A DNA stretch of 64,000 nucleotides from Trichormus sp. ATA11-4-KO1 (GCA_019358915.1 JAHHIM010000005.1:96001-160000); one strand, 5' to 3'; positions 1 through 64,000 are shown, counted from the stretch's first letter. Numbers and translations: made by a program. The notes: a model not told the origin generated them from the sequence alone.

Positions 1-486
1 GCTGATGTCGTTGCTCAAGCATTACGGTCTTATCTTACGGATGATGTAAAAGTTTTTACCCGTCAAGAATTTATTGATTTTGAAAAAAAGTATTGGCAAG
101 AAAATGGCGCGATTGGTTTTATCTTTTCCTTGGGTGTCACCATCGGATTTTTGGTTGGCGTGATTATTGTTTATCAAATTATTTATAGTGATGTGATGGA
201 TCACTTGCCTGAATACGCCACACTCAAGGCAATGGGTTATCGTAATACTTATTTATTATTTGTGGTGTTGCAAGAGGCATTAATTTTAGCGATATGCGGT
301 TTTATTCCTGGTGGTTTCGTTTCTTTTTTCATGTATGGCTTCACCAGAAACGTCACTAAATTACCACTATTTATGACTTATGCACGGATAATACAAGTTT
401 TGATATTAACAATTATTATGTGTTTGATTTCTGGCGCGATCGCTATGCGGAAGTTAAACTCGGCAGACCCAGCAGATATTTTTTAA
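1..486 (+). CDS. devC: DevC-family ABC exporter permease, 5'-partial (runs off window start)
   Basis: Frame is open from base 1 (ADVVAQALRSYL...FIDFEKKYWQENGAIGFIF) into the listed ORF. It has the DevC hallmarks YQIIYSDVMDHLPEYATLKAMGY and C-terminal RKLNSADPADIF. Confidence 0.9.
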   Translation, partial: ADVVAQALRSYLTDDVKVFTRQEFIDFEKKYWQENGAIGFIFSLGVTIGFLVGVIIVYQIIYSDVMDHLPEYATLKAMGYRNTYLLFVVLQEALILAICGFIPGGFVSFFMYGFTRNVTKLPLFMTYARIIQVLILTIIMCLISGAIAMRKLNSADPADIF

Positions 487-673
487 TCTAGCCGTCTTCA
501 ACGAAGTCAGAGGGAAGAGGGAAGATTCCTTCTGACTTCTTGTTCAACGTATAAGCATAATTACTATAATGCTTATTCATAATTGAACCAGCAAGTACTA
601 AGCAATTTCAGTATAATCTCTATAGGTTACCAAGTATCAATTTGGTGATTGTGTAAAGTAATGCAGGTCATTT

Positions 674-1252
674 ATGAAGCTTTTGTTAACTGGTACGTTT
701 CTAGGTACAGCGATCGCACTGTCACCTTTAGCGGCTAATGCGGCAACTTTTTCTTTCACCAGTGTATTAAATGGTGATCAAGAAGTTCCCTCTATCAGTA
801 CATCTGGTGTAGGTACGGCGACGGGTACACTTAGTGGTGGCCCCGGTAGCTGGGTTTTTGACTATGTGGTCAATTACTCTGGTTTGCAGGGTACCATAGC
901 AGCTCCATTTGCACATATCCATAACGCCCCAGCTGGTCAAAATGGCCCTGTTGTTCACGATCTGGATAATGCCACTCTTCCTCCGATTGCAGGTAGCAAT
1001 TCGGGGACAATTACGGGAGATTGGCGTTTTGATGATGTTACCAATCCCTTGACAGATGTATTAGCGCAGGAACTGTTGAGAGGTAATGCCTACTTTAATC
1101 TGCACACAACCACCTTCCCTAGTGGTGAGATTCGTGGGCAAATTGTCCCCGTCCCTGAACCTACATCAACGTTAAGCTTATTGACACTTGGTGCTTTAGG
1201 TGCAGCCTGGCAATGGAAAAATCGCAAAAATCAGCAGAAATTAATCGGCTAA
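674..1252 (+). CDS. CHRD-domain protein with PEP-CTERM sorting signal
   Basis: Signal peptide, CHRD motifs (LNGDQEVP, AHIHNAPAGQNGPV, YFNLHTTTFPSGEIRGQI), then VPEP, a hydrophobic helix and a basic tail. Confidence 0.9.
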   Translation: MKLLLTGTFLGTAIALSPLAANAATFSFTSVLNGDQEVPSISTSGVGTATGTLSGGPGSWVFDYVVNYSGLQGTIAAPFAHIHNAPAGQNGPVVHDLDNATLPPIAGSNSGTITGDWRFDDVTNPLTDVLAQELLRGNAYFNLHTTTFPSGEIRGQIVPVPEPTSTLSLLTLGALGAAWQWKNRKNQQKLIG

Positions 1253-1296
1253 ATTGCTAAAGTTTAGAGTACTGGAAATTTACAATAATGAACACT

Positions 1297-1325
1297 ACCC
1301 CTAGATGCTTATTTGCTAGGGGTTT
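1297..1325. terminator. Probable intrinsic terminator hairpin between convergent genes
   Basis: ACCCCTAG-atgcttatttg-CTAGGGGT stem followed by T residues. Confidence 0.6.
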
Positions 1326-1374
1326 TATAAATAATTGGCATTAGCGATCGCCGCAAAAACTCGTTTTTTCTTAC

Positions 1375-1878
1375 CTAAATCTGTAACGCCTTAAACCATT
1401 TATTGACAACTGTATTGATAGTTTTTTTAATTTGATGTTTGCGATACCATTTTTGAAAAGCCATTTCGTACTCTTCGCCTTTAGTTTGAAAGGTATTCCA
1501 AATATCAAGCCCTAGTGTCAGTCCACAAAATAGCAAGAAATACAACGACCAAGTAAGACCACCACCACCGACGAAATCCACCAGCAGGAAAAAACTGTTG
1601 ACAATTGCATAATTCCCCACACGTTTTTTAAATCTTCCGATTCGGTAGGAATTAAAAGCTTGCCGTTGTTGGATTTCACTTTGTTGCGATCGCCAGTCAA
1701 TTTCTGCGAGGTTGAGAGATTCTGGTGAAATTTCTAACTCAGTAGCAATTTCCAGCAGTTGCTCATAGGAAAATTCTTTGTCTTGGTCATTGGCTTGACG
1801 AGCGATCGCTAACTGAAGAATTTTCTGCACATCTTCTTGGCTATAAGAACAAAGACTCTGAGGTTCAAATGCCGTCAT
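1375..1878 (-). CDS. 2TM-domain membrane protein
   Basis: N-terminal YSQEDVQKILQLAIARQ/LLEIATELEI and two C-terminal hydrophobic segments, typical of the cyanobacterial 2TM family. Confidence 0.8.
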   Translation of the reverse strand: MTAFEPQSLCSYSQEDVQKILQLAIARQANDQDKEFSYEQLLEIATELEISPESLNLAEIDWRSQQSEIQQRQAFNSYRIGRFKKRVGNYAIVNSFFLLVDFVGGGGLTWSLYFLLFCGLTLGLDIWNTFQTKGEEYEMAFQKWYRKHQIKKTINTVVNKWFKALQI

Positions 1879-2095
1879 AGTTATTATCTCTTAATGTGAC
1901 CTTTACTAACAATTTGTCACCCAGTAGCTGTTAAGCAGCTACAACACCACTGTTATTATTATTTGTACTATACCTACACTAGCAAATCTTAATAGAGCTG
2001 TAGATACATATTTTTCACATTACCGCTCTTTCATCGCTTTCATGAGAGTGACAGAAGAGCGCTAGATCAATTATGGACAATAAATAATTTTATCC

Positions 2096-2992
2096 TCAAT
2101 CTGATCCAATGGTCACTTCACGAACAATTCCTAAAAAAGTGGACAAAATTGGATTGGTAGTATTGGGATACCAAGCAACAGCAAGCTCCAATTCTGGAGA
2201 TGGCTCTAATAAATTTCTGAAGACAACACCAGTAGGTGTTACAGCTTGTGCTGAGGCATGGAGCAGTGAAATCCCAATATCTGCTGAAACTAAACCGAGA
2301 ATGGTTTGCTGAGGAATAACCTCTTGTACAATATTCGGACTAAACCCTGCCTGCTGACACAAATTAATAATGCGATCATAAAGAACTGGACCAACATGAC
2401 GTGGAAAGAGAATAAACGATTCATCAGAAAGTGCCTTGATTGAAATTGACTCAGTTGCAGCCTGAGCCAATGGATGGGTATCTGATAAAACTGCAACTAA
2501 CCTTTCTCGATGAATGGTTTCTAAGACTAAAAACTCATTTTCTAAAGGTGGATGCAGTAACCCTACTTGAAGTTGACCCGATATCAGCGCTTCAACTTGC
2601 TCATTAGTATGGAGTTTTTCTAATGCAAGTTCTACCTGCGGATGTCGCTCTTTGAACAAGCGGACAATTTTAGGCAGAATGCTATTTAAAGCAGGACTTG
2701 TAAAGCCAACAGCAAACCTTCCAATCTCGCCTCGACTCGTGCGTTGTGCCAGTAGAACAGTATATTCAGCTTGTTGGAGTGTTTTTCTGGCCTCCGTTAA
2801 GAAGACTTGCCCTGCTTCTGTCAAGCGCACGGTGCGTTTCGTGCGATAGAACAGCTGCACGCCGATTTCATCTTCTAAATTACGAATTTGACGACTAAGC
2901 GGTTGTTGAGCAATATGCAATCGTTGTGCTGCTCGACCGAAATGTAGTTCTTCAGCCACAGCTACAAAGTAACGGAGATGTCGCAATTCCAT
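2096..2992 (-). CDS. LysR-family transcriptional regulator
   Basis: MELRHLRYFVAVAEELHFGRAAQRLHIAQQPLSRQIRNLE HTH, 298 aa, divergent from the hydrolase gene. Confidence 0.95.
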   Translation of the reverse strand: MELRHLRYFVAVAEELHFGRAAQRLHIAQQPLSRQIRNLEDEIGVQLFYRTKRTVRLTEAGQVFLTEARKTLQQAEYTVLLAQRTSRGEIGRFAVGFTSPALNSILPKIVRLFKERHPQVELALEKLHTNEQVEALISGQLQVGLLHPPLENEFLVLETIHRERLVAVLSDTHPLAQAATESISIKALSDESFILFPRHVGPVLYDRIINLCQQAGFSPNIVQEVIPQQTILGLVSADIGISLLHASAQAVTPTGVVFRNLLEPSPELELAVAWYPNTTNPILSTFLGIVREVTIGSD

Positions 2993-3206
2993 TTGAACTT
3001 TTCAAGTGTTATTCAGTAATCAAATATATGTTGGACATTGATAAAACTTCTTTCTAGCATAATAAGTATGTTGATTACCTGAAAAAAGCTAGATGCCGTA
3101 ACAGCGAGATAATAGCTATGAATTAGCTGTAATTGAACTTTAATAACCAATTTAATTTGACTGATAGAACTAGGCACAAATCCTGGGTTTATGGTGTTTT
3201 TAGTGC

Positions 3207-4955
3207 TTGAAAGGTGTTACTCCAGTGAAATGTTTAATGATTGCTAGTGTTCTACTTTTAGCTTCAGGTTGCGTTAAAGCCGACATGTGGAATTCCAAAG
3301 CAGTTCAACCTGCTGCGTCTCCAGCTACGGAGTCTCCTCAACTTCACACTAGCCAACTCGTTAATACACTCCGACAGGGCGGCTATGTAATTTACATTCG
3401 TCATACTGCAACAGATTGGTCTCAAGCCGATATCAGAGAAGGAGGAGAATGGTGGAAGAATTGTGAGGCTCATCGCAATCTATCTCCAGAGGGTCGAGTC
3501 CAAGCTCAAGTAATCGGTGATGCTCTACGTACTCTTGGCATTCCTATTGGTCAAGTAATTGCTAGTGAATATTGCCGAACTGTAGAAACAGCGCAATTAA
3601 TGAAGGTTGGTTCTGTTCAAACAACAAAACGTCTGAATGGGCGGCGTTCTTGGCAAAACTTAAACGGCAAATCAGGACAAGAACAGCTGGTTGCAGAAAC
3701 TCGAATATTGTTGGGTACTCCCCCTGCACCTGGTGTTAACAAGGTTTTGGTGTCTCATATACACAACTTTAAAGAACCAGCACATCCTGTATTGAGTGAA
3801 ATTGCAGAAGGAGAAGCAGCAATTTTTAAACCATCTGATGATGGAAGCTTTACGCTCATCGCTCGTGTCACTTCCACGAAGTGGGTTGAACTAACTCAAA
3901 ACTCAGTATCAACTGCGATCGCACAATCTCTTTTAAAACAGCAGTTTTCTCTAAATTCATCTCAAGTGACGCGAAAGGATTTTTATGTGACGAGTGATCC
4001 TGGTATTCAAATTTTTGTCCGGGAGGTTTTGTTGGGCGATCGCACCAAAAGTTCAAATCCCCCAATCTTGTTAATTCATGGGGGTGGCCCCGGCGGTATT
4101 GCTTCTTTTGACTTAAATGTGCCTGGATACTCACTTGCCGCAGATTTTGCTGCTGCTGGACATTCAGTTTACATCATAAATGTGCGGGGTTGGGAACGTT
4201 CTACGCGTCCTACAGCTTTAGATCAACCACCAGAAAAAAATCCGCCATCTGTCCCCTCAGACGCAGCAGTGCGAGATATTGAAGCCGTAGTCGATGCCAT
4301 TCGCGACCTTCATCAAGGACAACCTGTGGCACTTGTCGGTTGGGCAACTGGCGGACATTGGGCAGGGATGTATACGAGTCAAAACAATGAAAAAGTTAGC
4401 CACTTGGTAATGCTCAATAGCCTCTATGGTGTTGATGCGCCTTGGAAACTTCGTCATGCCTTTGAAGACCCAAATAAGCCAGGAACATTTGACTCTGATG
4501 CAGGAGCATACCGAATAACAGATGCTGAAGGGTTAATTGCTCAATGGAACCGAACAATTCCAGTTGAAGATAAGAGTCAGTGGCGTGACCCTGCTGTTGT
4601 TGATGCATATCAACATACAGCGCTTGCAAGAGGCGCCAACGGTAATACTAGTACTCCTTCTAGTCTGAGAATTCCATCTGCTTATCGATTGGAGAGTTAC
4701 AATCTCTCACTCGGTCAAAAGTATTGGGAGGCATCAGATATTACTGTTCCAACACTGGTTATTCGAGGTGAACTTGATTTTTGGTCTAGACAGGAAGATT
4801 TGCAAGCTCTCAAAGCAGAGTTAGTGAATGCATCCAGGGTTAAAACAGTGACTATTCCCAGTGGAACACATTATTTGTTCAATGACCGACCAGAGCGGGG
4901 GCGAGATTTTTTCATTCGACAGGTGTTATTGTTTCTGAGAAATAATGCTGGTTGA
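3207..4955 (+). CDS. Putative lipoprotein: histidine-phosphatase-like domain fused to an alpha/beta-hydrolase fold (start uncertain)
   Basis: Lipobox LASGC. N-domain has YIRH, RNLSPEG and SEYCRTVETA. C-domain has ILLIHGG, a GWATGG elbow, PTLVIRGELD and GTH. Confidence 0.75.
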   Translation: MKGVTPVKCLMIASVLLLASGCVKADMWNSKAVQPAASPATESPQLHTSQLVNTLRQGGYVIYIRHTATDWSQADIREGGEWWKNCEAHRNLSPEGRVQAQVIGDALRTLGIPIGQVIASEYCRTVETAQLMKVGSVQTTKRLNGRRSWQNLNGKSGQEQLVAETRILLGTPPAPGVNKVLVSHIHNFKEPAHPVLSEIAEGEAAIFKPSDDGSFTLIARVTSTKWVELTQNSVSTAIAQSLLKQQFSLNSSQVTRKDFYVTSDPGIQIFVREVLLGDRTKSSNPPILLIHGGGPGGIASFDLNVPGYSLAADFAAAGHSVYIINVRGWERSTRPTALDQPPEKNPPSVPSDAAVRDIEAVVDAIRDLHQGQPVALVGWATGGHWAGMYTSQNNEKVSHLVMLNSLYGVDAPWKLRHAFEDPNKPGTFDSDAGAYRITDAEGLIAQWNRTIPVEDKSQWRDPAVVDAYQHTALARGANGNTSTPSSLRIPSAYRLESYNLSLGQKYWEASDITVPTLVIRGELDFWSRQEDLQALKAELVNASRVKTVTIPSGTHYLFNDRPERGRDFFIRQVLLFLRNNAG

Positions 4956-5136
4956 ACAGCTGGCAATACTGCTCAGTTAAGGAAATAGGGGTAAAAGGAA
5001 CTCACCCTTCTCAAATTTGGCGAATTCCTGCCAGTCTGGCATCCTCCAAAAGAATATATCTGCTATTGCACCCAAATTTAATTCTTTTTCCCCACCTCCC
5101 ACTCTGCGGGAAGCTACTATCGCGTCTACATCACTC

Positions 5137-5835
5137 TCATCTCCCTACTCCCCCCTGATGCTCACACTTAAAACCTTGACTTTGCCAAGCTTGCATATCT
5201 ACATCGGCAAGTCTTGTAATATCTGAGCATTTTGGCTGCATAATTTGACTTAAAATTGCCCAAAAAAAGCTGCGTGTTACATCTAATCCAGTTTTCACCC
5301 AAGACTCATAATTACCTGGAATGCCCTGCTCTTGAACAATATCTGGTTCTACCCAAATACCATGAGCACCCAAGAGAATCTGTGCCATCCATTTAGCTCT
5401 GGGTAGATGAGTTGGTGAGGTAATCAATTTTATCTTATGTACTCCCCATTGCTGCAAAATAGGAATTCCATAGTAAAAATTCTCAAAAGTGGAATTCGCA
5501 CAATTTTCTAACCACACGTTTTGCCACTCTGCTGCTTCTCGCTGAAAAATTAGCCATATACAGGGTTGTGGGGAACCATGAGAAATTAAAACTGGAATTT
5601 GCGGATCTGCTTTCGCTGCTTGGGCAACATAAATTTCTCTGCTAATACTACCACCAAGCACAAAGAAGGCATCTACTGGCCCAGAGGATGCCCAAACTAG
5701 GGTTACAGTGGTAAAAATTAGCCAACTACCAAATGTCAGGCATAAACCACAAGCTATTTTTTGTAGCAATTGCCACTGTTTACGGAATTTTCTCATGGGA
5801 GAAATTGATGAAGTTTTGGTAAATTTATGTCTCAT
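5137..5835 (-). CDS. YdcF/ElyC (DUF218) family protein
   Basis: N-terminal TM, VLGG, STFEN and ITSPTHLPRA motifs. Start placed at ATG 5835. Confidence 0.8.
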   Translation of the reverse strand: MRHKFTKTSSISPMRKFRKQWQLLQKIACGLCLTFGSWLIFTTVTLVWASSGPVDAFFVLGGSISREIYVAQAAKADPQIPVLISHGSPQPCIWLIFQREAAEWQNVWLENCANSTFENFYYGIPILQQWGVHKIKLITSPTHLPRAKWMAQILLGAHGIWVEPDIVQEQGIPGNYESWVKTGLDVTRSFFWAILSQIMQPKCSDITRLADVDMQAWQSQGFKCEHQGGVGR

Positions 5836-6179
5836 GACATAGGTAATAAAAGCTTGGTTAAATAATCTCAAAAAGACCTACAATTAAGCCAGCGAAGTGC
5901 TATCTTATAAAAATAATATAGGGTGTAAAGCTGACACTAGTAAAAGTGTCACAACAACGTCATAGTAATGACACAGTAGCTTCATAGTGTCATATTAGAC
6001 TACTAAAGAAGCTCGCAGGTGCAGAAATTATCATTATAAAGTAGCGCAAAATTTTCAGGATAATTATAAGGAGAAAATAATGAATGTAACATAACTGAAA
6101 ATCGAGTATAAAAACTTAAAAATTTTCCAAAAGCCTGATTGCTAAACTGTCAACAATACAACTATTTCAACTGATATAC

Positions 6180-7517
6180 ATGAACCAATCTGCGAAATCT
6201 TACTCGCCGCTCCAAGTAGCCTTGATTGGTGGAGCGATCGCCACGACCGCCACTGTGTCCGTATTTGGCTCTGCTTGGACTCGCTGCGTTCGTGCTGCCC
6301 TACAAGATAGCCCGAAAACGTTAGTTGACCAAGCATGGCAATTGGTAAATCGTGAGTATGTTGATGGCAGTTTTAATCAACAAGATTGGCTAGCCACGAG
6401 GCAGAGCTTGTTAAGCAAAGAATATTCTTCTAATGAACAAGCTTATGTGGCAATTCGCGAAGCTTTACAAACGTTGGGAGATCCTTACACGCGGTTCATG
6501 GACCCCAAACAGTATCAAGCTCTGACCAGCCAAACATCAGGGGAAGTCTCAGGGATTGGCATTCGCATGGAAGTGAATGACAAAACCAAGCGCCTCACTG
6601 TTTTAGAAGCCATAGAAAATTCTCCAGCGCGCAAAGCTGGGGTCAAAGCAGGCGACGAGATTTTAGCTATTGACGGCAAATCCACTGCTCAAATGAAAGT
6701 GGAAGATGCTTCTCAACTGATTCGCGGCAAAGCCGGTACTCCCATTACACTACAATTGGGGAGAACAGGGCGCACTGCATTTGATTTGAAGCTGACACGG
6801 GCGACTATTGAAATCCCCACAGTGAATTATACCCTCAAGCAAGAAGGTAATCGCCGCGTTGGCTATATCCGTTTGCGGGAGTTTAGTAGTCATGCGTCCG
6901 ATCAAATGCGCCGAGCCATTCGCAATTTGAACGGTCAGAACGTCGATGCTTTTGTCTTAGATTTGCGCGGTAACCCTGGGGGGTTGTTAAATTCCAGCAT
7001 TGAAATTGCCCGGATGTGGCTGGATCATGGCGGCATTGTGCGCACAGTTAACCGCGCCGGAGGCAGTGAAGTAACTAGAGCTAATCGCACAGCTCTGACA
7101 CAACTACCCTTGGCAATTCTCGTGGATGGGAATTCAGCTAGTGCTAGCGAAATCCTGACAGGTGCGCTCAAGGATAATAACCGAGCGGTAGTTATTGGTA
7201 GTCAAACCTTTGGTAAAGCACTGGTGCAGTCTGTGCATGAACTCTCAGACGGTTCAGGTTTGGCAGTCACCATCGCCCACTACTATACTCCCGATGGCAC
7301 GGATATTAATAAAAAAGGGATTGTGCCAGATATCAAGCTAGACTTGACAGCAGCACAAGAGCGTCAGCTAGCATCCAACCCCAATTTAGTGGGAACTCAA
7401 AGTGATCCCCAATATACCCGTGCGATCGCGGCACTATCTAGTAACACCTTCGCCCAGCCTCCAGCAAACCAACCCAACCAACCTGTGAGCGCTGGCGCTA
7501 GGGACTTGAAATTTTAG
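6180..7517 (+). CDS. ctpB: Carboxyl-terminal processing protease (S41), CtpB type
   Basis: PDZ GIGI, DLRGNPGG, SASASEI and TFGKALVQ motifs. Confidence 0.9.
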   Translation: MNQSAKSYSPLQVALIGGAIATTATVSVFGSAWTRCVRAALQDSPKTLVDQAWQLVNREYVDGSFNQQDWLATRQSLLSKEYSSNEQAYVAIREALQTLGDPYTRFMDPKQYQALTSQTSGEVSGIGIRMEVNDKTKRLTVLEAIENSPARKAGVKAGDEILAIDGKSTAQMKVEDASQLIRGKAGTPITLQLGRTGRTAFDLKLTRATIEIPTVNYTLKQEGNRRVGYIRLREFSSHASDQMRRAIRNLNGQNVDAFVLDLRGNPGGLLNSSIEIARMWLDHGGIVRTVNRAGGSEVTRANRTALTQLPLAILVDGNSASASEILTGALKDNNRAVVIGSQTFGKALVQSVHELSDGSGLAVTIAHYYTPDGTDINKKGIVPDIKLDLTAAQERQLASNPNLVGTQSDPQYTRAIAALSSNTFAQPPANQPNQPVSAGARDLKF

Positions 7518-7648
7518 TTTGCACATATATACTAGTATTCCCACATCCAGCATTCTGGAGTCATGAAAACTATCTGAGTATTACCGTTACCGGATTTTGG
7601 ATTGGGAATACTTAAGTTAGTAATCCCATCCCCAAAATCTCACATTTT

Positions 7649-8611
7649 ATGAATCAGCCAGTTGATGCAACCACTGCCAAAAGCTTCTTGCCCATGGTAT
7701 CAGTGGTTGTTCCTATTTATAACGGTGAACCAGATTTACCAAAATTAATCAATTGTCTGTTATCTCAAACTTACCCACAAGACCGGGTAGAGTACTTACT
7801 AGTGGACAATAACAGCAGCGATCGCACTCTCACTGTGCTAAAAACATCTGCTGAGAATTCCCCTATAATTCATGCCTTAAGCGAAAACCAAATTCAAAGC
7901 TCTTATGCTGCCCGCAATACGGGAATTCGCGCCGCCGTGGGCGAAATTGTGGCTTTTACGGATGCTGATTGTCACCCACAACCGCAATGGCTATCCTCAT
8001 TAATCCAGCCTTTTATTGATCCAGATGTGGTAATTGTGGCTGGGGAAATTGCCGCACTACCAGGCAATACTCTTCTAGAACAACACGCAGAGCATCAAGA
8101 AACCTTATCCCAAAAACACACTCTTGCCCATCCTTTTTGTCCCTACGGTCAAACTGCTAATTTGGCAATTCGTCGTATAGCTTTAGAAAAAGCTGGTTTA
8201 TTTCGTCCCCATCTCACTACTGGCGGCGATGCAGATATTTGCTGGCGGATACTACGGCAAAATATCGGGCGTTTAGAATTTTCCCCAGAGGCGATCGTTC
8301 AGCATCGTCATCGGACTACATTCCAGGAACTGCAAAGTCAATGGCGACGTTATGGCTGCTCAAATCGCTACCTACACGAACTGCACGGTGTAGAGTTAAT
8401 GCCAGAGATGACAGCTAAAAAATACAGCTATAGTTTGCTACGTTGGTTACTTAAGGAACTGCCCAAAGAAAGTTTCAAGGCGATCGCAGGTCAAGCCACA
8501 CTTGTAGATTTATTAAATACTCCCATTGGTTTGTTCACTGCGAGGGCGCGTGCTGCTGGACAAAAAAGCGCCAAGCTGCCAGAGAATGCCAAAATCATCG
8601 AGTGGCTATAG
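7649..8611 (+). CDS. Glycosyltransferase family 2
   Basis: VSVVVPIYN, VDNNSSD, ARNTG and FTDAD (DxD) motifs. Confidence 0.9.
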   Translation: MNQPVDATTAKSFLPMVSVVVPIYNGEPDLPKLINCLLSQTYPQDRVEYLLVDNNSSDRTLTVLKTSAENSPIIHALSENQIQSSYAARNTGIRAAVGEIVAFTDADCHPQPQWLSSLIQPFIDPDVVIVAGEIAALPGNTLLEQHAEHQETLSQKHTLAHPFCPYGQTANLAIRRIALEKAGLFRPHLTTGGDADICWRILRQNIGRLEFSPEAIVQHRHRTTFQELQSQWRRYGCSNRYLHELHGVELMPEMTAKKYSYSLLRWLLKELPKESFKAIAGQATLVDLLNTPIGLFTARARAAGQKSAKLPENAKIIEWL

Positions 8612-8708
8612 GGTGTATTGAAATATTCATACTTTCGCTATTATTCTTCTTGCTCAATACCTAACAACTTTCGCTAAATTGGAAAAAGGTAAATACAGGG
8701 AAACTTCA

Positions 8709-9404
8709 ATGTCAGCACAATTGTTACTGGTAGATGATGAACCAGGATTGCGGGAAGCCGTAAGAGATTATTTGCAAGAAAGCGGTTTCAGCGTTCAAGT
8801 TGCCAGTAACGCCCGTGAGGGATGGGATTTGATGCAGCAGCATACACCTGACTTAGTGATTTCTGATATCATGATGCCCCAGGTTGATGGCTATCAGTTC
8901 CTCAGACAACTGCGAGAAGATCCCCGCTTTCAAGCACTCCCAGTAGTATTTTTAACTGCTAAAGGCATGACAGGCGATCGCATTCAAGGCTATCAAGCTG
9001 GTGTTGATGCGTACTTACCCAAGCCTTTCGATCCCGATGAGTTAGTGGCAATAGTGGAAAACTTACTCTCCCGCCGCACCGCCAAACTTCCAGCCATCGG
9101 TGAAGACAGCGAAACCCCTGACATTGCTGAATTAGCTAATCAGATTGCCCAAATTAAGGCATTGTTAACCCAAAGAAGTGCCATATCTCAATCTCCAGCC
9201 CCGTTTAAAATTGATTTGACTCCCAGAGAACAAAGTGTTTTAAATCTGGTAGCTGAAGGGTTGATGAACAAAGAAATCGCCCGACGCTTAGAAACCAGCG
9301 TCCGTAATGTAGAAAAATATGTTAGCCGTTTATTTAGTAAAACAGGCACCAATAGCCGTACCGAGTTAGTGCGTTTTGCATTAGAACACGGTCTTGCTAA
9401 TTGA
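8709..9404 (+). CDS. ycf29: NarL/LuxR-family response regulator, Ycf29/Rre1-like
   Basis: Receiver domain (LLVDD, DIMMP, FLTAK, KPF) plus LuxR HTH LTPREQSVLNLVAEGLMNKEIA. Start placed at ATG 8709. Confidence 0.8.
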   Translation: MSAQLLLVDDEPGLREAVRDYLQESGFSVQVASNAREGWDLMQQHTPDLVISDIMMPQVDGYQFLRQLREDPRFQALPVVFLTAKGMTGDRIQGYQAGVDAYLPKPFDPDELVAIVENLLSRRTAKLPAIGEDSETPDIAELANQIAQIKALLTQRSAISQSPAPFKIDLTPREQSVLNLVAEGLMNKEIARRLETSVRNVEKYVSRLFSKTGTNSRTELVRFALEHGLAN

Positions 9405-9460
9405 TACTCTCCCAGTAACGCTGTGGTGGGAAAGTTTTCTTGAGAGGACTTTAGCTATTA

Positions 9461-9483
9461 GCCATAGGTTTATCACCTATGGC
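9461..9483 (+). terminator. Hairpin downstream of the response regulator
   Basis: GCCATAGGT-ttatc-ACCTATGGC perfect stem. Confidence 0.5.
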
Positions 9484-9775
9484 GATTTATGAATCTACAT
9501 CTTACGCCAATTTATCCAACCTGAGAGCCAAATTTAGCTACAAACTAACTAAACTTGCTGAAAACTTAAGCTATCACTTGTTTCCCAGATGTTGGAAGAA
9601 TCAAAAGATTTAACAAAAACCGTTAAGCTAGTCTATCAGTAGACACCCCATTATCTCCGTAGTGTCAAAGGTGAGGGCTACTGTAGATGCTTTTTTGGCT
9701 TTTCAAAGGGTAGCAAAAAACTTAGCTTGTCGCCTTGGGATAAGGTTATACAAGCCCACCTTGGAAAAAGTTCTT

Positions 9776-9845
9776 CCTTCGTGTAAAGCCCTACGGGTAT
9801 AGCTGCGCTTAGAGCGGTAGCGGGGCGTAAAGCCCGTGCTGAGTA
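9776..9845. repeat. Cluster of small GC-rich hairpin dispersed repeats (SDR-like)
   Basis: Adjacent units aaGCCCtacGGGTatagctgcgctta and gagcggtagCGGGGCgtaaaGCCCG in an AT-rich spacer. Confidence 0.5.
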
Positions 9846-9927
9846 AAAAATACTAGACCCTAGACCCTAAACCCTTTTTCATTTTTTCTAGTATATGCAG
9901 TTTTAAATTACAGCTTTAGTTTTTTCT

Positions 9928-10209
9928 CTATTGACTATTATCAACAGCATTGCGTAAGCGCATCAGTTGACGTCGCATTTGGGGTGAGGCTTTGAATTCA
10001 GACACTTCTTGCGCCTTGACAGATGCTTGCAGCGTCTCCAGAAACTCATCAGATCCTTCGGTCAAAGCGTCTAGCAGCACCTGTAAAAGTTGCTCGCGAT
10101 CGCCCAATAGACTTTTTTCCTCAATCAACCGGAATTTGAGATGTATTTCGCATTCATAAACACCTACTTCAATATTATTTATCTGGCGTGGTAATGCTTT
10201 CGAGTTCAT
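9928..10209 (-). CDS. Asr1734/Npun_R1517-family small negative regulator of heterocyst differentiation
   Basis: 93 aa MNSKALPRQINNIEVGVYECEIHLKFRLIEEK, positioned between the ycf29-like regulator and ndhM as recalled for Anabaena PCC 7120. Confidence 0.85.
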   Translation of the reverse strand: MNSKALPRQINNIEVGVYECEIHLKFRLIEEKSLLGDREQLLQVLLDALTEGSDEFLETLQASVKAQEVSEFKASPQMRRQLMRLRNAVDNSQ

Positions 10210-11155
10210 AGTTTTGAGGATTGCTTTACTTAGTGGTCATCAAGGCGAGGAACTATATCCCCAGCCAAAATCCTTTATATTTTTTTGAATTTACAGTGCG
10301 GGAATTAACAATCTTTCTTCAATCCATAACAGTTGTATTCCATATTCACTCTCCTGTGTTTTTTTCCTTGCTAGACTTCACAAGCTAAAGTTGTGACTTC
10401 TAGTGCTAGATGCGTTTTAGGCAAACCATCACTATTATTCAGTTTTTAAGATTCTATACAATAAAGTTTCTGTAAGAACTTGTTCAAGCTTTTTAAAGGT
10501 TTTTACATTAACTTTATCTTCAAGTCAAGAATAGTTTAAGTTTTTACTGAAATTTTAGTGTTTGTACGTAAGTGGAATTGCTGATTTTTTTAGCTTTTAT
10601 TAAAGCTAGAGGTAGTTGTAACATAATTACGTAAAATTACTTGATGTACGTTTTTTTTATGCTGAAAATTCAGGAGATGTTGATGAATAAATTGCTGAAA
10701 AGTCAAATTTTGGTTTTGAAATATCATCAAAACTTCGACTAATAGATTTGTCTCAACATGACGGTAAGTTAGGTTATATCTTGCACCAGCAGGAAAAACC
10801 GCCATAGGTGAGAAATATAGGGTTGTATAGCAAAAATCATCTTAAGATGACTAAGCCACTGGTATAATCAAGAGCGCTGAGTTAAAAGACCGCCCACAAT
10901 TCGCGTGGCATTTACCGAGTGCGAACCACTAAAGTGGACTTGAGCTATGCAGTCTAGAAATAAATTTCTGGGTGAGATATGGGGTAGGTGCAAGATATCG
11001 GTTAGTAATTCACGCCTAATGTGACCACTACCCAGTGATTGTGGCAGCATAAAAGTATGGTTACGCTCAAAGCTCTAGTAATTAATGGGCATTCAAGCCC
11101 AGGCATAGCGTTTACAATGATTTCAGCGTAATTAACCCAAACTTTACACCCTGCT

Positions 11156-11515
11156 ATGGACAATCCCATTCTCCTCAAGTCCACAACCCGGCATGTTCGC
11201 ATTTTCGCGGCAGAAATTGATCGGGATGGCGAACTGGTTCCTAGTAATCAGGTTTTAACGTTGGATATTGACCCAGACAACGAATTCAATTGGAACGAAG
11301 ATGCCTTGCAAAAAGTTTATCGCCAGTTTGATGAACTAGTAGAAGCATCTAGTGGCCAAGATCTCACAGATTACAACTTACGCCGCATTGGGTCAGACTT
11401 AGAGCATTATCTGCGATCGCTCCTGCAAAAAGGCGAAATTAGCTACAATCTATCGGGTCGCGTCACTAACTACAGCATGGGACTCCCCCAAGTTGCAGTT
11501 GACGAAAATCAGTAG
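11156..11515 (+). CDS. ndhM: NAD(P)H-quinone oxidoreductase (NDH-1) subunit M
   Basis: [40 protein letters not shown] and NYSMGLP motifs. Confidence 0.95.
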
Positions 11516-11551
11516 TCGTCGTGAACTGCGTACACCAGAACATATAAAAAC

Positions 11552-11613
11552 TCTTTGTGTCTTGGTGTCTTAGTAGTTGAAGATTTTTTACCACCAAGGC
11601 ACAAAGACACCAA
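11552..11613. repeat. Inverted array of short Nostocales-type repeats
   Basis: ctttgtgtcttggtgtcttag...ccaccaaggcacaaagacaccaag imperfect inverted repeat after ndhM. Confidence 0.5.
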
Positions 11614-12293
11614 GTTTTTTCCAGTCATTTGGCAAAAAGGGACTGGGAACTAGAGACTAGCTAGAAGGACAGAGGGGCAGAAGAATTTTAGATTGAGGAT
11701 TGAACAATCTAAAAAATTGACAATATATTAAATTCCTGAGAACTTGCTCCTTGGCAAATTCTTAAATTTGGTGAATAATTTCTATTCCACCGTCAAAAAT
11801 CAAAATATGTCATGGTTATCAACTGGGAAAATGCTGAATCAAATCAAATATTTATTACCCAGAATTAACATAGTGTAAAGGCTAGAGTTGCTTAACTATC
11901 GGCCATCTTAATTCTTAATTAAGGTTAATGGATGCTAGACAACTTATAAACTCAAGAAATACCAGCATCATCTGCCTCTTGGTGATGAGGTAATCACTAA
12001 AATCCCACAGCATAGATTTACCTGGGTTATGCTTTGGTGACAGGGTGAGAGTTAGCCGCTCTGGCAAGGGAAAGTCACAGAGGAATAGAGGCTATCATGA
12101 GGCTGTAGGGTTCTTCTTAAGGAGTATGTTCTTTGCATCATTAAATCAAATTGATGATTAACAGGCACTGGTATCTGCCAGTTAGAATCATGATCCAAAA
12201 TTGGATACGTCGAGTTCCAGAAACAAGAGCGGTTTAGATTGCCGCTACCAATGCTGTTGAAAAAATTGCCAATCGCTGATTACTGCGAACACT

Positions 12294-14516
12294 ATGGAAA
12301 ATGATGCGGCAACGCTCTACTGCCCAAATGAAGCTTGTCTGGCTGCCAATCCTCTAACTCACAAGTTTTGCCAGCGATGCTCTACACCTCTGCCCAAACG
12401 TTACCTCTGGGCTGTGGGAGATAATCTGAATGTGGGTAGCCCTGGAGAAAGATTAGCCGATCGCTATTTAGTCATCAATAAATCAGTTGTTTTAGATACT
12501 AAGCCGGGGTTACTACCCCAAGCGCCTGAATCAGATAATTTACCGGGTATCAAAGCTTATTTGAGACTAATTCCCTATAGCTTAAACGTACCACAGGTAT
12601 ATGGAGTACTGCCCATCGCTGAGGGGCAATCTCACAAAGAAATTTTACTTTTAGAACGGCCGCCCTTGTACACAGATAGTTCAGTCCCACAAGTGCAGCT
12701 ATGTAGTCAGTTAACCACTGCTTGGCGCCATGCCACCTCAATGCGTCAACTTAATTGGCTATGGCAGATAGCTCATCTGTGGCAACCTCTAAAGAGTGAG
12801 GGCGTAGTTTCTAGCTTAATTGCTCCTCATTTATTACGAGTAGAAGGGTCATTAGTTCGCTTGTTGGAATTGCGTTTTGACTCCTCAACAGCCCCAGAAT
12901 TACCCCAATTAGGTGAATTTTGGCGACAATTACAGCCAGATTCCCAACCAGCGATCGCTGAATTTATGCACCAAGTTAGCAACCTGCTGATTCAGGGAGA
13001 AATTAATTCACCAGAAGTACTTATAGCAGTTTTAGATCAAGGACTGGCAGAATTAGGGCGATCGCAAACTCCCACAATTAAAATAGTTACGAAAACAGAC
13101 ACTGGGCCAAGTCGTCAACGCAACGAAGATGCCTGTTACCCTGCTAGTGGTACAGTTGTGAGCAAACCGCCACAGTCCTCAGCCTTAGCCATTGTCTGTG
13201 ACGGCATTGGCGGACATCAAGGAGGCAATGTTGCATCGAATTTGGCGATTGAAACAATTCAGCAGCAAGTACAGCAAATCACCAAAGTTCCCTATGACCA
13301 CATAGAACCCTCTCTGCTGCTAGCTGACTTAGACTCGGCAGTAGCACTTGCCAATGACAAAATTAGCCAGCGCAATGACAACGAAAATCGGCAAGGACGG
13401 CAACGGATGGGCACAACCTTGGTGATGGCGTTGCCTATGGCCCATGAAATGTATATTACTCACGTCGGTGATAGTCGTGCCTACTGGATTACCCGCCACG
13501 GTTGTTATCAAGTTACCCTTGATGATGATGTCGCTTCGCGAGAGGTCAGACTAGGCTATGCTATCTACCGGGAAGCTGTGCAACAAAGTGGTGCCGGCTC
13601 TCTTGTGCAAGCCTTAGGCATGAGTTCCAGCAACTCATTACATCCTACCTCCCAACGGTTTGTCCTTGATGAAGATGGAATTTTCCTGCTCACATCCGAT
13701 GGCTTGAGTGATTTTGACCGTGTGGAAGATTATTGGGAAACAGAAATTTTACCAATTCTTCATGGTGAAGATGATATAGTCAGCGTTGCTGGCAAACTAG
13801 TGGAAATCGCCAACACTAAAAACGGACATGATAATGTCACACTGGCATTAATACATTATCAAGTCAAATATTTTGAACCAGAATCCAGCCTCAAAGCAGT
13901 TATTCCCGATATTTCTGCCATCAAAGCGGCAAGTGCTGTAACTAAAGGCTTACAACCAACACTACTAGATAGTAGCCCCAACCAAAACACGCAAGTAATT
14001 CCCGAAAACCAGCCTACCAAAATAGTTAAACTGCCCTTAAATCTAATAGTGCCATTGCTATTAGCGATCGCAGCTGGTTCCCTCGGATATTTAATGATGC
14101 GACTGCGATCGCCATCAGATTTGCTGCCCACGACAAATGTACCACCAACTGTAACAAACCCAGTTATCGAGCGATCGCTAGCTAACCTCGATGCTGGATG
14201 GGTGATGCAAACCAACCAAGAAATTGCCTTAAACAATCAGGAAACTTTCCCCCCAGGCAGTTTTTGGCAAGTTATTGAGACAAAACCCAATCCCCAACCT
14301 GCTGCTGGGGATTTATTGGTGCATCTGCGGCTGTGTCCACAAGATCTACCCAACCCAACACTCAACCCTGCTCAAAAAGCAGTATGGATTCAACTCTCTC
14401 AACTGCAAAATCAAGTAAAGGTTCTACAAGCCAGCGATACCAGTCCATGTGATCGTGTCCCACAAGCACCAAATGCACAAAGTAACATCAGTGCAACCGA
14501 GTCAAAGACTCAATAA
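12294..14516 (+). CDS. prpJ: PP2C-type Ser/Thr phosphatase with N-terminal Zn-ribbon and C-terminal TM (PrpJ-like)
   Basis: CPNEAC..CQRC; PP2C motifs RQRNED, VCDGIGG, HVGDSR, SDGLSD and GHDN; TM at LIVPLLLAIAAGSLGYL; downstream of ndhM. Confidence 0.75.
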   Translation: MENDAATLYCPNEACLAANPLTHKFCQRCSTPLPKRYLWAVGDNLNVGSPGERLADRYLVINKSVVLDTKPGLLPQAPESDNLPGIKAYLRLIPYSLNVPQVYGVLPIAEGQSHKEILLLERPPLYTDSSVPQVQLCSQLTTAWRHATSMRQLNWLWQIAHLWQPLKSEGVVSSLIAPHLLRVEGSLVRLLELRFDSSTAPELPQLGEFWRQLQPDSQPAIAEFMHQVSNLLIQGEINSPEVLIAVLDQGLAELGRSQTPTIKIVTKTDTGPSRQRNEDACYPASGTVVSKPPQSSALAIVCDGIGGHQGGNVASNLAIETIQQQVQQITKVPYDHIEPSLLLADLDSAVALANDKISQRNDNENRQGRQRMGTTLVMALPMAHEMYITHVGDSRAYWITRHGCYQVTLDDDVASREVRLGYAIYREAVQQSGAGSLVQALGMSSSNSLHPTSQRFVLDEDGIFLLTSDGLSDFDRVEDYWETEILPILHGEDDIVSVAGKLVEIANTKNGHDNVTLALIHYQVKYFEPESSLKAVIPDISAIKAASAVTKGLQPTLLDSSPNQNTQVIPENQPTKIVKLPLNLIVPLLLAIAAGSLGYLMMRLRSPSDLLPTTNVPPTVTNPVIERSLANLDAGWVMQTNQEIALNNQETFPPGSFWQVIETKPNPQPAAGDLLVHLRLCPQDLPNPTLNPAQKAVWIQLSQLQNQVKVLQASDTSPCDRVPQAPNAQSNISATESKTQ

Positions 14517-14739
14517 ACTCAATACACAGTCCTGAGTAAGAAATTATATTTTATCCTCTGCTCCCCTGCTCCCCTGCCCCTCTGCTCCCCATTGGCGGCA
14601 GCCTGCTTGCGGAAACTGATAAAAACCTGAAATAATACAGGTAACTAATACCCAAATGAAACACTCGCCAGCCAAACCTTTTACCCGAGGAAAATTGTTA
14701 TTGGCAATTAATTATTACACCTTTTAGTTTAGTGAATCC

Positions 14740-16320
14740 ATGCCATCCCTGAACTTGGCGATCGCCCGTCTCATCAATACTGGCACAAACAACTTCGCCA
14801 TTTGGGTGGTCAAGGCTCCCTATCCCAGTGGTTATGTTTTGCATGACTGTATATGGCCTGTCGAACTCACTCAAGTTTGGCAAGAATGGCAGCAGATGTT
14901 TGCTGGTCATAGTGGCTTAGATATTTCTCTGGGCTTCCAGCAAGGGCAAGTAAACCCACCCGCCATCAACTTGGTTTCACCCCTTTCAGGACAGACAACC
15001 GGTTACACTAGTCGCCTGATGCAATACTTGGGGATGAATCTGTGGCATTGGGTTTTTGATGGGCCGATTCTCGGTAGTCTCGAACGCAGTCGCGGTATGG
15101 CTATGGGACAGGATACACGTTTGCGCTTTCGACTGGAAATCCGTGATCCGGATTTGATCGCCCTACCTTGGGAAATCATGCAACGCGAGCCTGGACAACC
15201 GGCAATGTCCCTCTCGCCTGATTTGCTATTTAGTCGTACTACTAGCGAAGTTGAACCCCTGCCGTATTTGCGATCTGACCAAGCTTTAAATATTCTGCTA
15301 GTTTTAGGACATGATGAGAACCTACAATTAGAACGAGAAGCTGCTATCCTTGAACGAACTCTTGCCAGTGTTAGCCAGGTGGGTAGCAATTCTCAGGCAT
15401 ATGCACGCTGTACAGTGAATACACTCCTGCAACCTACTCCACAGAAGTTAATTCAAGAATTAGAAACCAAGGCATATAATGTCTTTTTTTATGCTGGTCA
15501 CGGATTGCCAGGCCCAGACGGAGGATTATTCTTTTTGCATCCTGGCATGACCCTCAACGGTATAGAATTAGCACAAGTATTAACCCGTAGTGGTTTAAAA
15601 TTGGCAGTTTTTAATGCTTGTTGGGGCGCACAACCAGCTGCTATTAATCATCAGGCTATCCCTGCTAGTAGTTTGGCAGAAGTATTAATTCGTCATGGTG
15701 TACCTGCTGTTTTAGCTATGCGTGACCAGATTGCTGATCATGAAAGCCATAGTTTTATTCAAGCCTTGACCAAAGCTTTGCGATCGCGTAAACCAATTGA
15801 TCAAGCCGTAGCCGAAGCTAGACAAGAACTGTTAACACTATATAAGTTCAATCAACCAGCTTGGACTTTGCCTGTTCTTTATCTGCATCCCGATTTCGAT
15901 GGCGAACTCATTAAGAGTTTTGATGAAGGAATTACAGAACTACCAGAGACTGGTATCCCTAATCTAAATTCCCCAATTCCCGTAGCCTGTTTGCGATCGC
16001 TTTCACCAGCAGGGCAAACCTGGTTTTTACGCTCTGGTGTCACCCGCATCGGCCGCACGAAAGAGAATGATATTGTCATCCCAGAACCTTCAGTTTCCAA
16101 GCGTCACGCCGAAATTTTATGCCGAAATACTCTCACTGGCACTACTTCAGTGAGAACTTATTACCTACAAGATTTCTCAACCTACGGTACAACCTGGTGT
16201 TTAGGCCCCAATGGTTGGCAACAAATCCTCCGTGAGGAAGTTCCCTTACAATCGGGAATGCAGTTAAAGTTTGGAAGTTCTAGAGGTGAAATTTGGCAAT
16301 TTGTGATTGAAGATACCTAA
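14740..16320 (+). CDS. CHAT (caspase-like, HetF-related) domain protein with C-terminal FHA domain
   Basis: LPWE, FYAGHG (His) and FNACWG (Cys) motifs; FHA motifs IGRT..ND, VSKRHA and STYGT. Confidence 0.85.
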   Translation: MPSLNLAIARLINTGTNNFAIWVVKAPYPSGYVLHDCIWPVELTQVWQEWQQMFAGHSGLDISLGFQQGQVNPPAINLVSPLSGQTTGYTSRLMQYLGMNLWHWVFDGPILGSLERSRGMAMGQDTRLRFRLEIRDPDLIALPWEIMQREPGQPAMSLSPDLLFSRTTSEVEPLPYLRSDQALNILLVLGHDENLQLEREAAILERTLASVSQVGSNSQAYARCTVNTLLQPTPQKLIQELETKAYNVFFYAGHGLPGPDGGLFFLHPGMTLNGIELAQVLTRSGLKLAVFNACWGAQPAAINHQAIPASSLAEVLIRHGVPAVLAMRDQIADHESHSFIQALTKALRSRKPIDQAVAEARQELLTLYKFNQPAWTLPVLYLHPDFDGELIKSFDEGITELPETGIPNLNSPIPVACLRSLSPAGQTWFLRSGVTRIGRTKENDIVIPEPSVSKRHAEILCRNTLTGTTSVRTYYLQDFSTYGTTWCLGPNGWQQILREEVPLQSGMQLKFGSSRGEIWQFVIEDT

Positions 16321-16433
16321 GGAGTGAGGAGACAAGGAACAAAAGATTTTTTTCCCATGGCCAATACCCTAATCACTAGTAAAAAATCAAATTTTAAGTA
16401 CCTACGTATGAATCAATTCAAAATTCAAAATAG

Positions 16434-16583
16434 AGCCTCCGGCACGCTGCGCGGTAAGCGCAGCCATGCCCGCCAGGGCTTTACAAAATTCAAAATGAAA
16501 TCGCTGTATTCTCATACTGTCACCTGTTACCGTTCGGACTTCGGCGTGAGCGCTCAGTCGAACGCTGACGCTCACGGTGAAGC
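16434..16583. repeat. Nested REP/SDR-like GC-rich hairpin repeats
   Basis: gctgcgcggtaagcgcagc hairpin, plus cttcggcgtgagcgctcagtcgaac inserted in a related gttcgga...gctgacgctcacggtgaagcc unit, among AATTCAA and CTGTCAC heptamers. Confidence 0.5.
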
Positions 16584-16756
16584 CTGTCACCTGTCCCCTT
16601 TCCTGGCTAGATAATTTATTTTGCACGACTACTTATTAGCTAGTTCCATCATCAAAAAACCATATTTATCGTTAGACAAAATTAATTTTTTACGGAAATC
16701 TAAATCAGACAGTTGTAGCTGTCAATACTGCTAAATAATTCATCAGGAGGCAACAA

Positions 16757-17395
16757 ATGACTAACAAAAACAACCGTTCAGAAACTTTCCTATCTCAGGT
16801 CGAATTAGAGTTATTAGAGGTGTTACTAGCACCAGATGACGCCCCTTATCCTTGGAATCCGGCTGATGAGGATTCAGAAGCGTATTTTGACGAACTAGAA
16901 CGGCAGTTTGCCACACAGGATTTGCTAGATGAGGAACTGACTACCAAATCACAAACTTTTTATGAACAACTAGACAGCCTGTGGTCTAAGGTTTCTACTT
17001 GTTCGCGTGACATTTGTGAAGCAAATCAGTCAGTTGTAGACAATCTTCAGTTAACTTTACATACAGCTTTTGCTCATGGTGTACCCCAAGGCTGGCTCAG
17101 CGCGATCGCTCATAAAGCTGCGGAAATTTTTACTTCTCAACAATCCGTGGGCGAACAACTGGTGCAATGTGTACAAGCTGTATTACCTACTTGGGGTGCA
17201 GACGATTTGTTTGTTTTAGCCCGTCCCTTTGCTTATGCTATGCGTAGCAGCGAATCGCCAGACGTGAAATCAATAATTAATAACATTGAAAACCGAGACT
17301 GGAAAACTCTATCGGAAATTGAGCAAGCAAAGGTTAGTGTAGCGATCGCTTACTATGCTTTCAAGCAATTAAACCGTTCTCAGTCTGAAGACTAA
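16757..17395 (+). CDS. Conserved cyanobacterial hypothetical protein (acidic N-terminus, YPWNP motif)
   Basis: 212-aa ORF with AGGAGG RBS; YPWNPAD and LARPFAYAMR motifs. Confidence 0.8.
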   Translation: MTNKNNRSETFLSQVELELLEVLLAPDDAPYPWNPADEDSEAYFDELERQFATQDLLDEELTTKSQTFYEQLDSLWSKVSTCSRDICEANQSVVDNLQLTLHTAFAHGVPQGWLSAIAHKAAEIFTSQQSVGEQLVQCVQAVLPTWGADDLFVLARPFAYAMRSSESPDVKSIINNIENRDWKTLSEIEQAKVSVAIAYYAFKQLNRSQSED

Positions 17396-17839
17396 TTTTA
17401 ATCTTTGATTTTTGTCGCTCTCTAAACTTTATTTCAATTCAGGTTGTAAGTATTGTTGCTTGCAGACTTGCAAATAATGTTTATGTTGTAAATTTGAGAA
17501 TTGTTGTTATTTTTGAGACACAAACATTCCATAATAATCTAACCATAGAGTGATGGCGATAATATCGCTATCTATCTGAAAATATAAAACAAAATTGCCA
17601 TTTGCTACAGCTAGCCTAGCACCCCATAATAAAAATCCAGTAAAAAAGTAAAAGGCAAAATATTGTATAATTCCAAGCCGGATTTAATTGGATTTTTTTG
17701 CTCAAAAGCCAGTCCAGCACAGACTTTGATTCTAAATAAGACTAACTTTTGCAACTTGGTACAAACAAGAGATCAGGAAATTTTGGCAATCAATTCTGAT
17801 CTTTTGACTTTTGCCTTTTGACTGATTAACTGCCATTAC

Positions 17840-19207
17840 TTATTTAGGCCCAATAAAGCGAGTGGCAAAATTTTGCGATCGCGTCGGTGACAACACCCGT
17901 GCCTTGAGAATTGCTGCCATCAAAAAGGCGTAAGATAATACCCCAACAACCACTAACAGTAAAGCATTGATAGATCCTGTAGCGTTCCACAAAGCGTGGA
18001 GTGCAGAGGCACTAAGATAACCAATAGAGAGAATCTGCCAACTCATCCGGGGTTTGAGTACAGCCAACCCGATAAAATACCCCAGATAACCACTGTAAGC
18101 CATATGTCCAGCTACAGAGCCTAAAATTCGCGGAATTAGCAGTTGAAACCCTGCCAATTGACCAGCCGCCCCAATGCCCACCTGTTGCGTAATATTTGGC
18201 ACATACTGTCCCAGAGTTTCCAGCAAGGTGAAGCCCACAGCAGAAGCTGTTCCCAGGAGAATACCATCTAGAGGTTCCCAAATACCTATGCGTTCCCGCC
18301 AAGGTGAAGGTAATCCTCGGCCAATGTAATATGCTCCAATTAAAGGTAACGCTTTGAGTAGTTCTTCCATTAATCCAGCACCGAAAAACATCCGCACCAG
18401 CAATTCGGTAAAGGTGGTAGGTTCTTGAGGTGAAGGCAAGTTACCAGGTAGGATGACACGAAACACAAAGATAAATAAATCCAACAGGGGACTGAGTAAA
18501 ATCAGTGTTGTACTCAAGGCCGCACCCATTAATACCCACCAAGGCTTCTGTTTACCGCAAAGTTGGTAAACAAAATAGTAAGCAGCAGATGCTATGTAAG
18601 TCGCTACTATTACCTGATTAGTTTGGGGCTGACCGACTGTAGCAAACATCAGCACCACAAATATTACTGTGAGTATTCCCGGTACGAGATAAGCTTTGCG
18701 AGTTAAATCTTTACCTGTGGAAATAATGGGAAAAAGTTGCGTGAAGCTAACCGAATCTGGCTGTTTTAAATGGGTGTGTCCGTGGTGATTTTTCGCTGAT
18801 GGTAGTGGTTTGACTTGGTTTGTCATCACGGTGGGTTGCGAGATCAAGTCATACTCGAAAATAAATTGCGGCCCATCAGCACCTAGAGCAATGCGATCGC
18901 CTGCGTGTAATTCTTGACATGCAGATAATCGTTTTCCATTTAAAAAAGTGCCATTAGCACTATTCAAATCACAAAGTACCCAACTAAATTTGCTATCTAG
19001 AGATGAGGAGAGGGGACGAACCACAGCATGACGGCGAGATACCATCCGATACATCATGGCATCCAAGACAACTTGGCAGGTGGGGTCGCGTCCAATTACT
19101 ACCTCTTTACTGGTAAGCAGCGAGTAGCGAGATTCTGACCCAGAAGCTGCCCCATTACTAGACACTAGCCGTAGAAATGCATTATGTCTTGCGTTTTTGC
19201 CTGTCAT
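17840..19207 (-). CDS. FHA domain fused to PrsW-family intramembrane protease
   Basis: FHA motifs IGRD, VSRRHA and DLNSANGTFLNG; PrsW motifs EELLK, GFTLLE, GHMAY and HALWN. Confidence 0.9.
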   Translation of the reverse strand: MTGKNARHNAFLRLVSSNGAASGSESRYSLLTSKEVVIGRDPTCQVVLDAMMYRMVSRRHAVVRPLSSSLDSKFSWVLCDLNSANGTFLNGKRLSACQELHAGDRIALGADGPQFIFEYDLISQPTVMTNQVKPLPSAKNHHGHTHLKQPDSVSFTQLFPIISTGKDLTRKAYLVPGILTVIFVVLMFATVGQPQTNQVIVATYIASAAYYFVYQLCGKQKPWWVLMGAALSTTLILLSPLLDLFIFVFRVILPGNLPSPQEPTTFTELLVRMFFGAGLMEELLKALPLIGAYYIGRGLPSPWRERIGIWEPLDGILLGTASAVGFTLLETLGQYVPNITQQVGIGAAGQLAGFQLLIPRILGSVAGHMAYSGYLGYFIGLAVLKPRMSWQILSIGYLSASALHALWNATGSINALLLVVVGVLSYAFLMAAILKARVLSPTRSQNFATRFIGPK

Positions 19208-19762
19208 CGAGTTAGAGTGTCTTTCCAAACAAATTCATAAAAAATACTTTGGCAGTAGGACTTAACTTTAGCCACGCCAACAGCAGCATTGCTAACTACA
19301 CTATAGCTTTACTTACTGCGAAGAAATTTAAAATTTGCTCATTCAAAATTTAAAATTGCCTAACTCAATATTGATAAGCATTCTAGCTGGAAAAAAATTT
19401 TTCTGTGCTTGATTTATCAGTTGCATTAATTAGAGTCTATGGACATTCTAAAGGATGAGTGAAAATCTTCAGTAATCTAGAGCGGGCGTAGTCGATCAAA
19501 ATACAGATGTGGTAGGCAACACCCGCCTTAAGTGGATTTCAAAAATCAAATAGGAACTCTAATATTAGGTGAGACAGTCTTGACAATCCACTGTAAATTT
19601 CCTGCACAGAAATTGTTCAAATATTAGTAGTATTTGCCACATTTAGTTCCGTTTAAAAATATAAAGTTGGCAATGGTATGCTATGAGTTATATTTTTCTA
19701 CTAAAATATTTCTCAATTGTCTGCAAAGTTTTGTCAGGGCACAGCACTAAAGATATTTCAGT

Positions 19763-20365
19763 TTATTTGACTGTAGCTCTCTCTAGATGCTCAATCTTAG
19801 TGCCCAGTACTTGCAAAAACTCTGCTAACCAACGGGAATGAGCTGGCCAAGCAGGTGCTGTGACTAAATTGCCATCAACTATAGCTTCATCAACTGGAAT
19901 ACTTAAGTAAATCCCTCCAGCACTCGTAACATCTGGACTACAGGCAGGATAGGCAGTACATCTCTTTCCTTGCAGAACATCAGCTGCCGCTAACAACTGT
20001 AAACCATGGCAAATAGCAGCAATAGGCTTATTAAATTGGACAAAGTGACGGGTGATTTCTAGCACCTGCTGATTTAAGCGGATGTATTCTGGTGCTCGTC
20101 CTCCAGGGATAACTAAGGCATCGTAGGCTTCTGCTTTTACTTCTGCAAAGGTGGCATTTAAAGAGAAGTTATGACCAGGTTTTTCACTGTAAGTTTGGTC
20201 TCCTTCAAAGTCGTGAATTGCAGTTCGCACCTTGTCACCAGCCTTCTTGTCTGGGCAAACGACATCAACGGTGTGTCCCACCATTTGCAAAGCCTGGAAG
20301 GGAACCATGACTTCATAGTCTTCTACATAGTCCCCAACGAGCATCAAAATTTTTTTGGCAGCCAT
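19763..20365 (-). CDS. DJ-1/PfpI family protein
   Basis: [22 protein letters not shown] and VDGNLVTA motifs. Confidence 0.92.
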
Positions 20366-20490
20366 ATTTTGGTATCCTTACATGCTTAGTCATAAATTTA
20401 GAGTAAAGCACCACATGAAAGTGATGAGTTAACAAAGCGTAACGCAGGCTACAGACTCTATTTTTATTTGATCAAATAATAATGACTAAT

Positions 20491-20943
20491 TTAAAGCAGA
20501 TGAAATTCTGCTATTGCTCGGGGAAAGTTTTTGTTTTCATGTCCCGGACGGCTGAGTTTTATCAGGGCAAAACGCTGTAAGGAAGTTAATTCTGCCCACT
20601 GTTGCAGCGAGAGAGTAATACCTATTTCTTGCGCTTTTTCCTGAAGGCTAGCTGGCATAGTGCTAGAGTCCATCCATGCAGGATAAGAATCAATGGGTAA
20701 TTTTGCGACTGGTGTACCTGTGCGTTCTAAAATTAGCTGCTCGATATATTCTTGGTAAGCTTGAATTTCTGTTGTTGTAGTACAAGGTAATTCGACTAAG
20801 GCTTGGCGTTCAGCTTGAGTCATTTGGTGCCAATCAGATAATTTTAGCTTGATACCACAGCTATCTAGTTTGTAGCGTACCTGCATGGGTATGCAACGTA
20901 AGGCATCAACAAAATCTGCTTCAAATTCAAAGAAATTTGCCAT
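20491..20943 (-). CDS. narM: Nitrate reductase-associated maturation protein
   Basis: FEFEADFVDALRCIPMQVRYKLD and LQRFALIKLSRPGHENKNF motifs; downstream of narB. Confidence 0.9.
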   Translation of the reverse strand: MANFFEFEADFVDALRCIPMQVRYKLDSCGIKLKLSDWHQMTQAERQALVELPCTTTTEIQAYQEYIEQLILERTGTPVAKLPIDSYPAWMDSSTMPASLQEKAQEIGITLSLQQWAELTSLQRFALIKLSRPGHENKNFPRAIAEFHLL

Positions 20944-21139
20944 AATACCATTTTAGATTTTAAATTGTCTTCTGCGTCTGGATTTTACAAATCAATCTAT
21001 CGCCATGATTTTTCATCATGATGAAAATACAAACATGCATAATTTATTTAATTAACTATTATCATGTTTCAGTTTTAAGATGAAAAATAACTTTCAGGGT
21101 TAATTCTCATGATTTTGCTAAAAAAGAACTATATTAAAC

Positions 21140-21598
21140 TTAACGTGTAGACCTGGAGTTACTTAACCGAATTATTAAATAACTAATTGATAGAGCAAGA
21201 ACAGCAAATCCTAAACCAATGATATCAAAACCTGTAACTTTCTCTAAATCAAGTATAATTATTTTACGCGCAATAGCAATTAAAGAAGTAACAATAACTA
21301 ATTCAACTTGAAATACATGTTTTCGCAAATAGGCTGTGATGTTTTCTAAAATTTCCAAAGCAATTAATATATTCAAAAATAACCCAAAAATTGTAAATAA
21401 TGTTGTATTGAATTGTCCATATGGTACAGTAAATAGCTCTTTTACCAGGAAAATACCCAGTTCTCCAATTGCTACCAAAATTACCAACACCATCAAAATA
21501 GATAGAGTTTTGGAAACTAGCACTTCGATGTTTTCGATAATGTGCATAAAGTTTTGATCATTAGTAGCTTCGACCATGCGCCTCAATAGTCGCCTCAT
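21140..21598 (-). CDS. PsiE-family membrane protein
   Basis: Four hydrophobic segments; ILIALEILENITAYLR and TSLIAIARKII motifs. Confidence 0.85.
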   Translation of the reverse strand: MRRLLRRMVEATNDQNFMHIIENIEVLVSKTLSILMVLVILVAIGELGIFLVKELFTVPYGQFNTTLFTIFGLFLNILIALEILENITAYLRKHVFQVELVIVTSLIAIARKIIILDLEKVTGFDIIGLGFAVLALSISYLIIRLSNSRSTR

Positions 21599-21768
21599 CT
21601 ACTGCACCCCATTTTCCCGCAAAAAGATAAAAGAAAAACCTCATAGATATATCTAGAGGATGCCAAAATAATACCTTGCAGATTCTTTGTAGGTTTTTGA
21701 TTAGTCTTTATTTTTGCTTGACTATTAATTAAATTACCAATTTACTGTTTAGGTATGTACTTAGTAGC

Positions 21769-22023
21769 TTACCATTGTGAGGACTGAAGTTGATAATTTT
21801 TGACTGTCATCTCTACAGAAATTGGTAGCAGTTGCACTGCACAGGCTTTTAATTCAGGTTGCAGAGAATCGGGGCAAGATTCCGGATGAGTCAGGGCGTT
21901 AGCTTCGGCATGATCTGCCCATAAAGTCCCCCAGTGCATAGGGACAAACACCGTACCAGGAGCGATCGCGCAGCGTGCGTTTTACGCGTTCGCCTTTGTA
22001 ACTTTAGCAGGAAACTTGCCTTG
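21769..22023 (-). pseudogene. narB: Second copy of the narB 3' end (remnant)
   Basis: Translates QGKFPAKVTK-[ANA*NARC][14 protein letters not shown]...[28 protein letters not shown]. Bases 21833-21969 match 28329-28465 at 124/137 by manual count. Confidence 0.92.
21970..21993. repeat. 24-bp SDR-like insertion at a HIP1 site
   Basis: gcagcgtgcgttttacgcgttcgc follows GCGATCGC and is absent at the matching position of intact narB (28458-28472). Confidence 0.8.
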
Positions 22024-22054
22024 ATTTCAACGCAGACTGTTTTCTCACAGCACC

Positions 22055-23395
22055 TTACGCTGGGAAACACCTGCCAAACGCCTGAAGTAATTTAAGAGAA
22101 CCACTGATCCGAACTTTGCGCCTTAACAGTGCCCAAATCAGACTTTGTTCTTTGGCAAGAAAACCGAGCCACGTTTTGCTGTCTGCTGTGACAGAAAGAT
22201 TAGCGTTTCCAAGGTGACCGTCCTGAACCTGTACAGTTTTATTATGAATCGTCACCGTCGCACAACGAGACTCAGCACCTGTGAACGTGAAGTGGTAAAT
22301 TGCGCTTAACCCCTCCGACTGATTTCGTTGAAATAGCAATGGTAATCCGAAGAGAAAGCCTTGAATCGATTGGGGACGAATTCCACTGCTCACACGTCTC
22401 ACTGTTTTATGGGGAAAGCGTCGCGCAACATAGCTTTCTGCATCCGATCCTGGCACCACATAGATCGTTTCGGTTTTGTCTTGCAACGGTTTAACCACTT
22501 CTTGAACAAACGCTTTACGATCGCTCAAAAACGGCGCAATCACATCCTCTCCCGCAGGACAGACCGCCATGCAATAAGCCGCTTTATATTGGGCATTAAA
22601 GGACAAACTTTGCCACATGGAGGCGGATTCAGAATCGTTGACTTTTTGCCGATAAGCATGAGCGCTCTTACTGTCAGCGATTGTCCCTGCCCAATCGGTA
22701 AACCCGCTCATAAATTCACGGTAATTATGGGTATAGCAGGCAGAGAAACTAAAGTGACCGTCGGCACCGATCGCACCGACTGGACAAGCGGCTACACACA
22801 ACTTGCATTCGACACAGGGATTGTAGTCGATGGGATGAGTGTATTTTGTTACGGCTGCATCAATCAGAATCGTGCCCAGGGCAATGAAATTGCCAAACTT
22901 CGGATGAATCACCAACCGATGAATGCCCATATGACCTAACCCAGCTGCCACCGCGACAGGCTTGTGGGAAATAACCCAGACTTTGCCAGGAAATTGATCC
23001 ATTTCCATCGGGAAACTTGCCCCTGGCACCATGCCGCGTACCCCAGTCTGCTCCAAGGTTCTGACAATCCTGCGAGCGACTTCATTGGCATGATCATAGT
23101 TAGCATGAAATTCAAGGTTGGCAGCAGAACGCACAGGCGTGCGAATATTTTCCCGATTCATTCTGGTGACAAAACTAATCAGCGTTTTAGTGGGTGGAAA
23201 TGCCCGCAGAATATCGGCGTGCTGATCGGCGATCGCGGGTCGGTCAACTTCCACAAATCCCACATCATCAGCACCCGCCTCTAAGCAGAGCGATTGAAGA
23301 GCGTCTGAGTTCAATAGAACAGTAGTTGCTGATTGGTTACTTGTAGCCTGTTCCCGCCACCATTTCACAGTAGGGTGATCATCAAATTTAGCCAT
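22055..23395 (-). CDS. QueG/reductive-dehalogenase-like 4Fe-4S protein with C-terminal SCP2 sterol-binding domain
   Basis: GADDVGF, SHKPVAVAAGLG, CVECKLCVAACPVGAI and YCMAVCP motifs; C-terminal SCP2-like YHFTFTG..ANLSVTADSKTW..KVRISG. Confidence 0.75.
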   Translation of the reverse strand: MAKFDDHPTVKWWREQATSNQSATTVLLNSDALQSLCLEAGADDVGFVEVDRPAIADQHADILRAFPPTKTLISFVTRMNRENIRTPVRSAANLEFHANYDHANEVARRIVRTLEQTGVRGMVPGASFPMEMDQFPGKVWVISHKPVAVAAGLGHMGIHRLVIHPKFGNFIALGTILIDAAVTKYTHPIDYNPCVECKLCVAACPVGAIGADGHFSFSACYTHNYREFMSGFTDWAGTIADSKSAHAYRQKVNDSESASMWQSLSFNAQYKAAYCMAVCPAGEDVIAPFLSDRKAFVQEVVKPLQDKTETIYVVPGSDAESYVARRFPHKTVRRVSSGIRPQSIQGFLFGLPLLFQRNQSEGLSAIYHFTFTGAESRCATVTIHNKTVQVQDGHLGNANLSVTADSKTWLGFLAKEQSLIWALLRRKVRISGSLKLLQAFGRCFPA

Positions 23396-23492
23396 TGCGG
23401 ACTCCTGAATGGATGTTTACCCGTACTTACAAGGTTTTGAGCCATGCAAGTTCTTCCGATCCAATGCGTTATGTGACTGATTGCAGGGAGTA

Positions 23493-24554
23493 TTATGATC
23501 CGTGCTTGACCTGCCAGTGGTCACTACTCATCACGAACTGCGGCGCAGGTGGCATAGGGTGGAAGTGCTCACGCTCAAACCGATCCAGATTGTACCCCGG
23601 CGTAAAAGGGACGAGATTGAATTGCAAGAAGGCGCGTAACCGATTGGCAAAGGTCTTGCGGGCAAACGGCATTGCAGCATAGCGCCGGACTGTTGTTTCA
23701 AAATCTTCCGCTGGATGTCCGGTCAGATCCTCGACAACATCGTTCGGCGCACCAAATTCAAACGCGCCTTGCTTGTGGTCTTCAATGTAATAACGGAAGT
23801 TGCTCAGTTCAAAGGCGGAGACCCCCTGTAAGCGCGCCGCCCTTTCAAACATCCACCACGGTAAGTTAACAGCAAAGACAGGGCTTTTAAGCACTTTCCG
23901 AACAGTTTTGGCTATATCATAGGCAGACACCAGTTTTGGTCCCGTCGGGCGATAGATTTTGCCAGCATAGCGATCAGGGTTCATCAGTAGGGCAACGACA
24001 ACGCGGGCAATATCTTCATTAGAAGGTGGAGCATTGCGGCTGTCGCCAGTCAAAACGGGAAATATCCCCAGCAAAGAGGCGAAGTCGATCAACCGCAGAT
24101 AGTTATCGGCAAAGTACCCAGGATTGAGATTCACATAGGCAACGCCGGGAATGGTAGACAACATCTGCTCGACCAACCACAGTTGGCGCGTTTGCAGAGA
24201 CGGATGGTTCGGACTGGCGAGCCACTGGCTGAGTCCCACGACCGCTTCGAGCTTTGACTCCCGGGCGGCGGCAACAAACACAGCCGCGCTCTGAATCATG
24301 TACGGGTGGAACGGCGGGCAATAATAGGCGCGCACAGTTCCCCGCATCGCCTCCAGCATCTGATCGGGATCGAACAGATCGGCGACAACGGTTTCCACGC
24401 CAAGACGGTCGAGTCGTTTGCTCCGCCCATCACGTGAACGGACGATCGCCCGCACGGGCCAGCCTCTCTCAAGCAGTTGGGCAACTACAGCGCCTCCCGT
24501 CTTACCCGTTGCACCTGTCACTAAGATCTTGGGGGGATGATCAAATTTAGCCAT
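23493..24554 (-). CDS. NmrA-family NAD(P)-binding protein
   Basis: ILVTGATGKTGG Rossmann motif, VRAIVR and EDIARVVVALL. Start placed at ATG 24554 (GGAGG RBS). Confidence 0.88.
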   Translation of the reverse strand: MAKFDHPPKILVTGATGKTGGAVVAQLLERGWPVRAIVRSRDGRSKRLDRLGVETVVADLFDPDQMLEAMRGTVRAYYCPPFHPYMIQSAAVFVAAARESKLEAVVGLSQWLASPNHPSLQTRQLWLVEQMLSTIPGVAYVNLNPGYFADNYLRLIDFASLLGIFPVLTGDSRNAPPSNEDIARVVVALLMNPDRYAGKIYRPTGPKLVSAYDIAKTVRKVLKSPVFAVNLPWWMFERAARLQGVSAFELSNFRYYIEDHKQGAFEFGAPNDVVEDLTGHPAEDFETTVRRYAAMPFARKTFANRLRAFLQFNLVPFTPGYNLDRFEREHFHPMPPAPQFVMSSDHWQVKHGS

Positions 24555-24578
24555 TGAAGCCTCCAGATTCGTTTTTGT

Positions 24579-24590
24579 ATGTATATACAT
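24579..24590. promoter_or_regulatory. Palindrome ATGTATATACAT, candidate MarR operator 2
   Basis: Perfect 12-bp palindrome upstream of the NmrA start, identical to the one upstream of marR. Confidence 0.65.
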
Positions 24591-24612
24591 GTTTTTTGCA
24601 AAGCCTCTTAGG

Positions 24613-25068
24613 TTAACTCAAGGTTGTTACCTCCGATAACAGCGACAGCAGAGTTTGCCATTTCTGTTCTCCAAAGTGTTGTCTGAGTTCCGCTTGCACC
24701 TGCTCCCACAAAGGCATGGACTCCGCTAGAACCGCCTGTCCCTCAACCGTCAAAGATACCAACTTAACCCGCCGATCTTCCCCTGGGGCGATCGCAACTA
24801 ATTTCTGTTTTTCAAGCAACTTAATATTTCGAGTTACCGTGGTTTGGTCAGCAAATAATTCTTGAGCCAAACGAGTGATAGCGACAGGCTCAAACAGATG
24901 AATTGCTACGAGGAATGTAAACTGGTTTACCACCAAACCCGCCGGGCGCAATGCAGCATCATATACTTGCGTCAAGATTCGCGAAGCCCGACGAATATGC
25001 AGTCCCATACAGGTCGCCGGGACTTGATTGGCGATCACAAGTTTTGCTTTGAGAGGGGAATCATTCAT
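24613..25068 (-). CDS. MarR-family transcriptional regulator
   Basis: CMGLHIRRASRILTQVYDAALRP, TTVTRNIKLLE and DRRVKLVSLT..G motifs. Confidence 0.92.
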   Translation of the reverse strand: MNDSPLKAKLVIANQVPATCMGLHIRRASRILTQVYDAALRPAGLVVNQFTFLVAIHLFEPVAITRLAQELFADQTTVTRNIKLLEKQKLVAIAPGEDRRVKLVSLTVEGQAVLAESMPLWEQVQAELRQHFGEQKWQTLLSLLSEVTTLS

Positions 25069-25073
25069 ATAAC

Positions 25074-25103
25074 ATGTATATACATATAATTTGATATTGT
25101 CAA
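25074..25103 (-). promoter_or_regulatory. marR promoter (TTGACA -35) overlapped by palindrome ATGTATATACAT
   Basis: Minus strand reads TTGACA-N17-TATACA; the palindrome is at 25074-25085. Confidence 0.65.
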
Positions 25104-25198
25104 GTAGAATTTGTCTTGTTTAGTCAATCTCATTTGATACTGAGCTTTAGCAAAGAAGCTTGGTACGCTACCAGTAATTTCAGTCACATCTGCGGAAT

Positions 25199-25846
25199 GT
25201 GGGATCAAATAGCGCAGGAATTAAAACAGAAATTTATTCCCGTTTATTTTCAGAAATATTTTTATACATCCGCCAATATAAACCCCTCAACCCTTGGCAA
25301 GCGGTAGTCATTTATCCCACTCGCAACGTAGATACAGCAGATAGAGGTCATCACGCAGAATTATTACATAGCCATCGTGTGCAGCTGATTCATTTAGATG
25401 AATTGGGCGAAACAGCATCATTACCAATTGGGATTGCTACCATCAGATTAGTTATAGAAAATGAAGAGACAGCAATTACCACAGCCAGAGAGTTAATCAA
25501 TAGAACAAGGCAAGAAATTGATACAGAAACCAAACAACAGCAATTATTAGAATTGATAGAGACGATCTTGGTTTACAAATTCCCATCTATGAATCGAGAG
25601 GAGATTGAAAGTATGTTTAGTTTAAGTGATTTGAAGCAGACAAAGGTTTATCAAGAAGCTAAACAGGAAGGCATACAGGAAGGTAGACAAGAAGGTATAC
25701 AGGAAGGTGCGCGTCAAGAAAAGTTGAAGTTGATACCTTTACTGTTGAAATTAGGATTGAGTGTAGATCAAATAGCACAGGAATTAAATTTGCAATTAGA
25801 GGACGTACAGCAAGAATTACACAGACAATCCCCGAATCAAGATTAA
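25199..25846 (+). pseudogene. Rpn-family (DUF2887) nuclease/putative transposase, 5'-truncated
   Basis: YSRLFSEIFLY, WQAVVIYP, LIETILVYKFP..REEIESMF and QEG repeats are present; the N-terminal PD-(D/E)xK core is absent. Confidence 0.75.
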
Positions 25847-25852
25847 TAAATT

Positions 25853-26357
<505 letters not shown>

Positions 26358-26387
26358 TTAGGATAATTTTTGCCTTTTTTCATATTT

Positions 26388-26479
26388 AGGACTTACGCAC
26401 TCGCTACAAAAATCAAGGCTTTGAGATTGCTTCCCTACGGTCGCAATGACGAAAATACGTGGTTGGTTACGTAAGTCCT
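26388..26479. mobile_element. MITE-like element with terminal inverted repeats
   Basis: AGGACTTACG...CGTAAGTCCT termini, with an internal gagattgcttccctacggtcgcaatgac hairpin. Confidence 0.65.
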
Positions 26480-26492
26480 GATATTCTAAAGT

Positions 26493-26660
26493 TTACTTTC
26501 TTGGATACCTTTTATAATGCCCTCTTACAGGAGTTCCATCTTTCCGACGATATGGTGTTGAACAATGCCAAAGGACGTAGGCTTTATTGGCTTGCTCCTG
26601 AACTGATGCAGGAAGATCGTCTAGCTGTTTGCGAAATGACTTTGTGACACTTGATTTCAT
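26493..26660 (-). pseudogene. Truncated/chimeric RelE/ParE-like toxin (55 aa)
   Basis: MKSSVTKSFRKQLDDLPASVQEQANKAYVLW followed by an unrelated tail; ATGA overlap with the upstream antitoxin. Confidence 0.65.
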
Positions 26661-26887
26661 TTTTTTGTTGGAAAAACTTGATCAAGCGGAACGGTTTCAC
26701 CTTTCGCAATTTCCTGACGTACCATTGCAGCCATCTGATCCCATTGATCATCGCTTGTAGCAGCAAAATGAGCTTCCCATTTTTGTTCGTCTTGTAATTC
26801 TGCTAAAAATCGAGTAGCGATCGCATCTTGTTGATCAGGTGGGAGTTTTTGGATTTGGGCGATCGCCTGTTGAAGGAGTTCAGTCAT
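26657..26887 (-). CDS. Putative antitoxin
   Basis: MTELLQQAIAQIQKLPPDQQDAIA..DEQKWEAHF, coupled to a RelE/ParE-like ORF. Confidence 0.7.
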   Translation of the reverse strand: MTELLQQAIAQIQKLPPDQQDAIATRFLAELQDEQKWEAHFAATSDDQWDQMAAMVRQEIAKGETVPLDQVFPTKK

Positions 26888-27098
26888 GATTTTGTTATGG
26901 TAAAAACCACAATCGCACATAGTTTCTCAATCTTAGCTGAGGCTCAGGGAAATGCTCTGTGGCGGAGTATAAACAGCAGTGGCAACTCAATCCGATTATT
27001 CCATGACTTCGTGTGAAAGGTTGATCCACTTCATTATATTCCATGTATATAACCCAAGTTGCGGGTTATAAAATTCTGAATGCTTCGTAAGGGTTAAT

Positions 27099-27278
27099 TT
27101 AGGTAAATGCACATGAAAAGTTGACGGTTGCATTCTGTTGAAACTTACCGCCTATGCATCCATCGGAATCTACGGAAGAGATAGGGAAGTAGGCTGGAAT
27201 TATTGCAGGGTTGGTAAGCGCATCAAAAATGCTACTGACAGGAGCATTAATGACGACGGACTTGTCGATTGAGAGCAC
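27099..27278 (-). pseudogene. Integron cassette remnant, SRPBCC/AHSA1-like N-terminus (59 aa)
   Basis: GTG start shortly after the attC R' site; VLSIDKSVVINAPVSSIFDALTNP. Confidence 0.65.
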
Positions 27279-27296
27279 AGTTTCTTTTCCTTTGGA

Positions 27297-27384
27297 GGCT
27301 AACGTTGATGTTCAGCGGTTGCAAATCAAATCTTGCTGCATCACGAGCAAAAACCGACAATCCGCTGCAACAGCGTTGTTGTGC
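27297..27384 (-). mobile_element. attC: Integron attC site (88 bp)
   Basis: Minus strand: R'' GCACAAC, L'' GTTGCAGC (extra G), GGATTG..CAACC stem, L' GCTGAAC, ATCAAC spacer, R' GTTAGCC. Confidence 0.85.
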
Positions 27385-27395
27385 TGCTGCCAACA

Positions 27396-27503
27396 TCATA
27401 GATATTCAAGTTTTACATACACCTCTGTTGGGTGAAAAATGACATAGGAGATATTCCATTGGCGAAACCCTAAACTCTGATACAACCTTGCAGCTATTTC
27501 ATT
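27396..27503 (-). pseudogene. Integron cassette remnant, GNAT acetyltransferase C-terminus
   Basis: [15 protein letters not shown] (GNAT motif B); the stop lies 11 nt before attC R''. Confidence 0.65.
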
Positions 27504-27504
27504 A

Positions 27505-28158
27505 TATTTACCAACCGTTTTGACAAAAGATGAAGTTTTAGCAATTATTCAAAAATTATCTGGCGTGTATCAACTTTTAATTAAGTTACTTTATGGCACA
27601 GGATTACGCTTAACTGAAGGACTGAGTTTAAGAATTAAAGATGTTGATTTTGCCCAAAATCAAATTATTGTGCGCGATACAAAGGGAAATGAGAGTCGGG
27701 TGACTATGTTACCTGAAAGTATTGCTGAAGAACTAAAGATTCATTTACAAAGTGTTAAAATTCTACATCAACAAGATTTACAAACAGGCTATGGTTCGGT
27801 TTATCTGCCTTTTTCATTAGAAAGAAAATATCCGAGAGCAAAGTATGATTGGATTTGGCAGTTTGTTTTCCCTTCTGCTAGCATTTCTAAAGATCCACGC
27901 AGTGGGGAACTACGTCGCCATCATTTACACGAGAGTAGTTTACAAAAATCATTAAAACAAGCGGTTCGTCAAGCTGGTATTCAAAAAAAGGTGGGTTGTC
28001 ATACATTTCGCCACAGTTTTGCTACCCATTTACTGCAAAATGGTTATGACATCCGCACGGTACAGGAATTATTGGGACACAAGGATGTGAAAACAACGAT
28101 GATTTATACTCATGTTCTTAACCGTGGTGGTAAAGCTGTTCGCAGTCCCCTTGATTAA
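27505..28158 (+). pseudogene. intI: Integron integrase, N-terminal ~100 aa missing
   Basis: [19 protein letters not shown], integron-specific insert [41 protein letters not shown] and TTMIYTHV. In-frame TGA at 27478 upstream. Confidence 0.88.
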
Positions 28159-28255
28159 TCAAAATTTGTCATTAATGGGCAATCTTGAAAGACTAATCAC
28201 TACTTATCTAAATGGGTTATAGCACGCGAAAATATCCGGTCTTTAGCTTGGTAAT

Positions 28256-30445
28256 TTACTCGACAACAGAATAATGAGAGACTTGTGTTTCCTGTTTTTC
28301 CACTGATAATGTACTTATGGGAACTAGCTGCACTGCACAAGCTTTTAATTCTGGTTGCAGAGAATCAGGACAAGATTCGGGATGAGTCAGGGCGTTAGCT
28401 TCGGCATTATCCGCCCAAAGTGACCCCCAGTGCATAGGGACAAATACTGTACCAGGAGCGATCGCTCTGGTAATTCTAGCCGGAAACTTGGCTTGACCCC
28501 GCCGCGATCGCACGTCCACTAACTGATTATCAGTAATACCTAACTTAGCCGCATCACGGGGATGAATTTCGATAAAAGGTTCCGGGTGCATTTTACGAAT
28601 TTTCTCAATGCGACCAGTACGTGTCTGCGTATGCCAATGTCCGTAAAGTCTGCCATTAGTCATGACAAAAGGAAAATTGGGGTCAGGTGGTTCAGCCAAG
28701 CCTTTAGAATAATACGCCCCAAATCGCGCCCGACCGTCAGGAGTATGGAACCGTAAATCTGTATATAGGCGTTTAGATTCTCCACTCCCCACCCTGGAAT
28801 GAGGCCATTGTGTGGGGCCTTGAATCTGCAATTGTTCATGACTCATACCAGACATATCGCAGGGGCGATCGCCTGTCAATTGGACGAATTCTGCGAAAAC
28901 TTGAGATGAGTTGGTAAAGGCAAATTCTTTGGCAAAACCCAATCTGCGCCCTACTTCAGCAAAAATTTCCCAATCGGCTTTTGCTTCTCTTGGTGGTTGG
29001 CGGAATGCTTGACACAAGGTGATCGTTCTTTCAGAATTAGTCATTACGCCTGTTTTTTCACCCCATTGGGCAGCAGGTAAAACAACATGGGCGTAAGCAG
29101 AGGTTTCTGTAGGGTAATATGCGTCTTGATAAATTGTCAAAGGCGATCGCAATAAGGCTTTTTTGGTTCTTTCCAAATCTGGCATACTCACAGCCGGGTT
29201 TGTGGCTGCAATCCAGAGTAAACCTACAGCGTCATTTTCCAAACCAGTAATCATATCCCATGCCGTTAAACCGGGATACGGAGAAATTTGTCCTCGTGGT
29301 AATCCCCAAAAATCTTCCACTTCGGCGCGGTGTTGGGGATTTTTCACCGAACGATATCCAGGTAATAAATGTGATAACCCTCCGGCTTCTCTACCTCCCA
29401 TGGCATTGGGTTGACCTGTGAGAGAAAAAGGCCCCGCACCCGGTTTGCCAATTTGTGCAGTCATCAAATGCAGATTAATAATACTTCTGACCTTGGCTGT
29501 CCCTTCACTGGACTGATTGACACCCATCGACCATAGAGACAGCACCCGTTGAGATTCACCCCAGTACTTAGCTGCTGTTTCTAAATCTGCAATACTAATC
29601 CCACATTGATTAGCGACAACTTCCGGGGAATAATGGCGAATTACTTCCGCATATTCGGAAAAATTACTGGTGCAATCATCAATGAAGCCCACATCAATGA
29701 GTTGCCAACGCATTAATAAATGAGCAATACCATTTAATAAATCGATATCTGTACCGGGACGAATCGCTAAATGTAAATCAGCCGCTTCTGCGGTGGCTGT
29801 CCTTCGAGGGTCAACCACAACCATTTTGACTTTACGATTTTTTTTATGATATTTCGCCAATCTATTAAAAACAATTGGGTGACATTCTGCCGTATTCGTC
29901 CCAATTAAAAAAGCACAATCTGTGATTTCTAAATCTTCATAACAACAAGGAGGGCCATCAGCACCAAAGCTTTGAATGTACCCAGCCACAGCACTAGACA
30001 TACATAACCGGGAATTGGCATCAAAATTATTAGTACCCAGACATCCTTTAAGTAGTTTTTGGGCTGTGTAGTAATCTTCTGTTTGGAACTGACCAGAACC
30101 ATACATACAAATAGCTTCTGGCCCTTGGGTATGGCAGACTGTTTGGATGCGCTGTGTAATTAAATCAAAAGCTTCATCCCAACTCACCCGGCGAAACTCT
30201 TGATCTAGAGAGTCTCGCACCATTGGGTAATGTAATCTATTTTTATCTAAAGATTCTGCGATCGTTGCACCCTTAACACACACCATCCCCTGACTTGACG
30301 GGTGGTCTTTATCACCCCGCACCCGCCAAATCGGATTTCCTTGGCTATCTCTATTAGTTGGTTTAGCAGGTTGCGCTGGCGGTGAAACTTCCAATCCACA
30401 GCCAACACCACAGTAGGGACATAAGGTTTTGGTAAATTCACTCAT
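28256..30445 (-). CDS. narB: Ferredoxin-nitrate reductase
   Basis: [35 protein letters not shown] and HWHTQTRT motifs. Start placed at ATG 30445. Confidence 0.97.
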
Positions 30446-30473
30446 GGCAATTAATGGGGAGTAGGGACAAATT

Positions 30474-30541
30474 AATTCAAAATTCAAAATTCAAAATTTT
30501 TCAGTACAGGAAATTACGAATTACGAATTACGAATTACGAA
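30474..30541. repeat. Heptamer tandem repeats (AATTCAA)n and (AATTACG)n (STRR)
   Basis: Tandem heptamers are directly visible between nrtP and narB. Confidence 0.85.
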
Positions 30542-30549
30542 TTATTCCC

Positions 30550-32058
30550 TCATCTCTCCCTAACTGGGAACTGTTCCGGTGCTAATTCTGGTGCTTCGCC
30601 TTCGTGGTGTTCGGCAAATGAGCCTTTGGGTTCTTTGAGAAGAAAAGCGCACAAGAAGGTGACTATTAGTGCGGTAACACCGAGGGTCTGGAAGAAGATG
30701 CGGTTACCAATATCACCTGCTGGTAACAAACTATATAGGGTGAGATAGGCTACGGCTCCAACGTTACCGTAAGCACCAACGTTACCGGCAATCTGTCCGG
30801 TAATGCGCCGCTTGACTAAAGGCACGATCGCATAAGTGGAACCTTCGCCGGCTTGGACGAAAAATGAACAAGCCATTGTCAGTATAATTGCTAGAGGCAA
30901 CCACCAATTACTACTTACACCACTCATGAATAAATAAGCAATACCCATGCCACCTGTAAGTACGGTCATTGTCCATTTGCGACTGCCGACTGTATCCGAA
31001 ACCCAACCACCACCGGGACGGGCAAATAAGTTCATGAAGGCGAAACTAGCGGCAATCATGCCGGCTAAGACTTTGCTGAGGCTGAAGGTTGACTCGAAAA
31101 ATGCCGGTAGCATGGAAACTACTGCTAGTTCTGAACCAAAGTTGACGAAGTAAGTTAGTTCTAAGATTGCTACTTGGGAAAACTCATAGCGGTCTTGGGG
31201 AGCATAATGTTTTTTGCCGCTCATCAAATCTTGGTTGACATGCCAGCATTTATATGCTTGGAATGCGTACAAACCAACTAATAGTAGGTAGACGATGAAT
31301 AGTTGAGTTTGACTAAGTAAGCCAATTTGAGCAATCCGCCAAGCTAGTACGCCTAAGATACCAACTAAGGGAATATTACTCAACATCAACAGCCAAAAGC
31401 TTCTTTTACTGGTGACTTCTATACCACCGTGGCGGGAAGGTCGCTGATAAACTTTACCGGAGGGTGTATCTTGGACATTGAAGAAATAAATCGCTCCATA
31501 GATGGCGGCGATGATCCCAGTTAAGGCGATCGCTAGTCGCCAGTTAATTTGACCTGCTGTAAAAACTGCGGCTGCTGTGGCTAATGTGGGTAGAGTAAAG
31601 GCCGCAGCTGCTGAACCAAAATTTCCCCAACCACCATAAATTCCTTCGGCGATACCAATTTCTTTGGGGGGAAACCATTCAGCAACCATCCGGATACCAA
31701 TGACAAAACCAGCACCGACGATACTTAATGCTAGGCGGCTGATGACTAACTGGCTGAAGTTTTGTGCGAATGCAAAGGCGAGACAAGGAATCGCCGCATA
31801 CATGAGTAGCAGGGAATAGGTAATGCGTGGCCCGTATTTATCTAAAACCATGCCAATGATGATCCGGGCTGGTACCGTGAGGGCGACGTTACAAATAGCG
31901 ATGGTTCTAACTTGGGCTACACTCAAGCCTAGTGCTTCTTGAATAGCAGTTTGAAATGGGGCAAAGTTAAACCACACTACAAATGAAAGGAAGAATGCAA
32001 ACCAAGTCAAATGTAGTATGCGGTAGCGACCGTTGAATGAAAGTAAGCCTGAAATCAT
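30550..32058 (-). CDS. nrtP: NarK/NRT2-family MFS nitrate/nitrite transporter
   Basis: Multi-TM MFS with LHLTWFAFF, GWGNFG, YFVNFGSEL, ARPGGG and GAYGNVG motifs. Confidence 0.92.
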   Translation of the reverse strand: MISGLLSFNGRYRILHLTWFAFFLSFVVWFNFAPFQTAIQEALGLSVAQVRTIAICNVALTVPARIIIGMVLDKYGPRITYSLLLMYAAIPCLAFAFAQNFSQLVISRLALSIVGAGFVIGIRMVAEWFPPKEIGIAEGIYGGWGNFGSAAAAFTLPTLATAAAVFTAGQINWRLAIALTGIIAAIYGAIYFFNVQDTPSGKVYQRPSRHGGIEVTSKRSFWLLMLSNIPLVGILGVLAWRIAQIGLLSQTQLFIVYLLLVGLYAFQAYKCWHVNQDLMSGKKHYAPQDRYEFSQVAILELTYFVNFGSELAVVSMLPAFFESTFSLSKVLAGMIAASFAFMNLFARPGGGWVSDTVGSRKWTMTVLTGGMGIAYLFMSGVSSNWWLPLAIILTMACSFFVQAGEGSTYAIVPLVKRRITGQIAGNVGAYGNVGAVAYLTLYSLLPAGDIGNRIFFQTLGVTALIVTFLCAFLLKEPKGSFAEHHEGEAPELAPEQFPVRER

Positions 32059-32117
32059 TTAATATTCCTTTGTCAAAATTTGCAAACTACGTACAGCCTG
32101 GCGGCATCCGTAGGCTC

Positions 32118-32147
32118 TATTACGAATTACGAATTACGAATTACGAA
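32118..32147. repeat. (AATTACG)n STRR
   Basis: About four tandem heptamers between nrtD and nrtP. Confidence 0.85.
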
Positions 32148-32978
32148 TTATTCTGCGTGGGCGCATCGGCGATAGAGGAAGTCTAGGGCGTAGTTCCGTA
32201 GGTTGTAATATTCGGGGTCTTCCATGATTTGGCGGCGATTACGGGGACGGGAGAAGGGTATATTTAGGACTTCGCCGATGTTGGCGGCTGGGCCGTTGGT
32301 CATCATGACGAGTCGGTCTGCGAGGAATAGTGCTTCATCAATGTCATGGGTGATCATTAAAACGGTGACTTGATGTTCTTGCCAGATTTGTAGTAGTTCT
32401 TCTTGCAATTCTTCTTTGGTGATGGCATCTAATGCACCGAAGGGTTCATCTAAAATCAATACTTGGGGACGTATGGATAAGGCGCGGGCGATCGCCACTC
32501 GTTGTTTCATCCCCCCAGAAATCTGATGAGGTTTTTTGTCTGCGGCTTCGGTGAGTCCTACCATTGCTAGGTGTTCTCTGGCGATCGCTCTTTTTTCAGC
32601 TTTGGTTTTTTGGGGAAATACCGTATCTACAGCTAGATAAACGTTGTCAAATACACTCAGCCACGGTAGTAAGCAGTAGTTTTGGAATACCATCATCCTG
32701 TCTGGGCCGGGTTCTGTGATGGGTTTATCTTGCAGTAGCACAACGCCATCAGTGGGCGTATTAAATCCCGAAATCATGTTCAGTAGAGTTGATTTACCGC
32801 AGCCTGAGTGACCAATAATGCAAACAAATTCACCTTCTTGAACTTTGAGATCAATGCCATCGATTACGGTGTAAGGCCCCTCGGAAGTTGGGTAAATCTT
32901 GCTGACACCATCAATTACTAAAAAGTTATCTGCTTTTTGGAGTTGGTTTGTTTGGGTATTTTTGTTGACTAATTGCAT
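32148..32978 (-). CDS. nrtD: Nitrate ABC transporter ATP-binding subunit D
   Basis: GHSGCGKST, ISGGMKQR and LDEPFGALD motifs. Confidence 0.95.
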   Translation of the reverse strand: MQLVNKNTQTNQLQKADNFLVIDGVSKIYPTSEGPYTVIDGIDLKVQEGEFVCIIGHSGCGKSTLLNMISGFNTPTDGVVLLQDKPITEPGPDRMMVFQNYCLLPWLSVFDNVYLAVDTVFPQKTKAEKRAIAREHLAMVGLTEAADKKPHQISGGMKQRVAIARALSIRPQVLILDEPFGALDAITKEELQEELLQIWQEHQVTVLMITHDIDEALFLADRLVMMTNGPAANIGEVLNIPFSRPRNRRQIMEDPEYYNLRNYALDFLYRRCAHAE

Positions 32979-33089
32979 GGTTTAAGTTTTGGTAATAAGT
33001 ATTTTGATAAATTAACCACAGAGACACAGAGAACACAGAGAAATGATGTCTTATATTCTTTCTTTGCGCCTTTGCGTCTTTGCGTGAAA

Positions 33090-35072
33090 TTAAATCAACA
33101 CCTCTTCAATGCGAATCTGCCTTTTAATTTCCAAACTTTTCAGATACTCAATTGGTTCAGAAGAATTAAAAACCTTGCCATCAAATAAATGAATCGGATC
33201 ATCCCAACCGATATCCAACAAACCCAAATCCCTCGCCGCCGCACCAAAGACATCTGTACGACAAACGCGTTCAATCACTTCCACCCAATTTTTAGGAAAG
33301 GGTACTAAGTCCCAACGTGCTAGTTGAGTTACCATCCACAAAAGTTCTGTGCGGTTGGGATAGTTAGTTTTGTTGAGATAAAACTGGTTATATGCTGTGA
33401 GTTCTTCTGGTTGAGTACCATCGCCGCGATCATAGGGGTCAATGAAACCAGGACGAACATATATCGGATTTACATCCAAATATTCAGAACGACAAATTAT
33501 CTCTAAAATTTCTTCGCGGTTGCGGAGTTCATCGCAGTATTGGCAGGCTTCTATCAGTGCTTTCACTAAAGCAAGATAAGTTTCTGGGTACTTTTGCGCC
33601 CAATCTTCACGCACTCCGAGAACTTTTTTCGGCTGTCCTGACCAAATTTCTAAGGCGGTGGCGGCGACAAAACCGAAGCCTTCATGCACGGCTATGTAAT
33701 TCCAAGGTTCTCCTGCACAGTAACCGTCAATGTTACCGGCTTTAAGCTGAGAAACCATTTCCATTGGGGGAATCACACTCAAACTGACATCTCTATCAGG
33801 GTTAATCCCGCCAGCCGCTAACCAATAACGCAGAATTAAGTTCTGCATGGATGTGGGATGACTGACTCCTAAGGTGAGAACTTGGTCGGGATATTCATTA
33901 ATTACCGCTTTTAAGTCGGCCGGGTTTCTCACACCTTGGTTGTATAATTTTTTGCTTAAGGTAATGGCGTTAGCATTGCGGGAGAGATTTAAGGCGTTAA
34001 CTATACAAATCGGTGTTTTTCCACCAGCACCCAAAGTCATAGCTAAGGGCATTCCCGCCAACATTTGGGCTGCATCTAATTTGCCTGTAGCTACACCTTT
34101 GGCGATTTCGTTCCAACTGCCGGCACGGTTGAGGGTAATATTTTCTAACCCGTATTTAGCAAAGAAGCCTTTTTCTTTCGCCACTATTAACGGTGCAGCA
34201 TCAGTTAAAGGCATAAAGCCAAGTTCTAAATTGACTTTTTCTAAACCAGATTTAACTACTGGTGCAGAAATTTGTTGTGCTTTGCGTTTCTTGGCTTGCT
34301 TTTGTTGGTTGAGGAAATAAATCATTTCATTCCGCAGATTGTAGTAACTGGGATGTTTGACTACTTCCAAACGTTCACGAGGACGGGGAATTGGTACTTC
34401 GAGGATTTGCCCGATGTGCGCTTCTGGCCCATTGGTCAGCATCACCACGCGATCGCTTAACAATAATGCCTCATCTACATCGTGTGTCACCATCACACAG
34501 GTAACATTGTGTTCATTGCAGATTTTCATCAATTGAGCCTGCAAACTCCCTCTGGTTAAAGCATCCAACGCCCCAAACGGTTCATCTAATAGCAACAACT
34601 TCGGACGAGTAGCCAAAGCGCGGGCGATCGCTACCCGTTGTTTCATCCCCCCAGATAACTCATGAGGACGTTTATTCGCTGCTAGGCGCAGTCCCACCAT
34701 GTCCATATGTTCTTCAATAATGCTCCGGCGCTGACCTTTAGGTTCATTTTTATAGACCTCATCCACAGCTAAGGCAATGTTTTCTCGCACTGTTAACCAA
34801 GGTAGCAACGAGTAGTTTTGAAACACTACCATTCTGTCTGGACCAGGTTCTCTGATTTCCCGACCTTCCAAAGTCACCCCACCAACACTAGCTTGATCTA
34901 AACCAGCAATGATATTCAGTAAAGTAGATTTACCACAACCAGAATGTCCAATTAAAGAAACAAACTCCCCTTCTCTGATTTTTAATTCAATATTCTTTAG
35001 GGCGATATACTTGCCACCATTCGGCAAATCAAATACACGATCAACGTGATCAATTTCAACAAAAGTAACCAT
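33090..35072 (-). CDS. nrtC: Nitrate ABC transporter ATP-binding subunit C (ATPase plus NrtA-like domain)
   Basis: N-terminal ABC ATPase and C-terminal binding-protein-like domain (LGFMPLTDAAPL); 660 aa. Confidence 0.95.
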   Translation of the reverse strand: MVTFVEIDHVDRVFDLPNGGKYIALKNIELKIREGEFVSLIGHSGCGKSTLLNIIAGLDQASVGGVTLEGREIREPGPDRMVVFQNYSLLPWLTVRENIALAVDEVYKNEPKGQRRSIIEEHMDMVGLRLAANKRPHELSGGMKQRVAIARALATRPKLLLLDEPFGALDALTRGSLQAQLMKICNEHNVTCVMVTHDVDEALLLSDRVVMLTNGPEAHIGQILEVPIPRPRERLEVVKHPSYYNLRNEMIYFLNQQKQAKKRKAQQISAPVVKSGLEKVNLELGFMPLTDAAPLIVAKEKGFFAKYGLENITLNRAGSWNEIAKGVATGKLDAAQMLAGMPLAMTLGAGGKTPICIVNALNLSRNANAITLSKKLYNQGVRNPADLKAVINEYPDQVLTLGVSHPTSMQNLILRYWLAAGGINPDRDVSLSVIPPMEMVSQLKAGNIDGYCAGEPWNYIAVHEGFGFVAATALEIWSGQPKKVLGVREDWAQKYPETYLALVKALIEACQYCDELRNREEILEIICRSEYLDVNPIYVRPGFIDPYDRGDGTQPEELTAYNQFYLNKTNYPNRTELLWMVTQLARWDLVPFPKNWVEVIERVCRTDVFGAAARDLGLLDIGWDDPIHLFDGKVFNSSEPIEYLKSLEIKRQIRIEEVLI

Positions 35073-35078
35073 TTTATT

Positions 35079-35110
35079 AATTCGTAGTTCGTAATTCGTA
35101 ATTCGTAATT
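35079..35110. repeat. (AATTCGT)n STRR (reverse orientation)
   Basis: aattcgtagttcgtaattcgtaattcgtaatt between nrtB and nrtC. Confidence 0.8.
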
Positions 35111-35139
35111 AGGATATATTTTTTCCTAATCTCCAGTTC

Positions 35140-35979
35140 CTATTTTTGTTCTGCAACAACTTTACTAGCGATAAAGGCAACCAACTTATCCAACAGCAAA
35201 CCAACTATCCCGACATATATAAGTGCCAGAATAATCTCACTCAAATTAGTATCTGTAGTTGTGTTATAGGCATTCCAAATAAAGGAACCAATACCCACAC
35301 CACCAACTAACATTTCTGCCGCCACAATCGCCAACCAAGATAAACCAATGCCAATTCTTAACCCAGTGAATATGTAAGGAACTGTGGCAGGAAAGACAAT
35401 TTTTAAGAAATACTTAACTCCTCTTAACCGCAAAACTCTCGCTACATTGACATAATCTTGGGGAATTTGTTGTACACCTACTGTGGTGTTAATAATAATC
35501 GGCCAAATAGAGGTAATGAAAATCACGAAAATAGCTGAGGGATTCGCCTGTTGAAATGCTGCTAAGGAAATGGGCAACCATGCCAGAGGCGGTACTGTTC
35601 GCAATACTTGAAATAGAGGATCTACAGCATTATACAGGAAGCGATTAGCACCGACTAGAATTCCCACAACAATACCCACAATGGCGGCTAAAGAAAAGCC
35701 AATACCAACTCGTTCTAAGCTGCTAATTATTTGCCAGCCTAGACCTTTATCACTTTCGCCATTATCAAAAAATGGCTGAATAATAAAAGGGTCAAATGTG
35801 TCAGTAAAAGTTTTGCTCGGCCCAGGTAACTGGAAACCAGGCATCAAACTTAGTACTTCCCAAATTACTAAAAAAACAGCTAATGCTACTAGCGGCGGGA
35901 CAATTTTTCGCTTAATGAATTTATAAATAGCTTTTTGCGGCTTTTTTCGATTAACACGACTCCCCACAATAGCTGTCAT
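35140..35979 (-). CDS. nrtB: Nitrate ABC transporter permease
   Basis: DKGLGWQI, LRTVPPLAWLP and IFTGLRIGIGLSWLAIVAAEM motifs. Confidence 0.95.
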   Translation of the reverse strand: MTAIVGSRVNRKKPQKAIYKFIKRKIVPPLVALAVFLVIWEVLSLMPGFQLPGPSKTFTDTFDPFIIQPFFDNGESDKGLGWQIISSLERVGIGFSLAAIVGIVVGILVGANRFLYNAVDPLFQVLRTVPPLAWLPISLAAFQQANPSAIFVIFITSIWPIIINTTVGVQQIPQDYVNVARVLRLRGVKYFLKIVFPATVPYIFTGLRIGIGLSWLAIVAAEMLVGGVGIGSFIWNAYNTTTDTNLSEIILALIYVGIVGLLLDKLVAFIASKVVAEQK

Positions 35980-36035
35980 TTCTGATTTCTCCTGTTGAAT
36001 TTATTGGATTACGCAAGCAGTGATTACAGACTTAA

Positions 36036-37334
36036 TTAGACTTTCTTGATTTTCAAGTTATTTAAATATTCTTCTGGTTTTTCTGGGTCGAATTTGACAC
36101 CATCAAAGAAAGTCTCTACTCCGCGAGAAGTACTAGTAGGAATTTGATTATCAGGTACACCAATTGCTTTAGCTGCTTGTTTCCACAAATCTTCTTTATT
36201 CACCTGGTTAACAACTTCTTGAATTTTGGTATTTTTTGGTAAATAGCCCCAGCGAATATTTTCGGTCAAGAACCAAATATCATGACTCTTGTAAGGGTAG
36301 GAAGCGTTATTTGCCCAGAATTTCATCCGATATGCGAAGTTTTCTTCTGTGCGTCCGTCACCAAAATCAATATTGCCTTTGGATCTTTCGATAATATCGG
36401 TAGCTGCAACGTTAAAGTATTTACGTTCCGAGCAGATTTTGCACATTTCTTCGACATTTTCTGGCTGGTCGCACCATTGTTGTGCTTCCAAAACTGCCAT
36501 CAACATTGCCTTTGCCGCGTTGGGATTTTGGTTAACCCAATCTTGTCGCATGGCGAAGGCTTTTTCTGGATGATCTTGCCATAATTGGCCTGTGACTAAG
36601 GCTGAATAACCGATTTTTTGGTTAACTAATTGAGCGTTCCAAGGTTCTCCTACACAAAAGGAATCAATGGTGTTGACTTTCATATTTGCCACCATTTGTG
36701 GTGGTGGTACAGGTGATAAAACTACATCTTGGTCTGGATTGATACCACCTGCTGCTAACCAGTAGCGCATCCATAAATCGTGTGTACCACCAGGAAAGGT
36801 CATACCAAATTTCAAGGCGTTTTGTGCGGCTTTGGCTTTAGATGCTGCTTCCTTCAGCGCCTTGCTTTCTAACTGAACATTAAATTCTTTAAATTTATTG
36901 GCAACGGAAATACCCTGCCCATTGGTATTTAATCGTGCTAAAATATACATTGGCGCTAGATTATTGATGGTCATTAGGTAGGGCATAGGGCTGAGGATGT
37001 GTGCCCCATCAATACCACCACCGGCTGAACCAATTGCTAAATTATCGCGGGTGACAGGCCAGGATGTTTGCTTAATTACCTCGACATCGGTCATGCCATA
37101 TTTGGCAAAGATGCCTTTTTCTTTAGCGATAATTAAAGGAGCAGAGTCAGTTAAGGCGATAAATCCTAACTTAACTTGGGTAGTTTCTACTTTTGGTGCG
37201 TTAGTGGCTAAAGAAACGTTGGTAGCAGTTGTTGTACCCGACTGAGAATTATTTGTACAACCATGAGCCAAAATGGAAGCTGCTGCTGCCGCACCTGCGG
37301 TGTAAATGAATTTTCTTCTAGGAAAGTTTGTCAT
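36036..37334 (-). CDS. nrtA: Nitrate ABC transporter substrate-binding lipoprotein
   Basis: Tat-like PRRKF and lipobox LAHGC; LGFIALTD, TFPGGTHD and CVGEPWN motifs. Confidence 0.95.
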   Translation of the reverse strand: MTNFPRRKFIYTAGAAAAASILAHGCTNNSQSGTTTATNVSLATNAPKVETTQVKLGFIALTDSAPLIIAKEKGIFAKYGMTDVEVIKQTSWPVTRDNLAIGSAGGGIDGAHILSPMPYLMTINNLAPMYILARLNTNGQGISVANKFKEFNVQLESKALKEAASKAKAAQNALKFGMTFPGGTHDLWMRYWLAAGGINPDQDVVLSPVPPPQMVANMKVNTIDSFCVGEPWNAQLVNQKIGYSALVTGQLWQDHPEKAFAMRQDWVNQNPNAAKAMLMAVLEAQQWCDQPENVEEMCKICSERKYFNVAATDIIERSKGNIDFGDGRTEENFAYRMKFWANNASYPYKSHDIWFLTENIRWGYLPKNTKIQEVVNQVNKEDLWKQAAKAIGVPDNQIPTSTSRGVETFFDGVKFDPEKPEEYLNNLKIKKV

Positions 37335-37412
37335 TGGTTTAGTAGTGCTTGATGAATCAAAAGAGAATGCGACAGATGCAGTCCTGTAACTTTGGTAGAT
37401 TACGACTAACGT

Positions 37413-37496
37413 AATTACGAATTACCTTCGCGCAGCGTTTCCGATAGCGCAGCGTGGCGTAGCCATAGGAAATTTACGAATTACGAATTACGAATT
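37413..37496. repeat. (AATTACG)n STRR interrupted by two nested SDR-like hairpin elements
   Basis: ttcgcgcagcgtttccga[tagcgcagcgtggcgtagcca]taggaaa lies inside the heptamer array. Confidence 0.75.
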
Positions 37497-39045
37497 AGAT
37501 TGGTTTTGCCCCGAAGTGTTGGATGAGTAAGTCTCGTAATACTGGCTGTAGGTCTTCGCAAGGAATACCTTTTTGTATGCATTGACCTAGATGTGCGTCT
37601 TTGCCAACTTTGCCACCCATATAGATGTCTACGCCTTCTACAGCTTTGCCATTTTTCCGGGCTTTGGTTCCCATCAAACCGATGTCTGCAACTTGGGGTT
37701 GTCCGCAGGAGTTGGGGCAACCAGTCCAATGAATTCTTACTGGTTGAGTTAGGGTTAACTCGCTTTCTAAGGCTTTAACCATTTCCAGGGCGCGGTTTTT
37801 GGTTTCGATGAGGGCAAAGTTGCAAAATTGTGCGCCTGTGCAAGATACTAGCGATCGCGTCAGTATATCCGGATTAATAGAAAACCTATTCAGTAAAGAC
37901 TCTGTTAAAAATGTTTCTAAACGCGAGTCAGGAATATTCGGGATAATCACGTTCTGTTCAACTGTCAGCCGAATTTCGCCATTGCCGTAGACCTCGGCTA
38001 GACTGGCAATTTCAAACATATCTTGGGCATATAACCGACCTACCGGAATATGCAAACCTACGTAATTTAATCCAGCTTGCTTTTGTTTATATACACCAAC
38101 GTGGTCACGTTTTTCCCAATCGATCTCGTCTTTGGGGGCTGCGGGTAATAATGATTTACCCAAACGCTTTTCCACTTCAGAGCGAAACTTATCTACACCC
38201 CATTCATCAATTAGCCACATTAGGCGAGATTTCAGACGATTAGCACGTAAGCCGTTGTCACGATAAACTTCTAAAACCGCTCTACATACAGCGACTACTT
38301 CTTCTGGAGTTACCCAAGCATTTAAGGGAATCGCCGCTTCACAACGTTTAGCAGAGAAGAACCCACCAACGAGGATGTTAAAGCCGAAGATGGGTTCTTC
38401 CCCATTACCTTGTTTAAAAGCTGGAACAAAGGCTAAGTCGTTGATTTCTGCATGAACTGAATTGTCACGTCCCCCGGCGATCGCAATATTAAATTTCCGG
38501 GGTAAGTTGGTAAACTCTGGATTTCCTTGACCTTTGTTGGTCAGCATATCCTGAATTTGCTGCACCAATTCTCTGGTATCATACAACTCATCAGCATCCA
38601 GCCCGGCTACAGGGTTACCTGTGATATTACGGACGTTATCCATCCCTGATTGGACACTGGTTAAACCAACGGCGTGAAATCTATTAAAGATATCTGGTAA
38701 ATCCTCAATTCTGATCCCCCGCAATTGGATATTTTGTCTCGTAGTAATATCAGCACTACCATCATCTCCGTAGCGCTGAACTACTGCCGCTAAAACACGC
38801 ATTTGATTGCTCGTGAGAATACCGTTAGGTATCCGCATCCGCATCATAAATTTACCAGGTGTGACTGGGCGAAAAAATACACCCACCCATTTGAGCCGAT
38901 GGTCTCGGTCAGTTTCATCCATTGCTTCCCAACCGAGATTGGCGAATTTTTCTATCTCCTCCTTAACGGCAAGTCCGTCTTTTTCGGCTTTGAATTTTTC
39001 AAATTTATTGAGGTTGACTTTGGTGGTTTCTGCTGTAACTGTCAT
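37495..39045 (-). CDS. nirA: Ferredoxin-nitrite reductase
   Basis: ITTRQN, MDNVRN, LPRKFN, CTGAQFC and HWTGCPNSC motifs. Start placed at ATG 39045. Confidence 0.97.
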   Translation of the reverse strand: MTVTAETTKVNLNKFEKFKAEKDGLAVKEEIEKFANLGWEAMDETDRDHRLKWVGVFFRPVTPGKFMMRMRIPNGILTSNQMRVLAAVVQRYGDDGSADITTRQNIQLRGIRIEDLPDIFNRFHAVGLTSVQSGMDNVRNITGNPVAGLDADELYDTRELVQQIQDMLTNKGQGNPEFTNLPRKFNIAIAGGRDNSVHAEINDLAFVPAFKQGNGEEPIFGFNILVGGFFSAKRCEAAIPLNAWVTPEEVVAVCRAVLEVYRDNGLRANRLKSRLMWLIDEWGVDKFRSEVEKRLGKSLLPAAPKDEIDWEKRDHVGVYKQKQAGLNYVGLHIPVGRLYAQDMFEIASLAEVYGNGEIRLTVEQNVIIPNIPDSRLETFLTESLLNRFSINPDILTRSLVSCTGAQFCNFALIETKNRALEMVKALESELTLTQPVRIHWTGCPNSCGQPQVADIGLMGTKARKNGKAVEGVDIYMGGKVGKDAHLGQCIQKGIPCEDLQPVLRDLLIQHFGAKPI

Positions 39046-39133
39046 AAACTGACTCTCATTGCAAGTAACTGCTAATTTGCAAGAACCTTGGAACTCGTTG
39101 TCCAATCTCAAACCCGTAATCTTTTAAATTCTT

Positions 39134-39160
39134 AATTACGAATTACGAATTACGAATTAC
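39134..39160. repeat. (AATTACG)n STRR in the nirA leader
   Basis: About four tandem heptamers. Confidence 0.8.
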
Positions 39161-39338
39161 AAATAATAACTTAAGAACACTCCCAGGTGGCTCATCTGCT
39201 ACTTTATGACCGATAAGATACCTGTCTCATGCTGCAAGTGACTTCGTAATTAGTTTGGGGAAATTTGTAATCTTTTACATTGAAATGATTTGTCAAGTAG
39301 GTTTAGTTACTGTTTATGTAACGTTTTTGATACTTATC

Positions 39339-39380
39339 AGGTTAAGATGAGATTTTTGGTAAGATCGTATAGATAGCTAC
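39339..39380 (-). promoter_or_regulatory. NtcA-activated nirA operon promoter
   Basis: Minus strand reads GTAGCTATCTATAC (GTA-N8-TAC, 39380-39367), N22, TAACCT (TAN3T, 39344-39339). Confidence 0.9.
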
Positions 39381-39417
39381 AAAATTGTGATAAAATCGTT
39401 AAACTTGCATTAGTAAA

Positions 39418-39432
39418 ATGCATTTTTTGCAT
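39418..39432. promoter_or_regulatory. NtcB (LysR) binding site
   Basis: ATGCA-TTTTT-TGCAT (TGCA-N5-TGCA / AT-N11-AT), centred about 93 nt upstream of the predicted nirA TSS. Confidence 0.8.
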
Positions 39433-39599
39433 AATTTCCGCAAAAGAGCCAAAACTTATTACATCTGCGACTAAATTTAGTAGCGAATAGACTCAAACAA
39501 ACTTTGCGCCCCCCTGCGTTGATGAAATTGTGTACTTAGGCGATCGCTGTTAATCTAAATTGGAGAGATTAGTGACCGATTACACATAAGTTCCAAACT

Positions 39600-40007
39600 A
39601 TGAAACGTCGTGAATTGATCAATTGGGTGGGTTTAGGAGCAATAGCTAGTAGCCTACCCATAGCGATCGCTGCTTGTACTGCCAAAACTGCATCTGCAGA
39701 TTGGCAAATAGTGGGTACTGTTGCAGATTTAGATAAAAACGGGGAATTACTGGTGAAAAACTGGCCTACAGTTAATGTTTTAGTAGTTGGTACATCCCAA
39801 AGCGCAAATCTAATTGCTGTTGACCCTACTTGTACTCACTCAGGTTGTACAGTAACATGGCAAACTGAAGGCGAAAAATTTAACTGTCGTTGTCATGGCG
39901 CAGAATATGGCGCTGATGGTAATGTACAAAGAGGCCCCGCTACAGAACCTCTCAAATCTTACACCGCCAAGATAGAGAATAATTCAGTTTTAGTTAAGCC
40001 AAATTAG
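39600..40007 (+). CDS. Small Rieske 2Fe-2S protein (Tat signal)
   Basis: MKRRELI signal; CTHSGC and CRCHGAEY motifs; GPA..PL. Confidence 0.9.
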   Translation: MKRRELINWVGLGAIASSLPIAIAACTAKTASADWQIVGTVADLDKNGELLVKNWPTVNVLVVGTSQSANLIAVDPTCTHSGCTVTWQTEGEKFNCRCHGAEYGADGNVQRGPATEPLKSYTAKIENNSVLVKPN

Positions 40008-40024
40008 CTAATTAAAAAAGCATT

Positions 40025-41320
40025 GTGAACAATATCAACCAGCTTTTGGTGCAAGCACAGTTAGCAAAGGATACATCTGACTTGTCATCGCTGATTCAAT
40101 ATCTGCAACAGTTGACTTTAACAGACTCTACAAATCCAGAGATAGTTAAAAATCGAGAACATCTCCTAGAATTAGCACTCTCGGTTTTACAAGTAGGAGA
40201 CTTTCAGCAACGTTGGGATATTACCAAAGTATTGATTCACTTAGGAAATGTTGCCATACCCCCGTTAATTAACATCTTAAAAGATGAAGATACCGAAGAA
40301 GAATTACGCTGGTATGCAGCACGAATTTTAGGTGAATTTCAACACCCAAATACTATCTTTGCTTTAGTGGAATTACTGAAAAAAACTGAAGATGAAGAAC
40401 TCAAAGCGATCGCCGCAACAGCATTAGGGCAAATGGGTACTGTAGCGATTACAGCACTAACTGAACTACTAAACAAAGAAAATACAAGGCTTTTAGCAGT
40501 GCGATCGCTTGCCTATATTGGCACTAAAGAAATTATTACACCTCTATTAACTGTTGTACAAGATTCACAAGTCTTAGTCCGCACGGCCGTCATCGAAGCT
40601 CTTAGTAACTTTCATGATCAACGTGTACCACCAGTATTATTAAACGCCTTGGATGATTTGGCTGCTACCGTCAGATGTGCAGCAGTGCTGGGTTTAGGTT
40701 TCCGCGCTGATTTGTGTACAGAATTAAATTTAGTAACGAGACTACAACCAAGATTGTACGATTTTAATCTTGAGGTTTGTTGTGCTGCGGCGATCGCTTT
40801 ATCTCGCATGGGTACAGATGATGCAACTCACCAATTATTTCAGGTGCTTGTATCACCTAATACATCTGTACAACTGCAAGTAGAAATTATCCGAGGTTTG
40901 ATGTGGTGTGAGATGTTATCTGGTTTGGAGTATTTACACAAAGCACTAAATCAAACCACCTCAGAAACATTATGGCAGGAAATTATTACAGTTTTGGGAC
41001 AAGTACAAAAGCCCCAATTAAAGATACCAGCCGCAGAAATTTTATTAGAAATATTGCAATCTCAACATCCAGCCACCAATATTGCCAGTATTAAAAGTGC
41101 GATCGCTTTGGCTTTAGGACAGTTAGGTAATCAACAAGCTACTGAGTCATTAATTTTACTTCTAGCCGACACCAATCAAATAGTCAGACTCCGGGCGATC
41201 GCATCTTTGAAAAAACTGGCTGGAGAAGATGCACATCAACAATTACAGCAATTGGCTAATGACACCAAACTGTCACCAGATTTACAACAAGGAATAGCGA
41301 TCGCTTTAGCTGAGTGGTAA
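40025..41320 (+). CDS. nirB: HEAT-repeat protein NirB (nitrite reductase maturation)
   Basis: Multiple HEAT/PBS-lyase repeats; divergent from nirA after the Rieske gene, as in Anabaena. Confidence 0.75.
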   Translation: MNNINQLLVQAQLAKDTSDLSSLIQYLQQLTLTDSTNPEIVKNREHLLELALSVLQVGDFQQRWDITKVLIHLGNVAIPPLINILKDEDTEEELRWYAARILGEFQHPNTIFALVELLKKTEDEELKAIAATALGQMGTVAITALTELLNKENTRLLAVRSLAYIGTKEIITPLLTVVQDSQVLVRTAVIEALSNFHDQRVPPVLLNALDDLAATVRCAAVLGLGFRADLCTELNLVTRLQPRLYDFNLEVCCAAAIALSRMGTDDATHQLFQVLVSPNTSVQLQVEIIRGLMWCEMLSGLEYLHKALNQTTSETLWQEIITVLGQVQKPQLKIPAAEILLEILQSQHPATNIASIKSAIALALGQLGNQQATESLILLLADTNQIVRLRAIASLKKLAGEDAHQQLQQLANDTKLSPDLQQGIAIALAEW

Positions 41321-41388
41321 AGATAATATTGTGAACAGAATACAATCGCCAAGCTATGATTTAGAGCATATTGCCACTAATTAATGAT

Positions 41389-41595
41389 ATGAAAACCTTT
41401 ACCGCGATCATCGAGCGCGATAGTGAAACAAACCTCTATGTTGGCTACGTCCCTGGATTTCCTGGAGCGCATTCTCAGGGAGAAAGCTTAGATGAGTTAC
41501 AAAAAAATCTGCACGAAGTTATTTCGATGCTGCTAGAAGATGAAGACGTAAAATTTGAGACAGAATTTGTTGGTATTCAACAGATTGTGGTTTAG
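41389..41595 (+). CDS. hicB: HicB-family antitoxin
   Basis: FTAIIERD, YVGYVPGFPGAHSQGESLDEL motifs. Confidence 0.9.
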   Translation: MKTFTAIIERDSETNLYVGYVPGFPGAHSQGESLDELQKNLHEVISMLLEDEDVKFETEFVGIQQIVV

Positions 41596-41601
41596 TAAAG
41601 C

Positions 41602-41826
41602 ATGAGTAATATTCCTGTACTCAAGCCACAAGAAGTTCTCCGTATTCTAGAAAACCTTGGTTTTGTCGAAGTTCGTCAAAAAGGTTCACACAAGCAGTTT
41701 CGACATCAAGATGGTCGAGGAACAACAGTTCCATTTCATAAAGGGCGTGATATTTCACCAAGATTACTACGCCAGATTGCAAATGATATTGGTTTGTCTG
41801 TTGAAGAAATGCTGGAAGAGCAGTGA
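41602..41826 (+). CDS. hicA: HicA-family toxin
   Basis: LGFVEVRQKGSHKQFRH and TTVPFH motifs. Confidence 0.92.
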   Translation: MSNIPVLKPQEVLRILENLGFVEVRQKGSHKQFRHQDGRGTTVPFHKGRDISPRLLRQIANDIGLSVEEMLEEQ

Positions 41827-41841
41827 GGTTTCATGAGGTTT

Positions 41842-41880
41842 AAACCGACACCAGAATTGCAAACAGGAATAGCGATCGCT
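41842..41880 (+). repeat. Diverged duplicate of the nirB 3' end
   Basis: 33/39 nt identical to 41267-41305, both ending in GCGATCGCT (KPTPELQTGIAIA vs KLSPDLQQGIAIA). Confidence 0.8.
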
Positions 41881-41972
41881 AAAGGTAAAACACCATAATT
41901 TCCCCTGATCTCTAAGAATAAGTGGCATCTTCGCAGATTTTATCGTGGAAAATCGAACTCAGTCAAAATATC

Positions 41973-42749
41973 CTAAGTTTTAAACTGTTTTGCCAACATA
42001 TTCAACAGAATTTTTCGTGGTACTAATCGAGCTAATGTACTTCTGATTTGAGTTTTCATGTCACCCATAACAATGGTTGGTTGACAATTTTCTAAAGCTT
42101 TTAATGATGCACGCACAACTTTTTCTGAAGAATAAGCCTTATCTGTGTTTCCTGCTAAAGCTGGAGGAAAGTTAGCTTCAACAAAAAAGTTGGTTTCTAT
42201 TGGACCTGGACAAGTAACTAAAACACGGACACCATAGTGACGATTTTCTGCCCACAGTGCTTCACTGAAACTGAGAATAAAAGCTTTACTAGCAGCATAT
42301 ACCGAAAGATATGGTATCGGTTGAAATGCCGTAATCGAAGATACATTAATAATACTGCCAGAACGACGTTGCCGCATTAGAGGTAGAAATTTATGTGTTA
42401 AATCTACCAATGCCAAAATGTTGAGTTGTACAATTTTAACTTGCCGTTCTCTGTCGCTTTCGGCAAAGTCACCGTAGTCACCAAAACCAGCATTATTGAT
42501 TAATAAATCAATCGTTAATCCCTTAGCTTTAGTAGCATCAAAGACAGCAGCAGGTGCATTAGGCTCGGTCAGGTCTTTAACTATCACATCTACTTGAATT
42601 GTGTATTGCTCTTGTAATTTTTTTGCTAGTTGATTAAGTTTTTCTCCAGAGCGAGAAACAAGCACCAGATTTGTCTTCCGTGCAGCTAGTTCTTGGGCAA
42701 AGGCTTTGCCAATACCACTAGATGCACCAGTAATTAAAGCAGTTACCAT
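41973..42749 (-). CDS. SDR-family oxidoreductase
   Basis: TGASSGIG, NNAG and YAASK motifs. Confidence 0.92.
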   Translation of the reverse strand: MVTALITGASSGIGKAFAQELAARKTNLVLVSRSGEKLNQLAKKLQEQYTIQVDVIVKDLTEPNAPAAVFDATKAKGLTIDLLINNAGFGDYGDFAESDRERQVKIVQLNILALVDLTHKFLPLMRQRRSGSIINVSSITAFQPIPYLSVYAASKAFILSFSEALWAENRHYGVRVLVTCPGPIETNFFVEANFPPALAGNTDKAYSSEKVVRASLKALENCQPTIVMGDMKTQIRSTLARLVPRKILLNMLAKQFKT

Positions 42750-43018
42750 TCTAAATGTTAAGGATATTATGATTAACCTTATAAATTTTACCAATAGTTA
42801 TCACAGCTTTTAACTATCTCAAGTAACTTAAAATGAAGCACAAAAAAATACTCAATATTCAGTTATGACCTACGCAGAAGTAATGTCAGAATAAACTTGT
42901 CAAGACATCAATAACACGAATTTAATCAGAGTTGGAAAGATTTATTAGACAAATTTTGTCGGTGTATGTTTCTAGTGGGGAATGGGAATACTAAATTTAT
43001 AAGTTACAGTTCATATCT

Positions 43019-43423
43019 ATGTATCGTCTCAATCAAAGAGCTTGGCAAATTTTGCATAGTGAAGTTCAAAAGTGTAGTGGTGATGACCAAGTAAGTAGAA
43101 TTGAGCAGGAAATCGTCATTGAACGACTAAAAAAACTGCGCTCAGAAAAAGGTTCTCCTGCTGGGTTAGATGAACTGCGCGATACAGTTATAGATATTTA
43201 TCCACAATTTAGCGAAAAAACTCTTAAACAAGCTGTACAAGCTAATCAACCACCTGGTGTTTTTCCCAAAATTAAATGGGCAACTATCTTCTTAAGCAGT
43301 TCAGTTGGGGTACTGTGGGTAGTAAATTTGCCTTATCCGATGATTCGCTGGCCTGTGGCTAAAACTGCCTACGCAGAAGCCCAACAACTGCTTTTGTCAG
43401 CACAGAACAAGCTCAAACAGTAG
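43019..43423 (+). CDS. Hypothetical membrane protein, possibly internally deleted
   Basis: 134-aa ORF with one TM. The sequence character changes abruptly after LPYPMIRWPVAKTA. Confidence 0.55.
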   Translation: MYRLNQRAWQILHSEVQKCSGDDQVSRIEQEIVIERLKKLRSEKGSPAGLDELRDTVIDIYPQFSEKTLKQAVQANQPPGVFPKIKWATIFLSSSVGVLWVVNLPYPMIRWPVAKTAYAEAQQLLLSAQNKLKQ

Positions 43424-43513
43424 GTATTATGTTGCATGTCTACGCTTGACTGCATGAGCAATAATATTGCTTTGCTATAAAATATATGTTATTTTAAGTA
43501 ATTGTGTGGTTAA

Positions 43514-43587
<74 letters not shown>

Positions 43588-43755
43588 TTCAGAAAATAGT
43601 TAACGTCATCTTTAACAAATTCCTGTCACAATTAACGCATTATTTGACGATAGGTAGTTTGCAGACCCCATATCAAAGGTGAATTGCTAATGAACTCAGA
43701 CAAAATCGCGTTGCTCCCTCACTAAGAAGCAGAATTTAAGTCAGGAGAAAGTTAA

Positions 43756-44613
43756 GTGATTCGACTCGATAATCATGTAGCTATTATCACTGGAAGTGGG
43801 CGAGGTTTGGGGGCAGCCTATGCCCGTCTGCTGGCGGAAAGAGGAGCGCGTGTCGTTGTGCATGACGCAGGCGTCAACAAAGATGGAACCGGATTCGATC
43901 CGAACGTGGCGGCTGATGCTGCAAGCAGGATTCGAGAAGCAGGTGGAGTTGCGTTTCCAAGCAACGTAATCCTTGATAGTAGAGATAACTGCCACAGTCT
44001 AGTGGAAACTACGCTAGAGAAGTTTGGTCGCCTCGATATCTTGATCCACAATGCGGGATGGGTTGCCTATCAGTCAGTGCAAGAACTAACGCCTGATTTT
44101 CTACAGCGCGCCATCAGCATTAATTTAGAGGCACCAACATGGCTGGCTCAAGCCGCCTTTCCGATTATGAAACAGCAAAACTACGGACGGATTGTGCTTA
44201 CGACTTCGGATAGAGCTATTTATCAGCAATATGCACTCAGTGGTCTCGCCTCTTATGCTATGGGAAAAATGGCACAGATCGGTTTGATGAATGTGCTCGC
44301 GGTTGAAGGCAAAGAGCATGGAATTCTCGTTAATGCGATTTCGCCAGTAGCCAAAACGCGGATGTGGAACATCCAAGATCAGCCAGAGGATTTGCAACCC
44401 GATCAAGTAGCCCCCGGAGTGTTATATCTTGCTTCTTCAGAATGCCGAGAGTCTGGATTTATATTAAGGGCAAGCAATGGTCAATTCACAGCCGCGCGCT
44501 GGATCGAGCGAGATAACGTTGACTATCCGTTAAACCTTGCCGCGGTTGAAAGCTCTAGTGCAGAGGATTTGGCTACTCGCTGGCAGGAGGTTGTTGCGGA
44601 TGTTGCGTTTTAA
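43756..44613 (+). CDS. SDR-family oxidoreductase (MFE-2/3-hydroxyacyl-CoA dehydrogenase-like)
   Basis: TGSGRGLG, HNAG, YAMGK and VNAISP motifs; AGGAG RBS. Confidence 0.9.
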   Translation: MIRLDNHVAIITGSGRGLGAAYARLLAERGARVVVHDAGVNKDGTGFDPNVAADAASRIREAGGVAFPSNVILDSRDNCHSLVETTLEKFGRLDILIHNAGWVAYQSVQELTPDFLQRAISINLEAPTWLAQAAFPIMKQQNYGRIVLTTSDRAIYQQYALSGLASYAMGKMAQIGLMNVLAVEGKEHGILVNAISPVAKTRMWNIQDQPEDLQPDQVAPGVLYLASSECRESGFILRASNGQFTAARWIERDNVDYPLNLAAVESSSAEDLATRWQEVVADVAF

Positions 44614-44725
44614 GTACTGGGCTTGTACTTCGAGATGGTCTGTAGGGAAACAATTGAGGTTATTCGTGGGGGCATAGTTGAAAAATTGAAATTACCCATC
44701 GTAGGGATCGATGCCATCACGTTTA

Positions 44726-45100
44726 ATGGGTAGTAGGGAAAGGGATAGCAATATCCCTTTCCCCCCGACAAACCGGACATGCAAGTTAAGCAAGCATCCG
44801 GCTTTAGCAAATTATCGAGCTACCAAAGACTCAGTTCATCGTCGAGTTCAGAATTGAGTTAACGATGATTACGCTAAGATTGATTCTTCTTGGGGTGCAC
44901 TCATTTAGCACACCTTCTTTCCCTGACAAACATCCATCTATCTAGAGAACTGAATATTTGTGAGGAAACTACAGTCCGGTAATAGTTAGCGATTCCCCGA
45001 ATAATGGGGTTTAGCTTGTCTATGACAAAATCAACACTACAGCTAGTAGTATCTAACCAAACTTGTTTGATTTTATTTCGGACATTAAAAATGCTTTCAA
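44726..45100 (-). mobile_element. Group II intron remnant (maturase domain X fragment plus ribozyme domains V and VI)
   Basis: Minus strand translates ESIFNVRNKIKQVW..KLNPIIRGIANYYRTVVSSQIFSSLDRWMF..AK*VHPKK. DV is AAGCCGGATGCTTGCTTAACTTGCATGTCCGGTTT (44804-44770), and the DVI hairpin ends CTACCCAT. Confidence 0.85.
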
Positions 45101-45170
45101 TAGGAAAAAAATTTAATTTTCAAAGTTTGGTTATTAATGACGCAGACAGCAACATATCAGACGGAAATTT

Positions 45171-45419
45171 TCAAGTCGGCACTAATTCACCAGGACGCAA
45201 TTTCGACCATTTACCCATTTCTTTCTTAAAGCTGAGACAACCAACAACATCCCATTCCATCTCAATCACATCTTCCTTGGTGCGGATGTTGACATTGATG
45301 GAGGGTTCATTGGGGTTAAATGTGGGATCTTCAGTCAAGTGGGGCTGTTGGTGTTGTGCTTCTACGGCATGGTAGGTTTCACAACGGTCTACATAGTGGC
45401 AGTTCACACAAATACACAT
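45171..45419 (-). CDS. ycf34: Ycf34 family protein
   Basis: MCICVNCHYVDRCETYHAVE and EWDVVGC motifs. Confidence 0.95.
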   Translation of the reverse strand: MCICVNCHYVDRCETYHAVEAQHQQPHLTEDPTFNPNEPSINVNIRTKEDVIEMEWDVVGCLSFKKEMGKWSKLRPGELVPT

Positions 45420-45509
45420 GATAGAACCAACTCCAGGAACCTTTCTTTATTGTTAATCTAACTTAAGCTCAGCTTTTATTCATGAGCTGTTAGGTTGATT
45501 TTTATTACA

Positions 45510-46793
45510 ATGTACGGTTCAATTTATCCTACTTTAGTTCCCGCAAATTGGCCTTTTAGCTTGGAATGGTTGCCACAACCTGCTTACATGGTTGGTGGTG
45601 CAGTGCGGGATGCGCTGCTTAAAAGAAGTCGTGAATATCTGGATTTAGATTTTATTATCTCATCGGATGCGGTCAAGGTGGCAAAGGCGATCGCTCGTCA
45701 TTATCAAGCTGGTTTTGTCTTACTCGATGCACAACGAAAAATCGCTCGTGTGGTATTTCCCGAAGCAACGGCTGATTTTGCGCAACAAGAAGGGGATAGT
45801 TTAGCAAATGACTTGCATAGAAGAGATTTTACAATTAATGCGATCGCCTATAATCCCCACACCCAAGAAATCATCGATCCTCTGCAAGGTTATGCAGATT
45901 TACAACAAGGTTTGTTGCGAATGATATCACCAGCCAACCTAGAAGATGACCCTTTGCGGTTAATGCGCGCCTATCGCCAAGCCGCACAACTTGGTTTTAC
46001 TATTGAACCTGTCACCCAAGCTACAATTCGTTCTTTAGCATCACAAATAACGCAAGTTGCAGCCGAACGAGTGCGAGTAGAAATTGGCTATCTGTTGGCA
46101 AATTCTCAAGGTACTCCCTGGATAACAAGTGCGGGGGAAGATGGTTTACTTGCACCTTTCTTCAAAAATGCTACGGCTGAAAGCTTCCACAAACTCGCAG
46201 CAGTAGACACAGTAGCGACCTTACTGGTAAAAAATTGGCCCCAACTAAGTGTAGAACTGCAACAATACGTGCGCGATACAGTCAAAACTACTTGGTTAGG
46301 TATGACAAAACTTGCTTGTCTGGTTCACCCAAATCCAGAAGTTGCCGAAATAGAATTACAGGAACTAACATACAGCCGTGCGGAAATTCGAGCTGTTACC
46401 ACTGCGCTGAAACTGCTACCGCAGATAAAATCAGCGAGTATGTCAATCCGAGAACAATATTTCTTGTTCCAAGAAGCGGGGATTGTATTTCCGGCTATAG
46501 TAGTTTTAGCCTTAGTAGATAATACTTTGGTAGAGGCGATGTCTGGTGACAAGTTGCTACGCGCTTACGCACCTTTGATCAGCCGCTACCTTAACCCTGA
46601 TGATCTGGTCGCTCATCCCACTCAGCTAGTAAGTGGTAAGAAGCTAATTATAACCCTAAATATTCCGGCTTCGCCAGTAATAGGCGAATTGCTCACAGAA
46701 ATTGCCATAGCGCAAGCTGAGGGGAAAGTTTCCACAGCAGCAGAGGCTATAGAGTATGCACGTCAGTTGCTTGAGGGTGAGATTTTCGGCTGA
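45510..46793 (+). CDS. tRNA nucleotidyltransferase (CCA-adding/poly(A) polymerase family)
   Basis: VGGAVRD, DLD, DLHRRDFTINA and DDPLRLMRAYR motifs. Confidence 0.9.
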   Translation: MYGSIYPTLVPANWPFSLEWLPQPAYMVGGAVRDALLKRSREYLDLDFIISSDAVKVAKAIARHYQAGFVLLDAQRKIARVVFPEATADFAQQEGDSLANDLHRRDFTINAIAYNPHTQEIIDPLQGYADLQQGLLRMISPANLEDDPLRLMRAYRQAAQLGFTIEPVTQATIRSLASQITQVAAERVRVEIGYLLANSQGTPWITSAGEDGLLAPFFKNATAESFHKLAAVDTVATLLVKNWPQLSVELQQYVRDTVKTTWLGMTKLACLVHPNPEVAEIELQELTYSRAEIRAVTTALKLLPQIKSASMSIREQYFLFQEAGIVFPAIVVLALVDNTLVEAMSGDKLLRAYAPLISRYLNPDDLVAHPTQLVSGKKLIITLNIPASPVIGELLTEIAIAQAEGKVSTAAEAIEYARQLLEGEIFG

Positions 46794-46827
46794 CGGGGAA
46801 CTGAATCAGCCGGAATCTGATTGTTAT

Positions 46828-48192
46828 TTATTTCACGCGAGTTGCTCTATTTACACTACCAACTTCCATATCCCGGACTTTTTTACTGCGCCAGAGTAAA
46901 CGGATGGGTGTGCCTTTAAATCCTAGTTGTTGGCGGAATTGCCTTTCGATGTAGCGACGGTAGTTGTCGTTAAAGCGTTTGGCTTCATTGACGAATAAAG
47001 CGATCGTTGGGGGTTGGGTACTTACTTGCGTACCATAATAGATTTTACCTTGTCTTCCACCCCGTGATGCTGGCGGTGAATGCCAACTTACGGCGTCTGT
47101 GAGGACTTCGTTAATTACAGATGTGCTGACACGGCGTTTGTGTGACTCGGCCGCTTGATTCACTAACTCTAAAATCTTTTCTACCCGTTTTCCTGTGGTA
47201 GCACTGACAAAAATGGTTTCTGCCCATTCAGTAAAATGTAACCGGGCTTCTAGAGTTTTTTCGTAGTCATAGATAGTGTAAGAGTCTTTTTCAACAGCAT
47301 CCCATTTATTGACAACGATGATACAAGCTCGACCTTCATCAATAATTCGTCCGGCTAATTTTTGGTCTTGGTCGGTGACGCCATCTAAAGCATCTATGAC
47401 CAATAAAACTACATCAGCGCGACGAATAGCTTTGAAGGCACGGTTAATACTAAAAAATTCTGTACCGTATTCTATTTGTTTCTTTCTGCGAATACCGGCG
47501 GTGTCAATCAAGCGATAAATTTGTCCCTCTCGTTCTACGACGGTATCAATGGCATCGCGAGTTGTGCCGGAAATGGGACTGACGATCGCTCTTTCTTCGC
47601 CGACAAAAGCATTTAACAAACTCGATTTGCCGACATTGGGGCGACCAACAATGGCAACTTTGATTTCGTTAGTTTCCGGTATTTCCGTGACGGCGGGAAT
47701 GTGATTAATTAACTCGTCGAGTAATTCTCCTGTACCACTGCCATGAATGGCGGAAATGGGGAACGGTTCACCTAATCCTAGTTCCCAAAATTCGGCGGCT
47801 TGAATTGCGCCTTGTTCTGGAGATTCACATTTATTGACAGCCAACAATACAGGAACGGGTTGTTGGCGTAACCATTCGGCAATTTCTTGATCAGCCGCAT
47901 TCAGTCCGGCTTGACCATCGACTACAAAGATGGCAGCACTGGCTTCTGTAAGGGCTGTTAGTGCCTGTTGGCGAATCAGTGGTAAGAATTCAGTATCGTC
48001 GTTAAAGACTAAGCCGCCTGTATCTACCACTAAAAATTCGCGATCGCTCCAGTAAGCCGGCATGTAAGTGCGATCGCGTGTCACACCCGGTTCATCATGA
48101 ACAATCGCCGTTTGTTCCCCGGCGAGACGATTAACCAGGGTGGATTTGCCCACATTTGGGCGTCCGATAATAGCAACGATTGGCAGTCTCAT
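46828..48192 (-). CDS. der: Ribosome biogenesis GTPase Der (EngA)
   Basis: Two GRPNVGKS G-domains plus a KH-like tail. Confidence 0.97.
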
Positions 48193-48349
48193 AAAACCAG
48201 GGTGAGTGAGAGAGATAGTATATCACCTCTCTACATTTTAGCTACTTTAATTCTTTATTTAATTTCTCAACCCCTCTAATGATTCACTGCCAAATTTAAA
48301 GAAATAGCATAACGGAAAATCTGGCAGTCACGTTGCAGGAGTTTGTGCC

Positions 48350-49216
48350 TTGAGAAATCGTAAGTGGCTGAAAAAAGCCAGTCGCTCAGCCTTTCGATGT
48401 TTGGGATGGTGCTTTCTGTTAGGCTGTTGTACTTTACTATACGCTAAGTTGATTGAACCGAATTGGATTGAGATCAATTCTTTGCAATTAACTTTACCTC
48501 ATCTCTCTGCGGAATTTAATGGCTATCGCATTGTGCAAATTAGCGATATTCATCGAGATAGATGGATGAATCCCCGGCGTTTAAGGCGGATTGTGCGTTT
48601 AGTTAACCATCAAGAACCAGATTTAGTGGCGATTACAGGTGATTTAATCACTCGTAATTTGCCGCAATTAATTCCGTCTTTGGGTACGACTTTGGGAGAG
48701 TTAACACCTAAAGATGGGACTTTTGTAATTCTAGGCAATCATGACCACGAAAACGATACCAAGGCAATTATACAAGGATTAGAACAGCATGGTCTAGTTC
48801 ATCTTGGTAATGACGTTTACACCTTAAAGCGTGGCAAGGAGTCATTACACATAGCTGGGGTCGATGATGTTGGCATGGGTAAAGACCGCTTAGATTTGGT
48901 GTTAAAGAAGTTGCCTGATTGGGGTGCAGCAGTTTTACTGGCACATGAACCAGATTTTGCGAACAAGAGTGCTACTACCAGGCGGTTTGATTTGCAACTA
49001 TCGGGGCATTCTCACGGTGGACAGGTACGTTTGCCTTTTTTCCAGCCTCCGGTTTTACCGCCTTGGGGTAAAAAGTATTATTTAGGACGTTATCAAGTAG
49101 GAGAGATGCTGCTATACACCAACCGTGGCTTAGGGATGACAGGAATACATCTGCGCTTTTTTGCTCGTCCTGAGATTACGGTGTTTACTTTAGTTTCACC
49201 TATGCGTGACCAGTGA
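48350..49216 (+). CDS. Metallophosphoesterase (YkuE-like)
   Basis: SDIH, TGD, GNHD, HEPD and GHSHGGQ motifs. Confidence 0.9.
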   Translation: MRNRKWLKKASRSAFRCLGWCFLLGCCTLLYAKLIEPNWIEINSLQLTLPHLSAEFNGYRIVQISDIHRDRWMNPRRLRRIVRLVNHQEPDLVAITGDLITRNLPQLIPSLGTTLGELTPKDGTFVILGNHDHENDTKAIIQGLEQHGLVHLGNDVYTLKRGKESLHIAGVDDVGMGKDRLDLVLKKLPDWGAAVLLAHEPDFANKSATTRRFDLQLSGHSHGGQVRLPFFQPPVLPPWGKKYYLGRYQVGEMLLYTNRGLGMTGIHLRFFARPEITVFTLVSPMRDQ

Positions 49217-49358
49217 GGATAATAGTGACGCTGGGAATTAACGCCTACTGAGTTAGTTTGGGGGTGCATCGCCTGACACTACTTGGTGATCTTGTATGCT
49301 ACGACGAGTCTCACCTCACCTGAGGGTATACTTTCGTCATGGGGACAAGGGAATAACT

Positions 49359-49943
49359 ATGATCAAGCGAATGCCGATTTTACTGGGTCTTATATCTGCC
49401 TTATTATTGGCGATCGCATCTACATCACTAAGTATTTATTTGTACGGTCACAATAGTCATAATATCAAAGCAGATGCGGCAATTGTCCTAGGGGCAGCAG
49501 TTTGGGGAGAAGAACCATCTCCTGTTTTCCAAGAACGAATTAACCACGCTATTACTTTGTATAAAAATGGGAACGTTAGCACCATCATTTTTACTGGTGG
49601 TGTGGGCGAAAGTAATGAACCTGCCGAGGCCACAGTTGGTAAACTTTATGCGATCGCACAACAGGTGCAAGTAGGTGATATTCTTACCGAAACTCAATCT
49701 CGCACAACTCACCAGAACCTTAAAAATGCTTTGGAAGTAGCATCTACTTACAAATTAACGAAGTTTCTGATTGTCAGCGATCCATTACATATGAAACGAG
49801 CTGTGTTGATGGCACGAGACTTAAAAATGGATGCATATCCATCTCCTACACCTACAACCCGCTATCGTAGCTTCCACAGTCAAATGGAGTTTTTGATGCG
49901 GGAAACTTATTTTTACTTTGTCTATAGTATGTTAAAAATTTAA
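49359..49943 (+). CDS. YdcF/ElyC (DUF218) family protein
   Basis: AIVLGA, FTGG, SRTTHQN and SDPLHMKRA motifs. Confidence 0.88.
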   Translation: MIKRMPILLGLISALLLAIASTSLSIYLYGHNSHNIKADAAIVLGAAVWGEEPSPVFQERINHAITLYKNGNVSTIIFTGGVGESNEPAEATVGKLYAIAQQVQVGDILTETQSRTTHQNLKNALEVASTYKLTKFLIVSDPLHMKRAVLMARDLKMDAYPSPTPTTRYRSFHSQMEFLMRETYFYFVYSMLKI

Positions 49944-50073
49944 CTGCAAACTTAAAATATTTAAGATTTTTAAATACAAACAATTTCATCTCTTTCTCAG
50001 ACTAAGCAGCCTCAAACCGGAAGATAGGTCAAAGTAGTTGAATAATTACTAGTAACTGACCAAAAATTTTGCT

Positions 50074-50625
50074 GTGCTAATGAGAAATTGGGCTGCGACA
50101 ATAGTACTAACTTTTTCTTGGCTGATATCTGGGTTCATAGCTTCTAAAGCCCTCAATACTACTTTGGCAGCAGATTATGCTATGGCATCTTCTCAGTCAA
50201 TCTCTCAGTCAAGCAATACTAGACCGATTACAGTTAGTAAAGCTGAATTTGGAGTGCTAAGAATTGATTCTCAAGGTCAAGGTAAATTTACCCCTACCAA
50301 CAGAGTCATATTACATCAAAGTGGCAAATACGGGTGGCGGATTCAACTCAAAGATTACAAAGGTGAAGTGACATGGCGAGAAGTTTTGCAATTGCCAAAA
50401 CCGCCAGAAACCTGGGCTACGGATGATGGTGAAAATTTTTCATTATCAAAAGATGGCATTGAAGCTGTAACTACACGTACACAGTTTACTTCAGATGGTG
50501 TGATTGAAAATTTCTGGACAATTGTACCCGGTGATCCAGGTGGTAAGCACAGGATACAAGTTTACATTGATAATCGTCCGATTGCTACTTTCGATTTTGA
50601 AGTTATTTCCCTGAGAAAGCAATAG
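50074..50625 (+). CDS. Secreted hypothetical protein
   Basis: Signal-peptide-like N-terminus and beta-rich domain (YGWRI, WREVL, GDPGG). Confidence 0.75.
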   Translation: MLMRNWAATIVLTFSWLISGFIASKALNTTLAADYAMASSQSISQSSNTRPITVSKAEFGVLRIDSQGQGKFTPTNRVILHQSGKYGWRIQLKDYKGEVTWREVLQLPKPPETWATDDGENFSLSKDGIEAVTTRTQFTSDGVIENFWTIVPGDPGGKHRIQVYIDNRPIATFDFEVISLRKQ

Positions 50626-50774
50626 AATTTACTTGTTTGTGCCCTGGTTTTAATGTCAAAAGTTTATAAATTTCTCTCACAAATGAGAGAAATTTCTCTA
50701 CGAAACAATTTATCAAGTAAATCTTACAGATGTTTTATAAATGCTGATTTGATCCAAGGTTAAATTTAAATATT

Positions 50775-51533
50775 GTGACACAGAACAGGAGTATAGACAA
50801 GTTGTTCAAGCTTTCTCCCGAATCTCCTTTATTCCTTTTTTTAATCATTCTTAGTTTTTTAGTAGTAACTTTGTCAGCTTGGCTATCACCTCAACCGTTT
50901 ACTTTAAAGCCATTTGAACTAAATGATCTTATACAGTTACTCACATTACTCTTTTTCATTTCTTTATTATTAGAGCGATTCTTGGAAGTTTTGATCACTG
51001 CCTGGCGAGGACAAACAGCCGAACAATTAGACATAGCAATTCAGCATCACAATTTTTTAATTGCGCAAAAAAGAAGATTTATACAAGAACAACAAAAGCA
51101 AAATAAAATGACTTTTGTGGAATCTAATCAAATTAATCGGCTACCACCTGAAGGAGTTAGTTTAGAACAACAAATTATGCAAAATCAAGCAAATAACAAT
51201 TTGCAATTTGATGATTTAGATACTATCATCAATGAGCTAAATGAAAAAGAGCGTAAGAGAGTGGCGTATAAATCTGATACACGCATTATTGCTTTATGGA
51301 CATCTTTATTATTTGGTTTTTTAATAAGTGGAATAGGTGTTCGCTCAATTGAGCCACTGATAGTTATAGATTTACATTCTCCCACACAAATAATTGTTTT
51401 TAGGTGTTTAGATGCATTACTAACTGGAGGTGTAATTGCTGGAGGTAGTGAGGGTATACATAAACTTATACAAGTTTTTTTCAATTTCATAGAAGCTACT
51501 TCTAAACAAATTAAAAATCAGAATTTTTCTTAA
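50775..51533 (+). CDS. Hypothetical membrane protein (about 4 TM with central coiled coil)
   Basis: LLERFLEV and LLTGGVIAGGSEGIHKLI motifs. Confidence 0.75.
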   Translation: MTQNRSIDKLFKLSPESPLFLFLIILSFLVVTLSAWLSPQPFTLKPFELNDLIQLLTLLFFISLLLERFLEVLITAWRGQTAEQLDIAIQHHNFLIAQKRRFIQEQQKQNKMTFVESNQINRLPPEGVSLEQQIMQNQANNNLQFDDLDTIINELNEKERKRVAYKSDTRIIALWTSLLFGFLISGIGVRSIEPLIVIDLHSPTQIIVFRCLDALLTGGVIAGGSEGIHKLIQVFFNFIEATSKQIKNQNFS

Positions 51534-52272
51534 TGTGACCGAATTACTCCCTAATATTATTAGCTTATCAAAAAACCTTAATGTTGCTGAATCGGTATAT
51601 AAATTTAGATTTTCAAAATCACTAAATAATGATTTTTTGTACCTTTGCAAGTTCATCTTTAAGGAAGCCACCTCTTCTGCGGACTGTCTCACCAACGTAG
51701 TGGACTACCTTAACATCTACTCTATGAGAAGCCGCTCTGCATCTATGCATGTTAGCAAAGCGGGGCATAGCCAGGCTCATTCATACTTTCAATCAGTAAT
51801 GCCAAAAACCTTTAAGACTATTAGAGTTCTCTGTTGTGTGATCTAAAATATCAAGCATTTGAGACGCTAAAATTAGCTGACTGTATTATTCATTTACACT
51901 CAGGGGAGGTTTTTATGGGCAAGGGAGTAAAAGAGAACGGATGCAAGCCGACTATGAGCGCTAAATGAAGAAAAGTTATAGGCAAGGAAGCAGTAAAGAC
52001 TATAAGTCCTGGTTGCTCATCCGGGATGTTCCCTTGAAAGGTCGGTCTTTTAGAACCCATATTCAGAAAATTTTTCTCAATGGGTAAGCATTTCCAGTAA
52101 AATTGCTGTATTCTAGTTTCTGCCAAGTAGTTTTTCCAACACTAAAGTTTATAATAGCTTTTTGCGGATCTCTCTAAAGATTCTTGAAAGACTACATTAG
52201 TCTCTTTCAGAATCAATGTTAAGATTCTCGTTTTTTTAATGTCCAGTTTTCAAACCTCCAAATATCAAAGTT

Positions 52273-52536
52273 ATGAAACTAATCAAAAAGTCTGAAAAAC
52301 TCCTCCTGAATAAGATCAAGATTATGGAGGAAGCAGAAGAACAAAGTTTTCAAGCAGATACTCTTAATACCCCAGAAACTATGGTGGAAGAACATCAAGA
52401 ACTATATAGAGAAAATAGAGAACCTAACTATATTGCGGTGCGTGATCATCCTATAGTCCAATCTGTTGGCAACTCAGGTTGGCAGGTTTCTGAGATTTGG
52501 AAGGATGTGAGAGTGGATGATTTCTGTAGGGGATAG
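52273..52536 (+). CDS. Small acidic hypothetical protein
   Basis: 87-aa ORF (or 70 aa from ATG 52324) with protein-like composition, followed by a hairpin. Confidence 0.5.
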   Translation: MKLIKKSEKLLLNKIKIMEEAEEQSFQADTLNTPETMVEEHQELYRENREPNYIAVRDHPIVQSVGNSGWQVSEIWKDVRVDDFCRG

Positions 52537-52786
52537 AAATAAGTACCACCACTTAGGATATGAGGAGAAGCAGAAGGAAGATCACAAGCTTCCTTCCTGC
52601 TGTCTGTTGCTAAGTCTCTTTGGCGGAGAATTTTACCTGCGTTCTTAAATTCCCAACTGTCATAGCAGTGGAAGTGTCAAAAGTCCAGATTTTTGTTTTA
52701 GCAAAAGTTTTTTAGTAATTTTCTAGGCCTGGGTTTTTTTTGGTGCTAGGATCTACGACTATAGATAAAATAAAAGTGCTGTAGCT

Positions 52787-53137
52787 GTGAAAAACAAGCC
52801 AAAACCAAGGATCGCTTTGCTTCGTGAGAAAGCAGGGCTAACCCAGCTTGAACTGTCGCGTCTTGTGGGCGTAACTGAAAGCACTATCCAAAACTGGGAA
52901 AGCGGTAGGACTGGGACAGACCATATTGAAAGAATTATTAGGTTTTGCCAAGCCTTGAATTGTCAAGTGGAAGACCTAATTGAGTATATGAGTGAGTCAT
53001 CAAATAAGCCTGTAGCTGAACCAGGTTCATTAAGTGAAATACACCATTTGTTGGGTACTGAGGAGCCAGCCACATCTACTAGTTCTGATAGTTCTGACAC
53101 GAAAATTCCTCAACAACGAAAATCTAAAAGTAGTTGA
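52787..53137 (+). CDS. XRE-family HTH transcriptional regulator
   Basis: LREKAGLTQLELSRLVGVTESTIQNWESG and ALNCQVEDL motifs. Confidence 0.9.
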   Translation: MKNKPKPRIALLREKAGLTQLELSRLVGVTESTIQNWESGRTGTDHIERIIRFCQALNCQVEDLIEYMSESSNKPVAEPGSLSEIHHLLGTEEPATSTSSDSSDTKIPQQRKSKSS

Positions 53138-53193
53138 AGCGAATCTTGAGGAATTTCCATTCTGGGGGATTTAAATTCCCCTATACCTTACCA

Positions 53194-53895
53194 TCAAACA
53201 TTCGTGACTGAAAGCTGACTGTTGATTTTGTCTTGTTGCCATAAAGTATTAACAGTTACAAATTGATAACCTTGTTGTAGTAATTGCGGAATCAATACTT
53301 GTATAGTAGCAGCCACATCTTGTCCACCACAAATGCCATCATGCAAGACAATTAGTGAACCGTTTTGTACTTGTTGGAGAACTCGTTGCATCACAATAGC
53401 AACTCCTGGTCTTACCCAGTCTTCTGGTACAACACTCCACATAACTGGTCGGTAATTCCACTCAAGGAATAACTTTAAGGTCTTGGGGGTAAATAAACCA
53501 TTGGGGGGACGAACATCACGTATTTGTTCGGGTGACAAGTTGCAGGCATTATAGATAGCAACTTGAGTTTTTTCTAGACTATTTTTCAGATCATGTGGGG
53601 AAAGCCGGGGAAAAGAGCGATGATCGTAACCATGTAATCCGATCCAATGTCCGCGATCGCATATTGCTTTGGTAATGTCTGGAGAACGGTTGACGCAAGC
53701 ACCCAAGCAAAAAAAACTAGCCGGAATATTGTAACGGTCTAAAATTGCCAATACTTGGGGTGTGTATTCAGGGTGAGGGCCATCATCAAATGTCAGAGCG
53801 ATCGCTTGAGTATGGCGATCGCCTCCCCAAAGACAGTTGGGAAAACTCGGTTGAAGAATGCGGTAAATCAACGGGAACAGGGGAGCTAGCTGCAT
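53194..53895 (-). CDS. Polysaccharide deacetylase
   Basis: LTFDDGP, HGYDH, RPPNG and VLHD motifs. Confidence 0.92.
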   Translation of the reverse strand: MQLAPLFPLIYRILQPSFPNCLWGGDRHTQAIALTFDDGPHPEYTPQVLAILDRYNIPASFFCLGACVNRSPDITKAICDRGHWIGLHGYDHRSFPRLSPHDLKNSLEKTQVAIYNACNLSPEQIRDVRPPNGLFTPKTLKLFLEWNYRPVMWSVVPEDWVRPGVAIVMQRVLQQVQNGSLIVLHDGICGGQDVAATIQVLIPQLLQQGYQFVTVNTLWQQDKINSQLSVTNV

Positions 53896-54485
53896 TTTGA
53901 GTTTTTTGTCGCTTTTTCTAGTCTAGCGTTTGAGATAAGTGCCTAATCACAATTAATTACACACATTGTTTTTTGTTCCCTGTTCCTTGTACCCACCTAG
54001 AAAGGGAATGATTCGTAATTCTAGAAGTTTGTAGCTGATAATGCTAGTGAATTTTTCTAGAAATACAACACAATGTTTAGTCTAATAAGTATAATTGTTT
54101 TTTAAAATTTAAGTAATATTACATAAAATCTTCACAAATCGAAAATCGTTTGCTTAGTCTATTTCCCCAAAAAATGCTGTGTAATCCTTGTTGAATCTAA
54201 ATTTTAGAGATTTTGTAATTTTACTTTACTATGTAATTTTTCCATAAATCTACGGTTTTCAACTAGCAAAAGGCATAGATTGACCAGTATTCTATGGAAA
54301 TACACTGATGAGTATATTACTTAGTAAAAGTAAATACTAAATATATATTCATTAAGCTAAAACCATGCTGCTGCTAAAAAAGTCAGGAAAATTTCAATTG
54401 TTTTCCTTATTTTTGGTATGTGCGATCGCAGCGAAACACTGAGTTTTCCAATGTTAAAGTTCACAGGTTTTGGGAGAAAATCACA

Positions 54486-55376
54486 ATGAAATCATTGACC
54501 AACTTTTTGTCACATAGTGCATTCGCATTGGTAGGTTTAGGCATAGCCGCAGTTCCTGCTCACGCTATCAATATCACCACTACTAACGACCCTAACGCTT
54601 TAGTTAATCAAATTTTGGGCGGGGGCATCACTGTTTCTAATGTTACATATAATGGCGCACCTGCTGCATCTGGTATTTTCACCAATGGCTTGTCTTCAGG
54701 AATTGGCATAGACAGTGGCATCATTCTGACTACTGGTGATGCTAGCCTAGCAGTTGGGCCAAATAGCCTCCCAAGCTCAGGAGTGGACAACGGTTTACCA
54801 GGAGATACTAACTTAAACAGCTTAATTCCTGGAAGTACTTTTGATGCCACTGTTCTCGAATTTGATTTTATCTCAGAAACAGGCGATCTCTTTTTCAACT
54901 ACGTATTTGCATCAGAAGAATACAACGAATTTACCAATAGTAGTTTTAATGATGTATTTGCTTTCTTCTTGAATGGGGAAAATATTGCCTTAATCCCTGG
55001 AACTACCACACCAGTTTCTATCAATAACGTTAACGGTGGTAACCCATTGGGTGTTGATGCCAGTAATCCTGCATTTTACATCAACAACGACACAGGCGCT
55101 TTCAACATTGAATATGATGGTTTTACCACAGTCTTCACTGCTCAAGCCACAGGACTAGTTGCCGGCAGTACCAATAGAATTAAGTTGGCAATTGCAGATG
55201 TAGGTGATAACGTTCTCGATTCTGCTGTATTTATTCAAGCCAGTACTTTCTCTGGTACACCAACACAACCTGTTCCCGAACCCACCACTATGTTGGGTCT
55301 GTTGGCATTCGGAGCTATTGGTGCTACTACTGCACTGAAGCGCAATCAACAACAGAAAGCTGTTGCTAAAGTGTAA
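54486..55376 (+). CDS. Choice-of-anchor L domain PEP-CTERM protein
   Basis: Signal peptide; GIILTTG, YVFASEEY, FNDVFAFF, EYDGFT and DSAVF motifs; VPEP tail. Confidence 0.88.
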   Translation: MKSLTNFLSHSAFALVGLGIAAVPAHAINITTTNDPNALVNQILGGGITVSNVTYNGAPAASGIFTNGLSSGIGIDSGIILTTGDASLAVGPNSLPSSGVDNGLPGDTNLNSLIPGSTFDATVLEFDFISETGDLFFNYVFASEEYNEFTNSSFNDVFAFFLNGENIALIPGTTTPVSINNVNGGNPLGVDASNPAFYINNDTGAFNIEYDGFTTVFTAQATGLVAGSTNRIKLAIADVGDNVLDSAVFIQASTFSGTPTQPVPEPTTMLGLLAFGAIGATTALKRNQQQKAVAKV

Positions 55377-55874
55377 TATATAACTGATTTATTCAGTAGC
55401 TGCTGTGTTTGCCATTAGCAAGATACGGCAGTTTCTTTATTTTAAGGGGTTCCCAGATCGTAACATGACCTAGCCTAATCTCTCGCTTGAGATGCCATTA
55501 GGCAATGAAAATTGTTACCCAATTAGAGCGATCGCATGACTTATCGGCGAAGTAAATCCCTTTTAGAAAGCACCTTTTCCCAAGGTCTAAGGGTAAGAAA
55601 ATGTAAGTCTGTTCGTTTGTCAGGACGGACATTGCACGTACTAAATTAGTTGCCATTAAGCCCGTTCCATTAGTTGCTGTTCTATCTCTATTAACTCCAA
55701 GTATTTTGCCAATACTTTCATTTCTTTCATGTCTTAAGTTTGATAATTTCGGTTCTCTACCATAAGTAGAAACTTAACCCCAAGCAAAGTAGGGATTCTT
55801 GGGGTTCACTCAATGATTTTTGGGTAAGTTATTGTATAACCTACGACAACAAGGGTGCATTCAGCTACGCCAGA

Positions 55875-56006
55875 GGCGATCGCTTTGCTGATAACGAAAA
55901 TACATCAACTATGGTAAATTATTTCTGAATTGATTCCGCTATCTATTACAAGCGGGATAACTGGAGATTAGGACTCAATTTCCGCAATCTTTCCAATGTA
56001 ACCTAC
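55875..56006 (+). pseudogene. TonB-dependent receptor C-terminal remnant
   Basis: GDRFADNENTSTMVNYF*IDSAIYYKRDNWRLGLNFRNLSNVTY, with an internal stop. Confidence 0.7.
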
Positions 56007-56045
56007 CGAACACCCGTTTGAGATTTATCTTGAGGGTTAATTGCA

Positions 56046-56570
56046 GTGCTAATTCCTCAACTTGACACCCAACGTCTGATTTTACGCGAATTGCGTGCAA
56101 CAGATTTTGATGCTTACGCCCAGATGTGCAATGACCCAGAAGTCATGCGCTACATCGGTACGGGAAAACCCTTATCTCGTTCGGAGTCTTGGCGAAATAT
56201 GGCAATGATAGTTGGTCACTGGCAACTGCGGGGCTATGGCATGTGGGCTGTTGAACAACGCCAAAGTAGTGAAATGATTGGCAGGATTGGCTGCTGGCAA
56301 CCAGAAGGCTGGCCTGGATTTGAAATTGGTTGGAGTCTCCGACGGGCTTATTGGGGACGTGGCTTAGCTACAGAAGGTGCAAAAGCGGCCATAGACTATG
56401 CTTTTCAAGAGTTAAAGCAGTCCCATGTAATTAGTTTGATTCGTCCAGAGAATGTTGCTTCCATACGTGTCGCCCAAAAGTTAGGGGAAAAATTGCAAGG
56501 GACGACGGAAATTTTGGGAAATGAGGTGGTAATTTACGGGATAAGTCGGGAAGATTTGCTAACGATCTAG
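56046..56570 (+). CDS. GNAT (RimJ/RimL-like) N-acetyltransferase
   Basis: TQRLILR, EIGWSL..YWGRGLATE and ENVASIRVAQKLG motifs. Confidence 0.92.
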   Translation: MLIPQLDTQRLILRELRATDFDAYAQMCNDPEVMRYIGTGKPLSRSESWRNMAMIVGHWQLRGYGMWAVEQRQSSEMIGRIGCWQPEGWPGFEIGWSLRRAYWGRGLATEGAKAAIDYAFQELKQSHVISLIRPENVASIRVAQKLGEKLQGTTEILGNEVVIYGISREDLLTI

Positions 56571-56608
56571 GAGTATTGTGTTTAGGGATCGTAGTGTAAT
56601 TTTTCCAT

Positions 56609-57302
56609 ATGCAGACATTCGGCAGCATAACTCCATCATCGGGCTACATTTTAGCACTGGACTTGGGTACAACAGGTAATCGGGCTTTTGTATTTAACGC
56701 CGACGGCGAGATGATCGGGCAAGCATACAAAGAACTAACCCAGTATTATCCTCAACCGGGATGGTTGGAACATGACCCTGAAGAAATTTGGCGCGATACT
56801 TGCTGGGTGATGCAAACCGCCATTAAAAACGCTCAAATTAAACCATCAGCTATTGCGGCATTGGGACTGACTGTGCAGCGAGAAACCTGCTTAATTTGGG
56901 ATAAAACTACCGGCCAGTGTACAACCCCAGCATTTAGTCCGTGCGGTCTTAGAAGCGATCGCCTATCAAGTTTTAGAAGTAGTACAAGCAATCAACGCAT
57001 CTTCTAATATTCCCATGGGACGATTAACCGTAGACGGTGGCGCTTGCGAGAACAATTTTCTCATGCAATTCCAGGCAGACGTATTGGGAATTCCCGTAGA
57101 ACGCCCCATCATGCGCGACACTACCGTACAAGGTGCAGCCTTTGCGGCAGGTTTAGCTGTGGGATTTTGGGATGACCATACAGCATTAGTCAGCCAACGG
57201 CAAATTGACCGTATATTTGCACCTAGTCAAGGAAGACATCAAGCAGCAGCTAATTTTGCCACATGGCAACAGGCAGTTAAGCGGACTCTTGCTTGGGGAT
57301 AG
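56609..57302 (+). pseudogene. glpK: Glycerol kinase with large internal deletion and frameshift
   Basis: N-terminus (ALDLGTT..PGWLEHD..QRET..WDKTTG) joins out of frame near 56912 to VQPQHLVRAVLEAIAYQV..VDGGA..MQFQAD. Confidence 0.9.
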
Positions 57303-57561
57303 GAGGTAGGAGGATAGGGGGACAAGGGCAGGGCTGTTTCATTCGCTTGTGTTGGAGATTTGTCAAGAGGATAATCTCACGCAAAGGCGCAAAGACGCAA
57401 AGAAAAATCAGGTATTTCGGACTGAAGATGCCAAAATTTTTGGTCTTAATTGTGGATTTGCCCTTGCAATTTTAACCCTTTTAGGGAACGAATCAGCCCT
57501 GGGGACAAGGGAACAAGGAGAGATTACTAATATTAAGTTCTTCCCCATCCCCCCATCTTCC

Positions 57562-58542
57562 TCATCCTCCTCGACTTGGCTCTAGCATTAACTTTGAATC
57601 CCAAGTATAGAAGCCGATTTTGTCAGGCACTCTAGAGAATCGCCCTGTCCGATAACCTCGTGATAGTTCATTAAGTACCTTGGTTTTAACTTCTCTAACT
57701 TGTTGATCGTTTAGTTCTCCATAAAGACCGAAGATGATTTCAGCAACACTGAAAACTCTCCCCGAATTTTTTTCTAGGAAAGAGGAAAGGGCATCTATCA
57801 AAAATTGACCCTGAAATTCTTTGAGCATGGGAACTACATTTGGATTCTGGATAGGAAGAGGTTTCTTCTTTTTGGGTTTGCTAGTCTGTGAGTAACCTTT
57901 AGTTTTATTGGAAGTTACCAGACTCAAATCCAGAGTGTAACAACCTGGTTCGTCAGGAATACCCGACCAGGCATTCCTTTCTCTACCCTGTGTCAGCGAG
58001 GATTGGACTCTACCTTTGACTACTTTGAAGATGGGTGGCTCTAGGTCTCCATAAAGCGATCGCACAATAAAATCTATGTGACAGACACTGCCAAGATGTT
58101 CTCGCAAAAGATTTTTAATAGCTTCCATCCGAGTTTGCGGTTGATACTCAGGTAGCATGGGAATGTCTAACACTCTGATTGATTGGTCTTTACTTTCTAG
58201 AGGCTCTTGAACATCTGTAGTTCTAGAAGCCGCATCTTCTATCTCCAAGTCTTCTGAGTCTGGAAGTTGAGACTGGATAGAATCAAGCAAATTGTGCTCA
58301 GAGTGATGAATGTGACCTGTGCTTGATAACAATGAATCTTCTTGAGGAAGAGCGGAAACCTCATGAACTGCATCTGATTGAGCAGACCAGTTAGATAACA
58401 AAGCATCTACATGATCGAGCTGCGATCGCGCCTGTGTATATAAGTTTTTATACTCTTCTACGAGGCGAGCATAGTAGTCTCGTAATTCCAAAAGTGGAGA
58501 GAGGAAAGCTTGAGGAGGTTCTAACTGCAACAAATTTTTCAT
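57562..58542 (-). CDS. Hypothetical protein: N-terminal coiled coil plus two tandem repeated domains (winged-helix-like)
   Basis: Internal repeat PML.E.Q...LYG(D/E)L...VK..V...L..G...PD..G.YT.D occurs twice. Confidence 0.8.
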   Translation of the reverse strand: MKNLLQLEPPQAFLSPLLELRDYYARLVEEYKNLYTQARSQLDHVDALLSNWSAQSDAVHEVSALPQEDSLLSSTGHIHHSEHNLLDSIQSQLPDSEDLEIEDAASRTTDVQEPLESKDQSIRVLDIPMLPEYQPQTRMEAIKNLLREHLGSVCHIDFIVRSLYGDLEPPIFKVVKGRVQSSLTQGRERNAWSGIPDEPGCYTLDLSLVTSNKTKGYSQTSKPKKKKPLPIQNPNVVPMLKEFQGQFLIDALSSFLEKNSGRVFSVAEIIFGLYGELNDQQVREVKTKVLNELSRGYRTGRFSRVPDKIGFYTWDSKLMLEPSRGG

Positions 58543-58553
58543 AATGCTTTAAA

Positions 58554-58799
58554 TCATCCCAAATCGATATCACTTTTGTAAGTCATTGCTCTAGGTTTTG
58601 CTTTTTGAGACGGCTGGTGAGATTTTTTGGGTGGTTGTGGAGGACGGCATTGCTCGCAATATAAAGGACGAGGGCCAAAAGTCTCGCGTTGTGTAGGCTG
58701 ATTGCACTGCTTACAGACAAAATGGAAAATACGAGTATGAATCTGTCTTTTATGAGCCCGGACAGTATATTCCCTAACTTCAATGAACTTACTAGGCAT
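58554..58799 (-). CDS. Small Zn-finger (CxxC..CxxC) hypothetical protein
   Basis: CKQC and CEQC motifs; basic; ends 11 nt before the 326-aa gene. Confidence 0.8.
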
Positions 58800-58948
58800 A
58801 ATCCAAAATAGTGAATTGCAATCCTATCAATATAGCTATTCAAGCAAATGAAATGGGATCAGTGTGTGTTTAATTGTAAGTTTTATGCAAATCAGTGATC
58901 TTACATGAGGCTAACTTAGAGGTAACTTATTGGTTACCCACGTGAGAT

Positions 58949-59095
58949 AGACATAATTCATTATCAACATTTAAGTACCAATTATGTCTATATAGATTAG
59001 GACTGCTATTGGATTTTTGAAAAAATCAGTATACATCTATTCCCTGTTTATTACCTACGTACGTAATTTCATATATCAAATCGAATTGCTATATA
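58949..59095. repeat. Adjacent MITE-like inverted-repeat remnants
   Basis: TAGACATAATT..AATTATGTCTA, then ctattggatttttgaa..ttcatatatcaaatcgaattgctata. Confidence 0.5.
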
Positions 59096-59352
59096 TCCAG
59101 GGTATTAAATTTAAAAATTATAGATGGGTGATATTCGGAAATGTCTTCATAAAACATTTATGACAAATTGGCTGGAGTATGCGTGTTACACTTCATAGCA
59201 AAGTGTTGAGTGCGGCTCGACTGACTTGTACTGAGCCTTGTCGAAGTAGCTTCGCCGAACGTCTGAGTATAAACCCAAAGAAGAGATGGGGGAGTGTGGG
59301 AGTATTTTTTTCCTTGTCCCCTTTTCCCCCCATTCCCCTCTGCTTCCTGAAA

Positions 59353-59740
59353 TTAGTAGCCAAAGTCCTCACCCATACCACCACCAGGTGTAGCCGCAGC
59401 CACATTAGTTGGCGTTTTCTAGTTTCAGGCCAGCTTCTTCGGTGATTAATTGCCCACCTGTGAGGCTAGCTATATCTTCCAACATTGCTTTGCGGCGATC
59501 GCCAAAACCTGGCGCTTTAACTGCTGCTACATTCAGCACACCGCGTAGGCGGTTAACTACTAAAGTTGCCAAAGCTTCTTTTTCAATATCTTCAGCAATA
59601 ATCAACTGTGGTTTGCCAAAACGAGCTACCTGTTCTAGGACTGAGACTAAATCTTGTACCAAAGTGATTTTCTTGTCGGTCAGCAGAATATAAGGCTCCT
59701 CTAGAATTACCTCCATTCGCTCTGGATCGGTAACGAATAT
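59353..59740 (-). pseudogene. groEL: groEL remnant (apical-domain segment plus out-of-frame C-terminal tail)
   Basis: [31 protein letters not shown], followed in another frame by NVAAATPGGGMGEDFGY*. Confidence 0.9.
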
Positions 59741-59871
59741 ACAGCCCAAAGTTTTAACCACTAGCCATCAACTTCTTGTACCACCACTAATGCTAGATTA
59801 AGACCAAGACTATTTTCAAGTGTTAGTGAAGTTCAGTATGACAAAGCCAAGCATTTGCAGAGATTTTATCC

Positions 59872-60060
59872 TTAACTGAAATTCACAAACCAAGCTTTGA
59901 CACAAAATCTACCGCTACCACGTTCATCGTTTTGAATGTTGACAAAAAGTTCTAACTTTGTGCGATAAACTAAATGTAATATCACAGACTTTATATAATC
60001 GCTGAAGTCCTGAATTTGATGATTTGTGTTTTTGTAGAAACAAAAAAAATTGTTATTCAT
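59872..60060 (-). CDS. Candidate PatS-like RGSGR-containing small protein (62 aa)
   Basis: Encodes LFVNIQNDERGSGR; ATG lies 9 nt after the stop of the upstream gene. Confidence 0.55.
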   Translation of the reverse strand: MNNNFFCFYKNTNHQIQDFSDYIKSVILHLVYRTKLELFVNIQNDERGSGRFCVKAWFVNFS

Positions 60061-60069
60061 CTGCTGAAT

Positions 60070-60381
60070 TTAAAAGTCTCGTTCTTTGGGTTTACCGGCT
60101 GAGGTAGTAAAGTCAAAAATTGAATTTTTCAAAGATATATATTCTTGAGAACTAATATGGCAATTTTTATATGATTCATCTAAAAAATGAATGAGCACCA
60201 AACTCGCAGACTCCAACTTTACCCTTTTCCTCGCTGCCCTTATAGCCTGAACGAACCTAGGATAAATATGATTATTACTAATTCCTATTTGCCCATCTGG
60301 CATCCAACACTTAAATACATAACCTTCAGACAATGGTGTTAATTCAATTAACCAGCCATGATATGCATCTTGCCATTTCAT
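60070..60381 (-). CDS. Hypothetical protein
   Basis: 103-aa ORF (YHGWLIEL..GYVFKCW..YPRFVQAIRAA) with GAGGAGG upstream. Confidence 0.75.
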   Translation of the reverse strand: MKWQDAYHGWLIELTPLSEGYVFKCWMPDGQIGISNNHIYPRFVQAIRAARKRVKLESASLVLIHFLDESYKNCHISSQEYISLKNSIFDFTTSAGKPKERDF

Positions 60382-60448
60382 CTACAATTTGCCTTTACTT
60401 TACCTCCTCATGTGTATACAAGAGGATATAACGTATACATGCAATCAC

Positions 60449-60478
60449 TGTGCAGAATTTGTGCAGAATTTGTGCAGA
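60449..60478. promoter_or_regulatory. Triple 11-bp direct repeat, candidate OmpR-family binding site
   Basis: TGTGCAGAATT TGTGCAGAATT TGTGCAGA, upstream of the 60381 gene. Confidence 0.6.
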
Positions 60479-60530
60479 TGCAATAGGGGGACTCAGCAAA
60501 ACCGTCATTTCATCCAAAGTTGGATGATTC

Positions 60531-61223
60531 TTATTTGAGGCGATAACCTAGTCCGTGAACCGTTTCAATGAAATTTTCTGGCGCACCTAAAGCTTTCAGT
60601 TTTTGCCTAAGACATCTAATATGAGACCTGACAGTCTCCTCAACTGGGGAGTCATCTACTGGCCAAACCTGCTCAATAATACTAGAACGACTCAAAACCC
60701 TTCTGCCATTAGCAACCAGTAATTCCAAAATGGCATATTCCTTGGGAGTTAATGACAGAGGATAACCATTATAAGTCGCCTCATAGGTACTGGGATTTAA
60801 GTGTAGTTTGTCCCAAGATAAACTGATTGTAGTTGCAGAACCACCCCGTCTGAGTAAAGCACGTATACGAGCCATTAACTCTTCTAGGTCAAATGGCTTG
60901 GCTACATAATCATCTGCGCCTGCATCTAACCCAGCAATCTTATCAGCCACAGTATCACGGGCTGTTAACATTAACACTGGTGCGCCAGAGTTCCGATGTG
61001 CGGGATTAATGGCGCCAGTATTACGCAAGCGTTGACAAAATCTAATCCCATCGAGTCTTGGTAGTGTCACATCTAACACCACTAAGTCATACTTCATTGA
61101 TTCGGCTGAGTTCCAAGCTGCTTCTCCATCTTTAGCAACATCTACTACATACTGGCGTCTGCTTAAAGCTTCCGTCAGTACCTCTGCTAGTTGACTATCA
61201 TCTTCTACTACAAGAATTCGCAT
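60531..61223 (-). CDS. OmpR-family response regulator
   Basis: ILVVEDD, LDVTLP, LTARD, GADDYVAKPF, LTPKE and ETVHGLGY motifs. Confidence 0.95.
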   Translation of the reverse strand: MRILVVEDDSQLAEVLTEALSRRQYVVDVAKDGEAAWNSAESMKYDLVVLDVTLPRLDGIRFCQRLRNTGAINPAHRNSGAPVLMLTARDTVADKIAGLDAGADDYVAKPFDLEELMARIRALLRRGGSATTISLSWDKLHLNPSTYEATYNGYPLSLTPKEYAILELLVANGRRVLSRSSIIEQVWPVDDSPVEETVRSHIRCLRQKLKALGAPENFIETVHGLGYRLK

Positions 61224-61239
61224 AATATATTCTTTGTTT

Positions 61240-61436
61240 ATACCAATTTTATGTGAGGTTGCGCTTTATTAGCTCACAGGTTGAAGCCTGGAGCGACCGA
61301 AACGTAGCCTTGATTGGCAGGCTAATTATATATAGCGATCCGATTTGATTCACAAACTATTCGTAGAAGCAGGGAACAGAGAATAGATTGGTTTACAACT
61401 CATTTATAATAGCTATATCTTCATCAAAATTGGTAT
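61240..61436. repeat. Nested MITE-like inverted-repeat elements in the divergent TCS promoter region
   Basis: Outer ATACCAATTTT..AAAATTGGTAT; inner tatagcgatccgatttgatt..aactcatttataatagctata. Confidence 0.55.
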
Positions 61437-61616
61437 TAGCATTTGAATTTAAGCAGATAGACATAATTAAATGTAAAATAAATTTTTGTTCGTAATGGGC
61501 GATTTATCGCTTTTTTACAAGTTTTTGAAGGGCTAGAGCCGCTGACTACAAACTTTTATTTTAATCAATCTTACTATTTACTTGAATTAAATTCATTTTT
61601 TCTGAATCAAAAATTT

Positions 61617-62981
61617 ATGAAATGGTCTCTCCGAGGAAAATGGATTATTGCCGGGTTTGGTTTAACTCTGTTACTGATGGGATTAGTTACCTTCGCTTCA
61701 TTTAAAAACACAACTGAAATTCAACAGGGTGCTAATAGGATACAACATACTTATCAAACCCTCAATACTTTGACAGATTTTTCTGCGGCGATGACGGCTG
61801 CGGAATCGGCACGGCGAGGATACATATTTTTGGGTAATAGACAAGATTTAAAGCGTCATCAAAATGAAGTTGCTAATATGCAGTCTGAACTCAGGCTGTT
61901 ACAGGAGCAGATACATTCTAGTTTGAGTCAGCAACAGCGATTCGCACGATTAGACTCATTGGTAAATCAAAGATTAGCTCTTTTGAGACAATCTATTGAA
62001 CTTTATCAAAAGGATGAAACAGCATTACAAACACAAAATAATATTACTGAAAGCAGCGTTAAACTTAGAGAAGAAATTTTGCCCATAATGGCAGATATTA
62101 AAGCTGAAGAACAAAGTTATTTGCAAAATTCTCTAGAGCAATCTGATAACAGTATTCGTTTGCGAATCTTGATAGAAATACTGGGAACAATTTTAAGTCT
62201 TATAGTGATTGCTAGTTTGTGTATCACACTGGATCGTCAATGGATAAAACGCGAGAAAATTGAATCGTTAGAAGTTTCTCTAGCCCAAGAAAAAGAATTT
62301 GGTGAACTCAAAATTCGCTTGTTTTCCATGATTTCTCACGAATTTCGTACACCTTTGAGCATTATTTTACTTTCTTCTCAGTTATTAAAAGAAATTTTGA
62401 AAGAACTGGTGGATGATCAGCAATTAAAAAATCTCTACCGAATTCAATCTTCAGCAAAATTAATGAATCATTTATTAACAGATATATTGACTTTAACTAG
62501 AGCAGAGGCAGGTAAGCTAGATTATAAACCTCAATTGATTAATGTAGAAAATTTTTGTCTAAATTTAGTAGAAGATTTACAACTTTTTGGCACGGCTCCC
62601 CATTTAATAAAATTCATGAATCATGGTCAATGTTTTCGTGCTCATCTAGATGAAAAATTGCTGTATTCTATTCTCAGCAATTTACTATTAAATGCTATTA
62701 AGTATTCATTTGCTGGAGGTAAGATATACTTAATTTTAAATTCGGAAGCAGAAGCTATAGTTTTTCAGGTAATAGATGAAGGAATCGGTATTCCACCAGC
62801 AGAACAAGAAAAAATTTATGAGCCTTTGTATCGGTGTCAAAATGTTGAAAACATTGTGGGGACTGGGTTGGGCTTGGCAGTGGTGAAGAAATGTGTAGAA
62901 CGTCATCATGGAGAGATTTCTGTGGAAAGTGCAGTAGGAGTTGGGACAACATTTACTGTCAAGATTCCTTCAATTAACTGA
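61617..62981 (+). CDS. CHASE3-domain sensor histidine kinase
   Basis: TM-CHASE3 (AESARRGY)-TM, then SHEFRTPL, NLLLNAIKYS, DEGIGI and GTGLGL motifs. Confidence 0.95.
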   Translation: MKWSLRGKWIIAGFGLTLLLMGLVTFASFKNTTEIQQGANRIQHTYQTLNTLTDFSAAMTAAESARRGYIFLGNRQDLKRHQNEVANMQSELRLLQEQIHSSLSQQQRFARLDSLVNQRLALLRQSIELYQKDETALQTQNNITESSVKLREEILPIMADIKAEEQSYLQNSLEQSDNSIRLRILIEILGTILSLIVIASLCITLDRQWIKREKIESLEVSLAQEKEFGELKIRLFSMISHEFRTPLSIILLSSQLLKEILKELVDDQQLKNLYRIQSSAKLMNHLLTDILTLTRAEAGKLDYKPQLINVENFCLNLVEDLQLFGTAPHLIKFMNHGQCFRAHLDEKLLYSILSNLLLNAIKYSFAGGKIYLILNSEAEAIVFQVIDEGIGIPPAEQEKIYEPLYRCQNVENIVGTGLGLAVVKKCVERHHGEISVESAVGVGTTFTVKIPSIN

Positions 62982-63238
62982 TGCCAAATAATAAAAGTGT
63001 TTACCTCTTTATCCCGTTTTTGCAGAGGAAAAATCGATTAGTTCTAATGCACCAATTTAGCTTTGTCAGTGCAATACTATTCGTTACACCGAACTTTCGT
63101 CTACCAAGTTTCAAGGTCTTTAGGATGATTGATGTTTAGTTTAACACTCTCGCTTAATTGTTCCCCATCTCTTCCAAAAAATCCCTCTCCTAAATTTAGG
63201 GGAAAAACGGTGGCTGTGATGTCTGTAAATCGATAATT

Positions 63239-64000
63239 CTAATCGTTTTTACGATAGGAAAGAATATAATAACGGACTAACCCCATACGACTAACCCATT
63301 CAATGATATTTGTGGATTTAGATGAATTTTGATTTCCTGACTCGCGTAAAATTCGTTTGAATAGAGAATAAGTTGGTAGAGTATTAGAAGTAATATCTTC
63401 TTCTAAGATTGAGGTAAAACCTGTAGATTGGGCAAGTTTTCGGTAAGTTGGTAAAATGAAACTATTGTCAATATGCCCATAAGTATTACCAACCACTTTT
63501 TTAATTAAATTGCCTGAAACTTTTATAAAAGGAAGCATAACTCTTAAAGGAATAAAATCACTGAATATAAGCCTTCCCCCTGGTTTAAGTACTCGCCATA
63601 CTTCTTGGAAAAACTTTTGACGACTGGGAAAATGGAAAATGCATTCAACTGCTAGAACTATGTCAAAAGAGTTATCAGCAAAAGGTAGTTTACAAGCATC
63701 TCCTTGTACAAATTTGATGGAATTATGACTACGGTGTTGAACTTGTGCTCTAGCTCTAGTAAGTTGGCGTGGGTCAATATTTAAACCAATTAACTGCATT
63801 TTATCAAAGTGATGGTTTAAACTTGCAATTGTGCCACCAAAACCACAACCACAGTCAAGAATCTTTTGTCCATTTGTTACTTTGCCTGCGTCATACATGC
63901 GTCGGGATAAATTTTCTGCTGCTAATGCAAAGTCATGTATTGATCCATCTGCTTTTGATGGATCATCCCAATAACCCCAATGTACATGAAGACCAAAACC
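63239..64000 (-). CDS. Class I SAM-dependent methyltransferase (tocopherol/sterol-MT-like), 5'-partial
   Basis: Frame is open to the window end (HVHWGYW); ILDCGCGFGG, LPFADNSFD and RVLKPGG motifs. Confidence 0.9.
   Translation of the reverse strand, partial: GFGLHVHWGYWDDPSKADGSIHDFALAAENLSRRMYDAGKVTNGQKILDCGCGFGGTIASLNHHFDKMQLIGLNIDPRQLTRARAQVQHRSHNSIKFVQGDACKLPFADNSFDIVLAVECIFHFPSRQKFFQEVWRVLKPGGRLIFSDFIPLRVMLPFIKVSGNLIKKVVGNTYGHIDNSFILPTYRKLAQSTGFTSILEEDITSNTLPTYSLFKRILRESGNQNSSKSTNIIEWVSRMGLVRYYILSYRKND

What the first reader, a model, noticed from the sequence alone, without database searches (positions are those of the whole stretch)
59872..60060. Small ORF encoding the PatS heterocyst-inhibitor motif DERGSGR
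Seen: the 62-codon minus-strand ORF contains ...LELFVNIQN-DERGSGR-FCVKAWFVNFS* (motif at 59908-59928) and starts 9 nt after the upstream stop, as in an operon. Known: PatS of Anabaena PCC 7120 is [17 protein letters not shown], and (E)RGSGR in PatS, HetN and PatX binds and inhibits HetR. The similarity goes beyond the core: hydrophobic-VN precedes the motif, and a second KAxxVNF echo of PatS follows it. Inference: an additional PatS-like morphogen precursor, or a decayed tandem patS repeat, in a context I do not recognise as the usual patS/patX/hetN loci. I saw no perfect DIF1 (TCCGGA) upstream, so control may differ from patS.
Basis: partly seen in the sequence, partly recalled or inferred. 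Interest (0 to 1): 0.88.

Follow-up and report, generated by a model that had tools for sequence, protein, structure and literature searches.

The report
Fourth, unannotated RGSGR peptide gene family
This small unannotated gene carries the five-residue signal (RGSGR) that nitrogen-fixing filamentous cyanobacteria use to switch off their cell-differentiation regulator HetR, and it sits at a conserved spot separate from the known inhibitor genes, apparently under a different control.

Summary
In detail: window 59872-60060 (-) is a 62-codon ORF with DERGSGR at 59908-59928, starting 9 nt after a 103-aa gene.

It is not chance. The same genome holds a canonical patS beside the tsaE/hetY-like gene (contig C31) and a PatX-type ORF (C28), so this is an extra RGSGR gene.

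In relatives the layout is CHASE3 kinase / OmpR regulator / 103-aa geneA / (DUF1830 geneB) / small RGSGR ORF. RGSGR lies at that place in 27 of 29 loci of the window's family, and in 0 of 8 loci from other filamentous cyanobacteria. Among 28 sequences the five residues are identical, every codon varies synonymously, and the flanks diverge.

In the window's lineage about 190 nt of geneB are deleted. Its start codon now reads in frame into the RGSGR peptide: 15 of 15 such ORFs are open, against 55 and 77 stops in the other two frames.

No DIF1 motif is conserved upstream. Instead a triple 11-bp direct repeat, unique in this genome, precedes geneA in 33 of 38 loci.

Best reading: a PatS-like HetR-inhibitor precursor driven by the neighbouring two-component system. 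Function is untested. The key 2018 PatX survey could not be read.

The parts
59872..60060 (-). 62-codon chimeric ORF: DUF1830-gene start + linker + PatS-like ...ELFVNIQNDERGSGR + 11-residue tail (stop TAA 59872-59874)
   Evidence: ORF; syntenic ORFs in relatives; 15 of 15 such ORFs open from the DUF1830-derived ATG; 0 stops in frame against 55 and 77 in the other frames; no predicted protein like it in the protein collection
59908..59922 (-). RGSGR codons (CGT GGT AGC GGT AGA); the D-E codons lie at 59923-59928
   Evidence: RGSGR in 28 of 28 syntenic sequences, with synonymous variation at every codon (R CGC19/CGT9; G GGT14/GGC14; S AGT16 AGC5 TCT4 TCC2 TCA1; G GGT18 GGC7 GGG2 GGA1; R AGA17 AGG11)
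60010..60060 (-). remnant of the DUF1830 gene (geneB): its start region and first 17 codons (MNNNFFCFYKNTNHQIQ); about 190 nt of geneB are deleted after it
   Evidence: tblastn of the intact 78-aa geneB: residues 1-17, 65% identity; DNA alignment A2: columns 80-274 absent from the window and three relatives; intact geneB matches PF08865 DUF1830, E 2e-18
60070..60381 (-). geneA, a conserved 103-aa protein of unknown family, immediately upstream and apparently in one operon
   Evidence: conserved, 28-94% identity; no Pfam or NCBIfam family; AF2 pLDDT 91: three strands + two long helices; no convincing structural match
60426..60477 (-). promoter-like element: three 11-bp direct repeats CTGCACAAATT (60477-60449), then GTGATTGCATGTATACGTTATAT; candidate binding site of the adjacent OmpR-type regulator
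   Evidence: seen by eye across loci; 33 of 38 loci within 400 nt upstream of geneA at <=7 of 29 substitutions; 3 matches elsewhere in the loci; only instance in the whole genome
60531..61223 (-). OmpR-type response regulator (receiver + winged-helix), best NCBIfam match RppA, below its cut-off
   Evidence: PF00072 5.6e-30, PF00486 2.3e-23; NF041734 216.9 bits, cut-off 250; kept upstream of geneA in L002-L008
61617..62981 (+). divergent CHASE3 sensor histidine kinase
   Evidence: CHASE3 4.8e-16, HisKA 3e-14, HATPase_c 5.2e-28; kept divergent from the regulator in relatives

Best explanation
The ORF is a real, translated small gene. It belongs to a previously unlisted family of PatS-like RGSGR peptide genes found in part of the heterocyst-forming cyanobacteria.

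Ancestral layout: CHASE3 kinase <-> OmpR regulator -> geneA (103 aa) -> geneB (DUF1830) -> mini-ORF of about 17-25 codons, M..(K/E)LFVNIK.D.RGSGR(F/Y).. In the window's lineage a deletion of about 190 nt removed most of geneB and joined its start codon in frame to the mini-ORF. This gives the 62-codon ORF.

Proposed mechanism (inferred): the phosphorylated neighbouring regulator binds the 11-bp direct repeats before geneA and drives one geneA-to-RGSGR transcript. The precursor is translated in the cytoplasm; it has no signal peptide. It is trimmed to an RGSGR-containing peptide that binds the hood domain of HetR and blocks its DNA binding, lowering heterocyst commitment. The inhibitor is therefore switched on by whatever the CHASE3 kinase senses, not by the DIF1/HetZ developmental circuit that drives patS and patX.

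Shown here: existence, synteny, selection on RGSGR, open frames, the conserved repeats, and coexistence with patS and a PatX-type ORF. Inferred: transcription unit, regulator binding, processing, HetR binding and phenotype.
For: (1) Own genome. Canonical patS (MKTTIFVNFLDERGSGR*) lies on C31 beside a tsaE/hetY-like ORF. A PatX-type ORF (hydrophobic N-terminus, Pro-rich, ends DERGSGR*) lies on C28. hetR is on C16.

(2) Synteny and motif. RGSGR sits on the geneA strand, 390-706 nt after the geneA start, in 27 of 29 loci of the window's family, and nowhere else in those ~6.3-kb loci on either strand. A second, overlapping sample gives 29 of 30 loci, 14 of 15 genera.

(3) Codons. RGSGR is present in 28 of 28 sequences with synonymous changes at all five codons, including the AGY/TCN serine switch, while the flanks diverge.

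(4) Open frames. All 15 distinct ORFs of the window's type are open from the DUF1830-derived ATG to RGSGR. The other two frames hold 55 and 77 stops. Length differences are in-frame.

(5) The flank resembles PatS: (L/I)FVN(I/F) + 3-4 residues + RGSGR. The DNA is 21 of 22 identical to the genome's own patS over DERGSGR.

(6) Canonical patS coexists beside the tsaE homolog in 6 of 9 relatives that carry the locus.

(7) The triple 11-bp repeat is found upstream of geneA in 33 of 38 loci and is unique in this genome. No minus-strand terminator-like site lies between the genes.

(8) At the syntenic place there is no RGSGR in 8 of 8 loci from named non-Nostocales filamentous taxa, 4 of which have an intact geneB.

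(9) RNA-library contigs of three studies run from geneA-B across the RGSGR codons in the Fischerella thermalis locus. One variant keeps RGSGR through two synonymous changes.

(10) Complex prediction, HetR hood x2 + ORF residues 28-62: weak support. Score 0.52, best control 0.05. The mark was reached by 51 of 78 solved complexes and 2 of 108 mismatches. At 0.60 or under it was reached by only 5 of those 78 solved complexes and by all 4 mismatches that passed (of 180, the harder ones counted). The three runs agree in at least 80% of contacts; partner pLDDT is at least 48. A HetR hood-PatS complex is solved (recalled), so the pass may be from memory.
Against: No experiment shows the peptide is made or acts on HetR.

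The residue before RGSGR is mostly D (15), G (6) or S (3), and E only in the window and its genus. PatS has ERGSGR.

RGSGR is internal here, with an 11-residue tail, so processing on both sides would be needed.

The window ORF has lost the mini-ORF's own ATG.

The family does not reach the NCBIfam PatS model: 14.6 bits against a cut-off of 30 for the window ORF, and no hit for four other members.

The RNA evidence is unstranded contigs. A convergent gene ends 8 nt after the Fischerella ORF, so antisense read-through cannot be excluded.

Two loci of the window's family lack the motif: PCC 7702 has none, and Cylindrospermum NIES-4074 reads RASGR.

The relatives are kin, so the counts overstate independence.

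geneA is present in only 47 of 389 genomes of the family and was not found in the model strains, so nothing can be borrowed from their genetics.
Confidence: 0.62

Rival explanations
1. The family is simply patS under another address. These ORFs were already catalogued as PatS in the 2018 survey by Elhai and Khudyakov or elsewhere, so nothing new is present.
For: The flank is PatS-like (FVN...RGSGR) and several members are 17-25 codons long. The 2018 paper could not be read, and its abstract (recalled) says a subset of heterocyst formers carry PatS-like proteins.
Against: A canonical tsaE/hetY-linked patS coexists in this genome and in 6 of 9 carriers. The NCBIfam PatS model does not reach its cut-off for these ORFs. 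No predicted protein resembles the ORF in the protein collection. Papers read in passages up to July 2026 name only PatS, PatX and HetN as RG(S/T)GR sources. Searches for 'RGSGR' found no paper on a fourth family.
Confidence: 0.15
2. The RGSGR peptide is real and conserved but acts on something other than HetR. It could be a partner of geneA or the DUF1830 protein, or part of PII-linked nitrogen/carbon control.
For: It is always linked to geneA and originally to a DUF1830 gene. DUF1830 is the domain of the PII interactor PirC/CfrA and of PirN (passages read). The residue before RGSGR differs from PatS and PatX.
Against: The only known role of RGSGR in cyanobacteria is HetR inhibition. The motif persists after geneB was deleted. 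It is absent from geneA-geneB loci of non-heterocystous taxa. The docking test gave weak support for the HetR hood.
Confidence: 0.13
3. In this particular genome the ORF is a dead relic. The deletion that destroyed the DUF1830 gene also removed the mini-ORF's own start, and the 62-codon frame is an untranslated leftover. Only the short forms in other genera are functional.
For: The position of the mini-ORF's ATG reads ACA in the window. There are signs of gene decay nearby: a GroEL fragment at 59405-59761. No RNA data exist for this organism.
Against: All 15 distinct ORFs of this type, from several genera, stay open from the DUF1830-derived ATG to RGSGR in AT-rich DNA where the other frames carry 2-9 stops each. 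RGSGR is kept in all of them. The translation-start region of geneB is among the best-conserved stretches of the alignment.
Confidence: 0.08
4. The motif is a chance match, or is conserved for a DNA/RNA reason such as a structured RNA, a terminator or a HIP1-type repeat, and not as a peptide.
For: In many loci the D-R codons GAT CGC form part of GCGATCGC, the HIP1 palindrome common in cyanobacteria (the HIP1 name is recalled).
Against: Third-position and serine-box variation with an unchanged peptide. No Rfam family and no terminator-like site. The background is 1 RGSGR outside the syntenic place in all 37 loci, against 27 at it. The window itself has GAT GAA CGT, with no HIP1.
Confidence: 0.02

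Closest known systems
PatS (asl2301 of Anabaena/Nostoc PCC 7120; NCBIfam NF047415)
   Same: A small cytoplasmic-type peptide with no signal sequence. A hydrophobic (L/I)FVN stretch lies a few residues before RGSGR. In several genera the ORF is 17-25 codons. The window and its genus even share DERGSGR, and the DNA is 21 of 22 identical to the genome's own patS over that stretch.
   Different: A different locus: downstream of geneA/DUF1830 and a two-component system, not beside tsaE/hetY. It coexists with canonical patS. One extra residue lies between FVN and RGSGR. The preceding residue is mostly D/G/S. RGSGR is usually followed by F/Y and a tail (7 of 28 end at RGSGR). There is no conserved DIF1 motif. 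It scores below the NCBIfam cut-off. In the window's lineage the N-terminus is borrowed from a DUF1830 gene.
PatX (asl2332; 'alternative PatS' of Antonaru and Nurnberg 2017; NCBIfam NF047413)
   Same: A longer precursor (42-62 aa here) with RGSGR near the C-terminus, needing processing. It is an additional RGSGR source alongside PatS.
   Different: PatX has a hydrophobic, exported N-terminus and a proline-rich stretch before (H/Y)RG(S/T)GR, is cut by PatP, and has DIF1 within 69 nt upstream (PMC12756182 and PMC5812504, passages; the 69-nt figure is recalled from the 2018 abstract). The window ORF has none of these. The genome's PatX-type ORF is on C28.
HetN (alr5358)
   Same: RGSGR is internal to a longer product.
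   Different: HetN is a ~287-aa short-chain dehydrogenase-like protein (recalled). The window ORF has 62 aa and no Pfam domain. No RGSGR lies in a long ORF of this genome.
DUF1830 proteins (PF08865; PirC/CfrA Sll0944, PirN)
   Same: The first 17 codons and the start region of the window ORF descend from a DUF1830 gene. That gene is intact at this position in other genera and fused to geneA in Fischerella-type genomes.
   Different: Only the remnant is left here and the domain itself is deleted. The 62-aa ORF does not match PF08865.

Membership tests
PatS (classical; NCBIfam NF047415) | RGSGR pentapeptide | tested here: met
   RGSGR in the window ORF and in 28 of 28 syntenic sequences
PatS (classical; NCBIfam NF047415) | 13-17-codon ORF ending ...ERGSGR-stop | tested here: not met
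   62 codons, with RGSGR followed by 11 residues. Across the family 7 of 28 end at RGSGR, and the preceding residue is E in 2 of 28
PatS (classical; NCBIfam NF047415) | score at or above the curated cut-off of the NCBIfam model (30 bits) | tested here: not met
   window ORF 14.6 bits, motif positions 7-13 only. Four other members have no hit at E<=10. The genome's own patS ORF, read from an upstream in-frame ATG, scores 26.7 bits
PatS (classical; NCBIfam NF047415) | locus beside hetY (tsaE-like gene) | tested here: not met
   the genome's tsaE-linked patS is on C31.: the same holds in 6 of 9 relatives. The window ORF lies after geneA and a two-component system
PatS / PatX | DIF1 (TCCGGA) promoter motif upstream | tested here: not met
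   no TCCGGA in the window locus and none at a conserved upstream position in 38 loci. The own patS and PatX-type promoters were not scanned as a positive control beyond the 400 nt printed
PatS / PatX / HetN | binds HetR and suppresses heterocyst differentiation when overexpressed | not testable with these tools
   one search gives only a weak computational pass (0.52 against best control 0.05), possibly from memory of a solved HetR hood-PatS complex
PatX (NCBIfam NF047413) | hydrophobic, exported N-terminus and proline-rich stretch before RG(S/T)GR | tested here: not met
   the N-terminus MNNNFFCFYKNTNHQIQDFSDY is polar, and the ORF has no prolines.: no PatX-model hit at E<=10. No signal-peptide predictor was available, so this was judged by reading
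HetN | short-chain dehydrogenase fold of ~287 aa with internal RGSGR | tested here: not met
   no Pfam family for the 62-aa ORF
DUF1830 (PF08865) | 66-position DUF1830 domain | tested here: not met
   no hit for the window ORF.: only residues 1-17 align to the intact geneB.: about 190 nt deleted

The most novel reading that the evidence does not exclude
A fourth class of HetR-inhibiting RGSGR morphogen gene exists in about a third of the genera in the window's family. It is wired not to the HetR/HetZ/DIF1 developmental loop but to a dedicated CHASE3 kinase / OmpR regulator pair, through a unique triple-repeat promoter. It would let an external or envelope signal veto heterocyst formation. It arose beside a DUF1830 (PirC/PirN-type, PII-linked) gene. 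In one lineage it captured that gene's start codon after a deletion, which is the birth of a chimeric precursor. In Fischerella/Mastigocladus strains reported to lack PatS and an RGSGR-bearing HetN, it could be a main cytoplasmic source of the inhibitor.
Probability: 0.4. Interest if true: 0.82.

Novelty: new variant of a known kind. Interest (0 to 1): 0.7.

Why it matters
Heterocyst patterning is the textbook bacterial activator-inhibitor system, and its inhibitor list (PatS, PatX, HetN) is treated as complete in papers up to 2026.

A conserved, unannotated fourth RGSGR gene under a different promoter would add an input to that circuit. It would give a concrete handle on how the environment tunes heterocyst frequency: one kinase, one regulator and one promoter to test.

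It could also explain patterning in strains said to lack PatS and a functional HetN motif (PMC9284123, passages). And it shows how a signalling peptide can survive by capturing the start of a neighbouring gene that decayed.

Tried and rejected
- **Decayed tandem patS repeat.** Rejected: the KAWFVNF tail is genus-specific, and the ORF's N-terminus derives from DUF1830.
- **DIF1 control.** No conserved TCCGGA. NtcA-type GTA-N8-TAC occurs upstream of geneA in only 3 of 38 loci, at about -140, so it was not pursued.
- **Similarity of the locus to the own patS and PatX-type loci beyond the motif.** Only the 22-nt DERGSGR stretch matches patS; nothing matches the PatX-type locus.
- **Protein homologues of the 62-aa ORF.** None found. 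Only 34-109 aa were searched, and three shared 5-mers were needed.
- **Rfam and terminator scans.** Nothing relevant.
- **Function of geneA.** No Pfam or NCBIfam family. The AF2 model is good (pLDDT 91), but Foldseek finds no match at E<=0.001 and VIA-align's best Z is 6.9, within its stated noise.
- **Triple repeat elsewhere.** None in the genome, and none at the orphan copy L010.
- **RNA.** In run X1 no contig covers L034 3554-3651, so that run does not bridge geneB and the motif. The regulator gene lies on separate, shallower contigs, with 2817-2990 uncovered in all four runs. These are contigs only, so uncovered stretches prove nothing.
- **Elhai and Khudyakov 2018.** Not held.
- **Earlier notes of this scan.** Only phage-borne RGSGR cases on other DNA, and nothing on this locus or its relatives.

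Full report
**The observation.** Window 59872..60060 (-) is a 62-codon ATG ORF, MNNNFFCFYKNTNHQIQDFSDYIKSVILHLVYRTKLELFVNIQNDERGSGRFCVKAWFVNFS*. DERGSGR is encoded at 59928..59908. The ORF starts 9 nt after the stop of a 103-aa ORF at 60070..60381. Further upstream on the same strand lies an OmpR-type response regulator (60531..61223). A CHASE3 histidine kinase (61617..62981) is divergent from it.

**Is it chance?** I laid the whole genome (5.97 Mb, 73 contigs) and scanned all six frames.
- There are 21 RG[ST]GR, of which 15 are RGSGR. Only three are DERGSGR.
- One is the canonical patS, MKTTIFVNFLDERGSGR*, on contig C31, next to a tsaE/hetY-like ORF.
- One is a 74-aa ORF on C28 with a hydrophobic N-terminus, a proline-rich stretch and a C-terminal DERGSGR*. 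That is the PatX type.
- The third is the window ORF.
- hetR is on C16.

So the window ORF is an extra RGSGR ORF, not the genome's patS or patX. Over DERGSGR its DNA is 21 of 22 identical to the genome's patS. Nothing else in the two loci is alike.

**Synteny.** A DNA search of 40 relatives found the geneA region in 9, all of the same family. In 9 of the 10 loci fetched, a small ORF with RGSGR was present. Eight lay just downstream of the geneA homolog and one (L010) was a non-syntenic copy.

A scan of one genome per species with the geneA alignment gave 37 named loci.
- Of the 29 loci that belong to the window's family, 27 have exactly one RGSGR. These are named Nostoc, Nodularia, Anabaena, Cylindrospermum, Fischerella, Chlorogloeopsis, Umezakia, Dolichospermum and others. 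That these genera form heterocysts is recalled, not tested.
- That RGSGR is always on the geneA strand, 390-706 nt after the geneA start. There is none anywhere else in ~6.3 kb on either strand.
- The two misses are PCC 7702, which has nothing, and Cylindrospermum NIES-4074, whose mini-ORF reads MNSKTEERASGRFTLIS*.
- None of the 8 loci from other filamentous cyanobacteria has RGSGR at that place, although 4 of them keep geneA and an intact geneB. These are Coleofasciculus, Allocoleopsis x2, Potamolinea, Planktothrix and three others. One has a start-less PFRGSGR* at +905.

A family-wide search found geneA in 47 of 389 genomes, or 20 of 68 genera. Of the 30 loci fetched there, which overlap the first set and include the window, 29 carry the RGSGR ORF, in 14 of 15 genera.

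**Selection acts on the peptide.** Across the window and 27 relatives, RGSGR is identical in 28 of 28, while every codon varies synonymously:

| Residue | Codons observed |
|---|---|
| R | CGC 19, CGT 9 |
| G | GGT 14, GGC 14 |
| S | AGT 16, AGC 5, TCT 4, TCC 2, TCA 1 |
| G | GGT 18, GGC 7, GGG 2, GGA 1 |
| R | AGA 17, AGG 11 |

- The serine switch between AGY and TCN needs two base changes.
- The flanks diverge freely. The residue before the motif is D 15, G 6, S 3, E 2, A 1, N 1. The residue after it is F 8, stop 7, Y 3 and others.
- A weaker upstream pattern, (K/E)LFVNIK.D., recalls PatS (LVNF.DE), with one extra residue between FVN and RGSGR.
- No Rfam family, no terminator-like site and no ORF on the opposite strand explain the conservation.

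**Anatomy and origin of the window ORF.**
- In Fischerella-type genomes geneA continues into an 80-residue C-terminal domain.
- In Nostoc minutum, Dendronalium, Cylindrospermum FACHB-282, Amazonocrinis and Nostoc NIES-4103 the same domain is a separate 78-aa geneB.
- It is DUF1830, PF08865 (E 2e-18; 5e-28 in the fused form). This is the domain of the PII interactor PirC/CfrA (Sll0944) and of PirN (PMC6603209 and PMC13205821, passages read).
- In those genomes the RGSGR mini-ORF follows geneB and is 17-25 codons long, for example MHSELFVNIKNDSRGSGRFYSV* and MNMKLSGNIKTNDRGSGRFEKI*.
- In the window, its sister genome, Nodularia, Anabaena CCY strains, Umezakia and Atlanticothrix, only the first ~17 codons of geneB remain (MNNNFFCFYKNTNHQIQ).
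- The DNA alignment shows a gap of about 190 nt that joins them to the sequence just upstream of the mini-ORF. The mini-ORF's own ATG position reads ACA in the window.
- The result is a chimeric ORF read from geneB's ATG. All 15 distinct sequences of this type are open from that ATG to RGSGR (28-51 codons), while the other two frames hold 55 and 77 stops. Length differences are in-frame.
- Every locus with the remnant has this open frame.
- The start region of geneB is, with RGSGR, the best-conserved part of the alignment.

**Regulation.** No DIF1 hexamer (TCCGGA) is conserved upstream. Instead, 70-290 nt before geneA there are three 11-bp direct repeats, CTGCACAAATT x3. They are followed by (G)ATTGCAT.TATAGGTTATAT.
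- They occur in 33 of 38 loci at <=7 of 29 substitutions. These include Coleofasciculus, Allocoleopsis, Potamolinea and Planktothrix. There are 3 matches elsewhere in the loci.
- In the window's genome the element is unique.
- Direct repeats with an 11-bp period are the usual site type of OmpR/PhoB-family regulators (established knowledge).
- The neighbouring regulator is therefore the obvious candidate. This is inference.

**Expression.** For the Fischerella thermalis PCC 7521 locus, 13 RNA-library rows of 5 studies hold the stretch.
- Laid contigs of three studies run from geneA-B across the RGSGR codons: X2 2991-4000, X3 3102-4000, X10 3408-3889.
- The regulator gene sits on separate, shallower contigs.
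- The X10 organism keeps RGSGR through two synonymous changes.
- These are unstranded contigs, and a convergent gene ends 8 nt after the ORF. The result shows presence in RNA libraries only.

**HetR.** A docking test used the genome's own HetR hood domain (residues 216-299, two copies) with ORF residues 28-62. It gave 'weak support'.
- Score 0.52, best of 3 controls 0.05.
- The mark was reached by 51 of 78 solved complexes and 2 of 108 mismatches. At 0.60 or under it was reached by only 5 of those 78 solved complexes and by all 4 mismatches that passed (of 180, the harder ones counted).
- The three runs agree in at least 80% of contacts. Partner pLDDT is at least 48.
- A HetR hood-PatS complex has been solved (recalled), so the pass may reflect memory.

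**Comparison with what is known.**
- The ORF shares RGSGR and a PatS-like hydrophobic lead with PatS. It fails PatS membership on length, C-terminal position, locus, DIF1 and the NCBIfam model. The window ORF scores 14.6 bits against a cut-off of 30, four other members give no hit, and the own patS ORF scores 26.7.
- It lacks PatX's exported hydrophobic N-terminus and proline-rich region, and HetN's dehydrogenase body.
- Canonical tsaE-linked patS coexists in 6 of 9 carriers examined.
- No predicted protein resembling the ORF exists in the protein collection.
- Papers seen in passages name only PatS, PatX and HetN: PMC7761841, PMC5812504, PMC12756182, PMC13342950 of July 2026. Four searches on RGSGR found no fourth family.
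- Elhai and Khudyakov 2018, the main survey, is not held. It may list some of these ORFs.
- PMC9284123 (passages) reports that some Mastigocladus/Fischerella strains lack PatS and an RGSGR-bearing HetN. Whether those strains carry this ORF was not tested.

**Verdict.** The ORF belongs to a conserved, unannotated family of PatS-like RGSGR genes with its own locus and apparently its own control. In this lineage it was rebuilt on the start of a deleted DUF1830 gene. That it inhibits HetR and is driven by the adjacent two-component system is the best-supported mechanism, but it is inferred.

Noticed in passing
G000:C55:93080-93223 (L013 6081..6224, +), outside the window: A 47-aa ORF ending ...AAEKDSRGSGR* sits among ORFs that look phage-like by reading (possible prophage). 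It is a further RGSGR-terminated ORF in this genome, in line with phage-borne RGSGR cases noted earlier in this scan on other DNA.
   Followed up: partly
window 59405-59761 (-): A 118-aa ORF is a fragment of a GroEL/Cpn60 chaperonin (PF00118, E 2.4e-4, profile 239-304 of 490). It is probably a gene remnant just downstream of the RGSGR ORF.
   Followed up: no
window 56609-57007 and 57015-57302 (+): Two adjacent short ORFs read like the N- and C-terminal pieces of a sugar (glycerol-type) kinase with the middle missing. This is judged by eye only and was not run against any library.
   Followed up: no
L028 (Cylindrospermum sp. NIES-4074), about 3440-3500: The syntenic mini-ORF is present but reads MNSKTEERASGRFTLIS*. 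That is RASGR instead of RGSGR, a natural single-residue variant of the motif.
   Followed up: partly
L010 (G003:C6:725202-728249), ORF 1435..1644 (+): An orphan copy, ...VSIKNDERGSGRFNFK..., is 83% identical in DNA to the window over 48 nt. Its genome has no geneA, and the copy has no triple repeat upstream. It lies between an ABC-ATPase gene and a kinase gene.
   Followed up: partly
L032-L037, L041 (Fischerella/Pelatocladus/Chlorogloeopsis loci), motif region: The codons before and in the motif read GGC GAT CGC GG. They contain GCGATCGC, the HIP1 palindrome of cyanobacteria (name recalled). This may bias the residue before RGSGR towards D.
   Followed up: no
G000:C28 (L011 6040..6264, -): The genome's PatX-type ORF (hydrophobic N-terminus, Pro-rich, C-terminal DERGSGR*) gives no hit to the NCBIfam PatX model at E<=10. 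It hits only the PatS model weakly (13.6 bits), so automatic annotation would probably miss it.
   Followed up: partly
L048 (Coleofasciculaceae MAG), 2358: A start-less 7-codon stop-to-stop frame, PFRGSGR*, lies 905 nt after a distant geneA homolog. It is probably chance: about 0.6 RGSGR are expected in all the loci scanned, at the genome's background rate.
   Followed up: no
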